DNA from: Candidatus Bathyarchaeia archaeon
GTDB lineage: Archaea; Thermoproteota; CALKCG01; B24
Assembly (NCBI GenBank): GCA_038870975.1
Contig: JAVZJD010000001.1
Span: forward strand, 448,001-512,000
Direction: 5' to 3'
Length of the DNA: 64,000 nucleotides
Both the position numbers and the translations under genes were made by a program. Shown one piece after another: positions 1-64,000 of this stretch (position 1 is the stretch's first letter; each line of letters starts with the position of its first letter). The notes under the pieces are model-generated. The model was not told the origin of the DNA. It was given only the letters and a program-made list of their open reading frames with translations, and did not search any database.

Positions 1-31
1 TACACCGCCCTCGTTTTTATGGTTGCAAGCC

Positions 32-1006
32 ATGATAATATTAACACACGGAGACTGCGATGGCGTCTGTTCAGCCGCTATAGTTAAAATGCTATATCCA
101 CATGCAGATGTCTACTTTACAAACCCTTCCAAGCTTTTACCAGATTTGAAGAAGTTTAACACTCCAGATGCCCTTGTAGTATGCGATATAGCTTTAAATG
201 AGGGGGAGTGGCTTTCAGTTGAAGGAGAACTTAGAAGAATATCGCAAGGCTTTGAGGCAGTTTACATAGACCATCATCAATTGCCAGTAGATTTTCCAAG
301 AGAGGTAAAGTCTGGGGTTAAAATCTACCATAGGGAGGATATGTGCGCTTCTCAAATAGTCTACGCTGTGTACAGCGATAGGATGGAAGAACGCACGAGG
401 AGGTGGGCAGCGGTATTAGCTACTTATGGGGCAATATCAGATTACACTGAGGATACTCCGCCTGCATCAGAACTCTTAAACATGGTCGATAAGAGGGTAT
501 TATATCTTGAATCTGGGGTATTGAGTGAAGCATTGGCTGTAAAACATGATGACAGCTTTAAGAAAGCTATAATTGAAGATTTAACTAAAGGAATTAAACC
601 GAGTCAGATACCTAAATTAGTCGACTATGCTGTCGAAGCGTTGAAGCTAGAGTATGAAGTGTATAGTTACGTTGAAGGATATACGCGTAGAGTAGGAGAT
701 GTCGCAGTGGTTATGAATTTACCGCATAAGGGGTTTCTAGGTAAAGCAGCCATCTACTCGATATATGTCTCTGGCGCTAGCATTGGATGCGCCATTGCTT
801 TAAAAGAAAAGACTGCTGAATTGAGTTTAAGAACAAGAGACCCTAAGATAAATCTAGGTAGTATTGTGAGAAAAGTTGCAAAGACTTTGGGAGGCAGAGG
901 TGGAGGACACAATCAAGCCTGTGGTGCTGAAATCCCAGAAGATGCTGTTGAAGACTTCATACGTATGGTTAACTCTCTAGTCTCCAGAGGCTCTGGAAGT
1001 CTCTGA
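32..1006 (+). CDS. DHH/DHHA1 family phosphoesterase (RecJ/NrnA-like)
   Basis: Motifs HGDCDG, VCD, IDHH and C-terminal GGRGGGH (DHHA1); ATG at 32 preferred over TTG at 23. Confidence 0.85.
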   Translation: MIILTHGDCDGVCSAAIVKMLYPHADVYFTNPSKLLPDLKKFNTPDALVVCDIALNEGEWLSVEGELRRISQGFEAVYIDHHQLPVDFPREVKSGVKIYHREDMCASQIVYAVYSDRMEERTRRWAAVLATYGAISDYTEDTPPASELLNMVDKRVLYLESGVLSEALAVKHDDSFKKAIIEDLTKGIKPSQIPKLVDYAVEALKLEYEVYSYVEGYTRRVGDVAVVMNLPHKGFLGKAAIYSIYVSGASIGCAIALKEKTAELSLRTRDPKINLGSIVRKVAKTLGGRGGGHNQACGAEIPEDAVEDFIRMVNSLVSRGSGSL

Positions 1007-2936
1007 CGGCTTTAGCTAAATTTTCAATTTTCCTGAAAGCCTGTATGTTCCTACGCCAATCTTCGGGAAGTTTTTCCGCTATATGTCCAATCATTCGACT
1101 GTCCATGATCACTATTATCCCCTTATCCTCTGGTTTTCTGATTAAGCGTCCAGCTGCTTGAGCCAGAGCATTAATACAGGGATTTACATTGGCATACTCG
1201 TAGCCCTTCTCACCAAACTTCTCGACGAAATACTTGGTTAATGCTTCCTGAAGTTCCGTTTTCTTAGGATAAGGTAAACCGACTATTACAACGGCTGATA
1301 ATAGGGAACCTAATTCATCTGAGAAGTCTACACCTTCACTGACTTTTCCTCTTGCAACAGCCATTACTGTTGGCTTACTATTAGTCTTTAGAAACTTGTA
1401 AACGTCTTCAAAAGACGTATCTTCATTTTCATATAAAACTGGTGTTTCAAAGTCTTTTGAGTACTGTTTAACTGCGTTCATCACTTCATATGATGGAAAG
1501 TATAAAGCCATAGCCCCATCGATAGAGTCCCTTAAAACCTTAATGTGCTCAGCTATTTTAACCCATTCTTCTTCACACCTCCTGGTAAACTTTGTAGTTA
1601 CACCTAAGTCTACGAAAATAGCCCTATTCTCCTCTGGAAATGGATATGGAAGGTCAAGTTTACTGACGCGATTCTTATTTAAGCCTAAGACTTCAATGTA
1701 GTAGTCCATATCCCAAAGCGTTCCAGACATAAGTGTAACCGCATAAATGTCATTGAGTACAGACGCTACGGGAGATGGGTCTAAAAGCCTTAATCCAATC
1801 CTATAATTTAGGGAGCCATCTCTAAAGGTGAAACCTTCTATATACTTTACAAAATTAGACTCTTCAGATTCGACAAAATGCTCGAGAAAAACCCCAACTC
1901 TAGATGTGTATGAAATAGGCGGTAGACCTTCAGAAATCTTCATAGACCTTATAACCTCACCTTCCTCTTGAAAGAACTTGGCGACCTCTAAAAGCCCACC
2001 ATACTGGTCTGCGTTTAAAGTAGTACTCAAAAGTTCCTCAATGTACGCATCTTCTAGAAGTCTAACCTCGTCCTGCTGAATTTGGAGGTTGTCTCCCAGT
2101 CTTTTTACGGCAGTTAAAATATTTTTCAAGTATTCGGTTGCATTTGAACTGTAACGCTCACATTCTCTGAGGGCCCTCTCTAGAGTAACCGTTGAAATAG
2201 TCTCCGTAGTTAGTTCTGTTAAATAGCTTGGTAGCGAGTGCGCTTCATCAACGACGCATATGGTGTCTTCAAGGTGTATGGAGGCTTTCGTAAAGGTGCT
2301 CTCTCTCACAGCGTCCATAAAGAGGTAGTTGTAGCTCCCAACGATGACGTCCGCCTTCTTGAGTAGGAGCTTGGAAACCTCGTAGGGGCATAGCTCCAGG
2401 TCTATACATAGGTTGAAAACCTCATGTGGAGTTGAAGCTCCAACTTCTCCGAGTTTATCCAGAGCTTTTAAAGCCTTCCATGATGGTCGTTTACCTGAGA
2501 AGGTAGACTCATAGAAGGCGCATTTCTCATTTAGAGAGCGACTTCTGAGGCTTTTACAATACTTTAAGAAGTCTCCATATGGTATGTTTTTAATATCGTC
2601 TAAAGAAGCCTTAGGGCACATGTGTTTCCGACTCGTAAGTGGGACTACTGTAAACTTCTCCGATGAAAACTGGGATATTCTCCTAGCCTCCCTACAGTAG
2701 ATTTCAAGCTGGTTTCTAGTCCTAGTTAGGACAAGAAGCCTCTTGGATAATCCGAGGCTTCTAACAGCCATGTAAGCCGTTAAAACGGATATACTTTTAC
2801 CCGTCCCACATGGACTTGAAAGAAGTGCAATTCTACCGTTTTTGAAAGCTTCAAATAGGAAGCGTATGGCTTTAAGCTGACCAGCCCTGTAAGATTTATA
2901 CGGGAAGAACTTGGCGAAAAGTTCTTTATACTCCAC
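969..2936 (-). CDS. xpd: XPD/Rad3/DinG-family Fe-S helicase
   Basis: Q motif YRAGQ, Walker A SPCGTGKS, Fe-S Cys (C..C..C..CPYE), DEAH, SGTL, SEGVDF, QAAGRLIR. Confidence 0.9.
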   Translation of the reverse strand: MEYKELFAKFFPYKSYRAGQLKAIRFLFEAFKNGRIALLSSPCGTGKSISVLTAYMAVRSLGLSKRLLVLTRTRNQLEIYCREARRISQFSSEKFTVVPLTSRKHMCPKASLDDIKNIPYGDFLKYCKSLRSRSLNEKCAFYESTFSGKRPSWKALKALDKLGEVGASTPHEVFNLCIDLELCPYEVSKLLLKKADVIVGSYNYLFMDAVRESTFTKASIHLEDTICVVDEAHSLPSYLTELTTETISTVTLERALRECERYSSNATEYLKNILTAVKRLGDNLQIQQDEVRLLEDAYIEELLSTTLNADQYGGLLEVAKFFQEEGEVIRSMKISEGLPPISYTSRVGVFLEHFVESEESNFVKYIEGFTFRDGSLNYRIGLRLLDPSPVASVLNDIYAVTLMSGTLWDMDYYIEVLGLNKNRVSKLDLPYPFPEENRAIFVDLGVTTKFTRRCEEEWVKIAEHIKVLRDSIDGAMALYFPSYEVMNAVKQYSKDFETPVLYENEDTSFEDVYKFLKTNSKPTVMAVARGKVSEGVDFSDELGSLLSAVVIVGLPYPKKTELQEALTKYFVEKFGEKGYEYANVNPCINALAQAAGRLIRKPEDKGIIVIMDSRMIGHIAEKLPEDWRRNIQAFRKIENLAKAVRDFQSLWRLES

Positions 2937-3007
2937 AAAGCTATAACTGGAAACTCTAAAGCTTAAGCTTTTTAGAATCTTAGATATATATTTCCCCAGG
3001 AGGGTTA

Positions 3008-3493
3008 GTGGTTTTGAAGATTCTCTGGGCGCCTTGGAGGGCGAAATACGTAGAGAAGCCTGCGGAGAACTGTATATTCTGCGATAAAATCCGTGAAAAT
3101 AAGGATGAAGAAAACTTGATAGTTTTAAGAGGCCGAAGGGTGTTTATAATGCTTAACAGATATCCTTATAATACTGGACATCTCATGGTGGCACCCTATA
3201 GACACATTGCAGATATGGAGGAGCTTAGTGAAGACGAAGCTATGGAGATTTTCAAGCTTTTGACGGAATCTATTAAAGCGCTTAAAAACACCTTTAAACC
3301 AGATGGATTTAACATAGGTGTAAACCTTGGCAGAGCCGCTGGAGCCGGCGTAGAGGGGCATATACATTTTCATGTTGTCCCAAGATGGCTTGGCGATACA
3401 AACTTCATGCCTGTCATTTCTCATACGAAAGTCATGCCTATTTCTCTAGAAGAAGTCTATACGAAGATTAAAAAAAGCATAAAATCCTTTTGA
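3008..3493 (+). CDS. HIT family nucleotide hydrolase (Ap4A phosphorylase/hydrolase-like)
   Basis: LWAPWR, CIFC, histidine triad HIHFHVVPRW. Confidence 0.9.
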   Translation: MVLKILWAPWRAKYVEKPAENCIFCDKIRENKDEENLIVLRGRRVFIMLNRYPYNTGHLMVAPYRHIADMEELSEDEAMEIFKLLTESIKALKNTFKPDGFNIGVNLGRAAGAGVEGHIHFHVVPRWLGDTNFMPVISHTKVMPISLEEVYTKIKKSIKSF

Positions 3494-3509
3494 AGACTAT
3501 TCATATAGG

Positions 3510-4199
3510 CTAATCACATATTAACGTTCCTATTTTAACACCTTTAACGGCTAATTCAATATTCTCAGGTTTAAAACCGTTTAAAACTATGGTTTTGATT
3601 TTATGTCTAGCTATTAATCTGGCCGCTTTTGGATCTATTATCGTTTTTAAACCTGCTTCATAATGTACACGTCCAAACATATTTTTAAGCTCTTTGAAGC
3701 TTAGATTGTCGATTTTAAAGGCGTCGGGATATCGTGACGGGTCTTTGTTATAGATGCCGTCTCTATTGGTAGCTTTAATCAGCAGATTAAAGCCAAGTTT
3801 AATTGCTGCAAGAACTGCTACAGTATCAGTAGTCATACCTGGCTTAATGCCACCCATAACTACGATGCTGTGTTTTTTAAACAGTTTAGAGACTTCTCCT
3901 ATTCTCTTAGGGATTGTCACGGGAGTTGTTGGTCTTAGTGCTTCAGCTAGCAGTTGGGCGATTACTCGTGATGCTTGTATGGCTATTCTATCTTGACTTT
4001 CTTGGGACATGTTCATCATCTTTGCATTTTCTATCAGTATTCTAGCCAGTTCTCCTCCCCCGGTTACGACGAGTAGTTTAAAACCGTTTTGAGAAAGTTT
4101 ACCTAAAATTTTAGAGTATTCTAGTATAAGAAGTGGATTTAACGGAGAGGCTATGACAGAACCGCCTATTCTAAGCACTATTTTCATTGGAAACACCAC
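3510..4199 (-). CDS. pyrH: UMP kinase (archaeal type)
   Basis: IVLRIGGSV, VTGGG, PGMTTDTVA, DGIYNKDP, IIDPKAA. Confidence 0.9.
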   Translation of the reverse strand: MVFPMKIVLRIGGSVIASPLNPLLILEYSKILGKLSQNGFKLLVVTGGGELARILIENAKMMNMSQESQDRIAIQASRVIAQLLAEALRPTTPVTIPKRIGEVSKLFKKHSIVVMGGIKPGMTTDTVAVLAAIKLGFNLLIKATNRDGIYNKDPSRYPDAFKIDNLSFKELKNMFGRVHYEAGLKTIIDPKAARLIARHKIKTIVLNGFKPENIELAVKGVKIGTLICD

Positions 4200-4261
4200 C
4201 TAAATTTATTTAAACTGACTTCGTCATAGTTTAAAATACTATCTATTGAGAGGAGAGATTT

Positions 4262-6532
4262 TTGAGCAGAATTAGAAGGGGCTTTTCAAATCAAGTTTTT
4301 CAGGTTCTTTCTTCACCGATTAGGTTTGAAGTCCTTAGACTTCTAAGGCTAAACCGTACTTTAACCTATAGTGAAATTATGGATATGCTAGGTTTAGAGC
4401 CAGCTAAACATGCTGGTAAGTTTGCATATCACCTCAGAAGCCTTGTAAAGGCTAGACTTATTGAAAAGACGGATGACGGTAAGACTTATCGGCTTACAGA
4501 CCTTGGGGTTAGAGTTTTAGAGTTCGCTCAAGAGCTTAATGAATATCTTATGAAGAAAGCGGGTAAACTTCTGGTTAGAAGTTCTAGAATGGCTATAGAA
4601 GAGTTTGACAGGCTTAGAATAGTGAATAGTCTTATTAAAGAAGCGCAGGTTCCTTTAGACTTGGCCGAATCTATTTCGCTTGAAGTTGAAAGAAGACTTG
4701 TAAACCTTCAGGTTAAATATTTAACTGCTCCACTTATACGAGAAATAGTTAATGCAATTCTCATAGAGAAGGGGCTTGAGGAGTATAGGCATAGACTTAC
4801 AAGACTCGGCCTTCCAGTTTACGACGTCGTTAAAACATTTGAAAAAGCTAGTACGATGAAAATGCACGTCGAAGAAGTTAGAGAAATAGCTGGTGAAGCA
4901 GTTTTAAGAGAATATACTCTTTTAAACGTTCTACCTAGAGACGTTGCCGACGCATACTTAAGTGGAGACATACATTTAGAACTCCCAGGGTCTTGGATAC
5001 TTAGACCCGACGTCATCCAACATGACATACGGCTGATTCTGACGGGTAAGTTTCCAAACATGCCCAGTAAAAGCCCAACGACGTTAACTTCAGCATTAAA
5101 CAGGCTTAGGGTTGCCGCCTACAACAGCAGTTTTGAGGTTAATTTAGACCAGGGATTTGACATGTTCAACGTCTTCTTAGCGCCTTTCACCAGAGGAAGA
5201 AGGCTTGTGGAAGTTAAACGGGCGCTTCAAGTATTCATAGAATCTATGAGAATCTCCTCAAATCTCAACGTCAACTTTGGATTAGAAGTGGGTTTAAATC
5301 GGAAGATTGAAAACCTTAAAACTATACCTGGTGGAGAAGTTTATGGAGACTATCGAGATGAAGTTTTAACGTTTACACAAGCTCTTATAGATGTCTTAAA
5401 GAAGGAGTATTCGAGGAGCCCACTCTACAATTTCAATTTGACAATCAAGATTAGAGAATGGCCTCTGAAAGACGAGTGGATAGAAGTAATGAAGAGCATA
5501 CACGATGCTGCGAAGTTTGGCATACCCATTGTAATAGCTAATCTAACGGATGTAGATGATAACACCAGCTTCTCAAGCTATGGATTTAGATTTGAGCCTC
5601 TTTCAGACTGGGAAGTGGATACGCTAGCAGTACCTATGATTGTAGACGTTTCCATAAACATGCCTAGGCTCGCTCAAATATCTAAAGGAAGCGATGAACG
5701 CCTCTGGGAGAATTTACAGAAGATAATGGACAAGGCTATTGAAGCAATACATATTAGGAGGGGGGCTTTGGAGAGCCGGATTAAAGAGGGGCTTCTACCG
5801 AATATTTCTCAACCAGACGATCCATATGTGAGGTTTAAAGCCATGTTTTCAGCTCTTGGACTATTTGGACTTAATGAAGCCACTGTTCTACACACAGGCT
5901 CAGACCTTACGAGCACTACATCACAAGCTGCTATGCTTAGAGTTTTAAGGCGTATACGCGCATACTTAGATGCAAGTAGAGATAGAATTGGATTGACGAG
6001 TATATGCGGTGAAGAGGGCGCATCTAGGCTTGTAAATCTAGACCTCAATAACTACGGTAAATCCATCTTAAACAGTCAAGGTTTCAGGAGAGAGCCATAC
6101 TACACCGATGTATGCGTAGTGCCTTTAGAATACGGCATACCGCTTTCTAAAAGGCTTGAAATAGAGGAGAAAGTGGGTTCTATAATGAATTATGGAACTC
6201 TTCCAGTCATAGAGGTGAATTCGAACGAAGTTGATGGTGAAACTCTCTTTAAGACGACATCATACATAGTGTCCAAGTATAAGCAACTCAGATGCTTCAC
6301 ATACTCGACCTTCACAACGTACTGTAAACGATGCTCTAAACTGTTTGAAGGCTATTGGGATAGATGCCCGAAGTGTAGCAACATAGCTACCGTAGTTCAA
6401 TACGGCAGAACTCCAACCCTAGTTAAACCAATATACAGGTGGACTTCTGAAAAAAGAGCAAATATGTTTCTAAGAAAAGCTTACGGTGTTAAAGACATCG
6501 AATCCTTAACCCCTATTTTAAGCCCGGCTTAG
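4262..6532 (+). CDS. ArsR-type winged HTH + ATP-cone + class III ribonucleotide reductase (NrdD)-like protein, catalytic residues apparently lost
   Basis: aa 1-100 wHTH ([13 protein letters not shown]...[10 protein letters not shown]...YRLT); ATP cone (VRSS..IEEFD..I...[11 protein letters not shown]); NrdD body ([45 protein letters not shown]); lacks PxCLQH, MGCR and RITGY motifs. Confidence 0.85.
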
Positions 6533-6993
6533 AATTGATTTATAATATCTTCTCTAGTCATAACTATTCTGCAGTAGTGGCATCTAAGCCTTAGAGGTTC
6601 TACGCTTTCAACGATAAACGTAGGTTGAACGGGTTCTCCGCTGTTTGTTATACAGGATGCATTCGCACATTTGATCACGCCCTTTATGATTTTTGGAAGT
6701 TTAACTTTATTCTTTTCAACTACCTCATAGTTCCGTATAATGTTTATGGTGGCGTTTGGAGCTATTAGAGCTATTTTATGGACTTCATCTTCTCTAAGCT
6801 CTCGATTCTCAACCTTCACAATATCTTTTCTGCCGAGCTTTTGACTTGGGACATTCATAAGAATACTTATAATATTGCCCTCTTTACCGGTTAATCCTAT
6901 TATCCTGAGAACCGCTAAAGCATATCCAGCAGTTATGTGGTCTATGACGGTTCCATCTTCAATCTTGCTAACTCTCAGCTCTTTTTCAACCAT
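6529..6993 (-). CDS. pyrI: Aspartate carbamoyltransferase regulatory subunit
   Basis: [26 protein letters not shown], Zn site CANASC...CHYC. Confidence 0.97.
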
Positions 6994-7114
6994 AAAGCCA
7001 CCCTTTTAAGTGTACTAAACTAAATCTAAAATAGATTTACTTTAAAAAGCTTACAGCTTCCATAATTCCGCTGGATTTCTCGATAAGTTAGATAAACTCA
7101 GGTAGTTTTCAAAT

Positions 7115-7429
7115 TCAGTGGATTCTCCTAAAGTTTATGATGTATACATATGTTTCAGGGGTTAAACTAGGATAGTGCCTTTTAAGAGCTTTGATAAGCT
7201 CCATTCTATTTTTAAACCCATCTTTTCTAGCGTCTTCATCGTTTAGCTCTAAGAGTTTCTTCCGAGTAACACTTCTTACTATAGCATATCCGCAGCTTAC
7301 ACCGCCAGCTATTAATTCAACTAAGTCTCCAGGTTTAACGTGTGCATTCACTCTTATGGTCGTCGTTTTCCGTCCATCCTTCAAAGCCTCTCTATACTCT
7401 TTTTTGAAGTTCAACTGTTTATACTCCAT
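7115..7429 (-). CDS. ASCH domain protein
   Basis: ASCH signature GRKTTTIR, plus DARKDGF and HYP; start overlaps the tmcA stop by 11 nt. Confidence 0.85.
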   Translation of the reverse strand: MEYKQLNFKKEYREALKDGRKTTTIRVNAHVKPGDLVELIAGGVSCGYAIVRSVTRKKLLELNDEDARKDGFKNRMELIKALKRHYPSLTPETYVYIINFRRIH

Positions 7430-9695
7430 AGAAGTCCACCATTTCAGCGAGAATCTTCCTTAAATCCATCTTTAAATTCGACTGAGGAACCTGGAAGATT
7501 TTCGTAATATGCCTCCACGGTTTGGCCTGTAAGCATTTAGCTATAAGTTTAGCTTCAACATCCATACTGAGACCCATCCTACAGCTTCCAGAGTTGAGGA
7601 AGTGGGATTTTACAAACTGCTTAATAGCATCGCATGCGGCTTCATAAGCCAGTTTGCCTGAAACGTACTGCAATAGTCGGCTTTTCTGCGAACTTGTTAG
7701 AGATGGCTCTTCTCTATTATCCCAATTTTGAGACTTTAAAAGTCTTACTGTTATCTGCGGTTCAAGGTCGAAGTATATGTCTGGAAGAGATTCTACGAGC
7801 CTCAGTTTGAATTCCCTGTGGACTCCTTTTACTATTTCAACTGCTTTTCCAGTCAGAGGTCTGATAAATATTACGCTGAATTCACCTGAGACCGTGTTTC
7901 TCATAGGGCTTATATGCACAGGTGTGAAGCTGTTTTTAAGCCAAAAATCGATTAACTTTACGTCTGCTCCGAAACTAGCACCAACCCATTCAAAACCATT
8001 AGCTTCAACTTCCTTACACAACTCTTCTATAGCTAGACTGCCCAATCCTCTCCCCGTGAATTTGGGATGCGTTGCAATTCTGACCACTCTTAAGCCTTTA
8101 AGCCTGGAAAACTCAGCATAATCAGGGTAGTATTTAATTATACACGACGGTATAAGGTGCCCTTGAGGTGGAGAACCAGCTAAAACTTCCTCTACAAGCC
8201 CATCGTAGCCTTCTTCACTTATCTGTAGGGCTACTAAAACTTTACCTGACGCTGACAGAATGGCTCTAGTTGAATGGTGGGGGGCATCTCCCAAGATGAG
8301 GAGGTCGTCCGGTCTATTCCTATAGTGGGCTAAAACATATATACCTATGAACTGCCTCAGGTGTTCTTCATCTTCCCCAAACCATAAGTCTAAATCAGGC
8401 TTCATATATGCGCATTCGCCGAGTTTAAATTCACTTTCTTCGACATCCGCAGGCTCAGCATTAAGTAGCAGGGTATTGTAAAGCCATTTTTCAACTGGAT
8501 CATCTAAAGCATATCTAATTGGCTCTTTGAGCTCAACCTTATAAAGCGTTATTTTCTCGAGTTTTTCGAGACGTTTTAAGAATCTTAAAGAGAAGCCTCT
8601 ACCAGCACCCTCATATCCGTGGACTGTAGAGGCGAATACAACTTTTGGAAATTTCTCAGCTATTTCAAATAGGAGTGGCACTTGGATCCCAGCCGCTTCA
8701 TCAACAAACACTACTTCAGCTTTCTCCTTTAACAACCTATATGGCTGTACGAATTCTACAACCCCTTTATTACAACTCAGTTTAAATGTTAAATTTTCAA
8801 CGTATTCCCTCTCAACATCTTCACCTATAGTTTTAAGCCCCTTCTCAGCCATATCGAAAATAACCTGGGTTTCTTCACAGGCTGGAGCTGTAACTAATAT
8901 TCTCCTACAGCCGAAAAGCATGAGGGGAGCTACCGCTAGACCCAGTAGAGCGGACTTACCTCTACCCCTATTAGAAGTCATAATTATTATGCTTCTACTT
9001 TTCTTGGCAAATTTTTCAACGTATTTTAGAGCCTCTACCTGCTCTTGCGTCAATGCCAAGTCGTAGATGGCTCTTGGGATTCGACTTTTATTCGGAGGAG
9101 ACGGCTTCTCTCTAGTTGAGGTTGGAGGATTTAGCATGTTCCCCCTGATTATGTTCCAACCGTCCAATATCCAGATACTCTGGTCCTCTAGAATTTTCCT
9201 AGTAAAGTATTTTTCAAACCGCGCCTTCATATCGGATTCACCATAGGGCGGTGAGATAAGCTTCTTATGCAGGCTTGTACTCCATGGTTTTTCAGCGTTT
9301 AAATCTAGGTTGTAGAATATTACTAAGCCTCCTCCTCTGACCGTCTCAATAAGCCTCCCCATGTCGTTTGGTCTAGCTCCTACGCTCATGTCGAGGATTA
9401 AGATGTCGTTTGTAGTACCCATGAGTCTATGGGTTTCTTTATAGGTGTAGAGTTTAACATTGCCTATAGGGTAGGATTTTTCTTCGAGCCGTTTGATGAA
9501 GACGTTGTAGTTTGAGGTGTCGTCTGAGCTAACGTAGACGACTTTTTCTTCTCCCCCGGCTTTAAGAGTGAAGTGTTTAAAGACTATGTAGGCGAGGACT
9601 TCTTCAGATTCTCTACCGTAAACTACGAGGAGCCTCCTATGGAAGGACCTCAAGGCTTCCTCCATCATGCCGATGAGAAGTTGTTCGACTTTCAA
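7419..9695 (-). CDS. tmcA: RNA cytidine acetyltransferase TmcA/Nat10
   Basis: ETVRGGG, Walker A NRGRGKSA, DEAA, STVHGYEGAGRGF, EPIRY, HYRNRPDDL, GNAT motif RIATHP..GRGLGS. Confidence 0.95.
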   Translation of the reverse strand: MKVEQLLIGMMEEALRSFHRRLLVVYGRESEEVLAYIVFKHFTLKAGGEEKVVYVSSDDTSNYNVFIKRLEEKSYPIGNVKLYTYKETHRLMGTTNDILILDMSVGARPNDMGRLIETVRGGGLVIFYNLDLNAEKPWSTSLHKKLISPPYGESDMKARFEKYFTRKILEDQSIWILDGWNIIRGNMLNPPTSTREKPSPPNKSRIPRAIYDLALTQEQVEALKYVEKFAKKSRSIIIMTSNRGRGKSALLGLAVAPLMLFGCRRILVTAPACEETQVIFDMAEKGLKTIGEDVEREYVENLTFKLSCNKGVVEFVQPYRLLKEKAEVVFVDEAAGIQVPLLFEIAEKFPKVVFASTVHGYEGAGRGFSLRFLKRLEKLEKITLYKVELKEPIRYALDDPVEKWLYNTLLLNAEPADVEESEFKLGECAYMKPDLDLWFGEDEEHLRQFIGIYVLAHYRNRPDDLLILGDAPHHSTRAILSASGKVLVALQISEEGYDGLVEEVLAGSPPQGHLIPSCIIKYYPDYAEFSRLKGLRVVRIATHPKFTGRGLGSLAIEELCKEVEANGFEWVGASFGADVKLIDFWLKNSFTPVHISPMRNTVSGEFSVIFIRPLTGKAVEIVKGVHREFKLRLVESLPDIYFDLEPQITVRLLKSQNWDNREEPSLTSSQKSRLLQYVSGKLAYEAACDAIKQFVKSHFLNSGSCRMGLSMDVEAKLIAKCLQAKPWRHITKIFQVPQSNLKMDLRKILAEMVDFYGV

Positions 9696-9794
9696 CTGGT
9701 CTTCGGTTTTAAAGGTGTAGGAAGACAGTAAAAACGTTTAGCTTGTTCTTCCAGAAACTAACGGTGATAATATTAATATACATGATACTTATAT

Positions 9795-10235
9795 ATGTAT
9801 TATGGAGGACTTACTATGAGCGTGAAACAGCAGAGGTTTAAGATTTCTCCGACTGGCAGAGGCGCAATATTTAAACTAAAAAGGTGGTTCTACTTAGCGT
9901 TTTATACAAAAAACGTACCTGAGGATATTAAGGAGCAGAATCGAAAAGTGTGGCTTGAGCTTTCAAGAAGACTCATAGAAGAAATGAATAAGCGAGGTGC
10001 CTCAGAAAAACCTACGAGAATAACTTTAGAATACGAAGCCAGTCCGAACAACGAGTTTAAACCGATATCTGTAGCTGTTGAAGTAATGGAGATGAAGCCT
10101 GTAGAAAGCTTCAAAATTTCTTTCAGAGAAGGAGCGGTAGAAGAAAGAGAGAAGTTGAAGGCTCAACTCGCTGAAATACTTAGAAAAGCCAGAGAGCTGG
10201 GTATAAGCCCGGAAAACCTCATAGAGAAAAAGTAG
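9795..10235 (+). CDS. Hypothetical protein, possible ThermoDBP-related (DUF2258-like) single-stranded nucleic-acid-binding protein with C-terminal coiled coil
   Basis: Pattern TG..KLKRWF..ELSRRLIEEM..G..RITLEY and a helical C-terminus resembles ThermoDBP-RP; start may be 9816. Confidence 0.4.
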   Translation: MYYGGLTMSVKQQRFKISPTGRGAIFKLKRWFYLAFYTKNVPEDIKEQNRKVWLELSRRLIEEMNKRGASEKPTRITLEYEASPNNEFKPISVAVEVMEMKPVESFKISFREGAVEEREKLKAQLAEILRKARELGISPENLIEKK

Positions 10236-10276
10236 CATAGTAGACAATGCTGTTTAAAACCCAAGCCTTAGGGGCG

Positions 10277-13200
10277 TTAAGCGTAGTCTATAAGCTTTTT
10301 CCCAGTTTTCTTCATCCAGTCTTCTATTGGCTGTTTAAATTTCTCTTCGAACGCAGTCCTATGGATTGAATTGAACGTACAGAAGGATATTATTTTTCCA
10401 TCTGGAGTTGCATAGTGTATGCCACATCTATTCACTCTATCTAAGTCTAGATTCCATACGTCTTGGAAGTGCATTATCCCAACCATTACTACATTATACA
10501 TAAGTCTCCCTAGGGCTTCATAGCTCCCTTTAGTTATAATGTCTTTGAGGAGGTTTCTGATGAGCTCGCTCTTTACCATCGGTAGAAGCTTAAGTGCTTC
10601 TAATTTGGCTCTTCTACTATGACCTCCAACCCCTAGGTAGTACATCCCCCAGAATACTTGGGCAAAGTTATCAACGTCTACAAGCTCAGTTATAGGTGTG
10701 AAAGACCCATCTTCTTTAGCCACTAGGAACGTGGCTGCACCGCAGTGGGGATGTAGCGTGAACTCTGGATACGTTCTATTCTTGACTACTTCCATCCCCT
10801 TGGCAATAGGTAGGGGCCAGTTTACAGGCCTCCAGCTCCATTTTGAGACTGCTCCATTAGTCTGCTCTTCGATGAGTTTTACGGCGTCTGGTATTGTTAT
10901 CCTCATCTTCCTCATTTCCTCTTTCCTAGCTCTACCTGCCATCGATATGGGCTGTATGTTTACACATCGGATTACGTCTCTATTGTTAATGGCATATCTT
11001 ACTATATCTCCCAAGTCGCCATCGTTAACACCCTTGGCAAGAGTAACCACTAATACTATAGACTTATGTCCAATCTTCCTAGCGTTTTCAATAACTCTGT
11101 TCTTAACGTCGACAAGTCCACCTCTGCCTCTAAGCTTCAGGTATATCTCCTCCCTCAATCCGTCGAATTGTAAATATATCGTATCCATACCAGCGTCCAG
11201 CAACCGACTGTAATAGTCCAAGTCTTCAGCAAGCCTAATTCCGTTAGTATTAACCTCTACATGTCTAATACCAGCCCGTTTAGCTTCTCTAACAAGGTCG
11301 GGAAGGTCGTTTCGAAGCGTAGGTTCTCCTCCGCTGAACTGTAGAGCATTCGCAGCCCACGGTCTGCTAGACCTGAAAAGTTTAATCATTCCGACTATCT
11401 GCTCATACGTTGGCTCGTAGACGTAGTTTACAGCACCCGCGTAGGCGAAGCATATAGGGCATGCCATATTGCAATTTGAGACGTAGATGAGGCCGTTTGC
11501 TGCAAATAAGTGGTTTTTATCTACTGTTATATCATAAACGTACTCGTCTTTTGAGGCAACTACCTCAAGCATCTTAACCTCGTCTAAGAAGAAGTCTTCA
11601 GACGAATATCTCCAAGCTATCTGAACAATACTTTTACATTTTTCACACAGCTCAAGATCGCGTAAACGGCTAAGAATCTTCCTTAAAGTTGTTTTTGTTG
11701 TGTTTCTCTTTCCCGTTAAAACCTTGGAGAGATAACTTGGGTCTTCTGGATATAGCGTTACCCTACTAAGCCTATGATGATTAATTACTTCAGCCAAGAG
11801 TTTTATACAAATCCTGGGGGCAATCTCTCGTCTAGATTTCCCAATTTTTCTCACACGTCCTTCAACAGCCAACTGTTTAAGTTTCTCAAACTTCTTGGGG
11901 TGATTGCTTCCAATAACCTTCACGAATGTAGATACGTCTTTAAACCCTGAAATCACAACAACATAGTAACTTGACTTTGAGAAACCACTTCCCTGCCTCT
12001 CATGCATAGAGGCGAGGATTCCACATCTCCTTAAGAGCTGAACAATTCTTACAGCCCTCTTTCTACTAGATGTAACATAGTACACTGAGTTCGAAGCTAA
12101 GCTTACCGCTCCATCGCCATCAAAATATCCCCTTAAAAACGCAGTTATACATTTATCAGGTAGCTTAAATATCTCCTTTAACTCTCCTTCGATTACAACC
12201 TTCTCAATCAGATCATAAACCAATAAATTGTTAAATGATAGCCTTAAACAGCCCCTTCCATCTGTGTAAACATGACATTTTGTACCTGGAAACAAAGCCT
12301 CAACAATATGTTTCGCTTTCTTTACTAGCTCTGGTTCTGTACTATGGAAGTTAGTCGTGTATACCCCACGGCTTCTACTAGTAGATAGAGACCCATCTGA
12401 AGCTATAAGCCCTATAAGGTATGCTAAATCTTCGTCAAAATACTTTGCCTTTAGTTCGACCGTTTTCTTACGCCAAGAAACCTTTTCAATATGAGTTAGA
12501 GAGAACTCCTGATCAATCCCAAGTTTCTCACATAGTCTTTTGAAATCTCTAAAGTTTATTCCGACGCTTAAGTCGTAAAGGTTCCAGTATTTAAGTTGTA
12601 ATTGACTTATGGCCCTTCTTAGAGACCCGTATGCTTCCCTGGCTTTACGGCGTATTAGCTCCATAAGCACATCATCTGGATAAACGTAAAGCCTATAATC
12701 GTCTATCAACTCTAAGACTGGTAGGTTTTTAACATTTACGTTTATCCTAGCAGGTGCATATATAAGGTCTCCCACCCTCAGCTGATCAGCTCTGACAAGT
12801 TGAGCCCCATATTCACCATCAATCAATATCTCATGGTCGGGAGTTACTTTAAGCTCAACTCCCGAAACCGTACAGATTCTTACTAAGCTGTTCGGAGCCT
12901 TCAACCTATGGACAGCTATGACATCAGGATACGTAGGCTTAGGTGGATTGCAACTTAATACACGTATTGGTTTAGCGATTATCCCAGAACCGCTTCCATC
13001 TAAGGGAAGGTTCTCATCCACAAATCTTCCTATTTCCACGATAGAACCATCCTCGAGGATAAGCTCACAGTCGTATGTCACACATCTATTGGTGACGTCT
13101 ATTATGCCTAGTATTGTGTGCGTTTTATGCTGGGGGCATATCCCACAGTCGTAGGGACAACCTCTATCTATTTGAGAATGGGGGTTTTCAAGACCACTTC

Positions 13201-13408
13201 CTATATATTTTGCCGTATTCCAGTTTTTCTCAAACCACTTATAGTATTCTGCATCTCCCCAGTAGATGTCTTCGAATTTTCCGTGTTCTGGACATGTTTT
13301 CTCCAAGTATATGACGTTGTTTTCTTCGTAGACCCTCATTGGTACTCTTCTGAAGCACAGTGGGCATATGCTCACCGACCATTTTTCAAAAGGTCTTCCG
13401 TTTGACAT
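10277..13408 (-). CDS. tes: Tetraether lipid synthase Tes (GDGT-MAS, MJ0619-like radical SAM enzyme), intein-containing precursor
   Basis: N-terminal CPLC..CPEH, GCPYDCGICPQH, DVTNR|CNMACPICF, FSGGEPT, NTNG, YLQFDG, HPHCG, MHFQD, RCGIHY, FCTFN; spliced length 506 aa. Confidence 0.88.
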   Translation of the reverse strand: MSNGRPFEKWSVSICPLCFRRVPMRVYEENNVIYLEKTCPEHGKFEDIYWGDAEYYKWFEKNWNTAKYIGSGLENPHSQIDRGCPYDCGICPQHKTHTILGIIDVTNRCVTYDCELILEDGSIVEIGRFVDENLPLDGSGSGIIAKPIRVLSCNPPKPTYPDVIAVHRLKAPNSLVRICTVSGVELKVTPDHEILIDGEYGAQLVRADQLRVGDLIYAPARINVNVKNLPVLELIDDYRLYVYPDDVLMELIRRKAREAYGSLRRAISQLQLKYWNLYDLSVGINFRDFKRLCEKLGIDQEFSLTHIEKVSWRKKTVELKAKYFDEDLAYLIGLIASDGSLSTSRSRGVYTTNFHSTEPELVKKAKHIVEALFPGTKCHVYTDGRGCLRLSFNNLLVYDLIEKVVIEGELKEIFKLPDKCITAFLRGYFDGDGAVSLASNSVYYVTSSRKRAVRIVQLLRRCGILASMHERQGSGFSKSSYYVVVISGFKDVSTFVKVIGSNHPKKFEKLKQLAVEGRVRKIGKSRREIAPRICIKLLAEVINHHRLSRVTLYPEDPSYLSKVLTGKRNTTKTTLRKILSRLRDLELCEKCKSIVQIAWRYSSEDFFLDEVKMLEVVASKDEYVYDITVDKNHLFAANGLIYVSNCNMACPICFAYAGAVNYVYEPTYEQIVGMIKLFRSSRPWAANALQFSGGEPTLRNDLPDLVREAKRAGIRHVEVNTNGIRLAEDLDYYSRLLDAGMDTIYLQFDGLREEIYLKLRGRGGLVDVKNRVIENARKIGHKSIVLVVTLAKGVNDGDLGDIVRYAINNRDVIRCVNIQPISMAGRARKEEMRKMRITIPDAVKLIEEQTNGAVSKWSWRPVNWPLPIAKGMEVVKNRTYPEFTLHPHCGAATFLVAKEDGSFTPITELVDVDNFAQVFWGMYYLGVGGHSRRAKLEALKLLPMVKSELIRNLLKDIITKGSYEALGRLMYNVVMVGIMHFQDVWNLDLDRVNRCGIHYATPDGKIISFCTFNSIHRTAFEEKFKQPIEDWMKKTGKKLIDYA
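11474..13084 (-). mobile_element. Intein with LAGLIDADG homing endonuclease (537 aa) inside tes
   Basis: Starts CVTYD (Cys1), block B TPDHEI, LAGLIDADG motifs LIGLIASDG and FLRGYFDGDG, block F VYDITV, ends VSN before extein Cys+1. Confidence 0.95.
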
Positions 13409-13455
13409 GACATTGAAATTTCTAGCTTGATTAAATATATAATGATTTTCTCGGT

Positions 13456-14172
13456 CTAAATGGTTTTCCTGAGGTCTAATATTAAGTCAGGCTTATTCGT
13501 CGTTATCGAGTCGACCTTTTTTCCGACCAATTCTCTAGCTGTTTTCAAGTCGTCTACAGTCCAGACGTTGACTTTAAGGTTAAGCCTATGGGCAAATTCA
13601 ACTGTTTCAAGGGAGGCTAGTCTATAGTTTGGCATAACGGCTATACATCCGATGTTTTTAGCTTTTGAGATGAAATCGCCGGGCTTTGCGTATATTAAAC
13701 CCATATAGGCTTTGGGATTTCCTTGGGCGACGTTTTTTAGAGCTTCCTCGTGGAAAGATATGAACATGACCTGGTTTAACATCCTTCTGCTTTCTACGAG
13801 GTTTAAAGCGTAATTAGAAGCTTCGACTTCTTTAAGCTCCAATAGTAGACATATGCGTCCACACACCACATCTAAGACTTCTGAGAGCAGTGGAATTTTC
13901 TCACCCTTACCAGCGTCGAAGTTTTTAAGCTGTTTAGCTGTGTAACTGTCAACTCTACCTGAGCCGTTTGTAGTCCGATCTATGGTTTCATCGTGTATCA
14001 CTACTGGCACTTTATCTTTTGAAAGTCTAACGTCAACTTCCACTGCATCTGCTCCCATATCTATGGCTTTTTCAACCGCTCTGATGGTATTCTCAGGCTC
14101 ATAGCCTGAAGCCCCTCTATGTGCGACTACCGCTACCGGCTTTATGGAGAGGAACTCTGAGATTTCTACCAA
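13456..14172 (-). CDS. Glycerophosphodiester phosphodiesterase
   Basis: AHRGAS..PENT, EVDV.LSKD..VVIHD, LELK, VWTVDD, ITTNKP. Confidence 0.93.
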   Translation of the reverse strand: MVEISEFLSIKPVAVVAHRGASGYEPENTIRAVEKAIDMGADAVEVDVRLSKDKVPVVIHDETIDRTTNGSGRVDSYTAKQLKNFDAGKGEKIPLLSEVLDVVCGRICLLLELKEVEASNYALNLVESRRMLNQVMFISFHEEALKNVAQGNPKAYMGLIYAKPGDFISKAKNIGCIAVMPNYRLASLETVEFAHRLNLKVNVWTVDDLKTARELVGKKVDSITTNKPDLILDLRKTI

Positions 14173-14320
14173 TGCTGTTACCCACCGTTAGCTTAATTGT
14201 AGCGTTAGACTATATATATGTTAAACATGGTCTTTAAAAAGCCTAAGCCAACCTAAGGAGAGGTTTACACGTGTATGTTGGATAATCTTTAACAGGAGGA
14301 TTGATTAAGTAGTGTGAAGT

Positions 14321-16000
14321 TTGAAAGGTTCCTTCATAAGATTGTGTGAAGTTTACGAGTCCATAGAGAAGCTTAGCTCTAGAAGTGAGATCGTAGAGCT
14401 TATGGCTGGATATTTCAAGGATTTAAACGCTTCAGAGGTTAAAATAGCTGTTAAACTTTCTACGTCGGATTTTAGAGAAGCTTTAAACGTAAGCTGGGCT
14501 ACGCTTTTAAAGACTTTGAAAGAACTGTATAGGTTTAACGATGAAGACTTCTACAGGGCTTTCAATGATACTGGCGACGTGGGAAGCGCTGTTAAATCGA
14601 TCTTAGAAGCTAAAAGGCTTAGCCGTCAAACACTGTTGATGGTGAAGCCTCTTACACTCGAAGAGTTAGACATGCTTCTCAGAGAGGTTTCAGAAATCAA
14701 AGGCCCAGGCTCTAAGTATAAGAAGGTTAGAGTTTTAAAGGGCTTGTTTAGCAAGGTTTCACCGCTTGAAGCTAAGTACTTGGTTAGGATAATCTTAGGA
14801 GACCTGAGGATAGGTGTTAAAGAGGGGATAATTGTTAAAGCCCTCTCTGAAGCTTTCCACATTCCCTATGATGCTTTAGAGAGAGCTTTAATGCTTAGTG
14901 GAGATTTAGCTATGACCGCTGCTGTTGCTAAAACACAAGGCCTCCATGGTATTCTGAACATGAGGTATGTTCCGTTTAACCCTATAAAGCCTATGCTCGC
15001 AGGTATGGCCTACAACGTGAGGGAGATTTTAGACGAGTTTAAAGGCAAAGCTGCTTTTGAGTATAAGCTCGACGGTGCTAGAGTTCAAATACATGCATTT
15101 AATGGGGGTGTGAGGGTTTTTTCAAGGGGGCTTAAAGACGTAACTTCTAGTCTGCCTGAAGTAGTCGATGCTATTAGAGGAGAGGATAAGCTGAAGAACT
15201 GTGTAGTTGAAGGTGAAGTTATAGCAGTTAACTTCAACGGTAAACCTCTCCCTTTCCAGGAGCTTATGCATAGGTTTAAACGGATAAGAAGCGTTGAAGA
15301 AGAAGCTAAGAGGCTTCCGATTAAACTATACTTATTCGACATATTGGTTGACGAAGGCTCTTTGACTATAGGTGAACCTTACATTGAGAGAAGAAAGCGT
15401 TTAACCAGGAAGGTGGAGTCTATACCCCTGGTAGACAGCCTGATGACTCAAGATTTGGAAGAGGCTGAGGAATTCTACAGGAAGGCTTTAGAATATGGAC
15501 ATGAAGGTGTAGTAGCAAAAAAGCCTGATAGCATATACCACCCTGGTGTACGTGGTAGAGATTGGCTGAAAGTAAAAGAGACACTTGACACTTTAGACCT
15601 GGTTATAGTTGGAGGAGAATATGGATATGGACGTAGATACAGATGGATAAGCGACTACTTCTTAGCCGCTTTAGACAATTCAACTGGTGGCTTCACAATA
15701 ATTGGCAAGACTTTCAAAGGTCTAGTAGATGAAGAGTTTGAAAACCTAACGAAAACACTTGAAAACGACGTAGTTAAAAGAGAAGGACGTAGAGTATGGG
15801 TAAACCCTAGAATAGTAGTTGAAGTAGCTTACAACGAAATACAGAAAAGCCAGAAATACCCATCCGGATTCGCACTACGATTCGCAAGAATAGTAAGAAT
15901 ACGCTGGGATAAAAAAGTCGAAGAAGCAGATACAATAGACAAAGTCAGAGAAATATACATAAAACAATTCGAAAGGAAAGCTTCAAACCACCAGCGGTAA
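14321..16000 (+). CDS. lig: ATP-dependent DNA ligase
   Basis: KPMLA, EYKLDGARVQ (adenylated Lys), EGEV, LFDIL, EGVVAK, WLKVK, ALRFARI.RIRWDK. Confidence 0.97.
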   Translation: MKGSFIRLCEVYESIEKLSSRSEIVELMAGYFKDLNASEVKIAVKLSTSDFREALNVSWATLLKTLKELYRFNDEDFYRAFNDTGDVGSAVKSILEAKRLSRQTLLMVKPLTLEELDMLLREVSEIKGPGSKYKKVRVLKGLFSKVSPLEAKYLVRIILGDLRIGVKEGIIVKALSEAFHIPYDALERALMLSGDLAMTAAVAKTQGLHGILNMRYVPFNPIKPMLAGMAYNVREILDEFKGKAAFEYKLDGARVQIHAFNGGVRVFSRGLKDVTSSLPEVVDAIRGEDKLKNCVVEGEVIAVNFNGKPLPFQELMHRFKRIRSVEEEAKRLPIKLYLFDILVDEGSLTIGEPYIERRKRLTRKVESIPLVDSLMTQDLEEAEEFYRKALEYGHEGVVAKKPDSIYHPGVRGRDWLKVKETLDTLDLVIVGGEYGYGRRYRWISDYFLAALDNSTGGFTIIGKTFKGLVDEEFENLTKTLENDVVKREGRRVWVNPRIVVEVAYNEIQKSQKYPSGFALRFARIVRIRWDKKVEEADTIDKVREIYIKQFERKASNHQR

Positions 16001-16023
16001 TTTAGATTATTTTTAAAATAGAT

Positions 16024-16350
16024 TTAATGGGTACATTTTAGAGGATATTTACCGTAGTTTCTCGCAGTTTCAACCATCGGAAATATGTTTTCACCTGGCG
16101 TATCTCTTCCAACTTGGTCTCCCGTAGATAAGACGAACCCACCGTTTTCCCCAGCCACGTCTATGCACTGCTTAGCTTTCTCTTCAACTTCCTTAGGTTT
16201 AGCCGTGAATAGCCAGCTGGTTTGAATATTACCTTTGAGCGCAAGCCTATACCTGAAGCGGCGTTTAACATCAGCTAGATTGCAGTCTCCATTAGGTGGT
16301 TCTTCAAGAGGCTCTATGGAGTATAAATCCGTTTCACTAGCAGCAACTTC
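16024..16350 (-). pseudogene. C-terminal fragment of a UroD/MtaA-like methyltransferase-family gene
   Basis: Manual translation EVAASETDLYSIEPLEEPPNGDCNLADVKRRF..LALKGNI..CIDVAGENGGFVLSTGDQV..DTP.ENI..MVE; no start codon, abuts the pfkB stop. Confidence 0.8.
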
Positions 16351-16351
16351 T

Positions 16352-17278
16352 TTAAAAAGATAGTTTTTTAATTTTATCTATCAATGTTTCAGCTCTTTCG
16401 TAGACTTCGTTTTTTAAGCCAAATCTTGAGGGGCCATATCCTTCAGTAACGAAAGATGAAGCTGCTGATGCTACTGCAAGACTCCAGTCTAAATCGCCAC
16501 TACGGAAAAACTCTACGGTAAATCCAGCTGTGAAGCTATCTCCTGCTCCAGTTGGATCGACGAATTTAGGAGGCTTATAAGGTGGGCTTCGTAAGATTCT
16601 ACAGGTTGTTGTACATAGGGAGCCTAATTCCCCTAGGGTTAAAAGCACTACACCACGATGCATCTTTCCAAGCTTTTTAACTGCCTCCATAGGGTCACTT
16701 GCACCTGTTAAAGCCTCCGCCTCTTTCATGCTAAGCTTGACGATGTCTGCATTTGACAATATTTCAGGGTTTAATGGTCCCTCTTCGTAAACTTCACCAT
16801 CTACTTTAAACTTTCTTATGAAGCCTTGGACGTCTATTGAAAGCATCTGGGCCTTGATTCTTAGAGCTTTTAAAGTGTCTAGCCCAACTTCACCCGCTAC
16901 AGAGCCTACATGAGCTAATTCAACCTTTGGAAGATTTACAAGCTCATTAGGGGCGATGGGGCTACATAAGCTTAGAAGCTTCAGGGTTCTACCACTATTC
17001 CCATATACGAGTTTAAACCGCGTAGTCTTAGAGTTTAAATCTCTAACGTAGAAGTTTGTGTTTAACTGCGATTTTGAAAGCCAAACCATGAATTCTTCTG
17101 GAAAGTCATATCCGACTTTTGAAACGGGCATGGACTCACATCCAAGCCTTAGAGCTGTCATAGAAGCATAGACCGATGGACCACCGGGGGTTGGTCGAGT
17201 GGGATGCTTAGCCACGTATATTAAATCTACAGTTGTATGTCCTACTACTGTGAACTTCATGTGAAAGCCTATCCTCAA
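16352..17278 (-). CDS. PfkB family carbohydrate/nucleoside kinase
   Basis: PGGPSVY, IDVQGF, VKLS..EA, DPTGAGDSF. Confidence 0.92.
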   Translation of the reverse strand: MRIGFHMKFTVVGHTTVDLIYVAKHPTRPTPGGPSVYASMTALRLGCESMPVSKVGYDFPEEFMVWLSKSQLNTNFYVRDLNSKTTRFKLVYGNSGRTLKLLSLCSPIAPNELVNLPKVELAHVGSVAGEVGLDTLKALRIKAQMLSIDVQGFIRKFKVDGEVYEEGPLNPEILSNADIVKLSMKEAEALTGASDPMEAVKKLGKMHRGVVLLTLGELGSLCTTTCRILRSPPYKPPKFVDPTGAGDSFTAGFTVEFFRSGDLDWSLAVASAASSFVTEGYGPSRFGLKNEVYERAETLIDKIKKLSF

Positions 17279-17287
17279 CTTAACGCT

Positions 17288-18022
17288 TCATCCTATGAAC
17301 TGTTCAGGTATTTCAACACCTCGGTTGAATACTTCGACTTTCTCACCTATGCCAACGTACACTGCGTCAGCCATGTCTAAGAAAAGCCCGGTTTCAACAA
17401 CACCTGGTATTTCTTTAAACTCTCGATCCAATTCTCCAAAATCTACATCGACTTGTCTAAACCATACTTCAGCTATGAAGTTCCCACGCTCGGTCATGAG
17501 GGGGACTTCTTCACCGTTTATCTTGTACGCTCTAAGCTTAACCTCCCCTCCGAGTTTTGAAATCCTTCTGAAGACAAGCTCTCTAGCTTCTCTTATAACC
17601 TCAACGGGTATTGGAAACTTCGTATGAAGCCTCTTAACAAGCTTAGTGTGGTCAACTATCACGAGAAATCTCTTAGAAGAAGCTGCGAGCACCTTCTCAT
17701 TTGTAAAAACACCGTAGGAGCCGCCTTTAAGCAGATTAAGCCTCCTATCGACTTCATCAGCACCATCAATGTCAACATCTACAACTGGGTATTCGTCCAG
17801 AGAGGCCACAGACATTTTTAAACTCAAAGCAAGAAGTTTCATCGGTATGCTTGAAGGAATCACTATGACTTTAAGACCTTCACTTTCAATCCTCTTAGCC
17901 AGTTCTCTAGCGAACATAGCTGCAGTAGTTCCACTGCCAAGTCCAACAACTTCACCATCTCTAATCAAAGAGCTTGCGTACCTTGCTACAAGCTGTTTTT
18001 CTCTTTTAACTTCTAAACTCAT
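17288..18022 (-). CDS. rpiA: Ribose-5-phosphate isomerase A
   Basis: GLGSGTT, IDGADEVD, LKGG, EKVLA, IPGVVETGLF. Confidence 0.95.
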   Translation of the reverse strand: MSLEVKREKQLVARYASSLIRDGEVVGLGSGTTAAMFARELAKRIESEGLKVIVIPSSIPMKLLALSLKMSVASLDEYPVVDVDIDGADEVDRRLNLLKGGSYGVFTNEKVLAASSKRFLVIVDHTKLVKRLHTKFPIPVEVIREARELVFRRISKLGGEVKLRAYKINGEEVPLMTERGNFIAEVWFRQVDVDFGELDREFKEIPGVVETGLFLDMADAVYVGIGEKVEVFNRGVEIPEQFIG

Positions 18023-18061
18023 CCTATAGATTAAAGTTGTCTAGATACTGATAAGATTTAT

Positions 18062-18080
18062 GGAAAAAAGAGGGGGAAAG
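18062..18080 (-). terminator. Putative oligo-T terminator after the ferredoxin gene
   Basis: Minus-strand CTTTCCCCCTCTTTTTTCC just downstream of the stop. Confidence 0.4.
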
Positions 18081-18091
18081 AAGCATAGCCA

Positions 18092-18292
18092 CTATTCTTC
18101 TATAATTATCGCAGCTGCTGGACACTGATTAGCAACCTCTCTACAATCACATCCGTCACATCCATTAGGGTTGACGACTCTAGACTTCCCTTCATCATCC
18201 AATTCGAAGACTTCCGGGCATAGTGAGGCGCATAAGCCACAACCTATACAAGCATCTCTATCTACTTTGACTTTCAATTTTTCAACCCCCAA
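18092..18292 (-). CDS. Ferredoxin (single-cluster type)
   Basis: CIGCGLCASLCP ... CPAAAI. Confidence 0.92.
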   Translation of the reverse strand: MGVEKLKVKVDRDACIGCGLCASLCPEVFELDDEGKSRVVNPNGCDGCDCREVANQCPAAAIIIEE

Positions 18293-18313
18293 TTCCTTAG
18301 AGAAGACGATCTA

Positions 18314-18679
18314 TCATTTAACTTTAACGCAGCTTTTAAGCAAACCCATATCTGAGAGCTGTTTAATAATTGCTTCATATTGGGTTTCATCGTTAATAGC
18401 ACTGTTGATAGCATCTTCACTTACATGAGTCCCAGGTTTAACCAAAACCTCGACTTTAACGTTTAAAGTCTTTTCCAAAGCATACTTCATTAGAACGCCT
18501 ATTAAACCTCCCATTGGACAGAAAGGCGTAGTCGGTTTAAACGTTACTCGAACCTTCCCATCTCCGATTATTTCAATAGAGTCTTCATCAACGATCCCCA
18601 TTTCTACTACTGAAACTGGATATTCTGGGTCGTAAACCCCTCTAAGGACGGTCATGATGGTCTTCTTATCGAGAGACAT
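18314..18679 (-). CDS. DUF59/SufT/MIP18-family Fe-S assembly protein
   Basis: VYDPEYPVSVVEMG, PTTPFCP. Confidence 0.88.
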   Translation of the reverse strand: MSLDKKTIMTVLRGVYDPEYPVSVVEMGIVDEDSIEIIGDGKVRVTFKPTTPFCPMGGLIGVLMKYALEKTLNVKVEVLVKPGTHVSEDAINSAINDETQYEAIIKQLSDMGLLKSCVKVK

Positions 18680-18711
18680 TCAATATAATGGTGCTTCTTC
18701 ATCTATATAAG

Positions 18712-19251
18712 CTAGTCTAAAACAGCTTTAAGCTTACCCATACAGGAAGAACATGGAAGCTTAGATTTAAAGTCCGTATCCAATATGCTGTTTGAAAAAT
18801 GCATCACACATCTCGGGTTTGGACAGTGACGTAGTCCATATGTGTGACATACCTCGTGAACCGCTTCTTTAACGGCTCTATCCATGAAAAGTCTCTCGTT
18901 GAAAACAGCTCCATAGAAACGCGTATCCAGTCTGGCTAGAGATATTATTGCCAGTAGGCCCGGGCTCTCAGCCTGTCCAAATATAAAGTTGAGATGGGGC
19001 ACGTAAAGGTCAATCCAAGTTACGAGTAGAGTCCTGTTTTTAAGAGACCTAGCGTAGTACGCCATTATCACGTCAGAGTTATACTGTCTCCTACTGGTGT
19101 TGTAAGCCTCCATGGGGATGCTAAGCCGTTCAGTCGAAACCTTAAATTCGATGAAGGAGATGGTTTCCATAAGCTCTGAAGAAAGCCTCTCTAAAAGACT
19201 TAATTCTACATCTCCTAAAGCCACTAGGAAAACTCTCTCTTTAAATCTCAT
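18712..19251 (-). CDS. amzA: Archaemetzincin Zn metalloprotease
   Basis: RRQYNS, NFIFGQA, KEAVHEVCHTYGLRHC..CVMHFSNS..D.K..C..C. Confidence 0.93.
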   Translation of the reverse strand: MRFKERVFLVALGDVELSLLERLSSELMETISFIEFKVSTERLSIPMEAYNTSRRQYNSDVIMAYYARSLKNRTLLVTWIDLYVPHLNFIFGQAESPGLLAIISLARLDTRFYGAVFNERLFMDRAVKEAVHEVCHTYGLRHCPNPRCVMHFSNSILDTDFKSKLPCSSCMGKLKAVLD

Positions 19252-20494
19252 ACACGTCCCCTATCTTAGGAGCATAAGCATCGAAGCCTAAGTCTTTAGC
19301 ATACTTGCAGAGTGCTTGACACTTCTCAACCTCTCCATGGACTGCGTAAATAACGGGATTCCCATCAAGTTCGCTTAGAAACTTTTTCAACCCGCTCATA
19401 CCTATATGCGAGGAAAAGTCAAACCTTTTAACATTTGCTTTGACTTTTCTAACCTTACCACCTATGACGAATCTACCTTTCTCGAGAAGCTCGCTTCCAG
19501 GCGTTCCAGGTATCTGGTAGCTGACGAGATATATTGCATTATTGCTTGACTTAGCAACTTTTTCAGCGTAAAATACTGCTGTACCACCTTTGAGCATACC
19601 AGCTGGAGCTATTATAACCCCACTCTTCTTAAGTAGGAGACGTCTATCTCTCCAACCTGAGACCCAATTAGCCTTTTCAATAGCCTTCTTAAACAATTCA
19701 GGGTCTCTAAGCCAATCTATATACTTAAGGAAGATCTGCGTAGCATCTACAGCCATGCCGTCTAGAGATATGGGATATGGAAAATTCCACTTAGAGAGAA
19801 CTGTGAGAATTTCCTGAGATCTTCCAACACTGAAGGCCGGTATTAAAACAAGACCTCCACCTTCAACAACATCTAAGACGTTTTCTACGAATTCTCTCTC
19901 AAGCTCAGAACGCTCCGGGTGGTCTTCATCAGCATAAGTGCTCTCGACTATAATAGCGTCTAAAGGACCATAATTTTTAGAAAGCTTTTCCAAGAGACAC
20001 GTATCCACATCGTTTATATCACTCGTGTAGAGTATTCTCTTACCTTCCGCTTCAACGAGCACTTGAGCAGACCCGAGGATGTGCCCAGCATTCAAAAGTG
20101 TAAACTGGATGTCTTTAATTGAAAATTTCTCACCATATTTTAGAGTCTTGGAATATTCAAACATGGTATTCATATCCAGATACTCGTATGGGAGGTAGTA
20201 TCCTGAAAGCCTAATGAAGTCTTTGATCAAAATTTTCATCAAATCTATTGTAGGCGCAGTGGCGTAGAGTGGAATAGGCTTACTTACGTAGAATAGTGGT
20301 GTAGCTCCACTATGGTCTAAGTGTGCATGAGTAACCACTACGAAGTCTACAGATTTAGGGGAGATATGCATCGGAAAGCTTGGAATGCTGTCTACAGCCA
20401 CACCGTAGTCTAAAATAGCCGTAGTCTCCCCCGCTTTAACGGCTATCGCAGATTTCCCTATACTACGCGTCCCACCTAGAAAGGCGATTTTCAA
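19241..20494 (-). CDS. MBL-fold beta-CASP ribonuclease (aCPSF-like, no KH domains)
   Basis: THAHLDHSG, AGHILGSA, VESTY, PAFSVGRSQE, FSSH, VHGE. Confidence 0.9.
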   Translation of the reverse strand: MKIAFLGGTRSIGKSAIAVKAGETTAILDYGVAVDSIPSFPMHISPKSVDFVVVTHAHLDHSGATPLFYVSKPIPLYATAPTIDLMKILIKDFIRLSGYYLPYEYLDMNTMFEYSKTLKYGEKFSIKDIQFTLLNAGHILGSAQVLVEAEGKRILYTSDINDVDTCLLEKLSKNYGPLDAIIVESTYADEDHPERSELEREFVENVLDVVEGGGLVLIPAFSVGRSQEILTVLSKWNFPYPISLDGMAVDATQIFLKYIDWLRDPELFKKAIEKANWVSGWRDRRLLLKKSGVIIAPAGMLKGGTAVFYAEKVAKSSNNAIYLVSYQIPGTPGSELLEKGRFVIGGKVRKVKANVKRFDFSSHIGMSGLKKFLSELDGNPVIYAVHGEVEKCQALCKYAKDLGFDAYAPKIGDVYEI

Positions 20495-20632
20495 AAACTC
20501 TAAACACCCTTCCTCAAGTTCATCTGGCTCAGTTGATTACGAGATTATAGTGATTCAACGTTTAAAATCTTTACGCTTCTACATGGTTTAAAAGCTTATT
20601 AAGATTGAAGGATTTAATTTTTAAAGTCCTCC

Positions 20633-21640
20633 ATGAGCGCGAAATTTGGTGTCTACCTTCCAACATTTAGCAGAGTTAAAACAGAGAGAGAACTTTGGAA
20701 TATGTGTTTAGAGTCTGCTTTAACGGCCGATAAACTGAATTTCACATCCATATTGGCTCCGGACCATCTGCTAGGATTCGACTCCGTCGAAAGATTAGGA
20801 GAACCCAGTATAGACATGCTTGAAAGCTTTACCACAATAGCTGCTCTAGCCCAAGCAACTAAAAAAGTTAAAATAGGCTTTTCCGTGCTCTGTCTACCAT
20901 TTAGAAACCCGGCTTTAACGGCTAAAATGGCCGCTACATTAGATGTAATATCTAACGGAAGACTCATATTCGGCTTAGGAGCTGGATGGCGTGAGGACGA
21001 ATTTAAAAGCTACGGCTACACCTGGAGAACCCTTAAAGAGAGGTTAGAAGAAAGTATAGAAGCCGCTGAAATCATCAAGAAGTGTTGGACTATGGATAAA
21101 GTCTACTTTAAAGGCAGGTACTATAATATTGAAGGTTGCGAGGTTAAACCTAAGCCTCTTCAAAAACCCACTCCTCCAATATGGTTCGGAGGGGTTGGAC
21201 CTAAGGCAATAGAGGGACTTATGCGTATAAACCCAAATGGATGGCTTTCTCCACCGTTAAGACTTGAAGACTTAAAGTATAGAGTTGAAAGATTTCACAT
21301 GGTTGAAAGAGGCTTAACGATAGCTATGGAAATGTACACAAGTATAGACGTGACGTCGGATGGGGCCTTAGAAAAGGCTAGGAAAGCTGTTGAAAAATGG
21401 TTCGGCGACCCGGCTGAAAAAGTAGCTGAATACAATACTTCTGTTCAACTACCGGGTGGAATAACAGTACGCTATGGTGCGACTATAGGCTCACCGGAAG
21501 ATTGTATCGACGTTATAGCTCGATATGCTGAAGCGGGTGTAAACCACTTTATACTCCACTTTATGCCTTTAGAAGATACAGTTGAAGGTTTGAAAATGTA
21601 TGCTAAGAAAGTAGTTCCATACTTTTCAGAAGGATGTTAG
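20633..21640 (+). CDS. LLM-class (probably F420-dependent) oxidoreductase
   Basis: PDH, RNPALTAKMAATLDVISNGRLIFGLGAGW, PKPLQKPTPPIWFGG. Confidence 0.9.
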   Translation: MSAKFGVYLPTFSRVKTERELWNMCLESALTADKLNFTSILAPDHLLGFDSVERLGEPSIDMLESFTTIAALAQATKKVKIGFSVLCLPFRNPALTAKMAATLDVISNGRLIFGLGAGWREDEFKSYGYTWRTLKERLEESIEAAEIIKKCWTMDKVYFKGRYYNIEGCEVKPKPLQKPTPPIWFGGVGPKAIEGLMRINPNGWLSPPLRLEDLKYRVERFHMVERGLTIAMEMYTSIDVTSDGALEKARKAVEKWFGDPAEKVAEYNTSVQLPGGITVRYGATIGSPEDCIDVIARYAEAGVNHFILHFMPLEDTVEGLKMYAKKVVPYFSEGC

Positions 21641-22488
21641 CCTCTGATGAGCTTCTCGGCATTCTTATACAAGATATTTTCCAATACTTCCTCGGGTAGA
21701 TTCAATCCTTCTAGAAGCTTCAAGTGTATGTTTTCAGGGCTAAAGAACCACTCCATGTCTGTACCGTATAGAAGCCTACGGTTAAACTTCTCAAGGAAGA
21801 CTTTTGCGAAGCCAAGGTCTCTGGCCAGAGCATTGTAGCCTGAGAAAGCCGATAAATCGCCGTAAACGTTTTCATAGTTTTCAAGTATGTAAACTGTCCT
21901 ACCTGGATGTTCTATCGGACCTTTGGGATATGAATCTTCTAAATTGAAACTTTCATCCATACACCTCCACCAACCAGGGCCGTGCATTATGAAGTTAACG
22001 TTACTATACTCTTTGACGATTTTCTCAATCCCTTTCAAATCAGGCGTATCCAATATGCCATATGTATCGGAACTTAAGGCGGCAATGTGCATAAGTATTG
22101 GCAATTCAAGCTTTCCACAAACCTTGTAAAGTCTAATGTTGCAGTCATGGTCTATCGGTATTTTAGATGTATGCTCGCCAAAACCTCTACAGCCCATATC
22201 CACGTAACGTGTTATCCTTTCACTTAAACAGACTTCTCTAACTTCAACGACACAGAAGGGGATGAACTTATCAGGATGCCTCCTACAAATGTCCAATACA
22301 TACTCCGTAGGCATTATAAACCCGCTATTCCAACTATAGACCGGCAGGACTATGGCACTTGCTTTATCGTAAGACTCAACATAATTGGCAAGGGTTTCAA
22401 CGGTCACTTTACACCATGGATCGTTTACATTTGCTATGTCTCCATAGCAACCCACATGCGTGTGAACATCAAGAAAGCGGGAAATCAA
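21637..22488 (-). CDS. Amidohydrolase_2 family protein
   Basis: DVHTH, GFGEH, PILMH, FIMHGPGWW, YGDLSA, LYGTD, NAEKL. Confidence 0.88.
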   Translation of the reverse strand: MISRFLDVHTHVGCYGDIANVNDPWCKVTVETLANYVESYDKASAIVLPVYSWNSGFIMPTEYVLDICRRHPDKFIPFCVVEVREVCLSERITRYVDMGCRGFGEHTSKIPIDHDCNIRLYKVCGKLELPILMHIAALSSDTYGILDTPDLKGIEKIVKEYSNVNFIMHGPGWWRCMDESFNLEDSYPKGPIEHPGRTVYILENYENVYGDLSAFSGYNALARDLGFAKVFLEKFNRRLLYGTDMEWFFSPENIHLKLLEGLNLPEEVLENILYKNAEKLIRG

Positions 22489-22540
22489 ACCACCACGCTC
22501 AAACGATACTAGAATCTATAGATATTTCTAAGCGTTTCTT

Positions 22541-23134
22541 CTAAATGTTTCCTAAGATTTTAGGAACTCTTTTTAGAGCCTCTTCTCTAACCATACTGTA
22601 AATATTAGCACCGTGCGAATCTATGGTGACAACCATTGGACCAAGCCTATAGACCTCTAAAATCCATACAGCCTCTGGAGGCCCAAGGTCTAGCCAATAG
22701 GCTTCTGAAACTCTTCTGACAGACTTAGACAGGAGTGCTGAAGCACCTCCCGGAGGACTGCAATATACGGCTTTAAACCGTTTAAAAACGTCAGTAGATT
22801 TCTCCGAGAAGCCTCCTTTACCTATGACAATTTTAACCCCTGACACCTCTAGAAAAGACTCCAGCAGGTCCTCCATCCTCATACTAGTAGTTGGACCTAG
22901 AGCTTCTACTCTCCAACCTCCATCTATGCGTCTAACCACAGGACCACAGTGAAAGACCGGTATTCCATAGAGGTTGAATGGGGGTTTAACATTACTCTGA
23001 AAACACGCTATAAGTCTCTTGGTAGCTTGATCTCTCATGGTGACTACTAGACCTGTAATGTAGACTATGTTGCCGACTCTAAGAGAGGAAACGTCTTCTA
23101 CTGGTACAGTAATATCTAAGCTCATATATATCAC
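22541..23134 (-). CDS. Fe-S fumarate hydratase/tartrate dehydratase beta subunit
   Basis: TMRD, HCGPVV, GPTTSMRM, IGKGG, IDSHG. Confidence 0.92.
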   Translation of the reverse strand: MIYMSLDITVPVEDVSSLRVGNIVYITGLVVTMRDQATKRLIACFQSNVKPPFNLYGIPVFHCGPVVRRIDGGWRVEALGPTTSMRMEDLLESFLEVSGVKIVIGKGGFSEKSTDVFKRFKAVYCSPPGGASALLSKSVRRVSEAYWLDLGPPEAVWILEVYRLGPMVVTIDSHGANIYSMVREEALKRVPKILGNI

Positions 23135-24007
23135 CTACAAAACCTCATAGTAACCGTTAGGCTTAACTATGGCTGACGCCCTCCGTGCAGCCCAACACTG
23201 GAAGTTTATCGCCAGAGGAAGACTCGCAGTATGGCAGTAGGCGTACTCGATCTTAACGTCTAAACACGTCCATCTTCCACCAAGCCCCATTGGACCTATT
23301 CCAGTCTTATTAACCGCTTCGAACAGTTCAGATTCAAGCTTAGCGATTTCAGGATTCGCATTTCTTTCTCCCACTGGTCTTAGTAGTACCCTCTTAGCCA
23401 TAAGCATAGCTTCTTCGGCCGTACCACCTAAACCAACTCCAAGGATTGTCGGAGGACATGGCATGCCTCCAGCTTCTACAACTCTAGATAGTATTACGTT
23501 TTTTATTGCTTCTACAGATTTAACTGGCGTGAGCATGTGAAAACTGCTCACGTTTTCAGAACCAGCACCCTTAGGCATAAAGTGGATTTTAATGTCGCTT
23601 CCATCGGTTTTCACAACGTGCAATACTGGAATTCCAACCCCAGTATTATCTCCAGTATTAACTCGCGTCAGCGGATGGACTACATTGGGTCTGAGGGGGA
23701 TTCTTACAGTAGCCTTGGACACGGCTTCTGTAAAAACCCTGTGGTAATCTATTCTCCAGGGCGTTTCCAACCCCTCTTCAACTATGAAGACAGGTATGCC
23801 AGTATCTTGACATATAAGTCCACCCTCCTCTCTAGCTATTTTAATGTTTTCAACGATTGCTTCAAGCATCTTCACTCCTATTTCAGAAGTCTCAGTTTCA
23901 TACGCTTCAATTAGAGCCTTCTCCACGTCTATAGGGACCGTTTTTACAGCTTTATCTATGAGCTTGAACACAACATCTAGAAGAACTTCTTCAAAATCCA
24001 ACTCCAT
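23135..24007 (-). CDS. Fe-S fumarate hydratase/tartrate dehydratase alpha subunit
   Basis: ICQDTG, LRPNVV, KGAGSEN, PCPP, GPMGLGG, HTASLP, CWAARR. Confidence 0.93.
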   Translation of the reverse strand: MELDFEEVLLDVVFKLIDKAVKTVPIDVEKALIEAYETETSEIGVKMLEAIVENIKIAREEGGLICQDTGIPVFIVEEGLETPWRIDYHRVFTEAVSKATVRIPLRPNVVHPLTRVNTGDNTGVGIPVLHVVKTDGSDIKIHFMPKGAGSENVSSFHMLTPVKSVEAIKNVILSRVVEAGGMPCPPTILGVGLGGTAEEAMLMAKRVLLRPVGERNANPEIAKLESELFEAVNKTGIGPMGLGGRWTCLDVKIEYAYCHTASLPLAINFQCWAARRASAIVKPNGYYEVL

Positions 24008-24133
24008 AATAGAATATTAAATCTTAAGTTTAAACTTTTCATGTTTAAACTTCAACAGATGGTCTTAAATCCTTCCTTTACGAGTGTATATCCTTTAAAT
24101 ATAGGATTCTTCAAAGTTTATTTCAGATAGAAA

Positions 24134-25126
24134 ATGGACCTCGAAGAAGAAACACCTAAGAAACGTTTCGAAAACATCGAGGATATTCCTGGAATAGGAC
24201 CTTCTACAGCTTCTAAGCTTAGAGAGCTTGGATACCATACAATTGAATCGCTCGCCACGGCTACTATTAAAGAGCTTATGCTGGCTGGGCTGGGTGAAAA
24301 ACAGGCGGCTAAGATAATTGCTTTAGCTAGAGACTCTATTTCCGTTCAATTCGTCACAGCGGACATCCTTCTCCAAGAGAGGATTAACGTCAGAAAGCTC
24401 ACCACGGGGAGTAAAATCCTCGATATGCTTATCGGAGGAGGTTTGGAAACGCAAACGATCACAGAGTTCTTTGGAGCCTATGGCAGTGGTAAGAGCCAAC
24501 TATGCCACCAGTTATGTGTAAACGTCCAGCTTCCATATGAAAGGGGGGGACTTGAGGGCTCTGCACTTTATATAGATACTGAGCACACTTTCAGTCCAGA
24601 GAGGATTGTTCAAATGGCTAGGTTTAGAGGTTTAGACCCTGAGAAGGTCGTCAAAAGGATAATCTATGCTGAAGCCTTCAACTCCGACCACCAAATGCTC
24701 TTGTTAGATAAATGTGACAAACTAGTTAAAGAAAACAACGTTAAACTTATAGTTGTAGATTCTCTTACAGCACACTTTAGGAGTGAATACCTCGGAAGGG
24801 AGATGCTGGCTGAAAGACAGCAGAAGCTCAATAAACACATGCATAAACTATTTAGATTAGCTAGAGCTTTCAACCTTGTGGCTGTCGTTACAAATCAAGT
24901 CATGGCTAAACCAGACGTATTCTTCGGAGAATCTGTGCAAGCCGTTGGAGGCCACATTGTTGGACATACGAGCCACACGCGTATATATCTTAAGAAGTCT
25001 ACGAAGGGAAATGTTAGGATAGCTAGATTAGTTTCAAGTCCATATCTTCCAGAGGGTGAAGCAGTATTTAAAATTACTGAAAACGGGGTTGAAGATGCTG
25101 AAGAAGAGACTGTAAAAGAGGAGTAG
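24134..25126 (+). CDS. radA: DNA repair and recombination protein RadA
   Basis: N-terminal HhH (IPGIGP), [37 protein letters not shown]; no intein. Confidence 0.98.
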
Positions 25127-25129
25127 CAC

Positions 25130-25468
25130 ATGTCTCTAAACGAGACGATTTTAAGAGAATTCTTTGAATATGTGCTTAAGGGAGATTATGTTAAAGCTAA
25201 GTCTTTAATTGAAAAATTTGAGGGAAGTAGCTTTTCAGAGTATGAAATGGGCTATTTAAACGCTATGAGGGGGATAGCTTCAACGATAAGGGAAGGTAAT
25301 TCCAACGTTAACCATCAACTAGATGAAAACTTCATCAGAATTCGAATTTTAAAGTTTAAAGAAATTCTTGAGCTTGGAAACCCAATGATAGACGACTACG
25401 ACAAAGGTTTTTTCGAATGCTGGATGAAATTTCTAAGAAAGGCCCTAGAATACTTGGAAAAAAGTTAA
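25130..25468 (+). CDS. Hypothetical helical protein, likely co-transcribed with radA
   Basis: 3-nt gap after radA; repeated YE.GY / YDKGFF pattern. Confidence 0.6.
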   Translation: MSLNETILREFFEYVLKGDYVKAKSLIEKFEGSSFSEYEMGYLNAMRGIASTIREGNSNVNHQLDENFIRIRILKFKEILELGNPMIDDYDKGFFECWMKFLRKALEYLEKS

Positions 25469-25486
25469 TGTTTTTCAAAATATAGC

Positions 25487-25738
25487 CTATTTGAGGAAAT
25501 TGTATAAGATTGTCCATGCGGTTAGCCATACGAGGAAGTAAGTACCCATCCCCTCAAGAAGGAGTTTCTTCGAGTCGACCTCTTCACCAACCCTACTTCT
25601 AAAGATGTAATGTGTTAACACATATATACATATGGCGAGTAATAGGCCTCCAATTCCCCATATTTTAAGGAAGCCTGACAGTAGGGCTACGGCTAAAGCT
25701 AAGCTGAAGCGTATCCAATATACATATTTGAAGTTCAT
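25487..25738 (-). CDS. EMC6/Rab5-interacting-like three-helix membrane protein
   Basis: Three hydrophobic segments and C-terminal G.GTYFLVWL..WTILYN resembling the EMC6 G..TYVLFWT.LY motif; start may be 25780. Confidence 0.65.
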   Translation of the reverse strand: MNFKYVYWIRFSLALAVALLSGFLKIWGIGGLLLAICIYVLTHYIFRSRVGEEVDSKKLLLEGMGTYFLVWLTAWTILYNFLK

Positions 25739-25802
25739 ATAGGCTTCCCTATTCTCTAGGGAATAGAAACCTTTAAGCATTACTTTAAATTAGCATCAAC
25801 CG

Positions 25803-27755
25803 ATGCCTAGAAGCCGAATGAATGGCATTGACATAGCTGTAGTACTGTCTGAGATTAAAAGCCTAGTTGAGGGGCTGTATGTAGATAGCATATATCTAGT
25901 AGATAGAGCTTTGATTTTAAAGCTAAGAGGTGGAGGAATATCTAGAGAGCTCGTAGTAGATATCGACAGAGCAGTCTACTTGACAACGTTTGAAAAAATC
26001 AAGCCTATTAAGCCCCACCAGTTTGCAATGTTTCTAAGAAAGTACCTATCCGGCTCGAGGATTTCAAACGTTTCACAAAGAGGGTTAGAGAAGATTGTAG
26101 AAATTTTGTTCGAGGGTGGACGGGGGAAATACACGCTAGTAGCCGAATTGTTTGCCAATGGTAATGTGGTTTTTCTAGATGAAGACCGCGTAGTTAAAGC
26201 TGTTCTACGAAGAACGTATTCGAAAACCAGGGTTTTCAAAGTTGGATCTGTCTACCAGTATCCTCCGACATTAGAGGACCCGAGAGAAGCTACTCTTGAA
26301 AGGCTTATAAACATAAAGAAGTCTGGATTCAAAAACCTTCAGTCCGCCCTGTCAAAGACGACCGGACTTCCATCCCCTTACTCTGAGGAGGTCATCACAA
26401 GAGCTGGATTTACTCCGTCTACATCTGTAGAAGAGCTAAATGAAGAATCTATTGAGAAGATATACAACGAATTGAAAGCGTTTCTTGATGAAGTATTTGC
26501 TAAACCTACAAAGCCAGTTGTCTATACAGATGAGAAGGGGGTTTTAGTAGATTTCTCACCAGTGCCCTTGACGATATACAGAGGCTTAAACGCTAAATTC
26601 TACGGGTCTTTCGCCGAGGCAGTTGATGTATATTTTTCAGGACTCTACGAGTATGAGAAGAAAATAGAGGAGGAGCAGAAACTTAAAGCTGAAGCCGAAA
26701 GACGTAGAGTGTCGTTGGATCAGCAGATGAAGGCACTCTCTAAATTTATCGAAGAGTCTAAAAACTATCGGTCTATAGGCGTACTTCTAATGAATAAGCT
26801 TCACGTCCTGCAAGCGGTATTCCTAACGTTTAAAGAGCTTATTCAAAGTCGAGGTATTAAGGAGGCTGAAGACGCTCTAAGACGTGAATTAGCTCAAGAA
26901 GGATTAAACTTATTAAACGTTGAAATGGACGGTAGATTTGTCGAATTAGATGGCTTTGGATTACGTTTTAAACTCAACACAGAGCTCAGCATAGCCGAAA
27001 ACGCTTCAAGATTTTTCACGCTAGCTAAAGAGGCTGAGGAAAAAGCTAAGAGAATTGAAGAAGCCATGGATATTGTCGGTAAGCAGGTTAAGGCTAGCGA
27101 AGAAGAACGATTATACGTTAAAAAATCTGGAGCTTGGTATGAACAGTTTAGGTATACTTTTACGGGGGATGGTTTTTTAATAGTTGGAGGAAAAGACGCA
27201 TCTACAAATGAACTACTGCTAGACAAATATGTTGAGCCGAAAGACGTTATCTTCCACGCAGAATATGCGGGTTCACCATTCGTAGTGCTTAAGACAAGTG
27301 GTAAAGAGCCTACTCCAGAGGCTATCTGGGAAGCCTCCGTTATTACAGCATGTTATAGTAGAGCTTGGAACGACGGTCTTGCAAACTTAGACGTCTTCTA
27401 CGTAAGGCCTACTCAAGTGTCTAAAAGTCCTCCCTCTGGGGAGTATATTAAACGTGGAGGGTTTATGATTAGAGGTAGTAAAAACTACATTCGTAAGGTG
27501 CCTCTAAAGCTCTGTATAGGTGTTAAAGTAGAAGAAGACGGTTTAACGGTTTTACCTTGTTCGGAGGAGAACGCTAGGAAAATGTTCGACGCTTACGTTT
27601 CTATAAGACCGGGTAATGTCGATAAGCGTAGGTTGGCTGAGGAGATCGTTGAAAAACTTAAGAGTAGACTAGGAAAGGTTTTAAAACGTATACAGCTACC
27701 TATTGATTGTATTTACAGACTTATACCTGGAAGCGGGGGTGTTTTGGAGGATTAA
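25803..27755 (+). CDS. rqcH: Ribosome quality-control protein Rqc2/NEMF (NFACT family)
   Basis: FAMFLRKYL, ELFANGN, ENASRFF..AK, WYEQFR, GGKDASTNE, FHAE..GSP, QVSKSPPSGEY..GGFMIRG. Confidence 0.92.
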   Translation: MPRSRMNGIDIAVVLSEIKSLVEGLYVDSIYLVDRALILKLRGGGISRELVVDIDRAVYLTTFEKIKPIKPHQFAMFLRKYLSGSRISNVSQRGLEKIVEILFEGGRGKYTLVAELFANGNVVFLDEDRVVKAVLRRTYSKTRVFKVGSVYQYPPTLEDPREATLERLINIKKSGFKNLQSALSKTTGLPSPYSEEVITRAGFTPSTSVEELNEESIEKIYNELKAFLDEVFAKPTKPVVYTDEKGVLVDFSPVPLTIYRGLNAKFYGSFAEAVDVYFSGLYEYEKKIEEEQKLKAEAERRRVSLDQQMKALSKFIEESKNYRSIGVLLMNKLHVLQAVFLTFKELIQSRGIKEAEDALRRELAQEGLNLLNVEMDGRFVELDGFGLRFKLNTELSIAENASRFFTLAKEAEEKAKRIEEAMDIVGKQVKASEEERLYVKKSGAWYEQFRYTFTGDGFLIVGGKDASTNELLLDKYVEPKDVIFHAEYAGSPFVVLKTSGKEPTPEAIWEASVITACYSRAWNDGLANLDVFYVRPTQVSKSPPSGEYIKRGGFMIRGSKNYIRKVPLKLCIGVKVEEDGLTVLPCSEENARKMFDAYVSIRPGNVDKRRLAEEIVEKLKSRLGKVLKRIQLPIDCIYRLIPGSGGVLED

Positions 27756-27759
27756 ACAT

Positions 27760-28320
27760 ATGAGTGAAAGAATAAGTCTTAAGGTTAAAGTTAAATCGAT
27801 AATGTCAAGCCCAGCCATAATAGCTAAAGCAGACGATAAAGTGTCAGATATCGCCAAGATCATGGATTTCCACGATATAGGAAGCGTTATTATCACAGAT
27901 GCAGAGGGTAAACCCATAGGTATAATAACAGATATGGATATAATTAAACGCGTAATAGCTAAAAACCTAAACCCGTATGAGGTTAAAGCTAAAGACGTAA
28001 TGAGCCAACCGTTGATAACAGTAGACCCAGATACAGATATTACCGACGCTGCGAAGCTAATGAGCTACTACCACGTCAAGAGGCTTGGAGTCATGTATAA
28101 GGGTAAGCTTGTAGGAGTCATATCATCGAAAGATATAACGGCAATTATGCCAGAACTCATAGAGATAATATATGAGAAGGCTCGTATTGAAGGGCTCATA
28201 GTAACACCTGGATCTGAAGAAGTAGCTGTTGGATACTGTGAAATTTGCGGTCAGTGGAGCGACTTATTAACATTCAAAAATGGAAAGTTCTTATGTAAAG
28301 ATTGCGTAGAAGAAAGCTGA
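27760..28320 (+). CDS. CBS-pair protein with C-terminal Zn ribbon
   Basis: Two CBS repeats plus CEICG..LCKDC; ATG at 27760 follows GGAGG. Confidence 0.88.
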   Translation: MSERISLKVKVKSIMSSPAIIAKADDKVSDIAKIMDFHDIGSVIITDAEGKPIGIITDMDIIKRVIAKNLNPYEVKAKDVMSQPLITVDPDTDITDAAKLMSYYHVKRLGVMYKGKLVGVISSKDITAIMPELIEIIYEKARIEGLIVTPGSEEVAVGYCEICGQWSDLLTFKNGKFLCKDCVEES

Positions 28321-28371
28321 GAAGTTTAAACCCATTTTACCGTGTGAATAGATCTCAAATGGAAGTTTAAT

Positions 28372-29532
28372 CTACTGTTGGAGAACCCTACCGTAGTACA
28401 TCAAGTCCCATAGTCGTTTTGGAAGTACGTACTTGGTTTTTAAATGTTGCGGATTCAATTCCAACGGGTCTAGGCCGTAGACCTTGGCAAACTCCTCATG
28501 AACAGTTTTCTCGTAGGTCGTAATTCCCTTCAGAGGAAGATCAACTCTAACGCCATTCAGCATCTCAGATTCTCTAATAGCCATTAAAACTTCTAAATCC
28601 CTTTTCGCGTTTTCAAACCCATAGTTGAGTGGTTTACCGTAAACTATGGCATTGTAGAGACTTATCCACGCATCAGCGATAGCGACTTCATCGTAATCGG
28701 TCAGCGGATATATACTTAGAGGCGTCTGGAGAAATAACTCAGGTTTGGTGGAGACTTTCGCCCCCACCACTCTTAAACAACCGTCAACTACAGAGGTCTC
28801 AATGGAGATTTTGAAAGTTTGACCGTTTCTAAAACACAATTCACTACCTTTTAAAGAAGCTTCTGTCCCATTTATCTCCCAGTAGTTACCCCGGTTACGG
28901 TTAAACTCATAGACCCCAGTTATACCGTTGAGAAGATTTATCTCAGCTTTTTCAAGAATAGAGTCTAAAGGTGGGAAGACCCCTACGACACTTTTTACTT
29001 CAGATTTAAGTATACTTCTTATCGCTGCAATACCGTGGTATGAACCAGATACATATGATAGATAGAAACTTTTAACTTCGCCTAAAAATCCATCCGCCAC
29101 AATCTTCTGCTTTAGACGCTCCTGAGGCCATCTGGGGACGTTCTCTGAAACCTCCAGGAGAATGCTATTCTCCCTTGCCGCCTTAATCATGTAGTCTGCA
29201 CATGCGGCAGTTATAGCAATCGGCGTTTCGGTGAGAATATGTATTCTCTTTTGAGCTAAAACATTCGCTACGACATGATGCCCTTCAGCTTGAACAGCTA
29301 TTAAACAAGCATCAAGCTTTTCCTCGCTAAGCATCTTCTCCAAATCGTCGTAAGCTTTAACCCCCACATTATCAGAAACGCTTTTCGCACGGAGCACGTC
29401 GACATCGCATACTGCGACTAGTCGATATTTATCTCTAAGCTTTAAGAGCACACTGATATGGCTTCTAGCCCTACTTCCAGCACCAACAATTCCCACATTC
29501 AATAGCCTCAAGGTAGACCTTAAGGATTTCAT
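28372..29532 (-). CDS. Gfo/Idh/MocA family oxidoreductase
   Basis: VGIVGAG, AVCD, HILTETPI, EVSEN. Confidence 0.85.
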   Translation of the reverse strand: MKSLRSTLRLLNVGIVGAGSRARSHISVLLKLRDKYRLVAVCDVDVLRAKSVSDNVGVKAYDDLEKMLSEEKLDACLIAVQAEGHHVVANVLAQKRIHILTETPIAITAACADYMIKAARENSILLEVSENVPRWPQERLKQKIVADGFLGEVKSFYLSYVSGSYHGIAAIRSILKSEVKSVVGVFPPLDSILEKAEINLLNGITGVYEFNRNRGNYWEINGTEASLKGSELCFRNGQTFKISIETSVVDGCLRVVGAKVSTKPELFLQTPLSIYPLTDYDEVAIADAWISLYNAIVYGKPLNYGFENAKRDLEVLMAIRESEMLNGVRVDLPLKGITTYEKTVHEEFAKVYGLDPLELNPQHLKTKYVLPKRLWDLMYYGRVLQQ

Positions 29533-29619
29533 CCTTCCTTAGATAAATGGTTTTCGAGCGGCTCCTAACATTAGACCGTATTATAATTTAAACTAGAGAA
29601 CGTAACCGCTTAAGCAAGT

Positions 29620-29936
29620 TATCTACAGCTAAGAATCCTGAATTATGCATCGAGATATCTCCATCGGGTCTTCCACCGCTATCGTTGGAAGAGCTTAAGT
29701 CTATAAGCCCTGGTTACGAGTACGTCCTGAAGATAAACAATTGGCTTGTAAGAGTTGAAAAAGACGCCTACATTGGCTCAGAAGAGCTTAGAAGAAAATA
29801 TGGGAAGGACCGTGCACCTTTAGCAGAAGCTTGGATTGAGGGTTTTAACTACTTAATAGGTTCTCCCATATTAACTGCTGAAGAACTACTACAACTCATC
29901 CAAAACATGGAGTCAATAACGCAACCTCCGCCTTAG
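29620..29936 (+). pseudogene. Probable 5'-truncated gene fragment of unknown function
   Basis: Reading frame stays open upstream of the TTG call (LSTAKNPELCIEISPSGLPPL...) with no convincing start. Confidence 0.35.
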
Positions 29937-30131
29937 GAACTCAATGCAGGGTTTCAGACAATCCAAACAAAGTTTGAAAATCCATAGAAAAACTATGGAA
30001 ATTGAATGGAAGTCCGGACATAATCTGAGGTGGATTCAGATATTTAATTAAGACGATGGATGTGACAGAGAATTTAGGAATTTACACATATTTTTAAAGT
30101 GGGATCCGAGGATAATTTGTTAATTAACAAA

Positions 30132-31469
30132 TTATCCTCCAACTGTTTTGTATAATTTGCTAATCATTTTCAAAGCCGTTTCAACCATTATATCACCCGC
30201 ATCAGGAGCTAAGATATTTGGCCCTATGGTTGTTTCATAGCTTCCAGAAGTCGTTAAATTGCCTTCTTCTCTAAACGCTTTAATAGTTGGTATGTATCCT
30301 ACGTTATCATTGGCGAGTTCACATATAAATGTATATTTGAAAGGTGACTCTTTCTTTATCTTCAAACCGTGTTCTACGAATATCTCACCTGGAAGCCCAA
30401 CTATAACTGCTAGATCTCCTATCGCCAATGCTTGAACCCATGTTTTAACATGTTTAGGAGCGTTTAAAAATTCCTCTAACTTAGGGTAGAAAAAGTACTT
30501 TAGAGCGTAGTGTCTCATATTGACGGCTTTAACTTCTCCCTTTACTAGTTTCGACGCGAACTCTATTTCCTCATCTGTGGGGAATCGTCTTGAGATTGTG
30601 ACTTCCTCAATGGATGCTGCCAGCTTTAAATCATTTTCAAAACGCATTTGATTCCAAGCCCATATCACCCTGCTGGCTAAAAGTGATGCTATACGCTCAG
30701 CATGCCCGAAAAACTTATTTACCTCTTTATGAGGCTTCATAGCGTCGAACATTATAACGTCCCCACATGCACCGTTGGCGAGCATAGCTACAAACTCTTC
30801 ACCTCTAATACGCTGGATGAGGCTTGAGAATACGCCGAAATAGTCTGCTGAAATCGTATACATGTCCTCCCTTTTCTCGGTAGGGCTTAAACCAGCATAG
30901 TGCATAGCATAATTCGTCAACAATCCTATGGTATTACCATTTGGTTTTCTAACGCATAAAACATTAACTTCAGGATCTATCGGTCCGGCTGGTTTAACTA
31001 TATTCGGGTTTAAAATGCCTGGGTTTGTCCATACAGTCCCGTCTTTCATGTAGAAGCGCCTATTCCCCAGTGGTTTAGCCTCTTCCTCTCTCTCAACACC
31101 TAGCTCAGCATCTGTAAGCCTATTTACTGCTAGCTGTATGGCATCAGCAATCCTACGGATTAGATAACTTCCATAACCCATATCCTCTACATCAGGACCC
31201 GTATGAGTATGCGTGCAACAGATTAAAACGTTTGAAGGAGGTATATCAGTACACTCGCAGACCATACGCTTCGCCTCATCCAGATATTTACGTTCGACAC
31301 CAATCAAATCGCAGACTACAACAGCAAGCCTAGTTTCACCATCGTCTAAAACGAGAGCTTTCGCGAATAATGGATCGTGAATGTCTCTTGCAATCCTCTC
31401 TTCGAAATAGCCGGACATCTTAATACCCAAAGGAGGAGCAACGTCTACAACGGCAGCTCCAGCCTTCAA
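30132..31469 (-). CDS. Neutral/alkaline ceramidase-like amidohydrolase
   Basis: HDPLFAKALV, CTHTHTGP, NYAMH, ISADYFG, NGACGD, LPGEIFVE, GYIPT, YET. Confidence 0.85.
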   Translation of the reverse strand: MKAGAAVVDVAPPLGIKMSGYFEERIARDIHDPLFAKALVLDDGETRLAVVVCDLIGVERKYLDEAKRMVCECTDIPPSNVLICCTHTHTGPDVEDMGYGSYLIRRIADAIQLAVNRLTDAELGVEREEEAKPLGNRRFYMKDGTVWTNPGILNPNIVKPAGPIDPEVNVLCVRKPNGNTIGLLTNYAMHYAGLSPTEKREDMYTISADYFGVFSSLIQRIRGEEFVAMLANGACGDVIMFDAMKPHKEVNKFFGHAERIASLLASRVIWAWNQMRFENDLKLAASIEEVTISRRFPTDEEIEFASKLVKGEVKAVNMRHYALKYFFYPKLEEFLNAPKHVKTWVQALAIGDLAVIVGLPGEIFVEHGLKIKKESPFKYTFICELANDNVGYIPTIKAFREEGNLTTSGSYETTIGPNILAPDAGDIMVETALKMISKLYKTVGG

Positions 31470-31471
31470 AA

Positions 31472-34276
31472 TTAACCACCAACTTTTTCTATCAATGATA
31501 TCTTAACTTTAGCTTTTTGAGAAGAATCTGATGAAAGTTTACAATTGAAGCTTATCCGATTAATTCCTTTCCGTATAATTGGTATTTCACCTTCTACTTC
31601 TACGTCCTTCAAAACGAAACCATTAGCAGAATACAGTTTACAAGTATTCATTTCAGGTTTGAATATTAAGTATTGATCTGGTTGTAGTTCTACATTGAAA
31701 GTCGTAGTTTTTCCGTTTATTGTTACGCTTGGATTTCTTAAAGGTAGCAATTTTTCCTTTAGCGCCTTTATATCGCTTATGTACAGTGTGACGGTATCTT
31801 TGGGTGGTAGTTTCATCAATCTTATATTTATTGCTCCAACTTTTGAATAGTCAAATATATGTGCTGCTAGACTATAGTAATCTTCTGTGTATTTGAAGAA
31901 ATCGAAGATACGCTCTCCTTCGGGTTCAGGTATCTCAAGATACCTCCATCCTTTGAAATTTATAACAATATAATGGTCGCATACAGGGTCTATTGAAAAA
32001 CCTATGTTTTTCAGCTGTATGTTTAATATTTCACCTTTTCCATCACCATATACCCATAGACCAATTCCTCTATTGTTGGATAGATTCAAATTAACATTTC
32101 TGATAAACTGACACCATCCAGTATCATCTTTTAAAGAACTTTCAACTACAATTTTACCGCTAATCGTTCCAACTTTAATTTTTTCCGTAGATTTCTCTAT
32201 TCGGTACGTTACACCTGTGGCTGAAGAAGACGTAAATTGGTCTAACTCATTAACATTTACTAGCAGAATGTTTTCGCTTTCATCGTATTCTGCCAATGAA
32301 GATAACGCCTGTATCCTTAACTCAAATGAAGGCTCTTCAAAGTCACTATAAATAGTCCACTCGTTATCGACCCCATTGATACCTTTTATGTAATGTTCAA
32401 AATGTTTCACACGACGTAAAACCCATCTATTCTTAGATGGTTTAATTAATCTGAATTCTGCTCCAAGTTCACGTAATCTTCTTTTCTCCTCTTCTGATAA
32501 AATATTTCTAAGCCTTAATTCTTCATAGTTTTTAACTATTGATAATATTTCAGGTGTCCAACCATTCTCCCTTAAGTCATGAACTGTAGTCTCTATTGAA
32601 AGTGGTGAATCATAGCCCAAACATTTGTTACAAACGTATTCGACTTCATCTGGTTGAGTAGCTGGATAGTATGGGGTTTTAGTATACACGCCAAACCATC
32701 CGAATTCAGCAGGCATTAGATTTGCTTGAACTTTTATAACGCCTGGAATTTTGACCTTATCTACATGACCTTTCACACCTCTGTATGCTCGATCTGTTTG
32801 GGCATCCCTTGAGTATATATGCCAGTTAAAGTGATCTAACTGCTCGTCAGTAGGTTTCAACATTGTACCCTGCCCTCGATAAATGCTGACCGTGTAGCTA
32901 GCTCCCTGTATTAAAACTTCTCTTCGGAATTTATTGAAGAAGGCTAGTTGAACTTTTGGTATGTAATACCACCATGCTCCTTGGGCAGATGCTGCTTCCG
33001 CTCCATCGAAATATATCATATCGAAACCGCATTCATTTACTATATTTGCTATACGTTGTGCAATCTCATCTAGGAGAGTACTTTCAGCATCAGCGATGTA
33101 AAATCCAAACATTTCAGCTAAGTGATATACTGTGGCTCCTTTTTTGTGCTCTGCTGGTTTTGTGCCCCTAGCACCTCTAATACAACCTGTAAATCCGTAG
33201 GGAGGTTGAAGTGAAACCCCACTATAGATAATTATTTCATTGTCTATTTGAATTTCATTACCGCCGCCTGCATAATAGAGCTGAGGTTTTATTGGGACAT
33301 CCTTGGGAGGCCCGCTCGTTGGAATAAATGAACTATTTTCATCTATTGTATCAGCTAATGTGAACCTTGCATTTTTCAATAACCGTTTATCAGGAACTGG
33401 TGTTACATATGGATCATTTTTACTGATGCACGTTGTTAAAAAGTGAAGACCAACTTTTAACCCCGCATCGTGCATTTTCTTAACAACTTTCTTTAAGCTT
33501 TCCAAACCATTTGGATAGTTTCTTAGGTTAATTGGATAGCTTCCGCAACTTGTTGACCACGAAGAATCATACATCATAACATAGCTGAAGCCACCTTTCT
33601 TAGCATACTCTATAACTTCATCTACATTCTGCTCGGTAACGTCAATGAATAAGTAAGATTTTTTGACTTCAGGAGATGCTTTATCCCATACTCCAGCCAG
33701 TGTTGGACTCGGCAACCCTTCTCTCAACTGGATTCTTCTAATGGTCTCTTTTATCTTATTGAATGGTACTCCTACAATAGCGATTTTACTTTTAAGAAGT
33801 CCATATCTTGGATAACATTTAGCCACTAATATAGCTTTTTCATCAGATGCCCCATAAGAACGCACTTGTAAATTTAAAGCTAATATGCATGCAGCGAAAA
33901 TATCATTATATCCTATATTTAATAATCTTCCGATGTTTTCCTTAATTGTTAGAGGTATTTTACATAGTGTAAATTCTTCCACATTTTGATCATTTATTGA
34001 ATGCGGTTCGAAAACAATATAATCTTCTTCTATTCTAATTTTTAAACAACATTCAATTTTTATCTCATCAAAAATTATTTTTAATTCATCATTATTCAGT
34101 TCAATCGATGAAGGCCAATAGCCTCTACCGTTTTTTACTAGTTCTGTAAAGGGATTTTGAAGAGTGAAATCCAAATAATTTTGGCCAGATGTCTTATCTA
34201 AGAATAGTTTAGAAAAACCCTTCTTATCTATCACCCACTTTAAATATTTATTTTCTAAAACGATTTCTGAAACCAT
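31472..34276 (-). CDS. Large putative glycoside hydrolase (TIM-barrel) with CBM-like C-terminal domain
   Basis: GLESLKKVVKKMHDAGLKVGLH and FDMIYFDGAE resemble clan GH-D barrels; GIGLWVYGDGKGE..INFKGWRY is CBM11-like. Confidence 0.55.
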   Translation of the reverse strand: MVSEIVLENKYLKWVIDKKGFSKLFLDKTSGQNYLDFTLQNPFTELVKNGRGYWPSSIELNNDELKIIFDEIKIECCLKIRIEEDYIVFEPHSINDQNVEEFTLCKIPLTIKENIGRLLNIGYNDIFAACILALNLQVRSYGASDEKAILVAKCYPRYGLLKSKIAIVGVPFNKIKETIRRIQLREGLPSPTLAGVWDKASPEVKKSYLFIDVTEQNVDEVIEYAKKGGFSYVMMYDSSWSTSCGSYPINLRNYPNGLESLKKVVKKMHDAGLKVGLHFLTTCISKNDPYVTPVPDKRLLKNARFTLADTIDENSSFIPTSGPPKDVPIKPQLYYAGGGNEIQIDNEIIIYSGVSLQPPYGFTGCIRGARGTKPAEHKKGATVYHLAEMFGFYIADAESTLLDEIAQRIANIVNECGFDMIYFDGAEAASAQGAWWYYIPKVQLAFFNKFRREVLIQGASYTVSIYRGQGTMLKPTDEQLDHFNWHIYSRDAQTDRAYRGVKGHVDKVKIPGVIKVQANLMPAEFGWFGVYTKTPYYPATQPDEVEYVCNKCLGYDSPLSIETTVHDLRENGWTPEILSIVKNYEELRLRNILSEEEKRRLRELGAEFRLIKPSKNRWVLRRVKHFEHYIKGINGVDNEWTIYSDFEEPSFELRIQALSSLAEYDESENILLVNVNELDQFTSSSATGVTYRIEKSTEKIKVGTISGKIVVESSLKDDTGWCQFIRNVNLNLSNNRGIGLWVYGDGKGEILNIQLKNIGFSIDPVCDHYIVINFKGWRYLEIPEPEGERIFDFFKYTEDYYSLAAHIFDYSKVGAINIRLMKLPPKDTVTLYISDIKALKEKLLPLRNPSVTINGKTTTFNVELQPDQYLIFKPEMNTCKLYSANGFVLKDVEVEGEIPIIRKGINRISFNCKLSSDSSQKAKVKISLIEKVGG

Positions 34277-34376
34277 TTTATCACACCATCATTTGAATGA
34301 ATAGTATTTATCAACTTTACTTTGAAACTCTTCATTTAATTTTTAAACTTCTCTGATAAATCTATAAAATTGAATT

Positions 34377-34998
34377 TCACTTTTCAGCCAACTCTCTCGC
34401 TTCCATAAATACTACTCCCATAGATTTTAAGTAATCAATCAGTTTTTCAAGCTGTGCTAATACGTAGTCTCCACAGTTTTTAATTGTATATTCGTCAGGT
34501 AGGACACTACCTTTAGGACTAACTCTAATCGGTCCCTTGGGTATTTCAACAAACTCCCATGGATGGAAGTAAAAGCATAAAACGACTGGAAGCCCTTTAT
34601 TTTTCACATAGTTTATGTGATTTCTGATGTGGATCATTAGTTTTTCCGCACTCTCAGTCCTAAATTTAGGCCACTGATCCCTATCTCTACCATACTGGTC
34701 TTTACTTTCAACGGTCATATCCGCAAAGTTGGGTATCTCCAATATTTTCATATTACCTTCCTTAGTCCAATCATCTTTGCTAGGATGATATGGTATGAGT
34801 TGCTCTCCGTAGAAGTAGAGTGGATATGACGCGTCAGCTTTATATCCCAAATTCTCAAGACTACGAATCAATATCGTACTCCCCCAGAGTCTCGGAGCTT
34901 TAAATGAAAGAACCTTATCCCTGAGAGCTTCTTCAGTCTAAATGGTACTTCTTCTGGAAAAAGCGGCTTTACCCCTGGTATTGGAAAAAGTTCATCAC
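34377..34998 (-). pseudogene. Polysaccharide deacetylase (NodB/CE4-like) fragment, 5'-truncated and frameshifted
   Basis: Upstream pieces DELFPIPGVKPLFPEEVPFRL / EEALRDKVLSFKAPRLWGST in different frames; DASYP, LEIP, FYFHPWEF. Confidence 0.7.
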
Positions 34999-35109
34999 TT
35001 AAAATTAATAGGATAAGGTTCTTAAGAAGAAGCTTATAACTTAGCAAAGCTGGTTTTAATTCATCTACAAATTAGATGATGGATGGTTATTTGGAAAGCG
35101 TAAGTAAGT

Positions 35110-35586
35110 CTAAATGTTTAGAATCCTATTTAGGAATTTACACATGTTTCTGAAATGAGACCCGAGCCAGTACACCTTCTTGCAATTGTCGCATATCCAA
35201 AACTTCGATTGTCTACGTAGTACGCCATCTGGTATTAAGCCAGCAACCTCTTCTTTTGAGGCTTCTCTTATGGTGCTGTTGCAAACTGGACACCTGCTTT
35301 TAGAGGGATCTATGACTGGATTTAAACCAAACTTTTTAACTAGGAAGCCTACTCTCTCGGCTTCACTCTTACCAGCTACTTCTAAGGCTTTCAGCCCTCT
35401 GCTTAAAGCCTTAGAGACGAGTCCTTTATCCCTTGTAAGTATTACAGCGTTAAACTCTAAAGCCGCTCTGAGTAGGTCTTCGTCCGTCCAAGACGGGTTG
35501 TAGAGAACATTGCAACCTAGTATTCTCAGCCATCTAGCGGTCCGACCGAGCATTAAATCCACTACGAAGACTTCGTTCAAACCCAA
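35110..35586 (-). CDS. Mut7-C RNase (PIN-like, DUF82) with Zn ribbon
   Basis: VDLMLGRTARWLRILG, LTRD, SRCPVCN, CDNCKKVYWLGSH. Confidence 0.92.
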   Translation of the reverse strand: MGLNEVFVVDLMLGRTARWLRILGCNVLYNPSWTDEDLLRAALEFNAVILTRDKGLVSKALSRGLKALEVAGKSEAERVGFLVKKFGLNPVIDPSKSRCPVCNSTIREASKEEVAGLIPDGVLRRQSKFWICDNCKKVYWLGSHFRNMCKFLNRILNI

Positions 35587-36962
35587 ACACCTGGTTTAAT
35601 GACTCTACCAACTCCCGGCTTACTTAAAATCTCACCGTTTAAAAAAACCGGCTCACCGTTTACTAGAACGCCTTTAACAATACCTCTCCCCTTCCACCCT
35701 TTAAATGGACTGTGCTTAGCCTTAGATTTAAACTCCGACGGGTCTATTCTAAACTCTCCGTTTAAATCTACCACTGTTAAATCGGCCCAGTAGCCGATTT
35801 CAATAGACCCCCTACCCGCTATTCTGAATATTTTAGCAGGGTTTTGAGAGGTAAGCTCGACCAGCTTGGAGAGACTTAACCATCCTCTGTTGACACAATC
35901 AAGCATAAGCGGTAGAAGCGTTTCCAAACCTGGGAAACCGGTTTTGATGCTCCAAATGTTCCCTATGGATTTTTCTTCTAGAGTATGTGGAGCATGGTCT
36001 GAAGCTATGCAATCCACCATGGTTTTTCTAACCCCAACCCACAGTCCTTCAACGCAGCCTTCAGACCTAAGAGGCGGGTCAACGAGGCCGTATATTCCAA
36101 GGGTTTCATAGTTTTTCTTTGAAAGTAGCAAATGATGAGGTGTGACTTCGCATGTAACTGATAGCCCTTCGGCTTTAGCTTCAGCTATACGCTTGAGCGA
36201 CACTGGGGAGGTTATGTGGCAAAAGTGTAATTTCACGGGTTTTATTTTCCTAAGCATAGCGGTTAACTCGTCTACGGATTCGTTTTCAGACTCTTCAGAG
36301 AGAGCGGCTTCAAAAGCCTCTAAACCTCCGTTGGGATTAGCGTGCTTCACAGCTTCATACGTTTCCCTTCTCTCGGCATGAACAAGCACTGGTAAACCTG
36401 TTCTACCGATTGCTTCAAACGGCTTCCTTAAATCTTCCAAACTGTTGAATTTATACCCAGGCATAACTCTATGCATGAATACTTTAAACCCGAAGACCCC
36501 TTCAGCCACAAGCCTAGAGATTTCAGTCAGTTTTTCAGGTATAAAACTGTAGAACCCCACGTTCACGTAAATTTTAGGCTTAGCTGTTTCAATTTTAGAC
36601 CTTAATGTTTCAGCGTTTTCAGTAGCTGGGTCTGTATTAGGCATGTCTAAAACCGTTGAAATCCCTCCGAATGCTGCAGCCAAGGTCCCAGTATCATAAT
36701 CCTCCTTATACGAAAGATTGAGTCCTCTGAGGTGTACATGTACATCTATAAGCCCAGGTATAACGAGTAAACCGTTAAGGTCTATCGTCTCGTCAACAGG
36801 CTTATTTATCTTCAACTTGGTTAAACGGGAGATTTTACCGTCTTCAACTAAGATTTCAACACCACTAATTACTAACCCCCTGTAGAAGATTTTACAGTTT
36901 CGCAGTCTAAGAGTTTTCAACAACCATAGTTTAATAGAAACTCCTATAAGAGTTTCACGCAT
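35577..36962 (-). CDS. pyrC: Dihydroorotase (cyclic amidohydrolase)
   Basis: PGLIDVHVHLR, DMPNT, HAE, HFCHI, CEVTPHHL, PPLR, ASDHAPH, SPFKG; true start probably a few codons downstream. Confidence 0.88.
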   Translation of the reverse strand: MRETLIGVSIKLWLLKTLRLRNCKIFYRGLVISGVEILVEDGKISRLTKLKINKPVDETIDLNGLLVIPGLIDVHVHLRGLNLSYKEDYDTGTLAAAFGGISTVLDMPNTDPATENAETLRSKIETAKPKIYVNVGFYSFIPEKLTEISRLVAEGVFGFKVFMHRVMPGYKFNSLEDLRKPFEAIGRTGLPVLVHAERRETYEAVKHANPNGGLEAFEAALSEESENESVDELTAMLRKIKPVKLHFCHITSPVSLKRIAEAKAEGLSVTCEVTPHHLLLSKKNYETLGIYGLVDPPLRSEGCVEGLWVGVRKTMVDCIASDHAPHTLEEKSIGNIWSIKTGFPGLETLLPLMLDCVNRGWLSLSKLVELTSQNPAKIFRIAGRGSIEIGYWADLTVVDLNGEFRIDPSEFKSKAKHSPFKGWKGRGIVKGVLVNGEPVFLNGEILSKPGVGRVIKPGVWV

Positions 36963-36971
36963 AAAATACTA

Positions 36972-37604
36972 GTGCTGGTCAAAATGACCACTAATTTAAC
37001 AGATGACGAGGGGGCATTTCTAGTTAGAATTGCAAGGAGAAGTATTGAAGAATATCTTACAAAGCGCGTTAAAATAAAGCCACCCATCGAAACGCCAGAA
37101 AGCTTGAAAGTTAAACGTGGGGTATTCGTAACGCTGAATAGCTTCATCGAAGGAGCTAAAGAGCTTAGAGGATGTATAGGTTTTCCGTATCCAACTCATC
37201 CTCTAGTTGAAGCAACTATTGAAAGTGCTATAGAAGCGGCTGTAGGAGACCCGAGGTTTCCACCTGTAACTTTAAAAGAAATGGATAATATAGTTGTTGA
37301 AGTCAGCGTTCTAACGAAACCTGAGCTCATAGTCGTCAGCAATCCTAAAGAACTGCCTAAAGCTATTAAAATAGGCATAGATGGTTTGATCGTCGAAAGA
37401 GGCTTTTATAAAGGACTTTTACTACCACAAGTTCCTGTTGAATGGAATTGGGATGAGGAGGAGTTTCTAAGCAATGCCTGTATAAAGGCTGGTCTAACCC
37501 CAGACAGTTGGCTTCTAAAAGATACAAGAGTATATAGATTTCAAGCTGAAATCTTTGAAGAAGAAGAGCCTAGAGGCAGAATTAAGCGTAGGATTTTAAG
37601 GTAG
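36972..37604 (+). CDS. AMMECR1 / TIGR00296 family protein
   Basis: GVFVTL, LRGCIG, DPRFPPV, EVSVLT, GLLLPQV, CIKAGL. Confidence 0.93.
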   Translation: MLVKMTTNLTDDEGAFLVRIARRSIEEYLTKRVKIKPPIETPESLKVKRGVFVTLNSFIEGAKELRGCIGFPYPTHPLVEATIESAIEAAVGDPRFPPVTLKEMDNIVVEVSVLTKPELIVVSNPKELPKAIKIGIDGLIVERGFYKGLLLPQVPVEWNWDEEEFLSNACIKAGLTPDSWLLKDTRVYRFQAEIFEEEEPRGRIKRRILR

Positions 37605-37609
37605 TAATT

Positions 37610-38776
37610 ATGAGCGTTTACTTCGGAGTGTGCGGAATAGGCTTAGGTCATGCTGGAAGATGTATACCTATAGCTGAGAAACTCAAAGAGAAAGGTATAG
37701 ACGTGGTTTTTTCATCTTATGGTAATGGCTTAAACTACATCAAGGAGAAACAGTTCAATTGTAAGAAGGCACCATCAATAGGATTCGCCGTCAAGACTGA
37801 TGGAGGGGTGGATTTTAGACAGAGTACTGTAAATCCTGGACCCTTTATAGCATCGATTAAAGTCCTTAGACAGATAGCTTTTGAATTGATGGCCATTGGA
37901 AACTTCCAGCCTAAAGTAGTTATTTCCGACAGTAGAGTTTCAACGATAGTTGCTTCGAAGGTTTTGAAAATTCCATGTATAACAATTCTCAATCAGTTTA
38001 AGATAATAATACCTAGGAGGCGGCGCTTTTTAAGACTATGCAGGCTTATGGATGCGGCAGCGCTTGCTTTAATCGGTAGAATCTGGACTATAAGCGACTA
38101 CGTTCTCATACCTGATTATCCAATGCCTTACACAGTTTCACTTGGAAACCTTGAAATACCACCTGTATACTCTAAGAAGGTCTTCCTAGTGGGTCCCATA
38201 GTCCCAGTGAAACCCGAAGAACTACCTTCTCAAAGAGAGCTTAAAGAGAAGCTGGGTCACGACCCGGATAAACCTCTAGTATTTGCACCCATAAGCGGCT
38301 CTCTAAAAGAGCGTAGATACCTAATTGAACTTTTAACCTCCATATTTATGGAACTCGATGAATACAATATCGTTATGTCTAAAGCAAACCCAACTGGTAC
38401 ACAAGCTCCGTTTAAACTCGGCTCTCTAACGGTATATGAGTGGTTAAACAATAGATTTGAATATCTTAAAGCCTGCGACGTAGTCGTTTCAAGAGCTGGA
38501 CATGGAACGATTACACAGAGCATGTTTTACGGTAAACCGATGATATTAATACCAACTCCAAACCACACCGAGCAAATAGGCAATGCCTCGAGAATTGAAG
38601 AAATGGGCTTAGGATTAACTCTAGAGCAGGAGAAGCTTACCAAGGATTCGCTTCAAAATGCAATTGAGAGAATTATAAACGGTGGATTTATGGAGAGGAG
38701 CTTGGAGGCTTCCAGAGAATTGAAGCAATACGACGGATGCAGGAAAATAGTATCTATCATAGAGGATTTCCTTTAA
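37610..38776 (+). CDS. GT-B glycosyltransferase (MurG/MJ1255-like, GT28 C-terminal domain)
   Basis: CGIGLGHAGR, VISD, VGPI, SRAGHGT, IP..H.EQ..NA. Confidence 0.88.
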   Translation: MSVYFGVCGIGLGHAGRCIPIAEKLKEKGIDVVFSSYGNGLNYIKEKQFNCKKAPSIGFAVKTDGGVDFRQSTVNPGPFIASIKVLRQIAFELMAIGNFQPKVVISDSRVSTIVASKVLKIPCITILNQFKIIIPRRRRFLRLCRLMDAAALALIGRIWTISDYVLIPDYPMPYTVSLGNLEIPPVYSKKVFLVGPIVPVKPEELPSQRELKEKLGHDPDKPLVFAPISGSLKERRYLIELLTSIFMELDEYNIVMSKANPTGTQAPFKLGSLTVYEWLNNRFEYLKACDVVVSRAGHGTITQSMFYGKPMILIPTPNHTEQIGNASRIEEMGLGLTLEQEKLTKDSLQNAIERIINGGFMERSLEASRELKQYDGCRKIVSIIEDFL

Positions 38777-38900
38777 CTGTTCTATTTTTACAACTTTATG
38801 TCTAAAACTAAACTGTTTAAGTTGTCGAATTTAAACGCTAATCTCCATCGAACAGATTTTTTGGACAATTGAAAAATCCATGAAAACATGAATTTAATAT

Positions 38901-38918
38901 GGAAAACCTTATATATAT
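38901..38918 (+). promoter_or_regulatory. BRE/TATA promoter upstream of the Cren7-like gene
   Basis: GGAAAACC followed by TTATATATAT, about 40 nt before the ATG at 38953. Confidence 0.6.
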
Positions 38919-38952
38919 CATGGATATCCATTTAGTCATGGAGTGATGGAAA

Positions 38953-39108
38953 ATGGCCAAGTGTCCAAAGTGCGGTACTGATGTAGCTAAGCCAGTAAAA
39001 GAGTGGGATATTCAGCCTAAGCAGAAGAAGGGTCCAAAAGTCCACATAACTCTATACGAGTGCCCTAACTGTAAGACTAGATTTAGAGAAGCAAAAAGAC
39101 TTGCATAA
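38953..39108 (+). CDS. Small basic Cren7-like / Zn-ribbon chromatin protein (51 aa; missing from the ORF track)
   Basis: MAKCPKCGTDVAKPVKEWDIQPKQKKGPKVHITLYECPNCKTRFREAKRLA; P.K.W...PK..KG..I.L..P....FR pattern matches Cren7; own promoter and T-tract. Confidence 0.75.
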   Translation: MAKCPKCGTDVAKPVKEWDIQPKQKKGPKVHITLYECPNCKTRFREAKRLA

Positions 39109-39132
39109 ACGCCATAAACACAAGTTGAATAA

Positions 39133-39150
39133 TCCCTCCTTTTTTTCCTT
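39133..39150 (+). terminator. Oligo-T terminator
   Basis: CCCTCCTTTTTTTCCTT about 25 nt after the stop at 39108. Confidence 0.55.
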
Positions 39151-39239
39151 CAATCCTCAGAGTTTAAGCATGTAAATTTTAGAGGACTTTCAATTGAGCA
39201 ACTTTTACAACTGTATGCTAAAAAAATAAAATAGATGGT

Positions 39240-41225
39240 TTAAAACGGTATGAAGAATCTTATAACCATCAGTAGTCCGCCTATGAAAGAGACTAGTACA
39301 GCACCCACTATGAAGCCTATTGCAACTGGTACTCCAACTTCTTCATAGAACTTGCTTCCACCGATTCTAAGCACTATGAGTTTAACAATCCACGCTACTG
39401 TTACAGTAGTCCACAGTCCTTCAATAAGAGCATGACCATCTGTGATTATTAGGAAGCCGATAGGGTCTAATGGGAACCATAAGAATTTAGCGTGGAGATA
39501 TGTCAATGCACCTGCAAGTAGAACCCCGCCTAGGAAGTGGGGTATCCACTCCCCTCTAACTGGTCGATTTACAATACCCTGTGGATCTGCTCTATACCAT
39601 ACACCGCCCCAGAGGCTCGACGGTAGTTTCGTTGCTCCGAAGGTGTAGAGACCCCATATGTATCCCAACTGTGCTAATAATGGCGCTAGAATACCTACGA
39701 CTAGTGAAACTTTGAAGATCGTTTTAGTATCCATACCCATCATAGAGCCCATTTTATAAGATGATAAAGATGTTATAAGCGGTGTTCCCCAGCCTTCTGT
39801 GAAGGCTTGACCTGTAGGATGCATCATACACATGGCTAAAACCCATTCCTTATAGTTTGCCTCGGTTGGCATACTTCCCATGACTAGCTTCATAGGTCCA
39901 TAGTAGAACCAGCTTCCAGCCGGAGCGTTATATCCGACAAGTGAGTAGACTCTTGTAGATGCAAATGTGCATATGAAGTTGCTTACGATTAGAATTGCTA
40001 TTGGTGCTAATGTCAGGCCTACAGACCCCCAGAGAGCGGCTATGACTATTACGGCTAAGATTATCATTAGAAATGCAATTCTATAGCTGATAGGTTCACC
40101 CTTCACTTCTTCACCTCTAGCGGCATGCCTGAATATTGAAGCCACAGCACGCCAGTTTAAGATGAAGTAGAATAAGACTATTCCAGTGCTTACCCCAGCT
40201 GTTGAAAACGCGTCCCATTTGAATGGTTCGCCGACTCTATAACTTATAGTACCACACCAGACTCTACCGCAACCATCTAAACCGAGGATGCCAGAGTAAT
40301 AGCCTGAGAAGTACGCTACTTGCATGAGCACTTGGAAGATTATATTTGTTATTACCGCGCTCGTGAGAACGGATAATGGCGCTAAGAAGAATATGGCTGC
40401 GTGTACTGCGCTTTTATTAAGCATTGCCATGCCTGGTAGCTGGGCTAAAGCTGAGCCTGCAGTAAGCCAAACTGTTCCATGGTTGCAAGTATTTGTCCTC
40501 CACCCGTAAACGTCTGGAAACCACGGATATAGAGCTGTCAAGAATAGTGGAATCTGGTATGCCAGTCCTAGAACGATGCCCACTACAAGCGGAACACCCA
40601 GTTTCTTCCTTAGACCTCCCTGCTCTAGGAACCTGTTGGCTAGTGTAACGCTAACAATCGTCTGTGGGAATGGGACTTTTTCAACATCTATATAGTGGTG
40701 GCGGAGTAGAGAGGCTATTGCCAAGTAGAAGACGGCGTAAGCAGCCATCATGAGCCACCAGAACATTATGAAGGGCATGAGAGCACCCCAAGGAACAGCA
40801 GCTCCACCACCGACTATAGGTCTCACCACTTCGGCTGGAGGAGCAAATATAGAGGGCCAATTGTCTGAAATATCCGGTTCTACTACTCTACTGGCTAGAA
40901 AACCAGTATATGTGTCTTGAATAGGCCATCCGTCAGAAGTCATAAAGACTACTAGGCCCATAGTGGCTACGTATAGAAATGCAAAGGTTGTTTTATCAGC
41001 TGATTTGAAAAAACCGATTTCCCTTAAAATTCCTAGGAAGAATATTAGGACTGTAGGTAAAACTGGAACCCAAAGTTTACAGCCTACTGTCCCTGCAGTA
41101 TACCAGTTTGTAAAACCTCCAGGAATCATAGTCGTCCAAACAGGACCGAAGAAGCCGAAGACAAATATTATAACCAGTGTGGAAATCCATAGACTGGTAC
41201 TTATAGGCTTATACTCCGTAGACAA
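39240..41225 (-). CDS. Polytopic membrane protein, OPT-superfamily-like putative transporter
   Basis: Many hydrophobic segments; EKVPFP, WFPLDPIG, AWIVKLIVLRIGG..YE..VP..IGF. Confidence 0.7.
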   Translation of the reverse strand: MSTEYKPISTSLWISTLVIIFVFGFFGPVWTTMIPGGFTNWYTAGTVGCKLWVPVLPTVLIFFLGILREIGFFKSADKTTFAFLYVATMGLVVFMTSDGWPIQDTYTGFLASRVVEPDISDNWPSIFAPPAEVVRPIVGGGAAVPWGALMPFIMFWWLMMAAYAVFYLAIASLLRHHYIDVEKVPFPQTIVSVTLANRFLEQGGLRKKLGVPLVVGIVLGLAYQIPLFLTALYPWFPDVYGWRTNTCNHGTVWLTAGSALAQLPGMAMLNKSAVHAAIFFLAPLSVLTSAVITNIIFQVLMQVAYFSGYYSGILGLDGCGRVWCGTISYRVGEPFKWDAFSTAGVSTGIVLFYFILNWRAVASIFRHAARGEEVKGEPISYRIAFLMIILAVIVIAALWGSVGLTLAPIAILIVSNFICTFASTRVYSLVGYNAPAGSWFYYGPMKLVMGSMPTEANYKEWVLAMCMMHPTGQAFTEGWGTPLITSLSSYKMGSMMGMDTKTIFKVSLVVGILAPLLAQLGYIWGLYTFGATKLPSSLWGGVWYRADPQGIVNRPVRGEWIPHFLGGVLLAGALTYLHAKFLWFPLDPIGFLIITDGHALIEGLWTTVTVAWIVKLIVLRIGGSKFYEEVGVPVAIGFIVGAVLVSFIGGLLMVIRFFIPF

Positions 41226-41342
41226 CTTCCCACAAAATTCATTCTACGTGAAAACATTTAAAAATCTTTCTTGAAGAAGATACTCAAGGGCTTTTAAGGG
41301 AGGCTCTGCTATACCTTATGGATAAGCCTCCAACACTTCTGT

Positions 41343-41546
41343 ATGAAGTGTTGGAGGAACAGGGGATTAGGGCGTTCGCTCAAATTGCTGAAAAATAGGT
41401 GCGGCAAGTGCCCAGTCTTTGAAGCCATCACATCCATAGACCCGAAGCTTAAGAGGATTAAAGTTGAACTCGAGGAGCTAAAGAAGAAGCGTGAGGCTGT
41501 AGAAAATGCCCAAGGTAGTCGAAGAACGCCTCAGAAGGGCTTTTAA
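41343..41546 (+). other. Short ORF or fragment within a decayed mobile-element patch
   Basis: Coiled-coil-like DPKLKRIKVELEELKKKRE; lies upstream of the integrase scar. Confidence 0.3.
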
Positions 41547-41738
41547 CGCGTAACATTGAGAAAACTGTCATAGGCGTATACTACCCTACCTATTGAGATA
41601 ATACTGGATCTACTCTGAAGGATATACCATAGGACTCGAAAAGTCCGACGTGTTTAAGATAGGATAGTTATTCACGAATTCCTGATAAATGCACTAAAGT
41701 CTAGTGAGGCTACAGTCGAAGTCGAGAAAAAACGCCTA

Positions 41739-41819
41739 GAGGCATCCAAGCTTATAGAAGCAGGCTTCGAGTATGTAACGACCTTCAACAATACCATTCT
41801 CTTCAGGAAGAGGAAGTAA
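41739..41819 (+). pseudogene. Tyrosine integrase C-terminal tail scar
   Basis: EASKLIEAGFEYVTTFNNTILFRKRK*, homologous to the tails at 51.5 and 58.8 kb. Confidence 0.7.
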
Positions 41820-41821
41820 TC

Positions 41822-43444
41822 CTAAGGAGTAAAAGGTAATCCTAATTTTCTACTTAAGCATGCCTTTATAAACCCATAATATGGGGGTGATGGCTTTCCA
41901 GGTCTACTTTTGAATTCTGGATGGAATTGTGTACCCATGTAGAAGTACCTATCTGGAAGTTCGAAGATTTCAACCCGTGAGCCATCTATTGAGAAACCTG
42001 AGAAAACCATTCCATGTTTTTGCAGAATATCCCAATATTTTACATTTACCTCCCAACGGTGTCTATGCCTCTCCATTATAATATTCTTACATCCATAGAG
42101 TTTATAGGCAATAGTTCCAGGTACAAGCTCCACTGGTTGCGCTCCAAGCCTCATAGTCCCTCCGAGTTGTTTAACTTCTTTCTGCTCAACCATGAGGTCT
42201 ATGACTGGATGAGAAGTATTGGGGTTATTTTCAGTACTATTTGCATCTTTAAGATTACATACATACCTTGCGAAAGCCACAATAGCCATTTGAAAGCCGA
42301 AGCATATACCTAGTAATGGTATGTCCATTCTCCTCGCATAATCTGCGGCTAGAATCTTCCCCTCCGTCCCCCTGGCGCCGAAACCAGGAGGCACTATAAT
42401 ACCATCATAGTTTAAAAGCTTCTCAAGGTTTTCTTCATTCTCAAATTCTTCAGCTTCTATCCAGTCTATTTTAGCTTTAGCATTACAGTAGGCGGCTGCG
42501 TGTTTAATGGCTTCATTAATACTTACGTAGGCATCTGATAGTGCGGCATACTTACCCACCATTGCGATTTTAATCTCGCGATCTGCTGTAAGAAATGCAT
42601 CTACTATCTGCTTCCATTCAGACCAATTTGGTTTAACTGGGTTCAAGCCCAGTCTTTTAACCACGTATTCACCCATCCCCTGTTCGTCTAATATGAGGGG
42701 GGCTTGGTATACACATTGAAGCGTGTAAGAGCAGAAAACAGCTTCCCTAGGTATTGTACCGAATAACGCTATTTTAGCCTTCGTCTCCTCTCCGATATTC
42801 CTCACACACCTAGCCACTATTATATCAGGTTGAATACCTATCCGTCTAAGCTCGTTAACGCTATGTTGAAGCGGCTTAGTCTTTTCTTCCCCAGTCGTAT
42901 CTAAAACAGGTACTAGAGCTACGTGAACAAACATTGTATTCTCAAAACCCTTTTCAAGTCTTATCTGCCGTATCGCCTCTAGGTATGGTAGTCCTTCAAT
43001 ATCTCCCACTGTACCTCCAACCTCCGTTAGAAGGACATCTATCGGCTCTTTCTCAGCAACCATGTAGATTCGACGTTTAATCTCATCTGTTATATGAGGC
43101 ACTATTTGAACACATTTACCCAAATAGTCGCCTCTCCTCTCCCTCTCTATGACAGCCCAGTATACCTGGCCAGTCGTTATATTGTGGTCCTTAGTCAAAT
43201 TTATGTCTAGAAATCTCTCATAGTGGCCAATATCGAGGTCTATTTCACCTCCATCCTCTGTAACGAATATCTCTCCATGCTGGTAAGGGTTCATAGTTCC
43301 ACAGTCTACGTTCAAGTATGGATCTATTTTTATCACAGAAACCCTATATCCGCGGACTTGGAGGATTTTACCTATTGAAGCAGTAACTACACCCTTACCT
43401 ACACTCGATAAAACTCCTCCAGTTATGAATATGAATTTAACCAA
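41822..43444 (-). CDS. pyrG: CTP synthase
   Basis: TGGVLSSVGKG, KIDPYLN, GGTVGDIE, KTKPLQHSV, GICFG, ERHRHR, QFHPEFKSRP. Confidence 0.98.
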   Translation of the reverse strand: MVKFIFITGGVLSSVGKGVVTASIGKILQVRGYRVSVIKIDPYLNVDCGTMNPYQHGEIFVTEDGGEIDLDIGHYERFLDINLTKDHNITTGQVYWAVIERERRGDYLGKCVQIVPHITDEIKRRIYMVAEKEPIDVLLTEVGGTVGDIEGLPYLEAIRQIRLEKGFENTMFVHVALVPVLDTTGEEKTKPLQHSVNELRRIGIQPDIIVARCVRNIGEETKAKIALFGTIPREAVFCSYTLQCVYQAPLILDEQGMGEYVVKRLGLNPVKPNWSEWKQIVDAFLTADREIKIAMVGKYAALSDAYVSINEAIKHAAAYCNAKAKIDWIEAEEFENEENLEKLLNYDGIIVPPGFGARGTEGKILAADYARRMDIPLLGICFGFQMAIVAFARYVCNLKDANSTENNPNTSHPVIDLMVEQKEVKQLGGTMRLGAQPVELVPGTIAYKLYGCKNIIMERHRHRWEVNVKYWDILQKHGMVFSGFSIDGSRVEIFELPDRYFYMGTQFHPEFKSRPGKPSPPYYGFIKACLSRKLGLPFTP

Positions 43445-43874
43445 TAGAAACCCCCTTTAAACAGAGCACCTTAGAGATTTCTTACGAGTAAATCCCTGCG
43501 AAACCCTCTTATTTCTTTTATTGTCATTTATCGTCATATATGCGAGCCTCTTTTAGGCCCTATAATCTTCGACCTTTCAAATAGGTTAAACCCAAGTTGC
43601 TGAACCAGAGCCGACCTTCGTTGTTGCATTGGTATACTAGCGGCTCAGCAATAGCGGTGTTTACTACGAGTTGGACAAGATGCTATTACGTGTGGTGGTT
43701 GCTCATACATTAAGACCTGCATTCAACTCTTATTAATGGTAAAGTCAGCCGGATATGATTTAACTTCTTTTGGCATGAAAATGTGGTTTTAAATTGAAAA
43801 CTAAGTCCTCAAACGAAAAGCTTTTCTTTAGAAAGACTTTAGTAGAATTGTCATTTAGTAGGGCGGTTATCTAA

Positions 43875-44573
<699 letters not shown>

Positions 44574-44604
44574 CGTCTAATTCTTTCTCTACTCTAGAGA
44601 AGTG

Positions 44605-45108
44605 TTAATAGACACTTATCTTCTTCACACCTTCTATTTCAAGAATTCTTTTTAAAGCATCTCCAGACGGAGACCTCTCTAAGACTAAGATGAGCTTAGG
44701 CTCAGGCGACAGATCTGGGTCTTCAGCGACAGCCTGTCTAATGCTTATGTTTTCAGACGCCACGATGGAGGCTGCTTTAGCGAGGATGCCTGGCTTTTCA
44801 GAGTCCGCGTATATCTCTATGACTGAGAAGCCTAATTGCTTAGCAACTTCCGATAGCAACGGTCCAGACGGTTTGAGAAACATGAATATCTCCCTAAGCT
44901 CAGAATCTCTTAAAATCGACAAAACAGTCTCTTTTACAACTCTTCTATCGACACCTAGTGCTCTTGCTATCTTCTGATAGCTCTGTTTTACTGGTCCACA
45001 GTATATTTCTCCATCTCCGGAAATCCTAAAGCCAAGCTCTATTATAGTCTTAGCGACTTTGACTCTAGCAGGATACGATGTGAATTTCTCGAGAACGCGA
45101 CGCCACAT
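44605..45108 (-). CDS. HTH + ACT-domain regulator of amino acid metabolism (COG2150-like)
   Basis: KIARALGVDRRVV; ACT-like PGILA..ISIRQ..EDP. Confidence 0.85.
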   Translation of the reverse strand: MWRRVLEKFTSYPARVKVAKTIIELGFRISGDGEIYCGPVKQSYQKIARALGVDRRVVKETVLSILRDSELREIFMFLKPSGPLLSEVAKQLGFSVIEIYADSEKPGILAKAASIVASENISIRQAVAEDPDLSPEPKLILVLERSPSGDALKRILEIEGVKKISVY

Positions 45109-45149
45109 ACGTTAATATTTATATTCGTGGAGACTATTAAATAATGCTA

Positions 45150-45728
45150 TCAGTCGTATACTATAAAGCCGTATACAATTGGCGTTATGAAGACCTCTAT
45201 AAAAGCCGCTACGGCAAGCATAGGTGTAATTGTTTTGAAGAATGTTTTTAAACTCCTGACTACGGTGGCTTTAACGTGGCTTTTCCTACCGAATACGCCC
45301 ATCCAGGCTTCCCATCCGACGTTTAAACCCAAGGCTGATGCCACTAGGACTGAAGGTATTTCTATAATGCCGTGAGGTAGTAGAGATGCCAACGTACCTG
45401 CGAATCCTATTGAGGCAAAGCCGTATTTAACAACTGCGCCGAGTATTAAACCGTTAAAAGTTAAGAAGACTATTGGAGGGATTCCTATGAGAAACCCAAG
45501 TAGAACCACTAAAAGGCTTTTAATGAAGTTGTTCAGAAATACTAGAATCGCTAGTATTGGAGGAGGAAAAGCAGTTAAAAACTTTGACATCTCTGACAAA
45601 CCTTCTATAATCGATAGGGTCGAAGTATCTGAAGTAAAACCAATGAACATGGAAGCCCCGAATAGAATAGAACTTACTAGAACATTTATCCACAGTCTAC
45701 GCTTCTCGGTGGAGGCTCCTCCGCTCAA
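45150..45728 (-). CDS. SpoIIM/DUF95 family membrane protein
   Basis: FLNN, NGLILG, LLPHGIIEIP, AAFIEVFITP. Confidence 0.9.
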   Translation of the reverse strand: MSGGASTEKRRLWINVLVSSILFGASMFIGFTSDTSTLSIIEGLSEMSKFLTAFPPPILAILVFLNNFIKSLLVVLLGFLIGIPPIVFLTFNGLILGAVVKYGFASIGFAGTLASLLPHGIIEIPSVLVASALGLNVGWEAWMGVFGRKSHVKATVVRSLKTFFKTITPMLAVAAFIEVFITPIVYGFIVYD

Positions 45729-45906
45729 CTATACATCGATAGGCTTTGAACAATATTAATCTTATTGAAGAGTCGAAGATGGCCTCTACGAGACTTATAC
45801 GGATACTTCTAAAAGCAGGATTGCCTAGGAATTAAAATCTAAAAGAACGTAGGGAGACAGTAGTTGAACACTTTAACTCTCTATCTATAGATTGCCCATT
45901 TTCATC

Positions 45907-46017
45907 TCACGTCACTTTTCTCGTCCATCTATAAGCATCTCGACTTGAGTATTTTACGATTGTTTCTTTAAATGCACCCTCTAAATCAATGTTGTAATAG
46001 TTTGCAAAGCTCCAAAT
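45907..46017 (-). pseudogene. MazG-like pyrophosphohydrolase C-terminal fragment
   Basis: IWSFANYYNIDLEGAFKETIVKYSSRDAYRWTRKVT*, preceded by an in-frame stop. Confidence 0.6.
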
Positions 46018-46266
46018 CTATCCCTCCGTTAGATTCTGTCTTCTTTTTAATTTTACTTTCTCGTTAAAAATGGAAAAATCACTCGGGTTCAAGACGGATG
46101 GTTGAAGTGGCTTTGAAGATGCGTAGGCTAACCTGGGTTGGAAAAAAGTATGGTAAGATGGCATTCGTAGACTTTCCATTAGGAGAAGTATCTTTTTAAC
46201 GAAGGAGTTTATGCCCTTTCTAAAGGCATTAAAAACGAAAAATCACTCTTTTAGACCTACACCTCT

Positions 46267-46320
46267 CCCCCTAGGGGGTCTAACTGTCCATAAAATAGTC
46301 CATAAAAACTTCCATAAAAT
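46267..46320 (+). repeat. Dispersed repeat copy 1: palindrome CCCCCTAGGGGG plus three CCATAAAA units
   Basis: CCATAAAA at 46288, 46300 and 46312 (12-bp period); near-identical inverted copy at 59114-59172. Confidence 0.8.
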
Positions 46321-46474
46321 CGAAACATTATGGATTTGTATTTTTTCACAGAACCATCCAATGAAGAGATTGAGGCTTTAATGTTTAAAACTCATGCGGT
46401 TCGGAGAATTCTAACAGCCACTCCTTACTTTTTTGATAAAAACCTCTTTATTCTCTCCAGGTTTTCTCAAATAT

Positions 46475-46693
46475 ATGCCTAAGCCAGGTTACTCCATCAT
46501 AATCGTGTCGGATTCTGTTAAACAGCAGCTGGAGTCGATCGCCCGATCTAAAGGCTTCAGAACAGTTAACCAGCTGTTAGAGGCGTGGCTGAGGGTTAAC
46601 CCCAGGGTATACTCCGACGGTGGAGAACCCTCTCTCGCGTTTATCTCTCTTTATCCAATTCTCAACCATCTTCTGAATTTGACGTATAGTTAA
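46475..46693 (+). CDS. Small ribbon-helix-helix-like DNA-binding protein (possibly degraded)
   Basis: MPKPGYSIIIVSDSVKQQLESIARSKGFRTVNQLLE fits a beta-helix-helix pattern. Confidence 0.45.
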   Translation: MPKPGYSIIIVSDSVKQQLESIARSKGFRTVNQLLEAWLRVNPRVYSDGGEPSLAFISLYPILNHLLNLTYS

Positions 46694-46714
46694 CCCACTC
46701 ATCGAAAAACCTTT

Positions 46715-46807
46715 CAACCTCACCAAACTATTTAACGTTTCGACTGATGGGGAAGATTTTTGTGTAACTGAAGAGACGGCAAAACTTATAGAAGAACTTG
46801 CCATTAA
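46715..46807 (+). pseudogene. Possible weak integrase-tail scar
   Basis: TKLFNVSTDGEDFCVTEETAKLIEELA resembles the tail pattern EE..KLIE of the other scars. Confidence 0.35.
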
Positions 46808-46825
46808 GAAGAATATGAATATGAG

Positions 46826-47545
46826 GTGGTGATTTTAGGGAACGAAAGTGAAATAGACATATCCATAGTAATACCTACTTTAAACGAGGAGAAATACCTT
46901 CCGAGACTTCTCAAGTCTATTAAAACACAGAAGGTAACTTGTAAGATTGAGACCATCATCGTAGATAGCTTCAGCTCTGATAAAACGGTAGATTTAGCTA
47001 GACAATTTGACACTACTGTTTTAATCGTAAAGTCAAATATAGCTGAGGCTAGGAATATTGGAGGCCTTCAAGCGAAGGGGAAGTTTCTACTTTTTCTAGA
47101 TGCAGATACAGTGATTCCTCAAGGCTTCTTAAATAGCCTTAGGCATCTACTTGAGAGCGGTGTTAAATGTGTAATTTTCAGACCAGAGCCGTTAGAATAC
47201 GCTGGGTCTTTATTTGCTAGAATAGGCTATACGTTAGGATGGATTTTGTGTCGACTACGCCTTACAAACCCATGCTATATGGGTTTAGCTATTGAGAGAG
47301 GCATATTTTCAAAGCTGGGAGGTTTTAATACACGTCTAGTTTACAGTGAAGATTTGGATTTCCTATGGAGAGTTTCAAGGGCTGTAAAGATATACTATCC
47401 TAAACAAATCTCCATATACAGCAGTACGAGGAGGTGGTTTAAGAACGGGAAGCTTAGGTTTTCAGAGTGTCTTAGAATGGCTCTTAGAGTTTTACAGTAT
47501 ATGGTTCTACGTAAAAGCGGTATGGAGTATCCATTATATAGATGA
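46826..47545 (+). CDS. Glycosyltransferase family 2
   Basis: SIVIPTLNEE, IVDSFSSDKT, ARNIG, FLDAD, GGFN, EDLDF. Confidence 0.93.
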   Translation: MVILGNESEIDISIVIPTLNEEKYLPRLLKSIKTQKVTCKIETIIVDSFSSDKTVDLARQFDTTVLIVKSNIAEARNIGGLQAKGKFLLFLDADTVIPQGFLNSLRHLLESGVKCVIFRPEPLEYAGSLFARIGYTLGWILCRLRLTNPCYMGLAIERGIFSKLGGFNTRLVYSEDLDFLWRVSRAVKIYYPKQISIYSSTRRWFKNGKLRFSECLRMALRVLQYMVLRKSGMEYPLYR

Positions 47546-47638
47546 TGGAGTCGATATGTAAAGATTCTATTTTTAAAAATTGAAATTTATTTAAGGGAAC
47601 TGATAAATACTGGCATACTCGCTACGTATTACGTTGGT

Positions 47639-48436
47639 GTGATTAATATGAGCACAAGCCACATTCAAGACCTGATTTTTAGGATGATGACTGTAGACCT
47701 CCTTAGAATAGCGAAGGAGAGGTTTACCTACAGAGAGCTCTCTCAAATGGTTGGCCTTCAGATTACCGTTTTAAGCCGGTATGTTAAAGGTCACGTTTTA
47801 CCCAGTACTGAGAGGGCAAAATCTATATGGAAAACGTTAAACCCAATAGTTGGACTTGAGAAGGAACTTCTAGAAGCTGTAAAATTCGATGAAGAAGGGT
47901 ACTTTGACAACACTAAAATCATCGGAGACAGTTCACTGTTACATTTAGCTTCTCAAGATGCATTAGCTAAATTCGCAGGTAGAAGGGTTACAAAAGTACT
48001 AACGGCAGCTGTTGACGGTATACCCCTAGCTACGATGATCGCGCAGGCCATGGGAGTGAATCTAGTAATCGCTAAGGGGAGTAAGGAAATAGGCGTTAAA
48101 GAGTTTGTAGAGGAAACTTATGTTCCTAGTAACACAGGCATGATTGTAACACTCTACATACCGAAAGACTCCATAAAGAAGACGGATAGCGTACTCATCG
48201 TAGACGATGTAGTAAGAACAGGTGAAACTCAGAAAGCCCTCATAAGCCTCGTTCAAAAGTGTAAAGCAGAAGTCACCGGCATATACACGTTGGTCGCGAT
48301 AGGCGATGATTTTGAGAAGAAGCTGAATCTTCCACCAAGGTGTAAATTCGAAGCCGTTATAAGAATAATTCCAGAACGTATTAAACCTGTTGAAGTTAAA
48401 AGAAGCCGACCGATGGTAAGCTCAATGGCAATATAG
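47639..48436 (+). CDS. HTH + phosphoribosyltransferase-domain protein (PurR/APRT-like)
   Basis: N-terminal HTH TYRELS..LSRYVKGHVLPS; PRPP loop VLIVDDVVRTGET. Confidence 0.85.
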   Translation: MINMSTSHIQDLIFRMMTVDLLRIAKERFTYRELSQMVGLQITVLSRYVKGHVLPSTERAKSIWKTLNPIVGLEKELLEAVKFDEEGYFDNTKIIGDSSLLHLASQDALAKFAGRRVTKVLTAAVDGIPLATMIAQAMGVNLVIAKGSKEIGVKEFVEETYVPSNTGMIVTLYIPKDSIKKTDSVLIVDDVVRTGETQKALISLVQKCKAEVTGIYTLVAIGDDFEKKLNLPPRCKFEAVIRIIPERIKPVEVKRSRPMVSSMAI

Positions 48437-48450
48437 TTATCGCTTAAAGC

Positions 48451-49707
48451 CTAAGTTCCAGTTTCATAGCTTTCCAAGTATTTTCTCTGCTTTTCCGTCA
48501 AACTGTCTATTTGAACACCCATAGTTTCCAGTTTAAGCTCGGCAACCATTCTGTCAACCTCTAAAGGTACATCATATACACGTGGCTCAAGAAGACCGGC
48601 TTTTTCAACCAAATATTTGACTGAAAGAGCCTGATTTGCAAAAGACATATCCATCACTTCGCTCGGATGCCCCTCAGCAGCTACCAGGTTTATAAGCCTA
48701 CCTTCGGCCAGAAGATATAATCGACTACCATTCACGAGAGTATACTCGTCTAGATTATCTCTAATTTTTCTCTTTGAGATAGAGAGCTTCTCAAGGTCTT
48801 CAAGAGATATTTCAACGTTAAAATGTCCAGCGTTGCACATGACTGCTCCATCTTTCATAAGAATCATGTGCTCAGCTCTTATTACGTCTACGTTACCTGT
48901 AGCTGTTATAAACAGGTCGCCTATTTTTGCGGCTTCAACCATAGGCATTACTTTAAACCCATCCATAACCGCTCTTAAAGCCTTTATGGGGTCTACTTCT
49001 GTAACCACGACCTGCGAACCCATACCTCTAGCTCTATTGGCTATTCCCCTACCGCAATGTCCATATCCAGCCACCACGACTGTTTTACCAGCTAAGAGCA
49101 TGTTTGTAGCTCTAAAGATGCCATCTAGAGTGCTCTGGCCAGTTCCATAGACGTTATCGAAATCCCACTTAGTCTGAGCATTATTAACAGCTATAATCGG
49201 TATTTTAAGAGATTTAAGCCTCTCCATGGTTTTAAGCCTTAGAACACCCGTAGTTGTCTCTTCACATCCTCCAAGTATACTCGTGAGAAGGCCACCCATC
49301 TCTTGATGAAGCGTCACGATTAGATCCGCACCGTCATCTAAAACCACATCGGGTTTATGGGATAAAACAGTTTTAATGCATTCGTAGTATTCTTCCTTAG
49401 ACTGACCCCTCCACGCGTAGACATTAACACCTTCTACGGCTAGAGCAGCTGCAACATCATCTTGACAGGATAGCGGATTAGAGGAAGCCAGTGATACTTT
49501 AGCGCCTCCTGCCGTCAAAGTCCGAACTAAGACTGCAGTTTCTTTAGTAACGTGTAAACATCCCGATATCCTTAATCCTTCCAGGGGTTTACTCTTAATG
49601 AATTCTTCTCTTATCTTAGCTAGGACAGGCATTCTCCTAGAGGCCCAGTCGATCTGTAGCATGCCTTTATCGGCAAGTTTAACATCTCTAACTTTAAATT
49701 TCTCCAT
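48451..49707 (-). CDS. ahcY: Adenosylhomocysteinase
   Basis: [55 protein letters not shown]. Confidence 0.98.
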
Positions 49708-49746
49708 CCTAAAAGCACCTCAGCAAGAATATCAACACTCTTATAA

Positions 49747-50481
49747 TTAACGGTTGCTGAGCGGATTAAAATTTAAAGTTTGAGAAGGCTTTAATTCTGG
49801 AATCCATCCCTTAAAACCTATGACGTCTCCGTAAAACACTATACATCCTCTAACCCCCTTTATCTCCAAGGCTTTTTCAAGTGCTTTTTCAACAACACTT
49901 TTGGAGTTGTTACTCCTCACTAGATTGCATATAGCCGTAGCTACTGCGTCTGCAAGTCCAGAGTTCTCAGCGAAGACCGTAACTAGGTCGGCTTCACCAA
50001 AGCTTACACCAGCTCCAAGTTTTGAACTACTTGAAGCTACTCCTAAAGGGGTGTCTTCAGGGTGTATTGTGAAAGAGAACCCCCTTAAAACTCCAACACC
50101 AGCATACGCACCTATATTTATGGGAACTGTTATGGTTGAAGCCGCTATTTCACCACCATTCTCAACGACTAAAACAGTAGGCATTGCCGTTAACCCGTAC
50201 TCTAAAGACATGTCGGCTAAAACTCCTGCTACAGATGCCATAGGGCCTACGTTTGCCAGAAAACCGGCGGAAGCCATCCTTTTAACGACTTCAGGAGCCC
50301 ATTTCTCTACTTCAACTGGGTCTAGACTCCATTTAAACTTAGGATTCATCCTCAGGTACTGTTCAAGATTTATACGACATTCTAAAACCTTCAGCCAACA
50401 TAGTTCAGCAGCGTTTAAGCTATCGGTTAAAATGTTAAGCTTTGTTTCTCTGAAGCTTCTTCTGACTTTTATAAGCTTCAT
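49747..50481 (-). CDS. UPF0280 ApbE-like protein
   Basis: VGPMASVAG, VENGGEI, SFGEAD, ADAVATAICN. Confidence 0.88.
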   Translation of the reverse strand: MKLIKVRRSFRETKLNILTDSLNAAELCWLKVLECRINLEQYLRMNPKFKWSLDPVEVEKWAPEVVKRMASAGFLANVGPMASVAGVLADMSLEYGLTAMPTVLVVENGGEIAASTITVPINIGAYAGVGVLRGFSFTIHPEDTPLGVASSSSKLGAGVSFGEADLVTVFAENSGLADAVATAICNLVRSNNSKSVVEKALEKALEIKGVRGCIVFYGDVIGFKGWIPELKPSQTLNFNPLSNR

Positions 50482-50610
50482 TATAAGGCATTAATTCAAT
50501 AGGTGGATGCTGGATAAAAACTTTAGAAGCTACGTATAGTATTCGATCGACATTTTCACCGTTATTTTTATAAGGATTTAACGACAAAGTGAATATCGGA
50601 GGGCTTTTTC

Positions 50611-51006
50611 TTGTCTTCTGTTAAAATGAATCTGAATACACCCGTAGAAGCAGTTATGCGTTCTCCACCCGTGAAAGTCCTATTCTCAGATACTATAGCC
50701 ACCGTTATCGATAAAATGTCTATGTACGATATAGGAGCGGTCATAGTGGAAATGGGAGGGAGACCCGTTGGTATAATTACGGAGAAAGACATACTTAACC
50801 GGGTCATACGAGCTGGTAGAAGTCCAGCCGCAACGTACGCTCACGAAGTCATGAGTAAACCGCTTATAACAATTGAGGCAGATAAGCCAATATCGGAGGC
50901 TTTAAGAATCATGCGTGACAATAAAATAAGAAGGCTTGCTGTAACTAGGAGGGGAAACCTCGTCGGAATACTGACTGAGAGAAGAATTATAGATGCTTTG
51001 GTTTAA
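50611..51006 (+). CDS. CBS domain protein
   Basis: Two CBS repeats (GIITEKDI, GILTER). Confidence 0.9.
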   Translation: MSSVKMNLNTPVEAVMRSPPVKVLFSDTIATVIDKMSMYDIGAVIVEMGGRPVGIITEKDILNRVIRAGRSPAATYAHEVMSKPLITIEADKPISEALRIMRDNKIRRLAVTRRGNLVGILTERRIIDALV

Positions 51007-51027
51007 TCCCTCCAATCCCATTATTTT

Positions 51028-51417
51028 TTAACCCATAACGACGGTAACTTTCTCACCACCTTTAACCTTTCTTAAAATATCGATACCTTCAACTATCACT
51101 CCAAACGGATTAACAGGACTATAAGCCCTAGGCTTATCAGATACGCTTACTGGAGTTCTACCGAAGAAGAGGCATATGGCATTTCCAGGAGGCCAGAATG
51201 CAACCTCCCCAACTTCCATATCGACCCTGCTGTTCTCTTCCTCTACGTTTAGATTTACTTCAAAGTAAACTTCGTCACCCCATCTCATAGCTCTACCGCT
51301 CAGAGGAAGGCTCTCCAAGACCCTTCTAACTGTCTTAGGATTCCAATCTTCCTTAACTTCTACTAAAACTGAGCCTACACCATTGAAAACAATTTTAATT
51401 ACTCTTGAAGAACCCAT
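51028..51417 (-). CDS. Cyclophilin-like fold protein (TM1367/DUF369)
   Basis: WGDEVYF, GEVAFWPPGNAICLFFG.TP, SPVN. Confidence 0.9.
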   Translation of the reverse strand: MGSSRVIKIVFNGVGSVLVEVKEDWNPKTVRRVLESLPLSGRAMRWGDEVYFEVNLNVEEENSRVDMEVGEVAFWPPGNAICLFFGRTPVSVSDKPRAYSPVNPFGVIVEGIDILRKVKGGEKVTVVMG

Positions 51418-51493
51418 TTAACCACCTAATAAAATACCCTCTTCAGTTGTATTTAAGTTAAAAAATCAGCTATTTGAAGTGTTCGTCATATTT

Positions 51494-51890
51494 TTAATGA
51501 TTGGTTATAGTATTCCGCTTTCTGAAAACCATCGGTTCAGTTAAAGTCATTGTTACATATTCGAATCCAGCCTCGAACAGTTTAACAGCTTCTTCATCGC
51601 TTTTTGTAGCTTTTTTAACAGCTTCATCATGCTTTGGGTTGACTTATGTTAGAGCAATTCTTCTACGTGTGCTATATCTTTGGTCCCGTGATGTTCCATA
51701 GTCGCTCCCAATGTTGGAAAATGTGGATAGTTAATCTTAGACAGTCTTAAATTGTTAAGTTTCAAGACAAGATGCTTTCTCTGCTCTGAAAATTTTTGCT
51801 TCATAGATCTTCTTAACCTTGGGGAGAACTGATCAGATTTCTTAGGAAGACGGTTAATTTTCTCATGAGACTAGGGTTGGAAATTGCTTA
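51494..51890 (-). pseudogene. Decayed tyrosine recombinase/integrase, C-terminal half
   Basis: Pieces INRLPKKSDQF..QRKHL..KLNNLRL, TIHIFQHW, ATMEHHGTKDIAHVEELL*HKS, DEEAVKLFEAGFEYV..FRKR, with frameshifts and stops. Confidence 0.8.
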
Positions 51891-52206
51891 AAAGTAAGGT
51901 TTTTTATCTTCGCTTAATTAATTCAGTCCTCTTACAACTCTATAATCTAAAAGCTCCTTCTAGACGTTGCGAGGAAAACTACTACCAACGGAGCGATGAA
52001 TGTTACTATATACTCAAATTTTGGAGACTATTTTTCTCTTCCATAAACCGTTGGAAGAAGCCATTTAAATAATATGTCGGCGGAAAACATTAATGAAAGT
52101 GAGGCCCTCTCAGCCCGTGAGTTGTTTTAACCTTCTTTAAGATGGGTGGTTTTTCGAAGGGGAAATGGTTGCAACCAACGCTTATGCCTGAGCCAAGCCC
52201 ATCTGC

Positions 52207-53013
52207 TCAGAGGAATGGTAGGGGTTTAACCGTCGGGGGGAGCTTACGCTTATGAGATGTGGATTCGTAGCGTCTCACGACATCGAGAACCACGCTCTCC
52301 GGAATTTCGAGCTTCCGAGCGACTTCAGACGGTTTTAGCTTATGTTCGAATAGACCTACTAGGATTCTATCCAAAACCTGGTAGTCTACGGGAAGTTCGT
52401 CTGTGGCCTTATGCCCAGCATAGAGTTGGGGGCTACTCGGCTTATAGGCTATACGCTCAGGTATTCCAAGCCACTTAGCTAAAGACCTAACTTGAGTCTT
52501 ATAAAGGTGGGCTATGGGTAGGAAGTCTGCTGCTCCATCACCATACTTAGTATAGTACCCGATTAAAACCTCGCTTTTATCGCTAGTTCCAGCAACTAGT
52601 AACCCGTAAAGGTTTGCATAATAGTAGAGGATCGACATTCTAACTCTGGCTCTGAGATTGGCCGTAGGCATTTTATAAGCTGGATCTGACGGCTCATACG
52701 GTAGTACTCTCAGGAGGGCTTCCACAACGCTATCTATAGGTATGACCTTGTAGTTTATACCAAGCCAGTCAGCGAGGGCTACAGCATCTTCAACGTCGGA
52801 TTTAGGGGTGAATGAAAGAGGCATCAATAAAGCTAAGACTCTATTAGAGCCTAAGGCTTTAACACATAGAGTTGCGGTCACACTACTATCAACACCACCG
52901 CTTAAACCTAAGACGACACCTCTAGCACTACCTACAACATCTTTTATGAAAGAACAGATTTCTTCAACTGCTTCAGCGAAGTCTATAATAGGCACTGTTA
53001 AAATATCGACCAA
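52207..53013 (-). CDS. nadE: NH3-dependent NAD+ synthetase
   Basis: LGLSGGVDS, NLRARVRM, GYYTKYGDG, LYKTQV, KPSSPQL, HKR. Confidence 0.97.
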   Translation of the reverse strand: MVDILTVPIIDFAEAVEEICSFIKDVVGSARGVVLGLSGGVDSSVTATLCVKALGSNRVLALLMPLSFTPKSDVEDAVALADWLGINYKVIPIDSVVEALLRVLPYEPSDPAYKMPTANLRARVRMSILYYYANLYGLLVAGTSDKSEVLIGYYTKYGDGAADFLPIAHLYKTQVRSLAKWLGIPERIAYKPSSPQLYAGHKATDELPVDYQVLDRILVGLFEHKLKPSEVARKLEIPESVVLDVVRRYESTSHKRKLPPTVKPLPFL

Positions 53014-53072
53014 TAAATCCCCTGGAATACCTCTGGAAAAAGTAGAATTTAAACCTAAACTTATAGAAAAAA

Positions 53073-53104
53073 GGCTACGTATAGGCTGCCTATTTCACGC
53101 GGCC
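53073..53104 (-). other. 3' arm of the 23S pre-rRNA processing stem (BHB)
   Basis: 16-bp perfect inverted repeat with 56235-56250; adjacent CACG/CGTG helix with 3-nt bulges (TAG, AAA). Confidence 0.9.
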
Positions 53105-53121
53105 ACCAGATTCTCTTTCAA

Positions 53122-56200
<3,079 letters not shown>

Positions 56201-56217
56201 TCTACTCGAGAACCCAG

Positions 56218-56250
56218 CGACCGCTACGTGTAGACAGCCTATACGTAGCC
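56218..56250 (-). other. 5' arm of the 23S pre-rRNA processing stem (BHB)
   Basis: Complementary to 53073-53104. Confidence 0.9.
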
Positions 56251-56335
56251 TCATAGCGTTCAAGATAAATACGCTCAGCTCTTAGCCTAGAAACCGGGTT
56301 TCTAGGCTGCATTGGGGATTGGGGCTTGGGAAGAT

Positions 56336-57972
<1,637 letters not shown>

Positions 57973-57992
57973 CGGATCCGCAAGGCTTTGAA

Positions 57993-58005
57993 CTTCCCAA
58001 GCCCC
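57993..58005 (-). other. 5' arm of the 16S flanking stem (pairs with 56321-56333)
   Basis: 13-bp inverted repeat GGGGCTTGGGAAG / CTTCCCAAGCCCC. Confidence 0.8.
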
Positions 58006-58175
58006 TTTTCAGATCCAACCTTATAGAGGTTGGACCCTCATGTTTATACCCACAACAGGAGGTCGGGTTTGTTTCATTCTCGGGTGGAGAACCCTTCATC
58101 GTCGGAGACCCGACGCCACCGCCGGGTGTTGTGGGTGGAGGGGGAAGCCTCCAAAAAGAAGAGGGGGGTTATTGA

Positions 58176-58190
58176 GATATAAACTTTGCG
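58176..58190 (-). promoter_or_regulatory. rRNA operon promoter (BRE + TATA)
   Basis: Minus strand CGCAAAG-TTTATATC, about 200 nt upstream of the 16S 5' end, followed by a structured leader. Confidence 0.7.
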
Positions 58191-58213
58191 CTGTGAGTAT
58201 TATGGAGGTTTCT

Positions 58214-58759
58214 CTATTTTGATTCGAATTTCTCCTTGTATGTTTTAATAGCTTTTTCTATTGTTTTAATGGCTTCTTGTAGGTTTTTCCACTCTTTGAA
58301 TTTAACCCATTTGCCTGGTTCTAGTCTCTTATATGTTTCGAAGAATTCTTGAATTTCTCTTCTGACGTGTTCAGGTATGTCTTTGTAGTCTATTATGTGG
58401 TTGAAGCGGGGGTCTTTAACTGGGACGGCTACGATTTTATCGTCTATACCTGCTTCATCCTCCATAACTATTAGAGCTATGGGTCTTACTTTGACTATGC
58501 AGCCTGGGAAAGTTGGATGGGTTGTTAAGACTACTACGTCTAAAGGGTCTTCATCTTCATGCCAAGTTTGAGGGGCGAAGCCGTAGTCGAAAGGCCAGTA
58601 GACGGCGGAGTAGAGAACTCTGTCTAACTTAAAAACGCCGGTTTTTCTATCATACTCTATTTTGTTTGAGCTACCTTTCACGTTTTCAATTACTACGTTG
58701 AATTCGTAGGGTGCTTTATCTCCGAGGTTAACGTCGTGGAGTAGGTTCAAGGTTAACAC
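58214..58759 (-). CDS. ppa: Inorganic pyrophosphatase (family I)
   Basis: KIEYD, LDRVLYS, YGFAPQT..DEDPLDV, DDKIVAV, FFETYKRLE. Confidence 0.96.
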   Translation of the reverse strand: MLTLNLLHDVNLGDKAPYEFNVVIENVKGSSNKIEYDRKTGVFKLDRVLYSAVYWPFDYGFAPQTWHEDEDPLDVVVLTTHPTFPGCIVKVRPIALIVMEDEAGIDDKIVAVPVKDPRFNHIIDYKDIPEHVRREIQEFFETYKRLEPGKWVKFKEWKNLQEAIKTIEKAIKTYKEKFESK

Positions 58760-58796
58760 CTTGTTTAAAGTCGTATTTGCTGGCTTATAACTTTAA

Positions 58797-59100
58797 ATTC
58801 TGAATCGTTTTCGCTTTTTGAATAGCCATCTGCTGTGTAACTTACAGACGTATTCAAAGCCTGCGATGGGCTTTAAAGCTTCTTCATCTGATTTTGCTAT
58901 AAGAGCATGGTGTTCTATGTCTTCTTATGTTCAAGCAGTTCTTTGACTTGGATTACATCCTTCTCTTTTAGGTATTCCATGGTCGTCTTCTTAAGTCTTG
59001 GATTTTTGAGCTTCCATAATGCTTTCTATGAATTTTCTCCGTGTTTTTAACTCTTAAAACTTGGAAGACGCTATTTTAATCGCGTTGAGAGTTTTAGTAG
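58797..59100 (-). pseudogene. Decayed tyrosine recombinase/integrase, C-terminal part
   Basis: KLKNPRLKKTTMEYLKEKDVIQVKELLEHKKT*NTML..IAKSDEEALKPIAGFEYVCKLHSRWLFKKRK. Confidence 0.75.
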
Positions 59101-59113
59101 TTATCGTTGGTGG

Positions 59114-59172
59114 TTTTATGGAAAATTTATGGAAGTTTTTATGGCTATTTTTTATGGATAGTTAACCCCCCT
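59114..59172 (-). repeat. Dispersed repeat copy 2 with four CCATAAA units
   Basis: Minus strand GGGGGGTTAACTATCCATAAAAAATAGCCATAAAAACTTCCATAAATTTTCCATAAAA versus 46274 GGGGGTCTAACTGTCCATAAAATAGTCCATAAAAACTTCCATAAAA. Confidence 0.8.
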
Positions 59173-59345
59173 CCTCTATTTTTAGGTTGTAAAGGGCTAG
59201 GTATATCCTATAAAGTCTATCGTATTTTTTTCTCATTCTTGTAGTTTGGGTTGTACTTATACTTCAAGTGGACCATTCTTAAGCATGCTTCTTCGATTGA
59301 TTTAAATAATCCCACTCCTCTAGCAAAAGCGACAATCCTATTCTC
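59163..59345 (-). pseudogene. FGGY-family (xylulokinase-like) kinase C-terminal fragment
   Basis: AFARGVGLFKSIEEACLRMVHLK..YNPN..(frameshift in A-run)..YDRLYRIYLALYNLK. Confidence 0.6.
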
Positions 59346-59544
59346 TAAATTCTCCAATGTAACATAGTCCAAGAGACCCTGTTTTTTCTCTCCAAGTCGC
59401 CTTTCTGCTTCTGGTTGTGAGAGGAAACTTTACAATAGATTATGGCCTTCTTAGACACGTCTGGTCTAGTGATACCAAGTAGATGTTCAACCTCACTTTC
59501 CGGCGCTCTCCTCCTACCGCCAACAGTTCTAATGACGAAGTTGC

Positions 59545-59640
59545 TGAACCATCCCCTCCCTATCGGAGGGGTGGAGCTCTCTAGGTTTCAGAGATGCGAT
59601 GAACCCTTGCATGGACTTCGCCGAACCTCAGCGCATGACA
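59545..59640 (-). mobile_element. Possible orphan IS200/IS605-type right end (omegaRNA-like terminal hairpin)
   Basis: Minus strand GAGAGCTCCA-CCCCTCC-GATAG-GGAGGGG-ATGGTTCA: subterminal hairpin followed by TTCA. Confidence 0.4.
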
Positions 59641-59689
59641 GTACATTTGGCTTCTTCCCCAATACCTTGGTGGACGTTTCCATGCCATC

Positions 59690-60052
59690 TTACATCTTTC
59701 TAAATAGCTTTGCGTCGTCCGTTATCAGTTTGGCGTCGTTCTCTATTGATGCCGTAACGTATGATGCCTCATAGTAAGTTATTTGGAGTTCACACGCCAG
59801 CTTGAAAACGAGGGAGCTGTCCAATGGATCTACGACACCCATTACCTTTAGAACATCGTCGATCAAGGCGATTACTTCTAGAGCTTCTTCGGCATTAATC
59901 CTCTTGAGTAGGCTGACCTCCCTCCATAGAGCGTTCCCGATCTCGTACTTCGTGAGGGAGAGGACTAAATGGTTCTTGAGCAATTCATATGCGTCTCGCC
60001 CGTGAAGCCTTATGGTGTTTAATAGAGCAGATGCATCGTAGAGTAGCTTCAT
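59690..60052 (-). CDS. vapC: VapC/PIN toxin, possibly degraded
   Basis: YDASAL, YEIGNALW, TYYEASY (usual D replaced by E), LITDD; reading frame continues past the TAA. Confidence 0.8.
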   Translation of the reverse strand: MKLLYDASALLNTIRLHGRDAYELLKNHLVLSLTKYEIGNALWREVSLLKRINAEEALEVIALIDDVLKVMGVVDPLDSSLVFKLACELQITYYEASYVTASIENDAKLITDDAKLFRKM

Positions 60053-60275
60053 CTCCCTTCACGGCTCGCCCTTATGGATTCCACCATTTCCTCCGAGGGG
60101 ATCTTCTTAAGGACTTCTCCTATTCTCTCAAGGGACGACTTGACCCTCTCTTCCTCGGCCCTCCTAACTTCCTCCTCAAGAGCTGCTCTAACCACCTTGC
60201 TTATGGGGATCCCGTACTTCCTCAACTTTTCACGCAGTTCTCTATCTATCTTAGCGGATATGTTACGTAAGCCAA
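60049..60275 (-). pseudogene. VapB-like RHH antitoxin with a 1-nt frameshift near codon 5
   Basis: TTG GCT TAC GTA AC|ATA TCC GCT AAG reads MAYV(T)ISAKIDRELREKLRKYGIPISKVVRAALEEEV..IRASREGR*; stop overlaps the vapC ATG (ATGA). Confidence 0.8.
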
Positions 60276-61353
60276 ATATACCATCCCAAATGTAATACCA
60301 AATTAGTAATACTTAAAACATTACTAATGTCCTATTCGCTCTTGTCTCAGCTTGGTCTGTAAGACCACTCACGGTCCCCGTTCCATTCGACCGGTCCGCC
60401 TTCATACAGCGGCCTCAGTCCACTATTCCTCACTCTCGGCGTCGTTTTACCGTTTATGGGCTTCCAGAGTTCAACCGATGCTTTTCGCACTCGGTCACAT
60501 CGACCGCCAAGGCGCCCAAAAATTCAAATATAAAACCAGCTTTCTTTAAGAAGAGGGGAGGAAGAAGCCCTCTAAACCTCATAAAGGGAATTGAAACGTG
60601 TATCTGTCGTACGATTTATGACTATGTCAAATTTTTGTGAAGGATTTTATTAAAATCCCTAGGTATTCTAAAAAGTTATTCTGAATTCCATGATGTCGCC
60701 CACGTCTAAATCATTTCAAAAAGTTTTTAGAATACCTATAGGATTTGGAACATATTTTGACAAATCCATGAGTTTCATAGAGGTTGTTGCGATGGGTGGA
60801 GTAGAAAATTACTGAGAGTAATTTTATCATGGAAAAATACTAGGGGGAGGGGTTAATTTGGTCTTCCCTTCTTAACTCTTAATACTGCTACTTTAGGCTT
60901 CTCTCATCTAATTCACGAAATCCTCCGTGGAAACTTCATAAGACCTCCCACAGACCTCATTCAACTTTCTCACAGTCTAGTGAATATTAGGTTGAAGTAA
61001 CAATTTCAACCTCTAATACCAAGACTGAAGAAGATCATGTTTAATTTCCGAAAGACTTCATGGGATAAACTATTAAAAGTATCACATCATTAAGATTTAT
61101 TTTTCCATCACAATCCCGCGTGAGCATCGCTCGTAAACTTGTGCCTTTATGTTTCAATTATTTTAACTGGCACCTAATCAAAGTTTGGCTCTCAAAGGGC
61201 TGGAATCTCGTAGAGAGAATTAAAAGATACTTTCTGTATTTTTACGATTTTTCACTTCTGCAACGTAGAATTCCATGAAGAAAATCGACTTCTTAAATTG
61301 CACATAATACTTTTATGAGTGAATGGTCTAGTAGAAAATAGTGGTGTTGCTCA

Positions 61354-61749
61354 TTGGTTTTGAGGAGAGAGGCGTTGCTCTGGATGAGGCAGGCTGAAAG
61401 CGATTTGAAGAAAGCCGAAAACGACCTTAAGACGGGTGATTGGGATTCTGCGGCTTTCTGGTCTCAACAAACGGCTGAAAAAGCTTTGAAGGCCATATTG
61501 ATAAACGCCGGTAAAGTGTATAGGGGGCATGACCTCCTGGGTATTGGAGAATCTTTAAAGTTAGAATTGGAGATCGACATAGACTCGATTCTCAAAGACC
61601 TCAGAGAACTCACCATCCACTATACGATTTCAAGATACCCCAACGCTGCCAACGCCTTACCTATGGAGCTTTACGACGAAGAGAAGGCCCGTGGGCTCGT
61701 CGAGATGGCTCGGAGGGTTTTAAAATGGTCAAAGCAGTATCTGCGTTGA
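61354..61749 (+). CDS. HEPN domain protein (HEPN-MNT pair)
   Basis: W..QA..DL..A, AAFWSQQTAEKALKA, GHDL, YTISRYPN. Confidence 0.92.
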   Translation: MVLRREALLWMRQAESDLKKAENDLKTGDWDSAAFWSQQTAEKALKAILINAGKVYRGHDLLGIGESLKLELEIDIDSILKDLRELTIHYTISRYPNAANALPMELYDEEKARGLVEMARRVLKWSKQYLR

Positions 61750-62069
61750 AAAGTCAAGAGAGGGCATTTGAAATAATCGAGAGATTTATTGAAAATGCCA
61801 AGAGGCTATGTTCGATGAAGGGACTTCTACTCAGGGAGGCTTACCTCGTGGGCTCTAGAGCGCGGGGCGACTATTTAGAGGATAGCGATATAGACTTAGT
61901 TTTGATAGTCGAGGGCGTTGAAGGCATGGATCAACTGGAGAGGAGGAGAGCCTTCGTAGAAGCACTCGAGAAGGAGATGGAGACGTTCGTCTATACTCCG
62001 AAAGAATGGCATAGCGATGGCTCTCTCTGGATACGGGAGTTGAAGAAAGAGGCGGTGAAAATATCGTAG
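61725..62069 (+). CDS. Minimal nucleotidyltransferase (MNT)
   Basis: LVGSRARGDY..DSDIDL; overlaps the HEPN gene. Confidence 0.92.
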   Translation: MVKAVSALKSQERAFEIIERFIENAKRLCSMKGLLLREAYLVGSRARGDYLEDSDIDLVLIVEGVEGMDQLERRRAFVEALEKEMETFVYTPKEWHSDGSLWIRELKKEAVKIS

Positions 62070-62331
62070 CCCTATTAATTCTCTTATCGTGTTACTCTTA
62101 GTTTTGAGGATGTTGAGCTTCACCAATTAATCTATCTGCTTTAATTCTCAGTTTTTCAACTTATTAGGATTATTTTTGAACCTACATACAATACGTACGT
62201 ATATTAAAATTTACCTTAATATATGGAAATGACTGCCGCATAGTGACGGTTGGAGTGAGGACAACGTAATTTACGGTTAAATCAACACTATGCTTAACTT
62301 TCTGTCTTTCCATCTCTGTACAGGTGTCTCT

Positions 62332-63399
62332 TTGAATTCTAGGGAGCGGGTATTGGCTGTTGTAAACCACGAGTTACCCGACCGTATTCCCACTGATATT
62401 TGGGCCACTCCTGAAGTTTGGAGTAGACTTAAAGCCTATTTCGGTGAGGGTGTCGATATATTGGAGGTTTTGCACATAGATGGTATTTTTGGAGTGGCAC
62501 CTAAGTACGTAGGTCCTCCACTACCTTCTAATGATGGGGAGGTTGTAGATTACTGGGGTGTATGTTATAAGAAGGTTGATTATGGTTTAGGTGTTTATGA
62601 GGAGCCGGTTAGGCATCCACTCGCTGAGGCTAGAACAATCGAGGATCTAGATAGATACCGGTGGCCAAGTGTAGATTGGTTCGATTTCTCCAGTATGCGT
62701 GAGGCGGCTAGGAGATTGCGTGAGAATCGTGTTGTTAAAGCAGGTTATATGGCTATATTCTACCAGCATTGTCTATTGAGGGGTTTTAAAAACGCGCTAC
62801 TCGATCCCCTTATGAGGCCTGAGTTTACACGATATCTGCTGGATAGAGTATTCGAGTTTCTATACGAGTTGCATCTACGTATGTTTCAAGCTTGCGACGG
62901 CTTAATAGACGTTACAGAGGTGACGGATGACTTCGGCACTCAGAACGGTCCGATGATAAGTCTCAAGGTTTTCCGCGGGTTCTACCGTCCATACATGGAG
63001 AAGTTCATAGATTTAGCCCACGGCTTTGGGATTAAAGTCTTCCACCACGACGATGGGGCTATACGTATATTCATACCAGACCTCGTGGAGATGGGCATAG
63101 ACATATTGAACCCAGTGCAGTGGACATGTCCAGGAATGGACCTTGGAGAGTTGAAGAGTGAATTCGGTAGACGGTTATGCTTCCACGGAGCTATAGACAA
63201 TCAACGTATACTATCCTTCGCATCGCCAGAACAAGTTAGAGCAGAGGTTAGAAGATGCATAGACATACTGGCGTCTGATGGGACAGGATACATAGTAGCA
63301 CCATGCCACAACATACAACCAATAACACCAGTAGAAAACATAATAGCAATGTACGATGAAGCATACAAATACGGGTCGAAGCACTGCAGAAGAGCATGA
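62332..63399 (+). CDS. UroD/MtaA-like (cobalamin methyltransferase family) protein
   Basis: MNSRERVL..PDRIP, DYWGV, DDFGTQNGPMIS, HDDG, ILNPVQ, FHGAID, APCHNIQ..TP.ENI; TTG at 62332 follows AGGTG. Confidence 0.88.
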   Translation: MNSRERVLAVVNHELPDRIPTDIWATPEVWSRLKAYFGEGVDILEVLHIDGIFGVAPKYVGPPLPSNDGEVVDYWGVCYKKVDYGLGVYEEPVRHPLAEARTIEDLDRYRWPSVDWFDFSSMREAARRLRENRVVKAGYMAIFYQHCLLRGFKNALLDPLMRPEFTRYLLDRVFEFLYELHLRMFQACDGLIDVTEVTDDFGTQNGPMISLKVFRGFYRPYMEKFIDLAHGFGIKVFHHDDGAIRIFIPDLVEMGIDILNPVQWTCPGMDLGELKSEFGRRLCFHGAIDNQRILSFASPEQVRAEVRRCIDILASDGTGYIVAPCHNIQPITPVENIIAMYDEAYKYGSKHCRRA

Positions 63400-63745
63400 A
63401 TTTTAAGTTCATCATATGGAAATCTAAATCGTGTGAAGAAAGGCTGAAGACAGCCGATGGAAGCCTTTAAAATGGTATTATTGCCCACTCTAAATATAGA
63501 TGTTTGACCTTATTCCTCGTAATATGGAGTAGCCCACTGTTTCTAGTTACGACGGAAGAATATGTAGATAAATCCCTGAAACTGGTTGAGGGGTCGCCCC
63601 ATGAAATAAAACGTGTGATTAAAGTGGAGGATTGGAAGCCGTAATGAAGCTATCGTGAGGAATATTGATATTCTATGGAGAGTTTTATTGGCAGGTAAAG
63701 CTTTTAACGTTACACGTAGATTCATATTTTGAGGTGTATGATAAG

Positions 63746-64000
63746 GTGAACTGCTGGATCTTCACGGTTACTGAGGAAAACTGGGTCACGGTTAAAAACG
63801 TTAATGTTTTCGGAGTACCTGAGGCTAGGGGTCGTAAAGCTACCGAGCTAGTCAAGCCTGGAGATATGCTAGTCTTTTACGTGACTAAGAGGGACTCTAA
63901 AAGCCTAGGAGGAATGATAGTAGGCGTGTATAAAGCCGCTTCAACGTGGTTTAGAGAGGATAGACCGTTATGGCCTGATGAGGTTAGAGAGGGCGTAGTC
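63746..64000 (+). CDS. EVE-domain (UPF0310) protein, truncated by the window end
   Basis: Manual translation MNCWIFTVTEENW..VFGV..VKPGDMLVFYV..IVGVY..WPDE. Confidence 0.8.
   Translation, partial: MNCWIFTVTEENWVTVKNVNVFGVPEARGRKATELVKPGDMLVFYVTKRDSKSLGGMIVGVYKAASTWFREDRPLWPDEVREGVV

Follow-up and report, generated by a model that had tools for sequence, protein, structure and literature searches.

The pseudo-RNR gene and its neighbours

The window analysed here is the whole 64,000-nucleotide stretch of a Bathyarchaeia genome (G000; sampled families of Thermoproteota carry f-numbers, such as f1, f6 and f15), and the gene of interest lies on its plus strand at 4262-6532, where an open reading frame with a TTG start and no internal stops encodes a protein of 756 amino acids. 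The open reading frame, Pfam matches, structure and dN/dS together describe a winged helix-turn-helix (wHTH) domain joined to an ATP-cone and an inactive class III ribonucleotide reductase (RNR), NrdD, and we refer to it as the pseudo-RNR gene; all of its features below are on the plus strand. The head, residues 10-87 (4289-4522), matches Pfam DUF7347 and the ArsR-type HTH, and the family profile also matches the winged-helix structures of ArsR, HlyU and CadC. A predicted recognition helix at residues 50-58 (4409-4435) is marked by conservation, with G52, F54, Y56, H57 and L58 at 98-100% among 147 family members, and by the logic of the wHTH fold it would be the part that reads bases. The ATP-cone and linker that follow, residues 104-186 (4571-4819), are the most conserved part of the protein; the Pfam cone match at 105-175 scored 25.6 bits, just below the 25.8 cut-off, and cleared it in a further search.

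The remainder of the protein is recognizably an RNR. Pfam NRDD matches residues 198-741 (E 3.7e-51), and the ten-stranded class III barrel (4853-6313) is followed by a zinc ribbon formed by C688, C691, C702 and C705 (6323-6376), whose four cysteines are present in 99% of the 147 members and in about 74 of 118 of the most diverse relatives. An AlphaFold model (pLDDT 86.3) likewise contains the barrel and ribbon, and its top Foldseek matches are all class III RNR structures (E 1e-24 to 1e-14), while the TIGR02487 NrdD score, 167.7, is about half of the 326 cut-off. A search of the PDB with the single sequence gave no match, whereas profile and fold searches did, and when residues 10-190 were modelled as a complex of two copies the score was 0.02, which carries no weight here. 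A reading made earlier from the sequence alone had described an intact frame with wHTH, ATP-cone, NrdD body and zinc ribbon, and frame, Pfam and model agree with it.

On the minus strand, divergent from the pseudo-RNR gene, is pyrH (3510-4199; UMP kinase, TIGR02076), a neighbour only within this genome's taxonomic order, and the two genes share a 62-bp promoter region (4200-4261). An alignment of five genus members shows two conserved TATA-like tracts there; in the same five, no conserved operator was found between the tracts, nor was a small palindrome within 4200-4261 found to be conserved in the genus. Downstream, pyrI (6529-6993, minus strand; Pfam and neighbourhood) is convergent and overlaps the gene by 4 bp, so that both flanks are as the sequence-only reading had them. 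Elsewhere in the window, a gene for the tetraether lipid synthase Tes contains an intein (10277-13408, minus strand), a 146-aa open reading frame between tmcA and tes (9795-10235, plus strand) has no Pfam or NCBIfam match, and the 16S and 23S rRNA genes occupy 53119-57972 on the minus strand; at 1637 bases, the 16S match is longer than its model of 1478 positions and may hold an insertion.

Loss of catalytic and ligand-binding residues

The positions on which class III chemistry turns carry other residues in this protein. V251 (5012-5014) stands in place of the strand-A cysteine (Cys125 in Thermotoga maritima), a residue found in 95% of 83 NrdDs and in none of the 147 pseudo-RNR members, and T719 (6416-6418) replaces the glycyl-radical glycine, the motif around which is present in 82 of 83 active NrdDs and again in none of the 147; both positions were also placed by profile against the T. 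maritima and P. copri enzymes. F442 (5585-5587) occupies the position of the finger-loop thiyl cysteine, the one before Arg in a large alignment. The finger loop aligns poorly between the pseudo-RNR and NrdD proteins, but the exact register of F442 is irrelevant because residues 1-581 contain no cysteine at all. Two apparent glycyl-motif matches among further relatives fall outside the glycyl loop, and the Nitrosopumilaceae members stop at the zinc ribbon and lack that loop altogether. Judged by alignment, then, every radical-chemistry residue is gone, as had been proposed, and where cysteine and glycine were sought at the catalytic positions, V251, F442 and T719 were found.

Loss extends to the sites that would hold nucleotides within the barrel. 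In T. maritima NrdD, a His-Asp motif for the substrate triphosphate and a phosphate-binding helix cap have been described (PMC4493059). Here E240-L241 (4979-4984) takes the place of His-Asp, and across the family the histidine, present in 95% of active NrdDs, is outside the three commonest residues; residues 582-585 (6005-6016) replace the PAES cap, in which P and E are at 99% and 100% in NrdD versus 44% and 24% in the pseudo-RNR family. The H240, G295, PAES, N616, H274, Q320 and Q323 positions are all degenerate, the substrate motif and helix being taken from PMC4493059 and the remaining ligand-site positions assigned by conservation and position, and the same is true of the strand-B glycines and the effector-region His and Gln positions that are 90-95% conserved in NrdD. 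The barrel keeps its structural motifs, as a scaffold, but has lost its ligand-binding residues.

Could the protein nevertheless be an enzyme, either as an RNR that obtains its radical in some other way or through a new, non-radical chemistry? Databases do label family members as anaerobic RNR (others are labelled ArsR regulator), and the finger-loop cysteine is kept in 14 of 147 members and a glycine at the radical position in 10 of 147. However, no member has both, the strand-A cysteine is absent from all, and the alignment contains no new invariant polar cluster that would replace the lost substrate-binding residues. The gene is also retained in aerobic ammonia oxidizers, and G000 itself has working RNRs. 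These comprise an active NrdD in which every catalytic motif is present, encoded between a glutaredoxin-like gene and nrdG, and, at another place, a class II NrdJ; with nrdDG and nrdJ available, the pseudo-RNR protein is not needed as an enzyme, and we regard retained activity as very improbable. The earlier reading had pointed to the lack of an activase gene beside the pseudo-RNR gene and had suggested looking for active nrdD and nrdG elsewhere, which is where both are. The active NrdD of this genome (L005:5984-9277; G000:C1:213983-217276) carries a 364-aa intein directly before its finger-loop Cys-Cys pair, and inteins also interrupt nrdD or nrdJ in several relatives, in open frames of up to 2826 aa.

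Distribution, selection and origin

Searched with a head-plus-cone profile (E below 1e-50), about 240 of 401 Thermoproteota genomes show the family, mostly as a single copy, and eight of the sampled families show no member. Among the matches listed, the relatives of the window's own protein are Bathyarchaeia; named organisms with a member include Nitrosopumilus, Nitrosarchaeum, Nitrosotenuis, Nitrosocosmicus, Methanosuratincola, Culexarchaeum and Bathyarchaeum tardum. A library reduced at 50% identity has 208 matching clusters at E below 1e-30, a number that may include active NrdDs picked up only through their cone, and viral contigs searched with the single query gave no relatives. The members vary in their outer parts: one lies inside an open frame of 1093 aa that is much extended at its N-terminus (L346:1650-4931, G125), and some from Nitrosopumilus (L311, L313, L314, L315) begin with a long acidic Asp/Leu repeat ahead of the winged helix. 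G000 has another DUF7347 head, fused to what by eye is a heterodisulfide-reductase-like flavoprotein in a hydrogenase cluster (L006:2541-5018; G000:C1:752540-755017), a second fusion of a winged helix to an enzyme.

That the gene might be a decaying, pseudogene-like duplicate is a thought invited by the long branches of the barrel. Selection data refute it, leaving its probability negligible: dN/dS within the genus is 0.06-0.16 (about 0.09), and in several archaeal classes the gene is undamaged. Regional pN/pS values are lowest in the cone (0.028), followed by the winged helix (0.063), and rise to as much as 0.25 in the barrel. Neutral evolution of this copy among relatives that keep the catalytic residues, the outcome that would have undone the original proposal, is therefore not what these values and the family-wide absence of the glycyl motif describe.

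In a barrel tree, 47 pseudo-RNR members fall on one side of a branch and 83 active NrdDs on the other (SH-aLRT 99), a single grouping obtained by a quick method with long branches and no outside root. The cone and linker are close to those of one archaeal NrdD clade, with which the family has a VR(T/S)S cone in common, and the family therefore appears to have been built from an old duplicate of that archaeal stock. The family is real, old and conserved, and is neither active NrdD nor NrdR; no published description of it was found in a literature search that reached few subscription papers.

Association with RNR genes of different classes

Among 80 Bathyarchaeia loci, nrdD lies directly downstream of the pseudo-RNR gene in 17, pyrB is nearby in 41, pyrI in 29 and pyrH in 4. 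A common order is regulator, nrdD (with or without a preceding glutaredoxin gene, grx), then convergent pyrB and pyrI, and the pyrI of the window is a remnant of this wider arrangement. The adjoining nrdD genes come from different, distant clades of the barrel tree. In other lineages the partner is nrdJ, which lies downstream of the pseudo-RNR gene in 4 of 4 f6 loci and, on the same strand, in 20 of 20 Nitrosopumilaceae, as well as in f56 and f58. Since f6 and Nitrososphaeria are separate branches of the barrel tree, at least two origins of the link to class II RNR are probable. Tandem duplication could have left the gene beside nrdD, but it does not explain the repeated adjacency to nrdJ, and the genomic link is to RNR genes of several classes.

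These data also bear on a role at the protein level, in which the pseudo-RNR protein would pair as an inactive subunit with active NrdD or tether RNR to DNA. The whole barrel and zinc ribbon are retained, and 28 of 30 Bathyarchaeia tested carry both the pseudo-RNR gene and an NrdD over the cut-off, all of which would suit such a partnership. Yet five near-complete Nitrosopumilaceae genomes have the pseudo-RNR gene and no NrdD over the cut-off, the searched genomes of f13, f18, f56 and f58 are alike in this respect, and the partner NrdDs, where they exist, belong to several distant clades. The idea of an inactive partner, which the sequence-only reading had offered as its second choice, is weakened to the point that we think it improbable.

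Candidate promoter elements

Upstream of nrdJ in 20 of 20 Nitrosopumilaceae, which are close kin rather than independent samples, lies the palindrome TGTCAA-N5-TTGACA, 91-104 bp before the start codon. Wherever a TATA box could be placed, the palindrome is mostly 46-48 or 55-57 bp from it, two spacing classes that are one helical turn apart, and leave-one-out scores of 7.8-25.2 bits compare with a shuffle 95th percentile of 7.7. The palindrome was not found upstream of the regulator's own gene in the 20 genomes (best 6.8 bits). Candidates for a wider Nitrosopumilus regulon were rejected, as two recurring pattern matches fall in coding sequence and one-mismatch pattern counts are near those of a reversed control.

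Bathyarchaeia have a different candidate, a 28-bp element with a TACA-N6-TATA-CA core and a 12-bp period. Its model was trained on nrdD promoters that adjoin the regulator gene, and in 21 of 23 of these the element abuts the TATA box. The 99th percentile of the controls is 8.1 bits; held-out nrdD promoters of f1, f19 and f2 scored 11-20 bits, with 14-18 in the family of G000, 13-20 in f19 and 11-13 in f2, whose nrdD belongs to a different clade, and the same nrdD-derived model gave 9.4-12.3 bits for f6 nrdJ promoters. It places the grx-nrdD promoter of G000 5th of 1788. The element is weak or absent in f3, f4, f26, f45, f47 and f10 and upstream of most non-adjacent nrdJ genes, that of G000 included; of 120 promoters of the pseudo-RNR genes themselves, one scores 10 or more, and among 26 nrdD promoters from genomes without the pseudo-RNR gene, two score 9.9 and 12. 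Being AT-rich and TATA-like, it could be promoter architecture. The Nitrosopumilaceae and Bathyarchaeia elements differ despite a nearly identical recognition helix, each model finds the other's sites poorly, and no one motif could be made to cover every lineage.

A link of the gene to pyrH and UTP finds no support: pyrH is beside the gene in so few loci, and no upstream region of pyrH (0/12), pyrB (0/53) or pyrI (0/47) reaches 10 bits. The only shared pyrB "motif" proved by its codon pattern to be pyrI coding sequence, and pyrH is probably no target of the regulator. A broader form of the same idea holds that the protein is a regulator whose main targets lie in pyrimidine synthesis, replication or the cell cycle, the RNR link being ancestral synteny. 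For it speak the frequency of pyrB and pyrI, commoner at these loci than nrdD, and the four G000 promoters that outscore nrdD; against it, pyrB is convergent and therefore shares no promoter with the gene, and to the empty pyr upstream regions is added the nrdJ adjacency that duplication leaves unexplained. A 15.1-bit element lies against the TATA box upstream of a 349-aa gene that is trpD-like by eye (G000:C1:764409-765458, minus strand), and the pyrE promoter of G000 scores 12.7 bits; the two are possibly extra targets, or chance.

One sampled family adds to this argument. NrdR is rare in archaea (PMC9110341); it is present in 24 of 401 Thermoproteota genomes and absent from 377, G000 (no TIGR00244 match) among them, and among the sampled families the bacterial type is confined to Bathyarchaeia family f15 (24 of 25 genomes). 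In the f15 genomes examined, nrdR is directly before nrdD-nrdG (e.g., G061:C3:106033-108554, L169), and NrdR-box-like sites occur in 9 of 11 nrdR-led operons, to which the box search was limited; motif discovery in regulator-linked promoters gave elements different from NrdR boxes. The Bathyarchaeia element reaches at most 1.4 bits in the 11 operons led by the imported nrdR, a loss that would fit a hand-over of nrdD control. Family f15 nevertheless keeps the pseudo-RNR gene in 24 of 25 genomes; in one genome (G061:C4:69489-71656), a pseudo-RNR gene is split by stops. Retention beside an NrdR that leads nrdD means at least one more target or role, and it is the third point in favour of main targets other than RNR genes, a reading that on all the evidence we still consider unlikely.

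Proposed role

With the barrel's substrate and specificity sites lost and the cone and recognition helix near invariant, the ATP-cone alone is most likely the sensor. The cone is more conserved in this family than in active enzymes: R106, E113, F115, K/R119, E127, R160, E161, R176 and R181 are at 99-100% (E113 at 99%, K/R119 at 100%). Against ligand binding, the usual phosphate-binding KR pair has become (T/S)S, as in the sister NrdD clade. Mapped by motif spacing, E113 and R119 correspond to E56 and K62 of NrdR, which touch the nucleotide (PMC9110341). We infer from these residues an adenine-nucleotide sensor rather than a general dNTP or UTP sensor, so that of the nucleotide sensing first proposed, the cone stands as the likely sensor and the wider range of ligands is not favoured.

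Taken together, selection, family-wide catalytic loss, neighbourhood and promoter elements argue for a pseudo-enzyme reused as a nucleotide-sensing, DNA-binding regulator, as first suggested, with RNR genes rather than pyrH or pyrI as its likely targets. We consider it likely that the pseudo-RNR protein is an ATP/dATP-sensing transcription regulator of RNR genes, NrdR-like in its working while not being NrdR. We also lean, with somewhat less assurance, towards a fuller statement: that this is the RNR regulator of Bathyarchaeia, ammonia-oxidizing archaea and Methanomethylicia, that it reads dATP/ATP through its inherited cone, that it has stayed with its target through a change of RNR from class III to class II, and that it binds TGTCAA-N5-TTGACA in the ammonia oxidizers.

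Mechanistically, barrel and zinc ribbon would keep the dimer or tetramer scaffold of NrdD, and ATP or dATP in the cone would move the attached winged helices or change the oligomer. There is precedent for such a switch, as nucleotides move NrdD cones and switch NrdR assembly; in P. copri NrdD, ATP and dATP rearrange paired cones and shift the dimer-tetramer balance (PMC11226230), and winged helices attached to such cones would presumably inherit that behaviour. One nucleotide state would then bind the nrd promoter through the putative DNA-binding head, tying RNR expression to the dATP/ATP ratio. For G000, the grx-nrdD-nrdG operon (from G000:C1:213724) is the likely target, and overlap of the element there with a TATA-like tract would fit repression. 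Activation or looping would suit the Nitrosopumilaceae palindrome, which is placed 46-48 or 55-57 bp ahead of the TATA box.

We found no published account of RNR gene control in these archaeal lineages, again in a search reaching few subscription papers. The family supplies a candidate protein, a candidate ligand and a defined 17-21-bp candidate site in cultured ammonia oxidizers, which makes the question of RNR control directly testable. If the proposal is true, the family would offer a clear example of an enzyme that has come to regulate its own genes. Annotations also need correcting, as aerobic Nitrosopumilaceae are at present assigned an anaerobic RNR that is unable to function.

Comparison with known systems

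NrdR would be the nearest functional parallel. Both proteins join an ATP-cone to a DNA-binding domain, both are linked to RNR genes of different classes, the candidate sites in RNR promoters are palindromic and helix-phased, and the cone residues matching E56 and K62 are conserved, though the KR pair is replaced. In contrast, the pseudo-RNR head is an ArsR-type winged helix rather than an N-terminal zinc ribbon, the protein is about 750 aa long with a whole dead RNR barrel as opposed to 150 aa, it has no TIGR00244 match, motif discovery in its linked promoters gave elements other than NrdR boxes, and in one family (f15) it co-exists with true NrdR.

With class III NrdD (PF13597, TIGR02487; T. 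maritima 4COI, P. copri 8P23) it has in common the fold, the type of cone, the barrel motifs and the zinc ribbon, the closest stock being the archaeal clade whose cone carries VR(T/S)S; it differs in lacking the radical glycine motif and strand-A cysteine, usually the finger-loop cysteine too, in its degenerate substrate and specificity sites, and in the extra winged helix. To ArsR/SmtB-type regulators (HlyU, CadC; DUF7347) it is joined by the winged-helix head, but its score against ArsR/SmtB NF033788 is 32.2 bits for a cut-off of 55, its head has no cysteine for metal or redox sensing, and it would sense through an ATP-cone on an enzyme scaffold.

Finally, the ROK repressors Mlc and NagC and yeast Gal3 are pseudoenzyme-derived regulators in which the fold of a pathway enzyme has been reused as sensor or scaffold. 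Those proteins keep the ligand pocket; in the pseudo-RNR protein it is the allosteric cone that has been kept, the catalytic pocket having degenerated.
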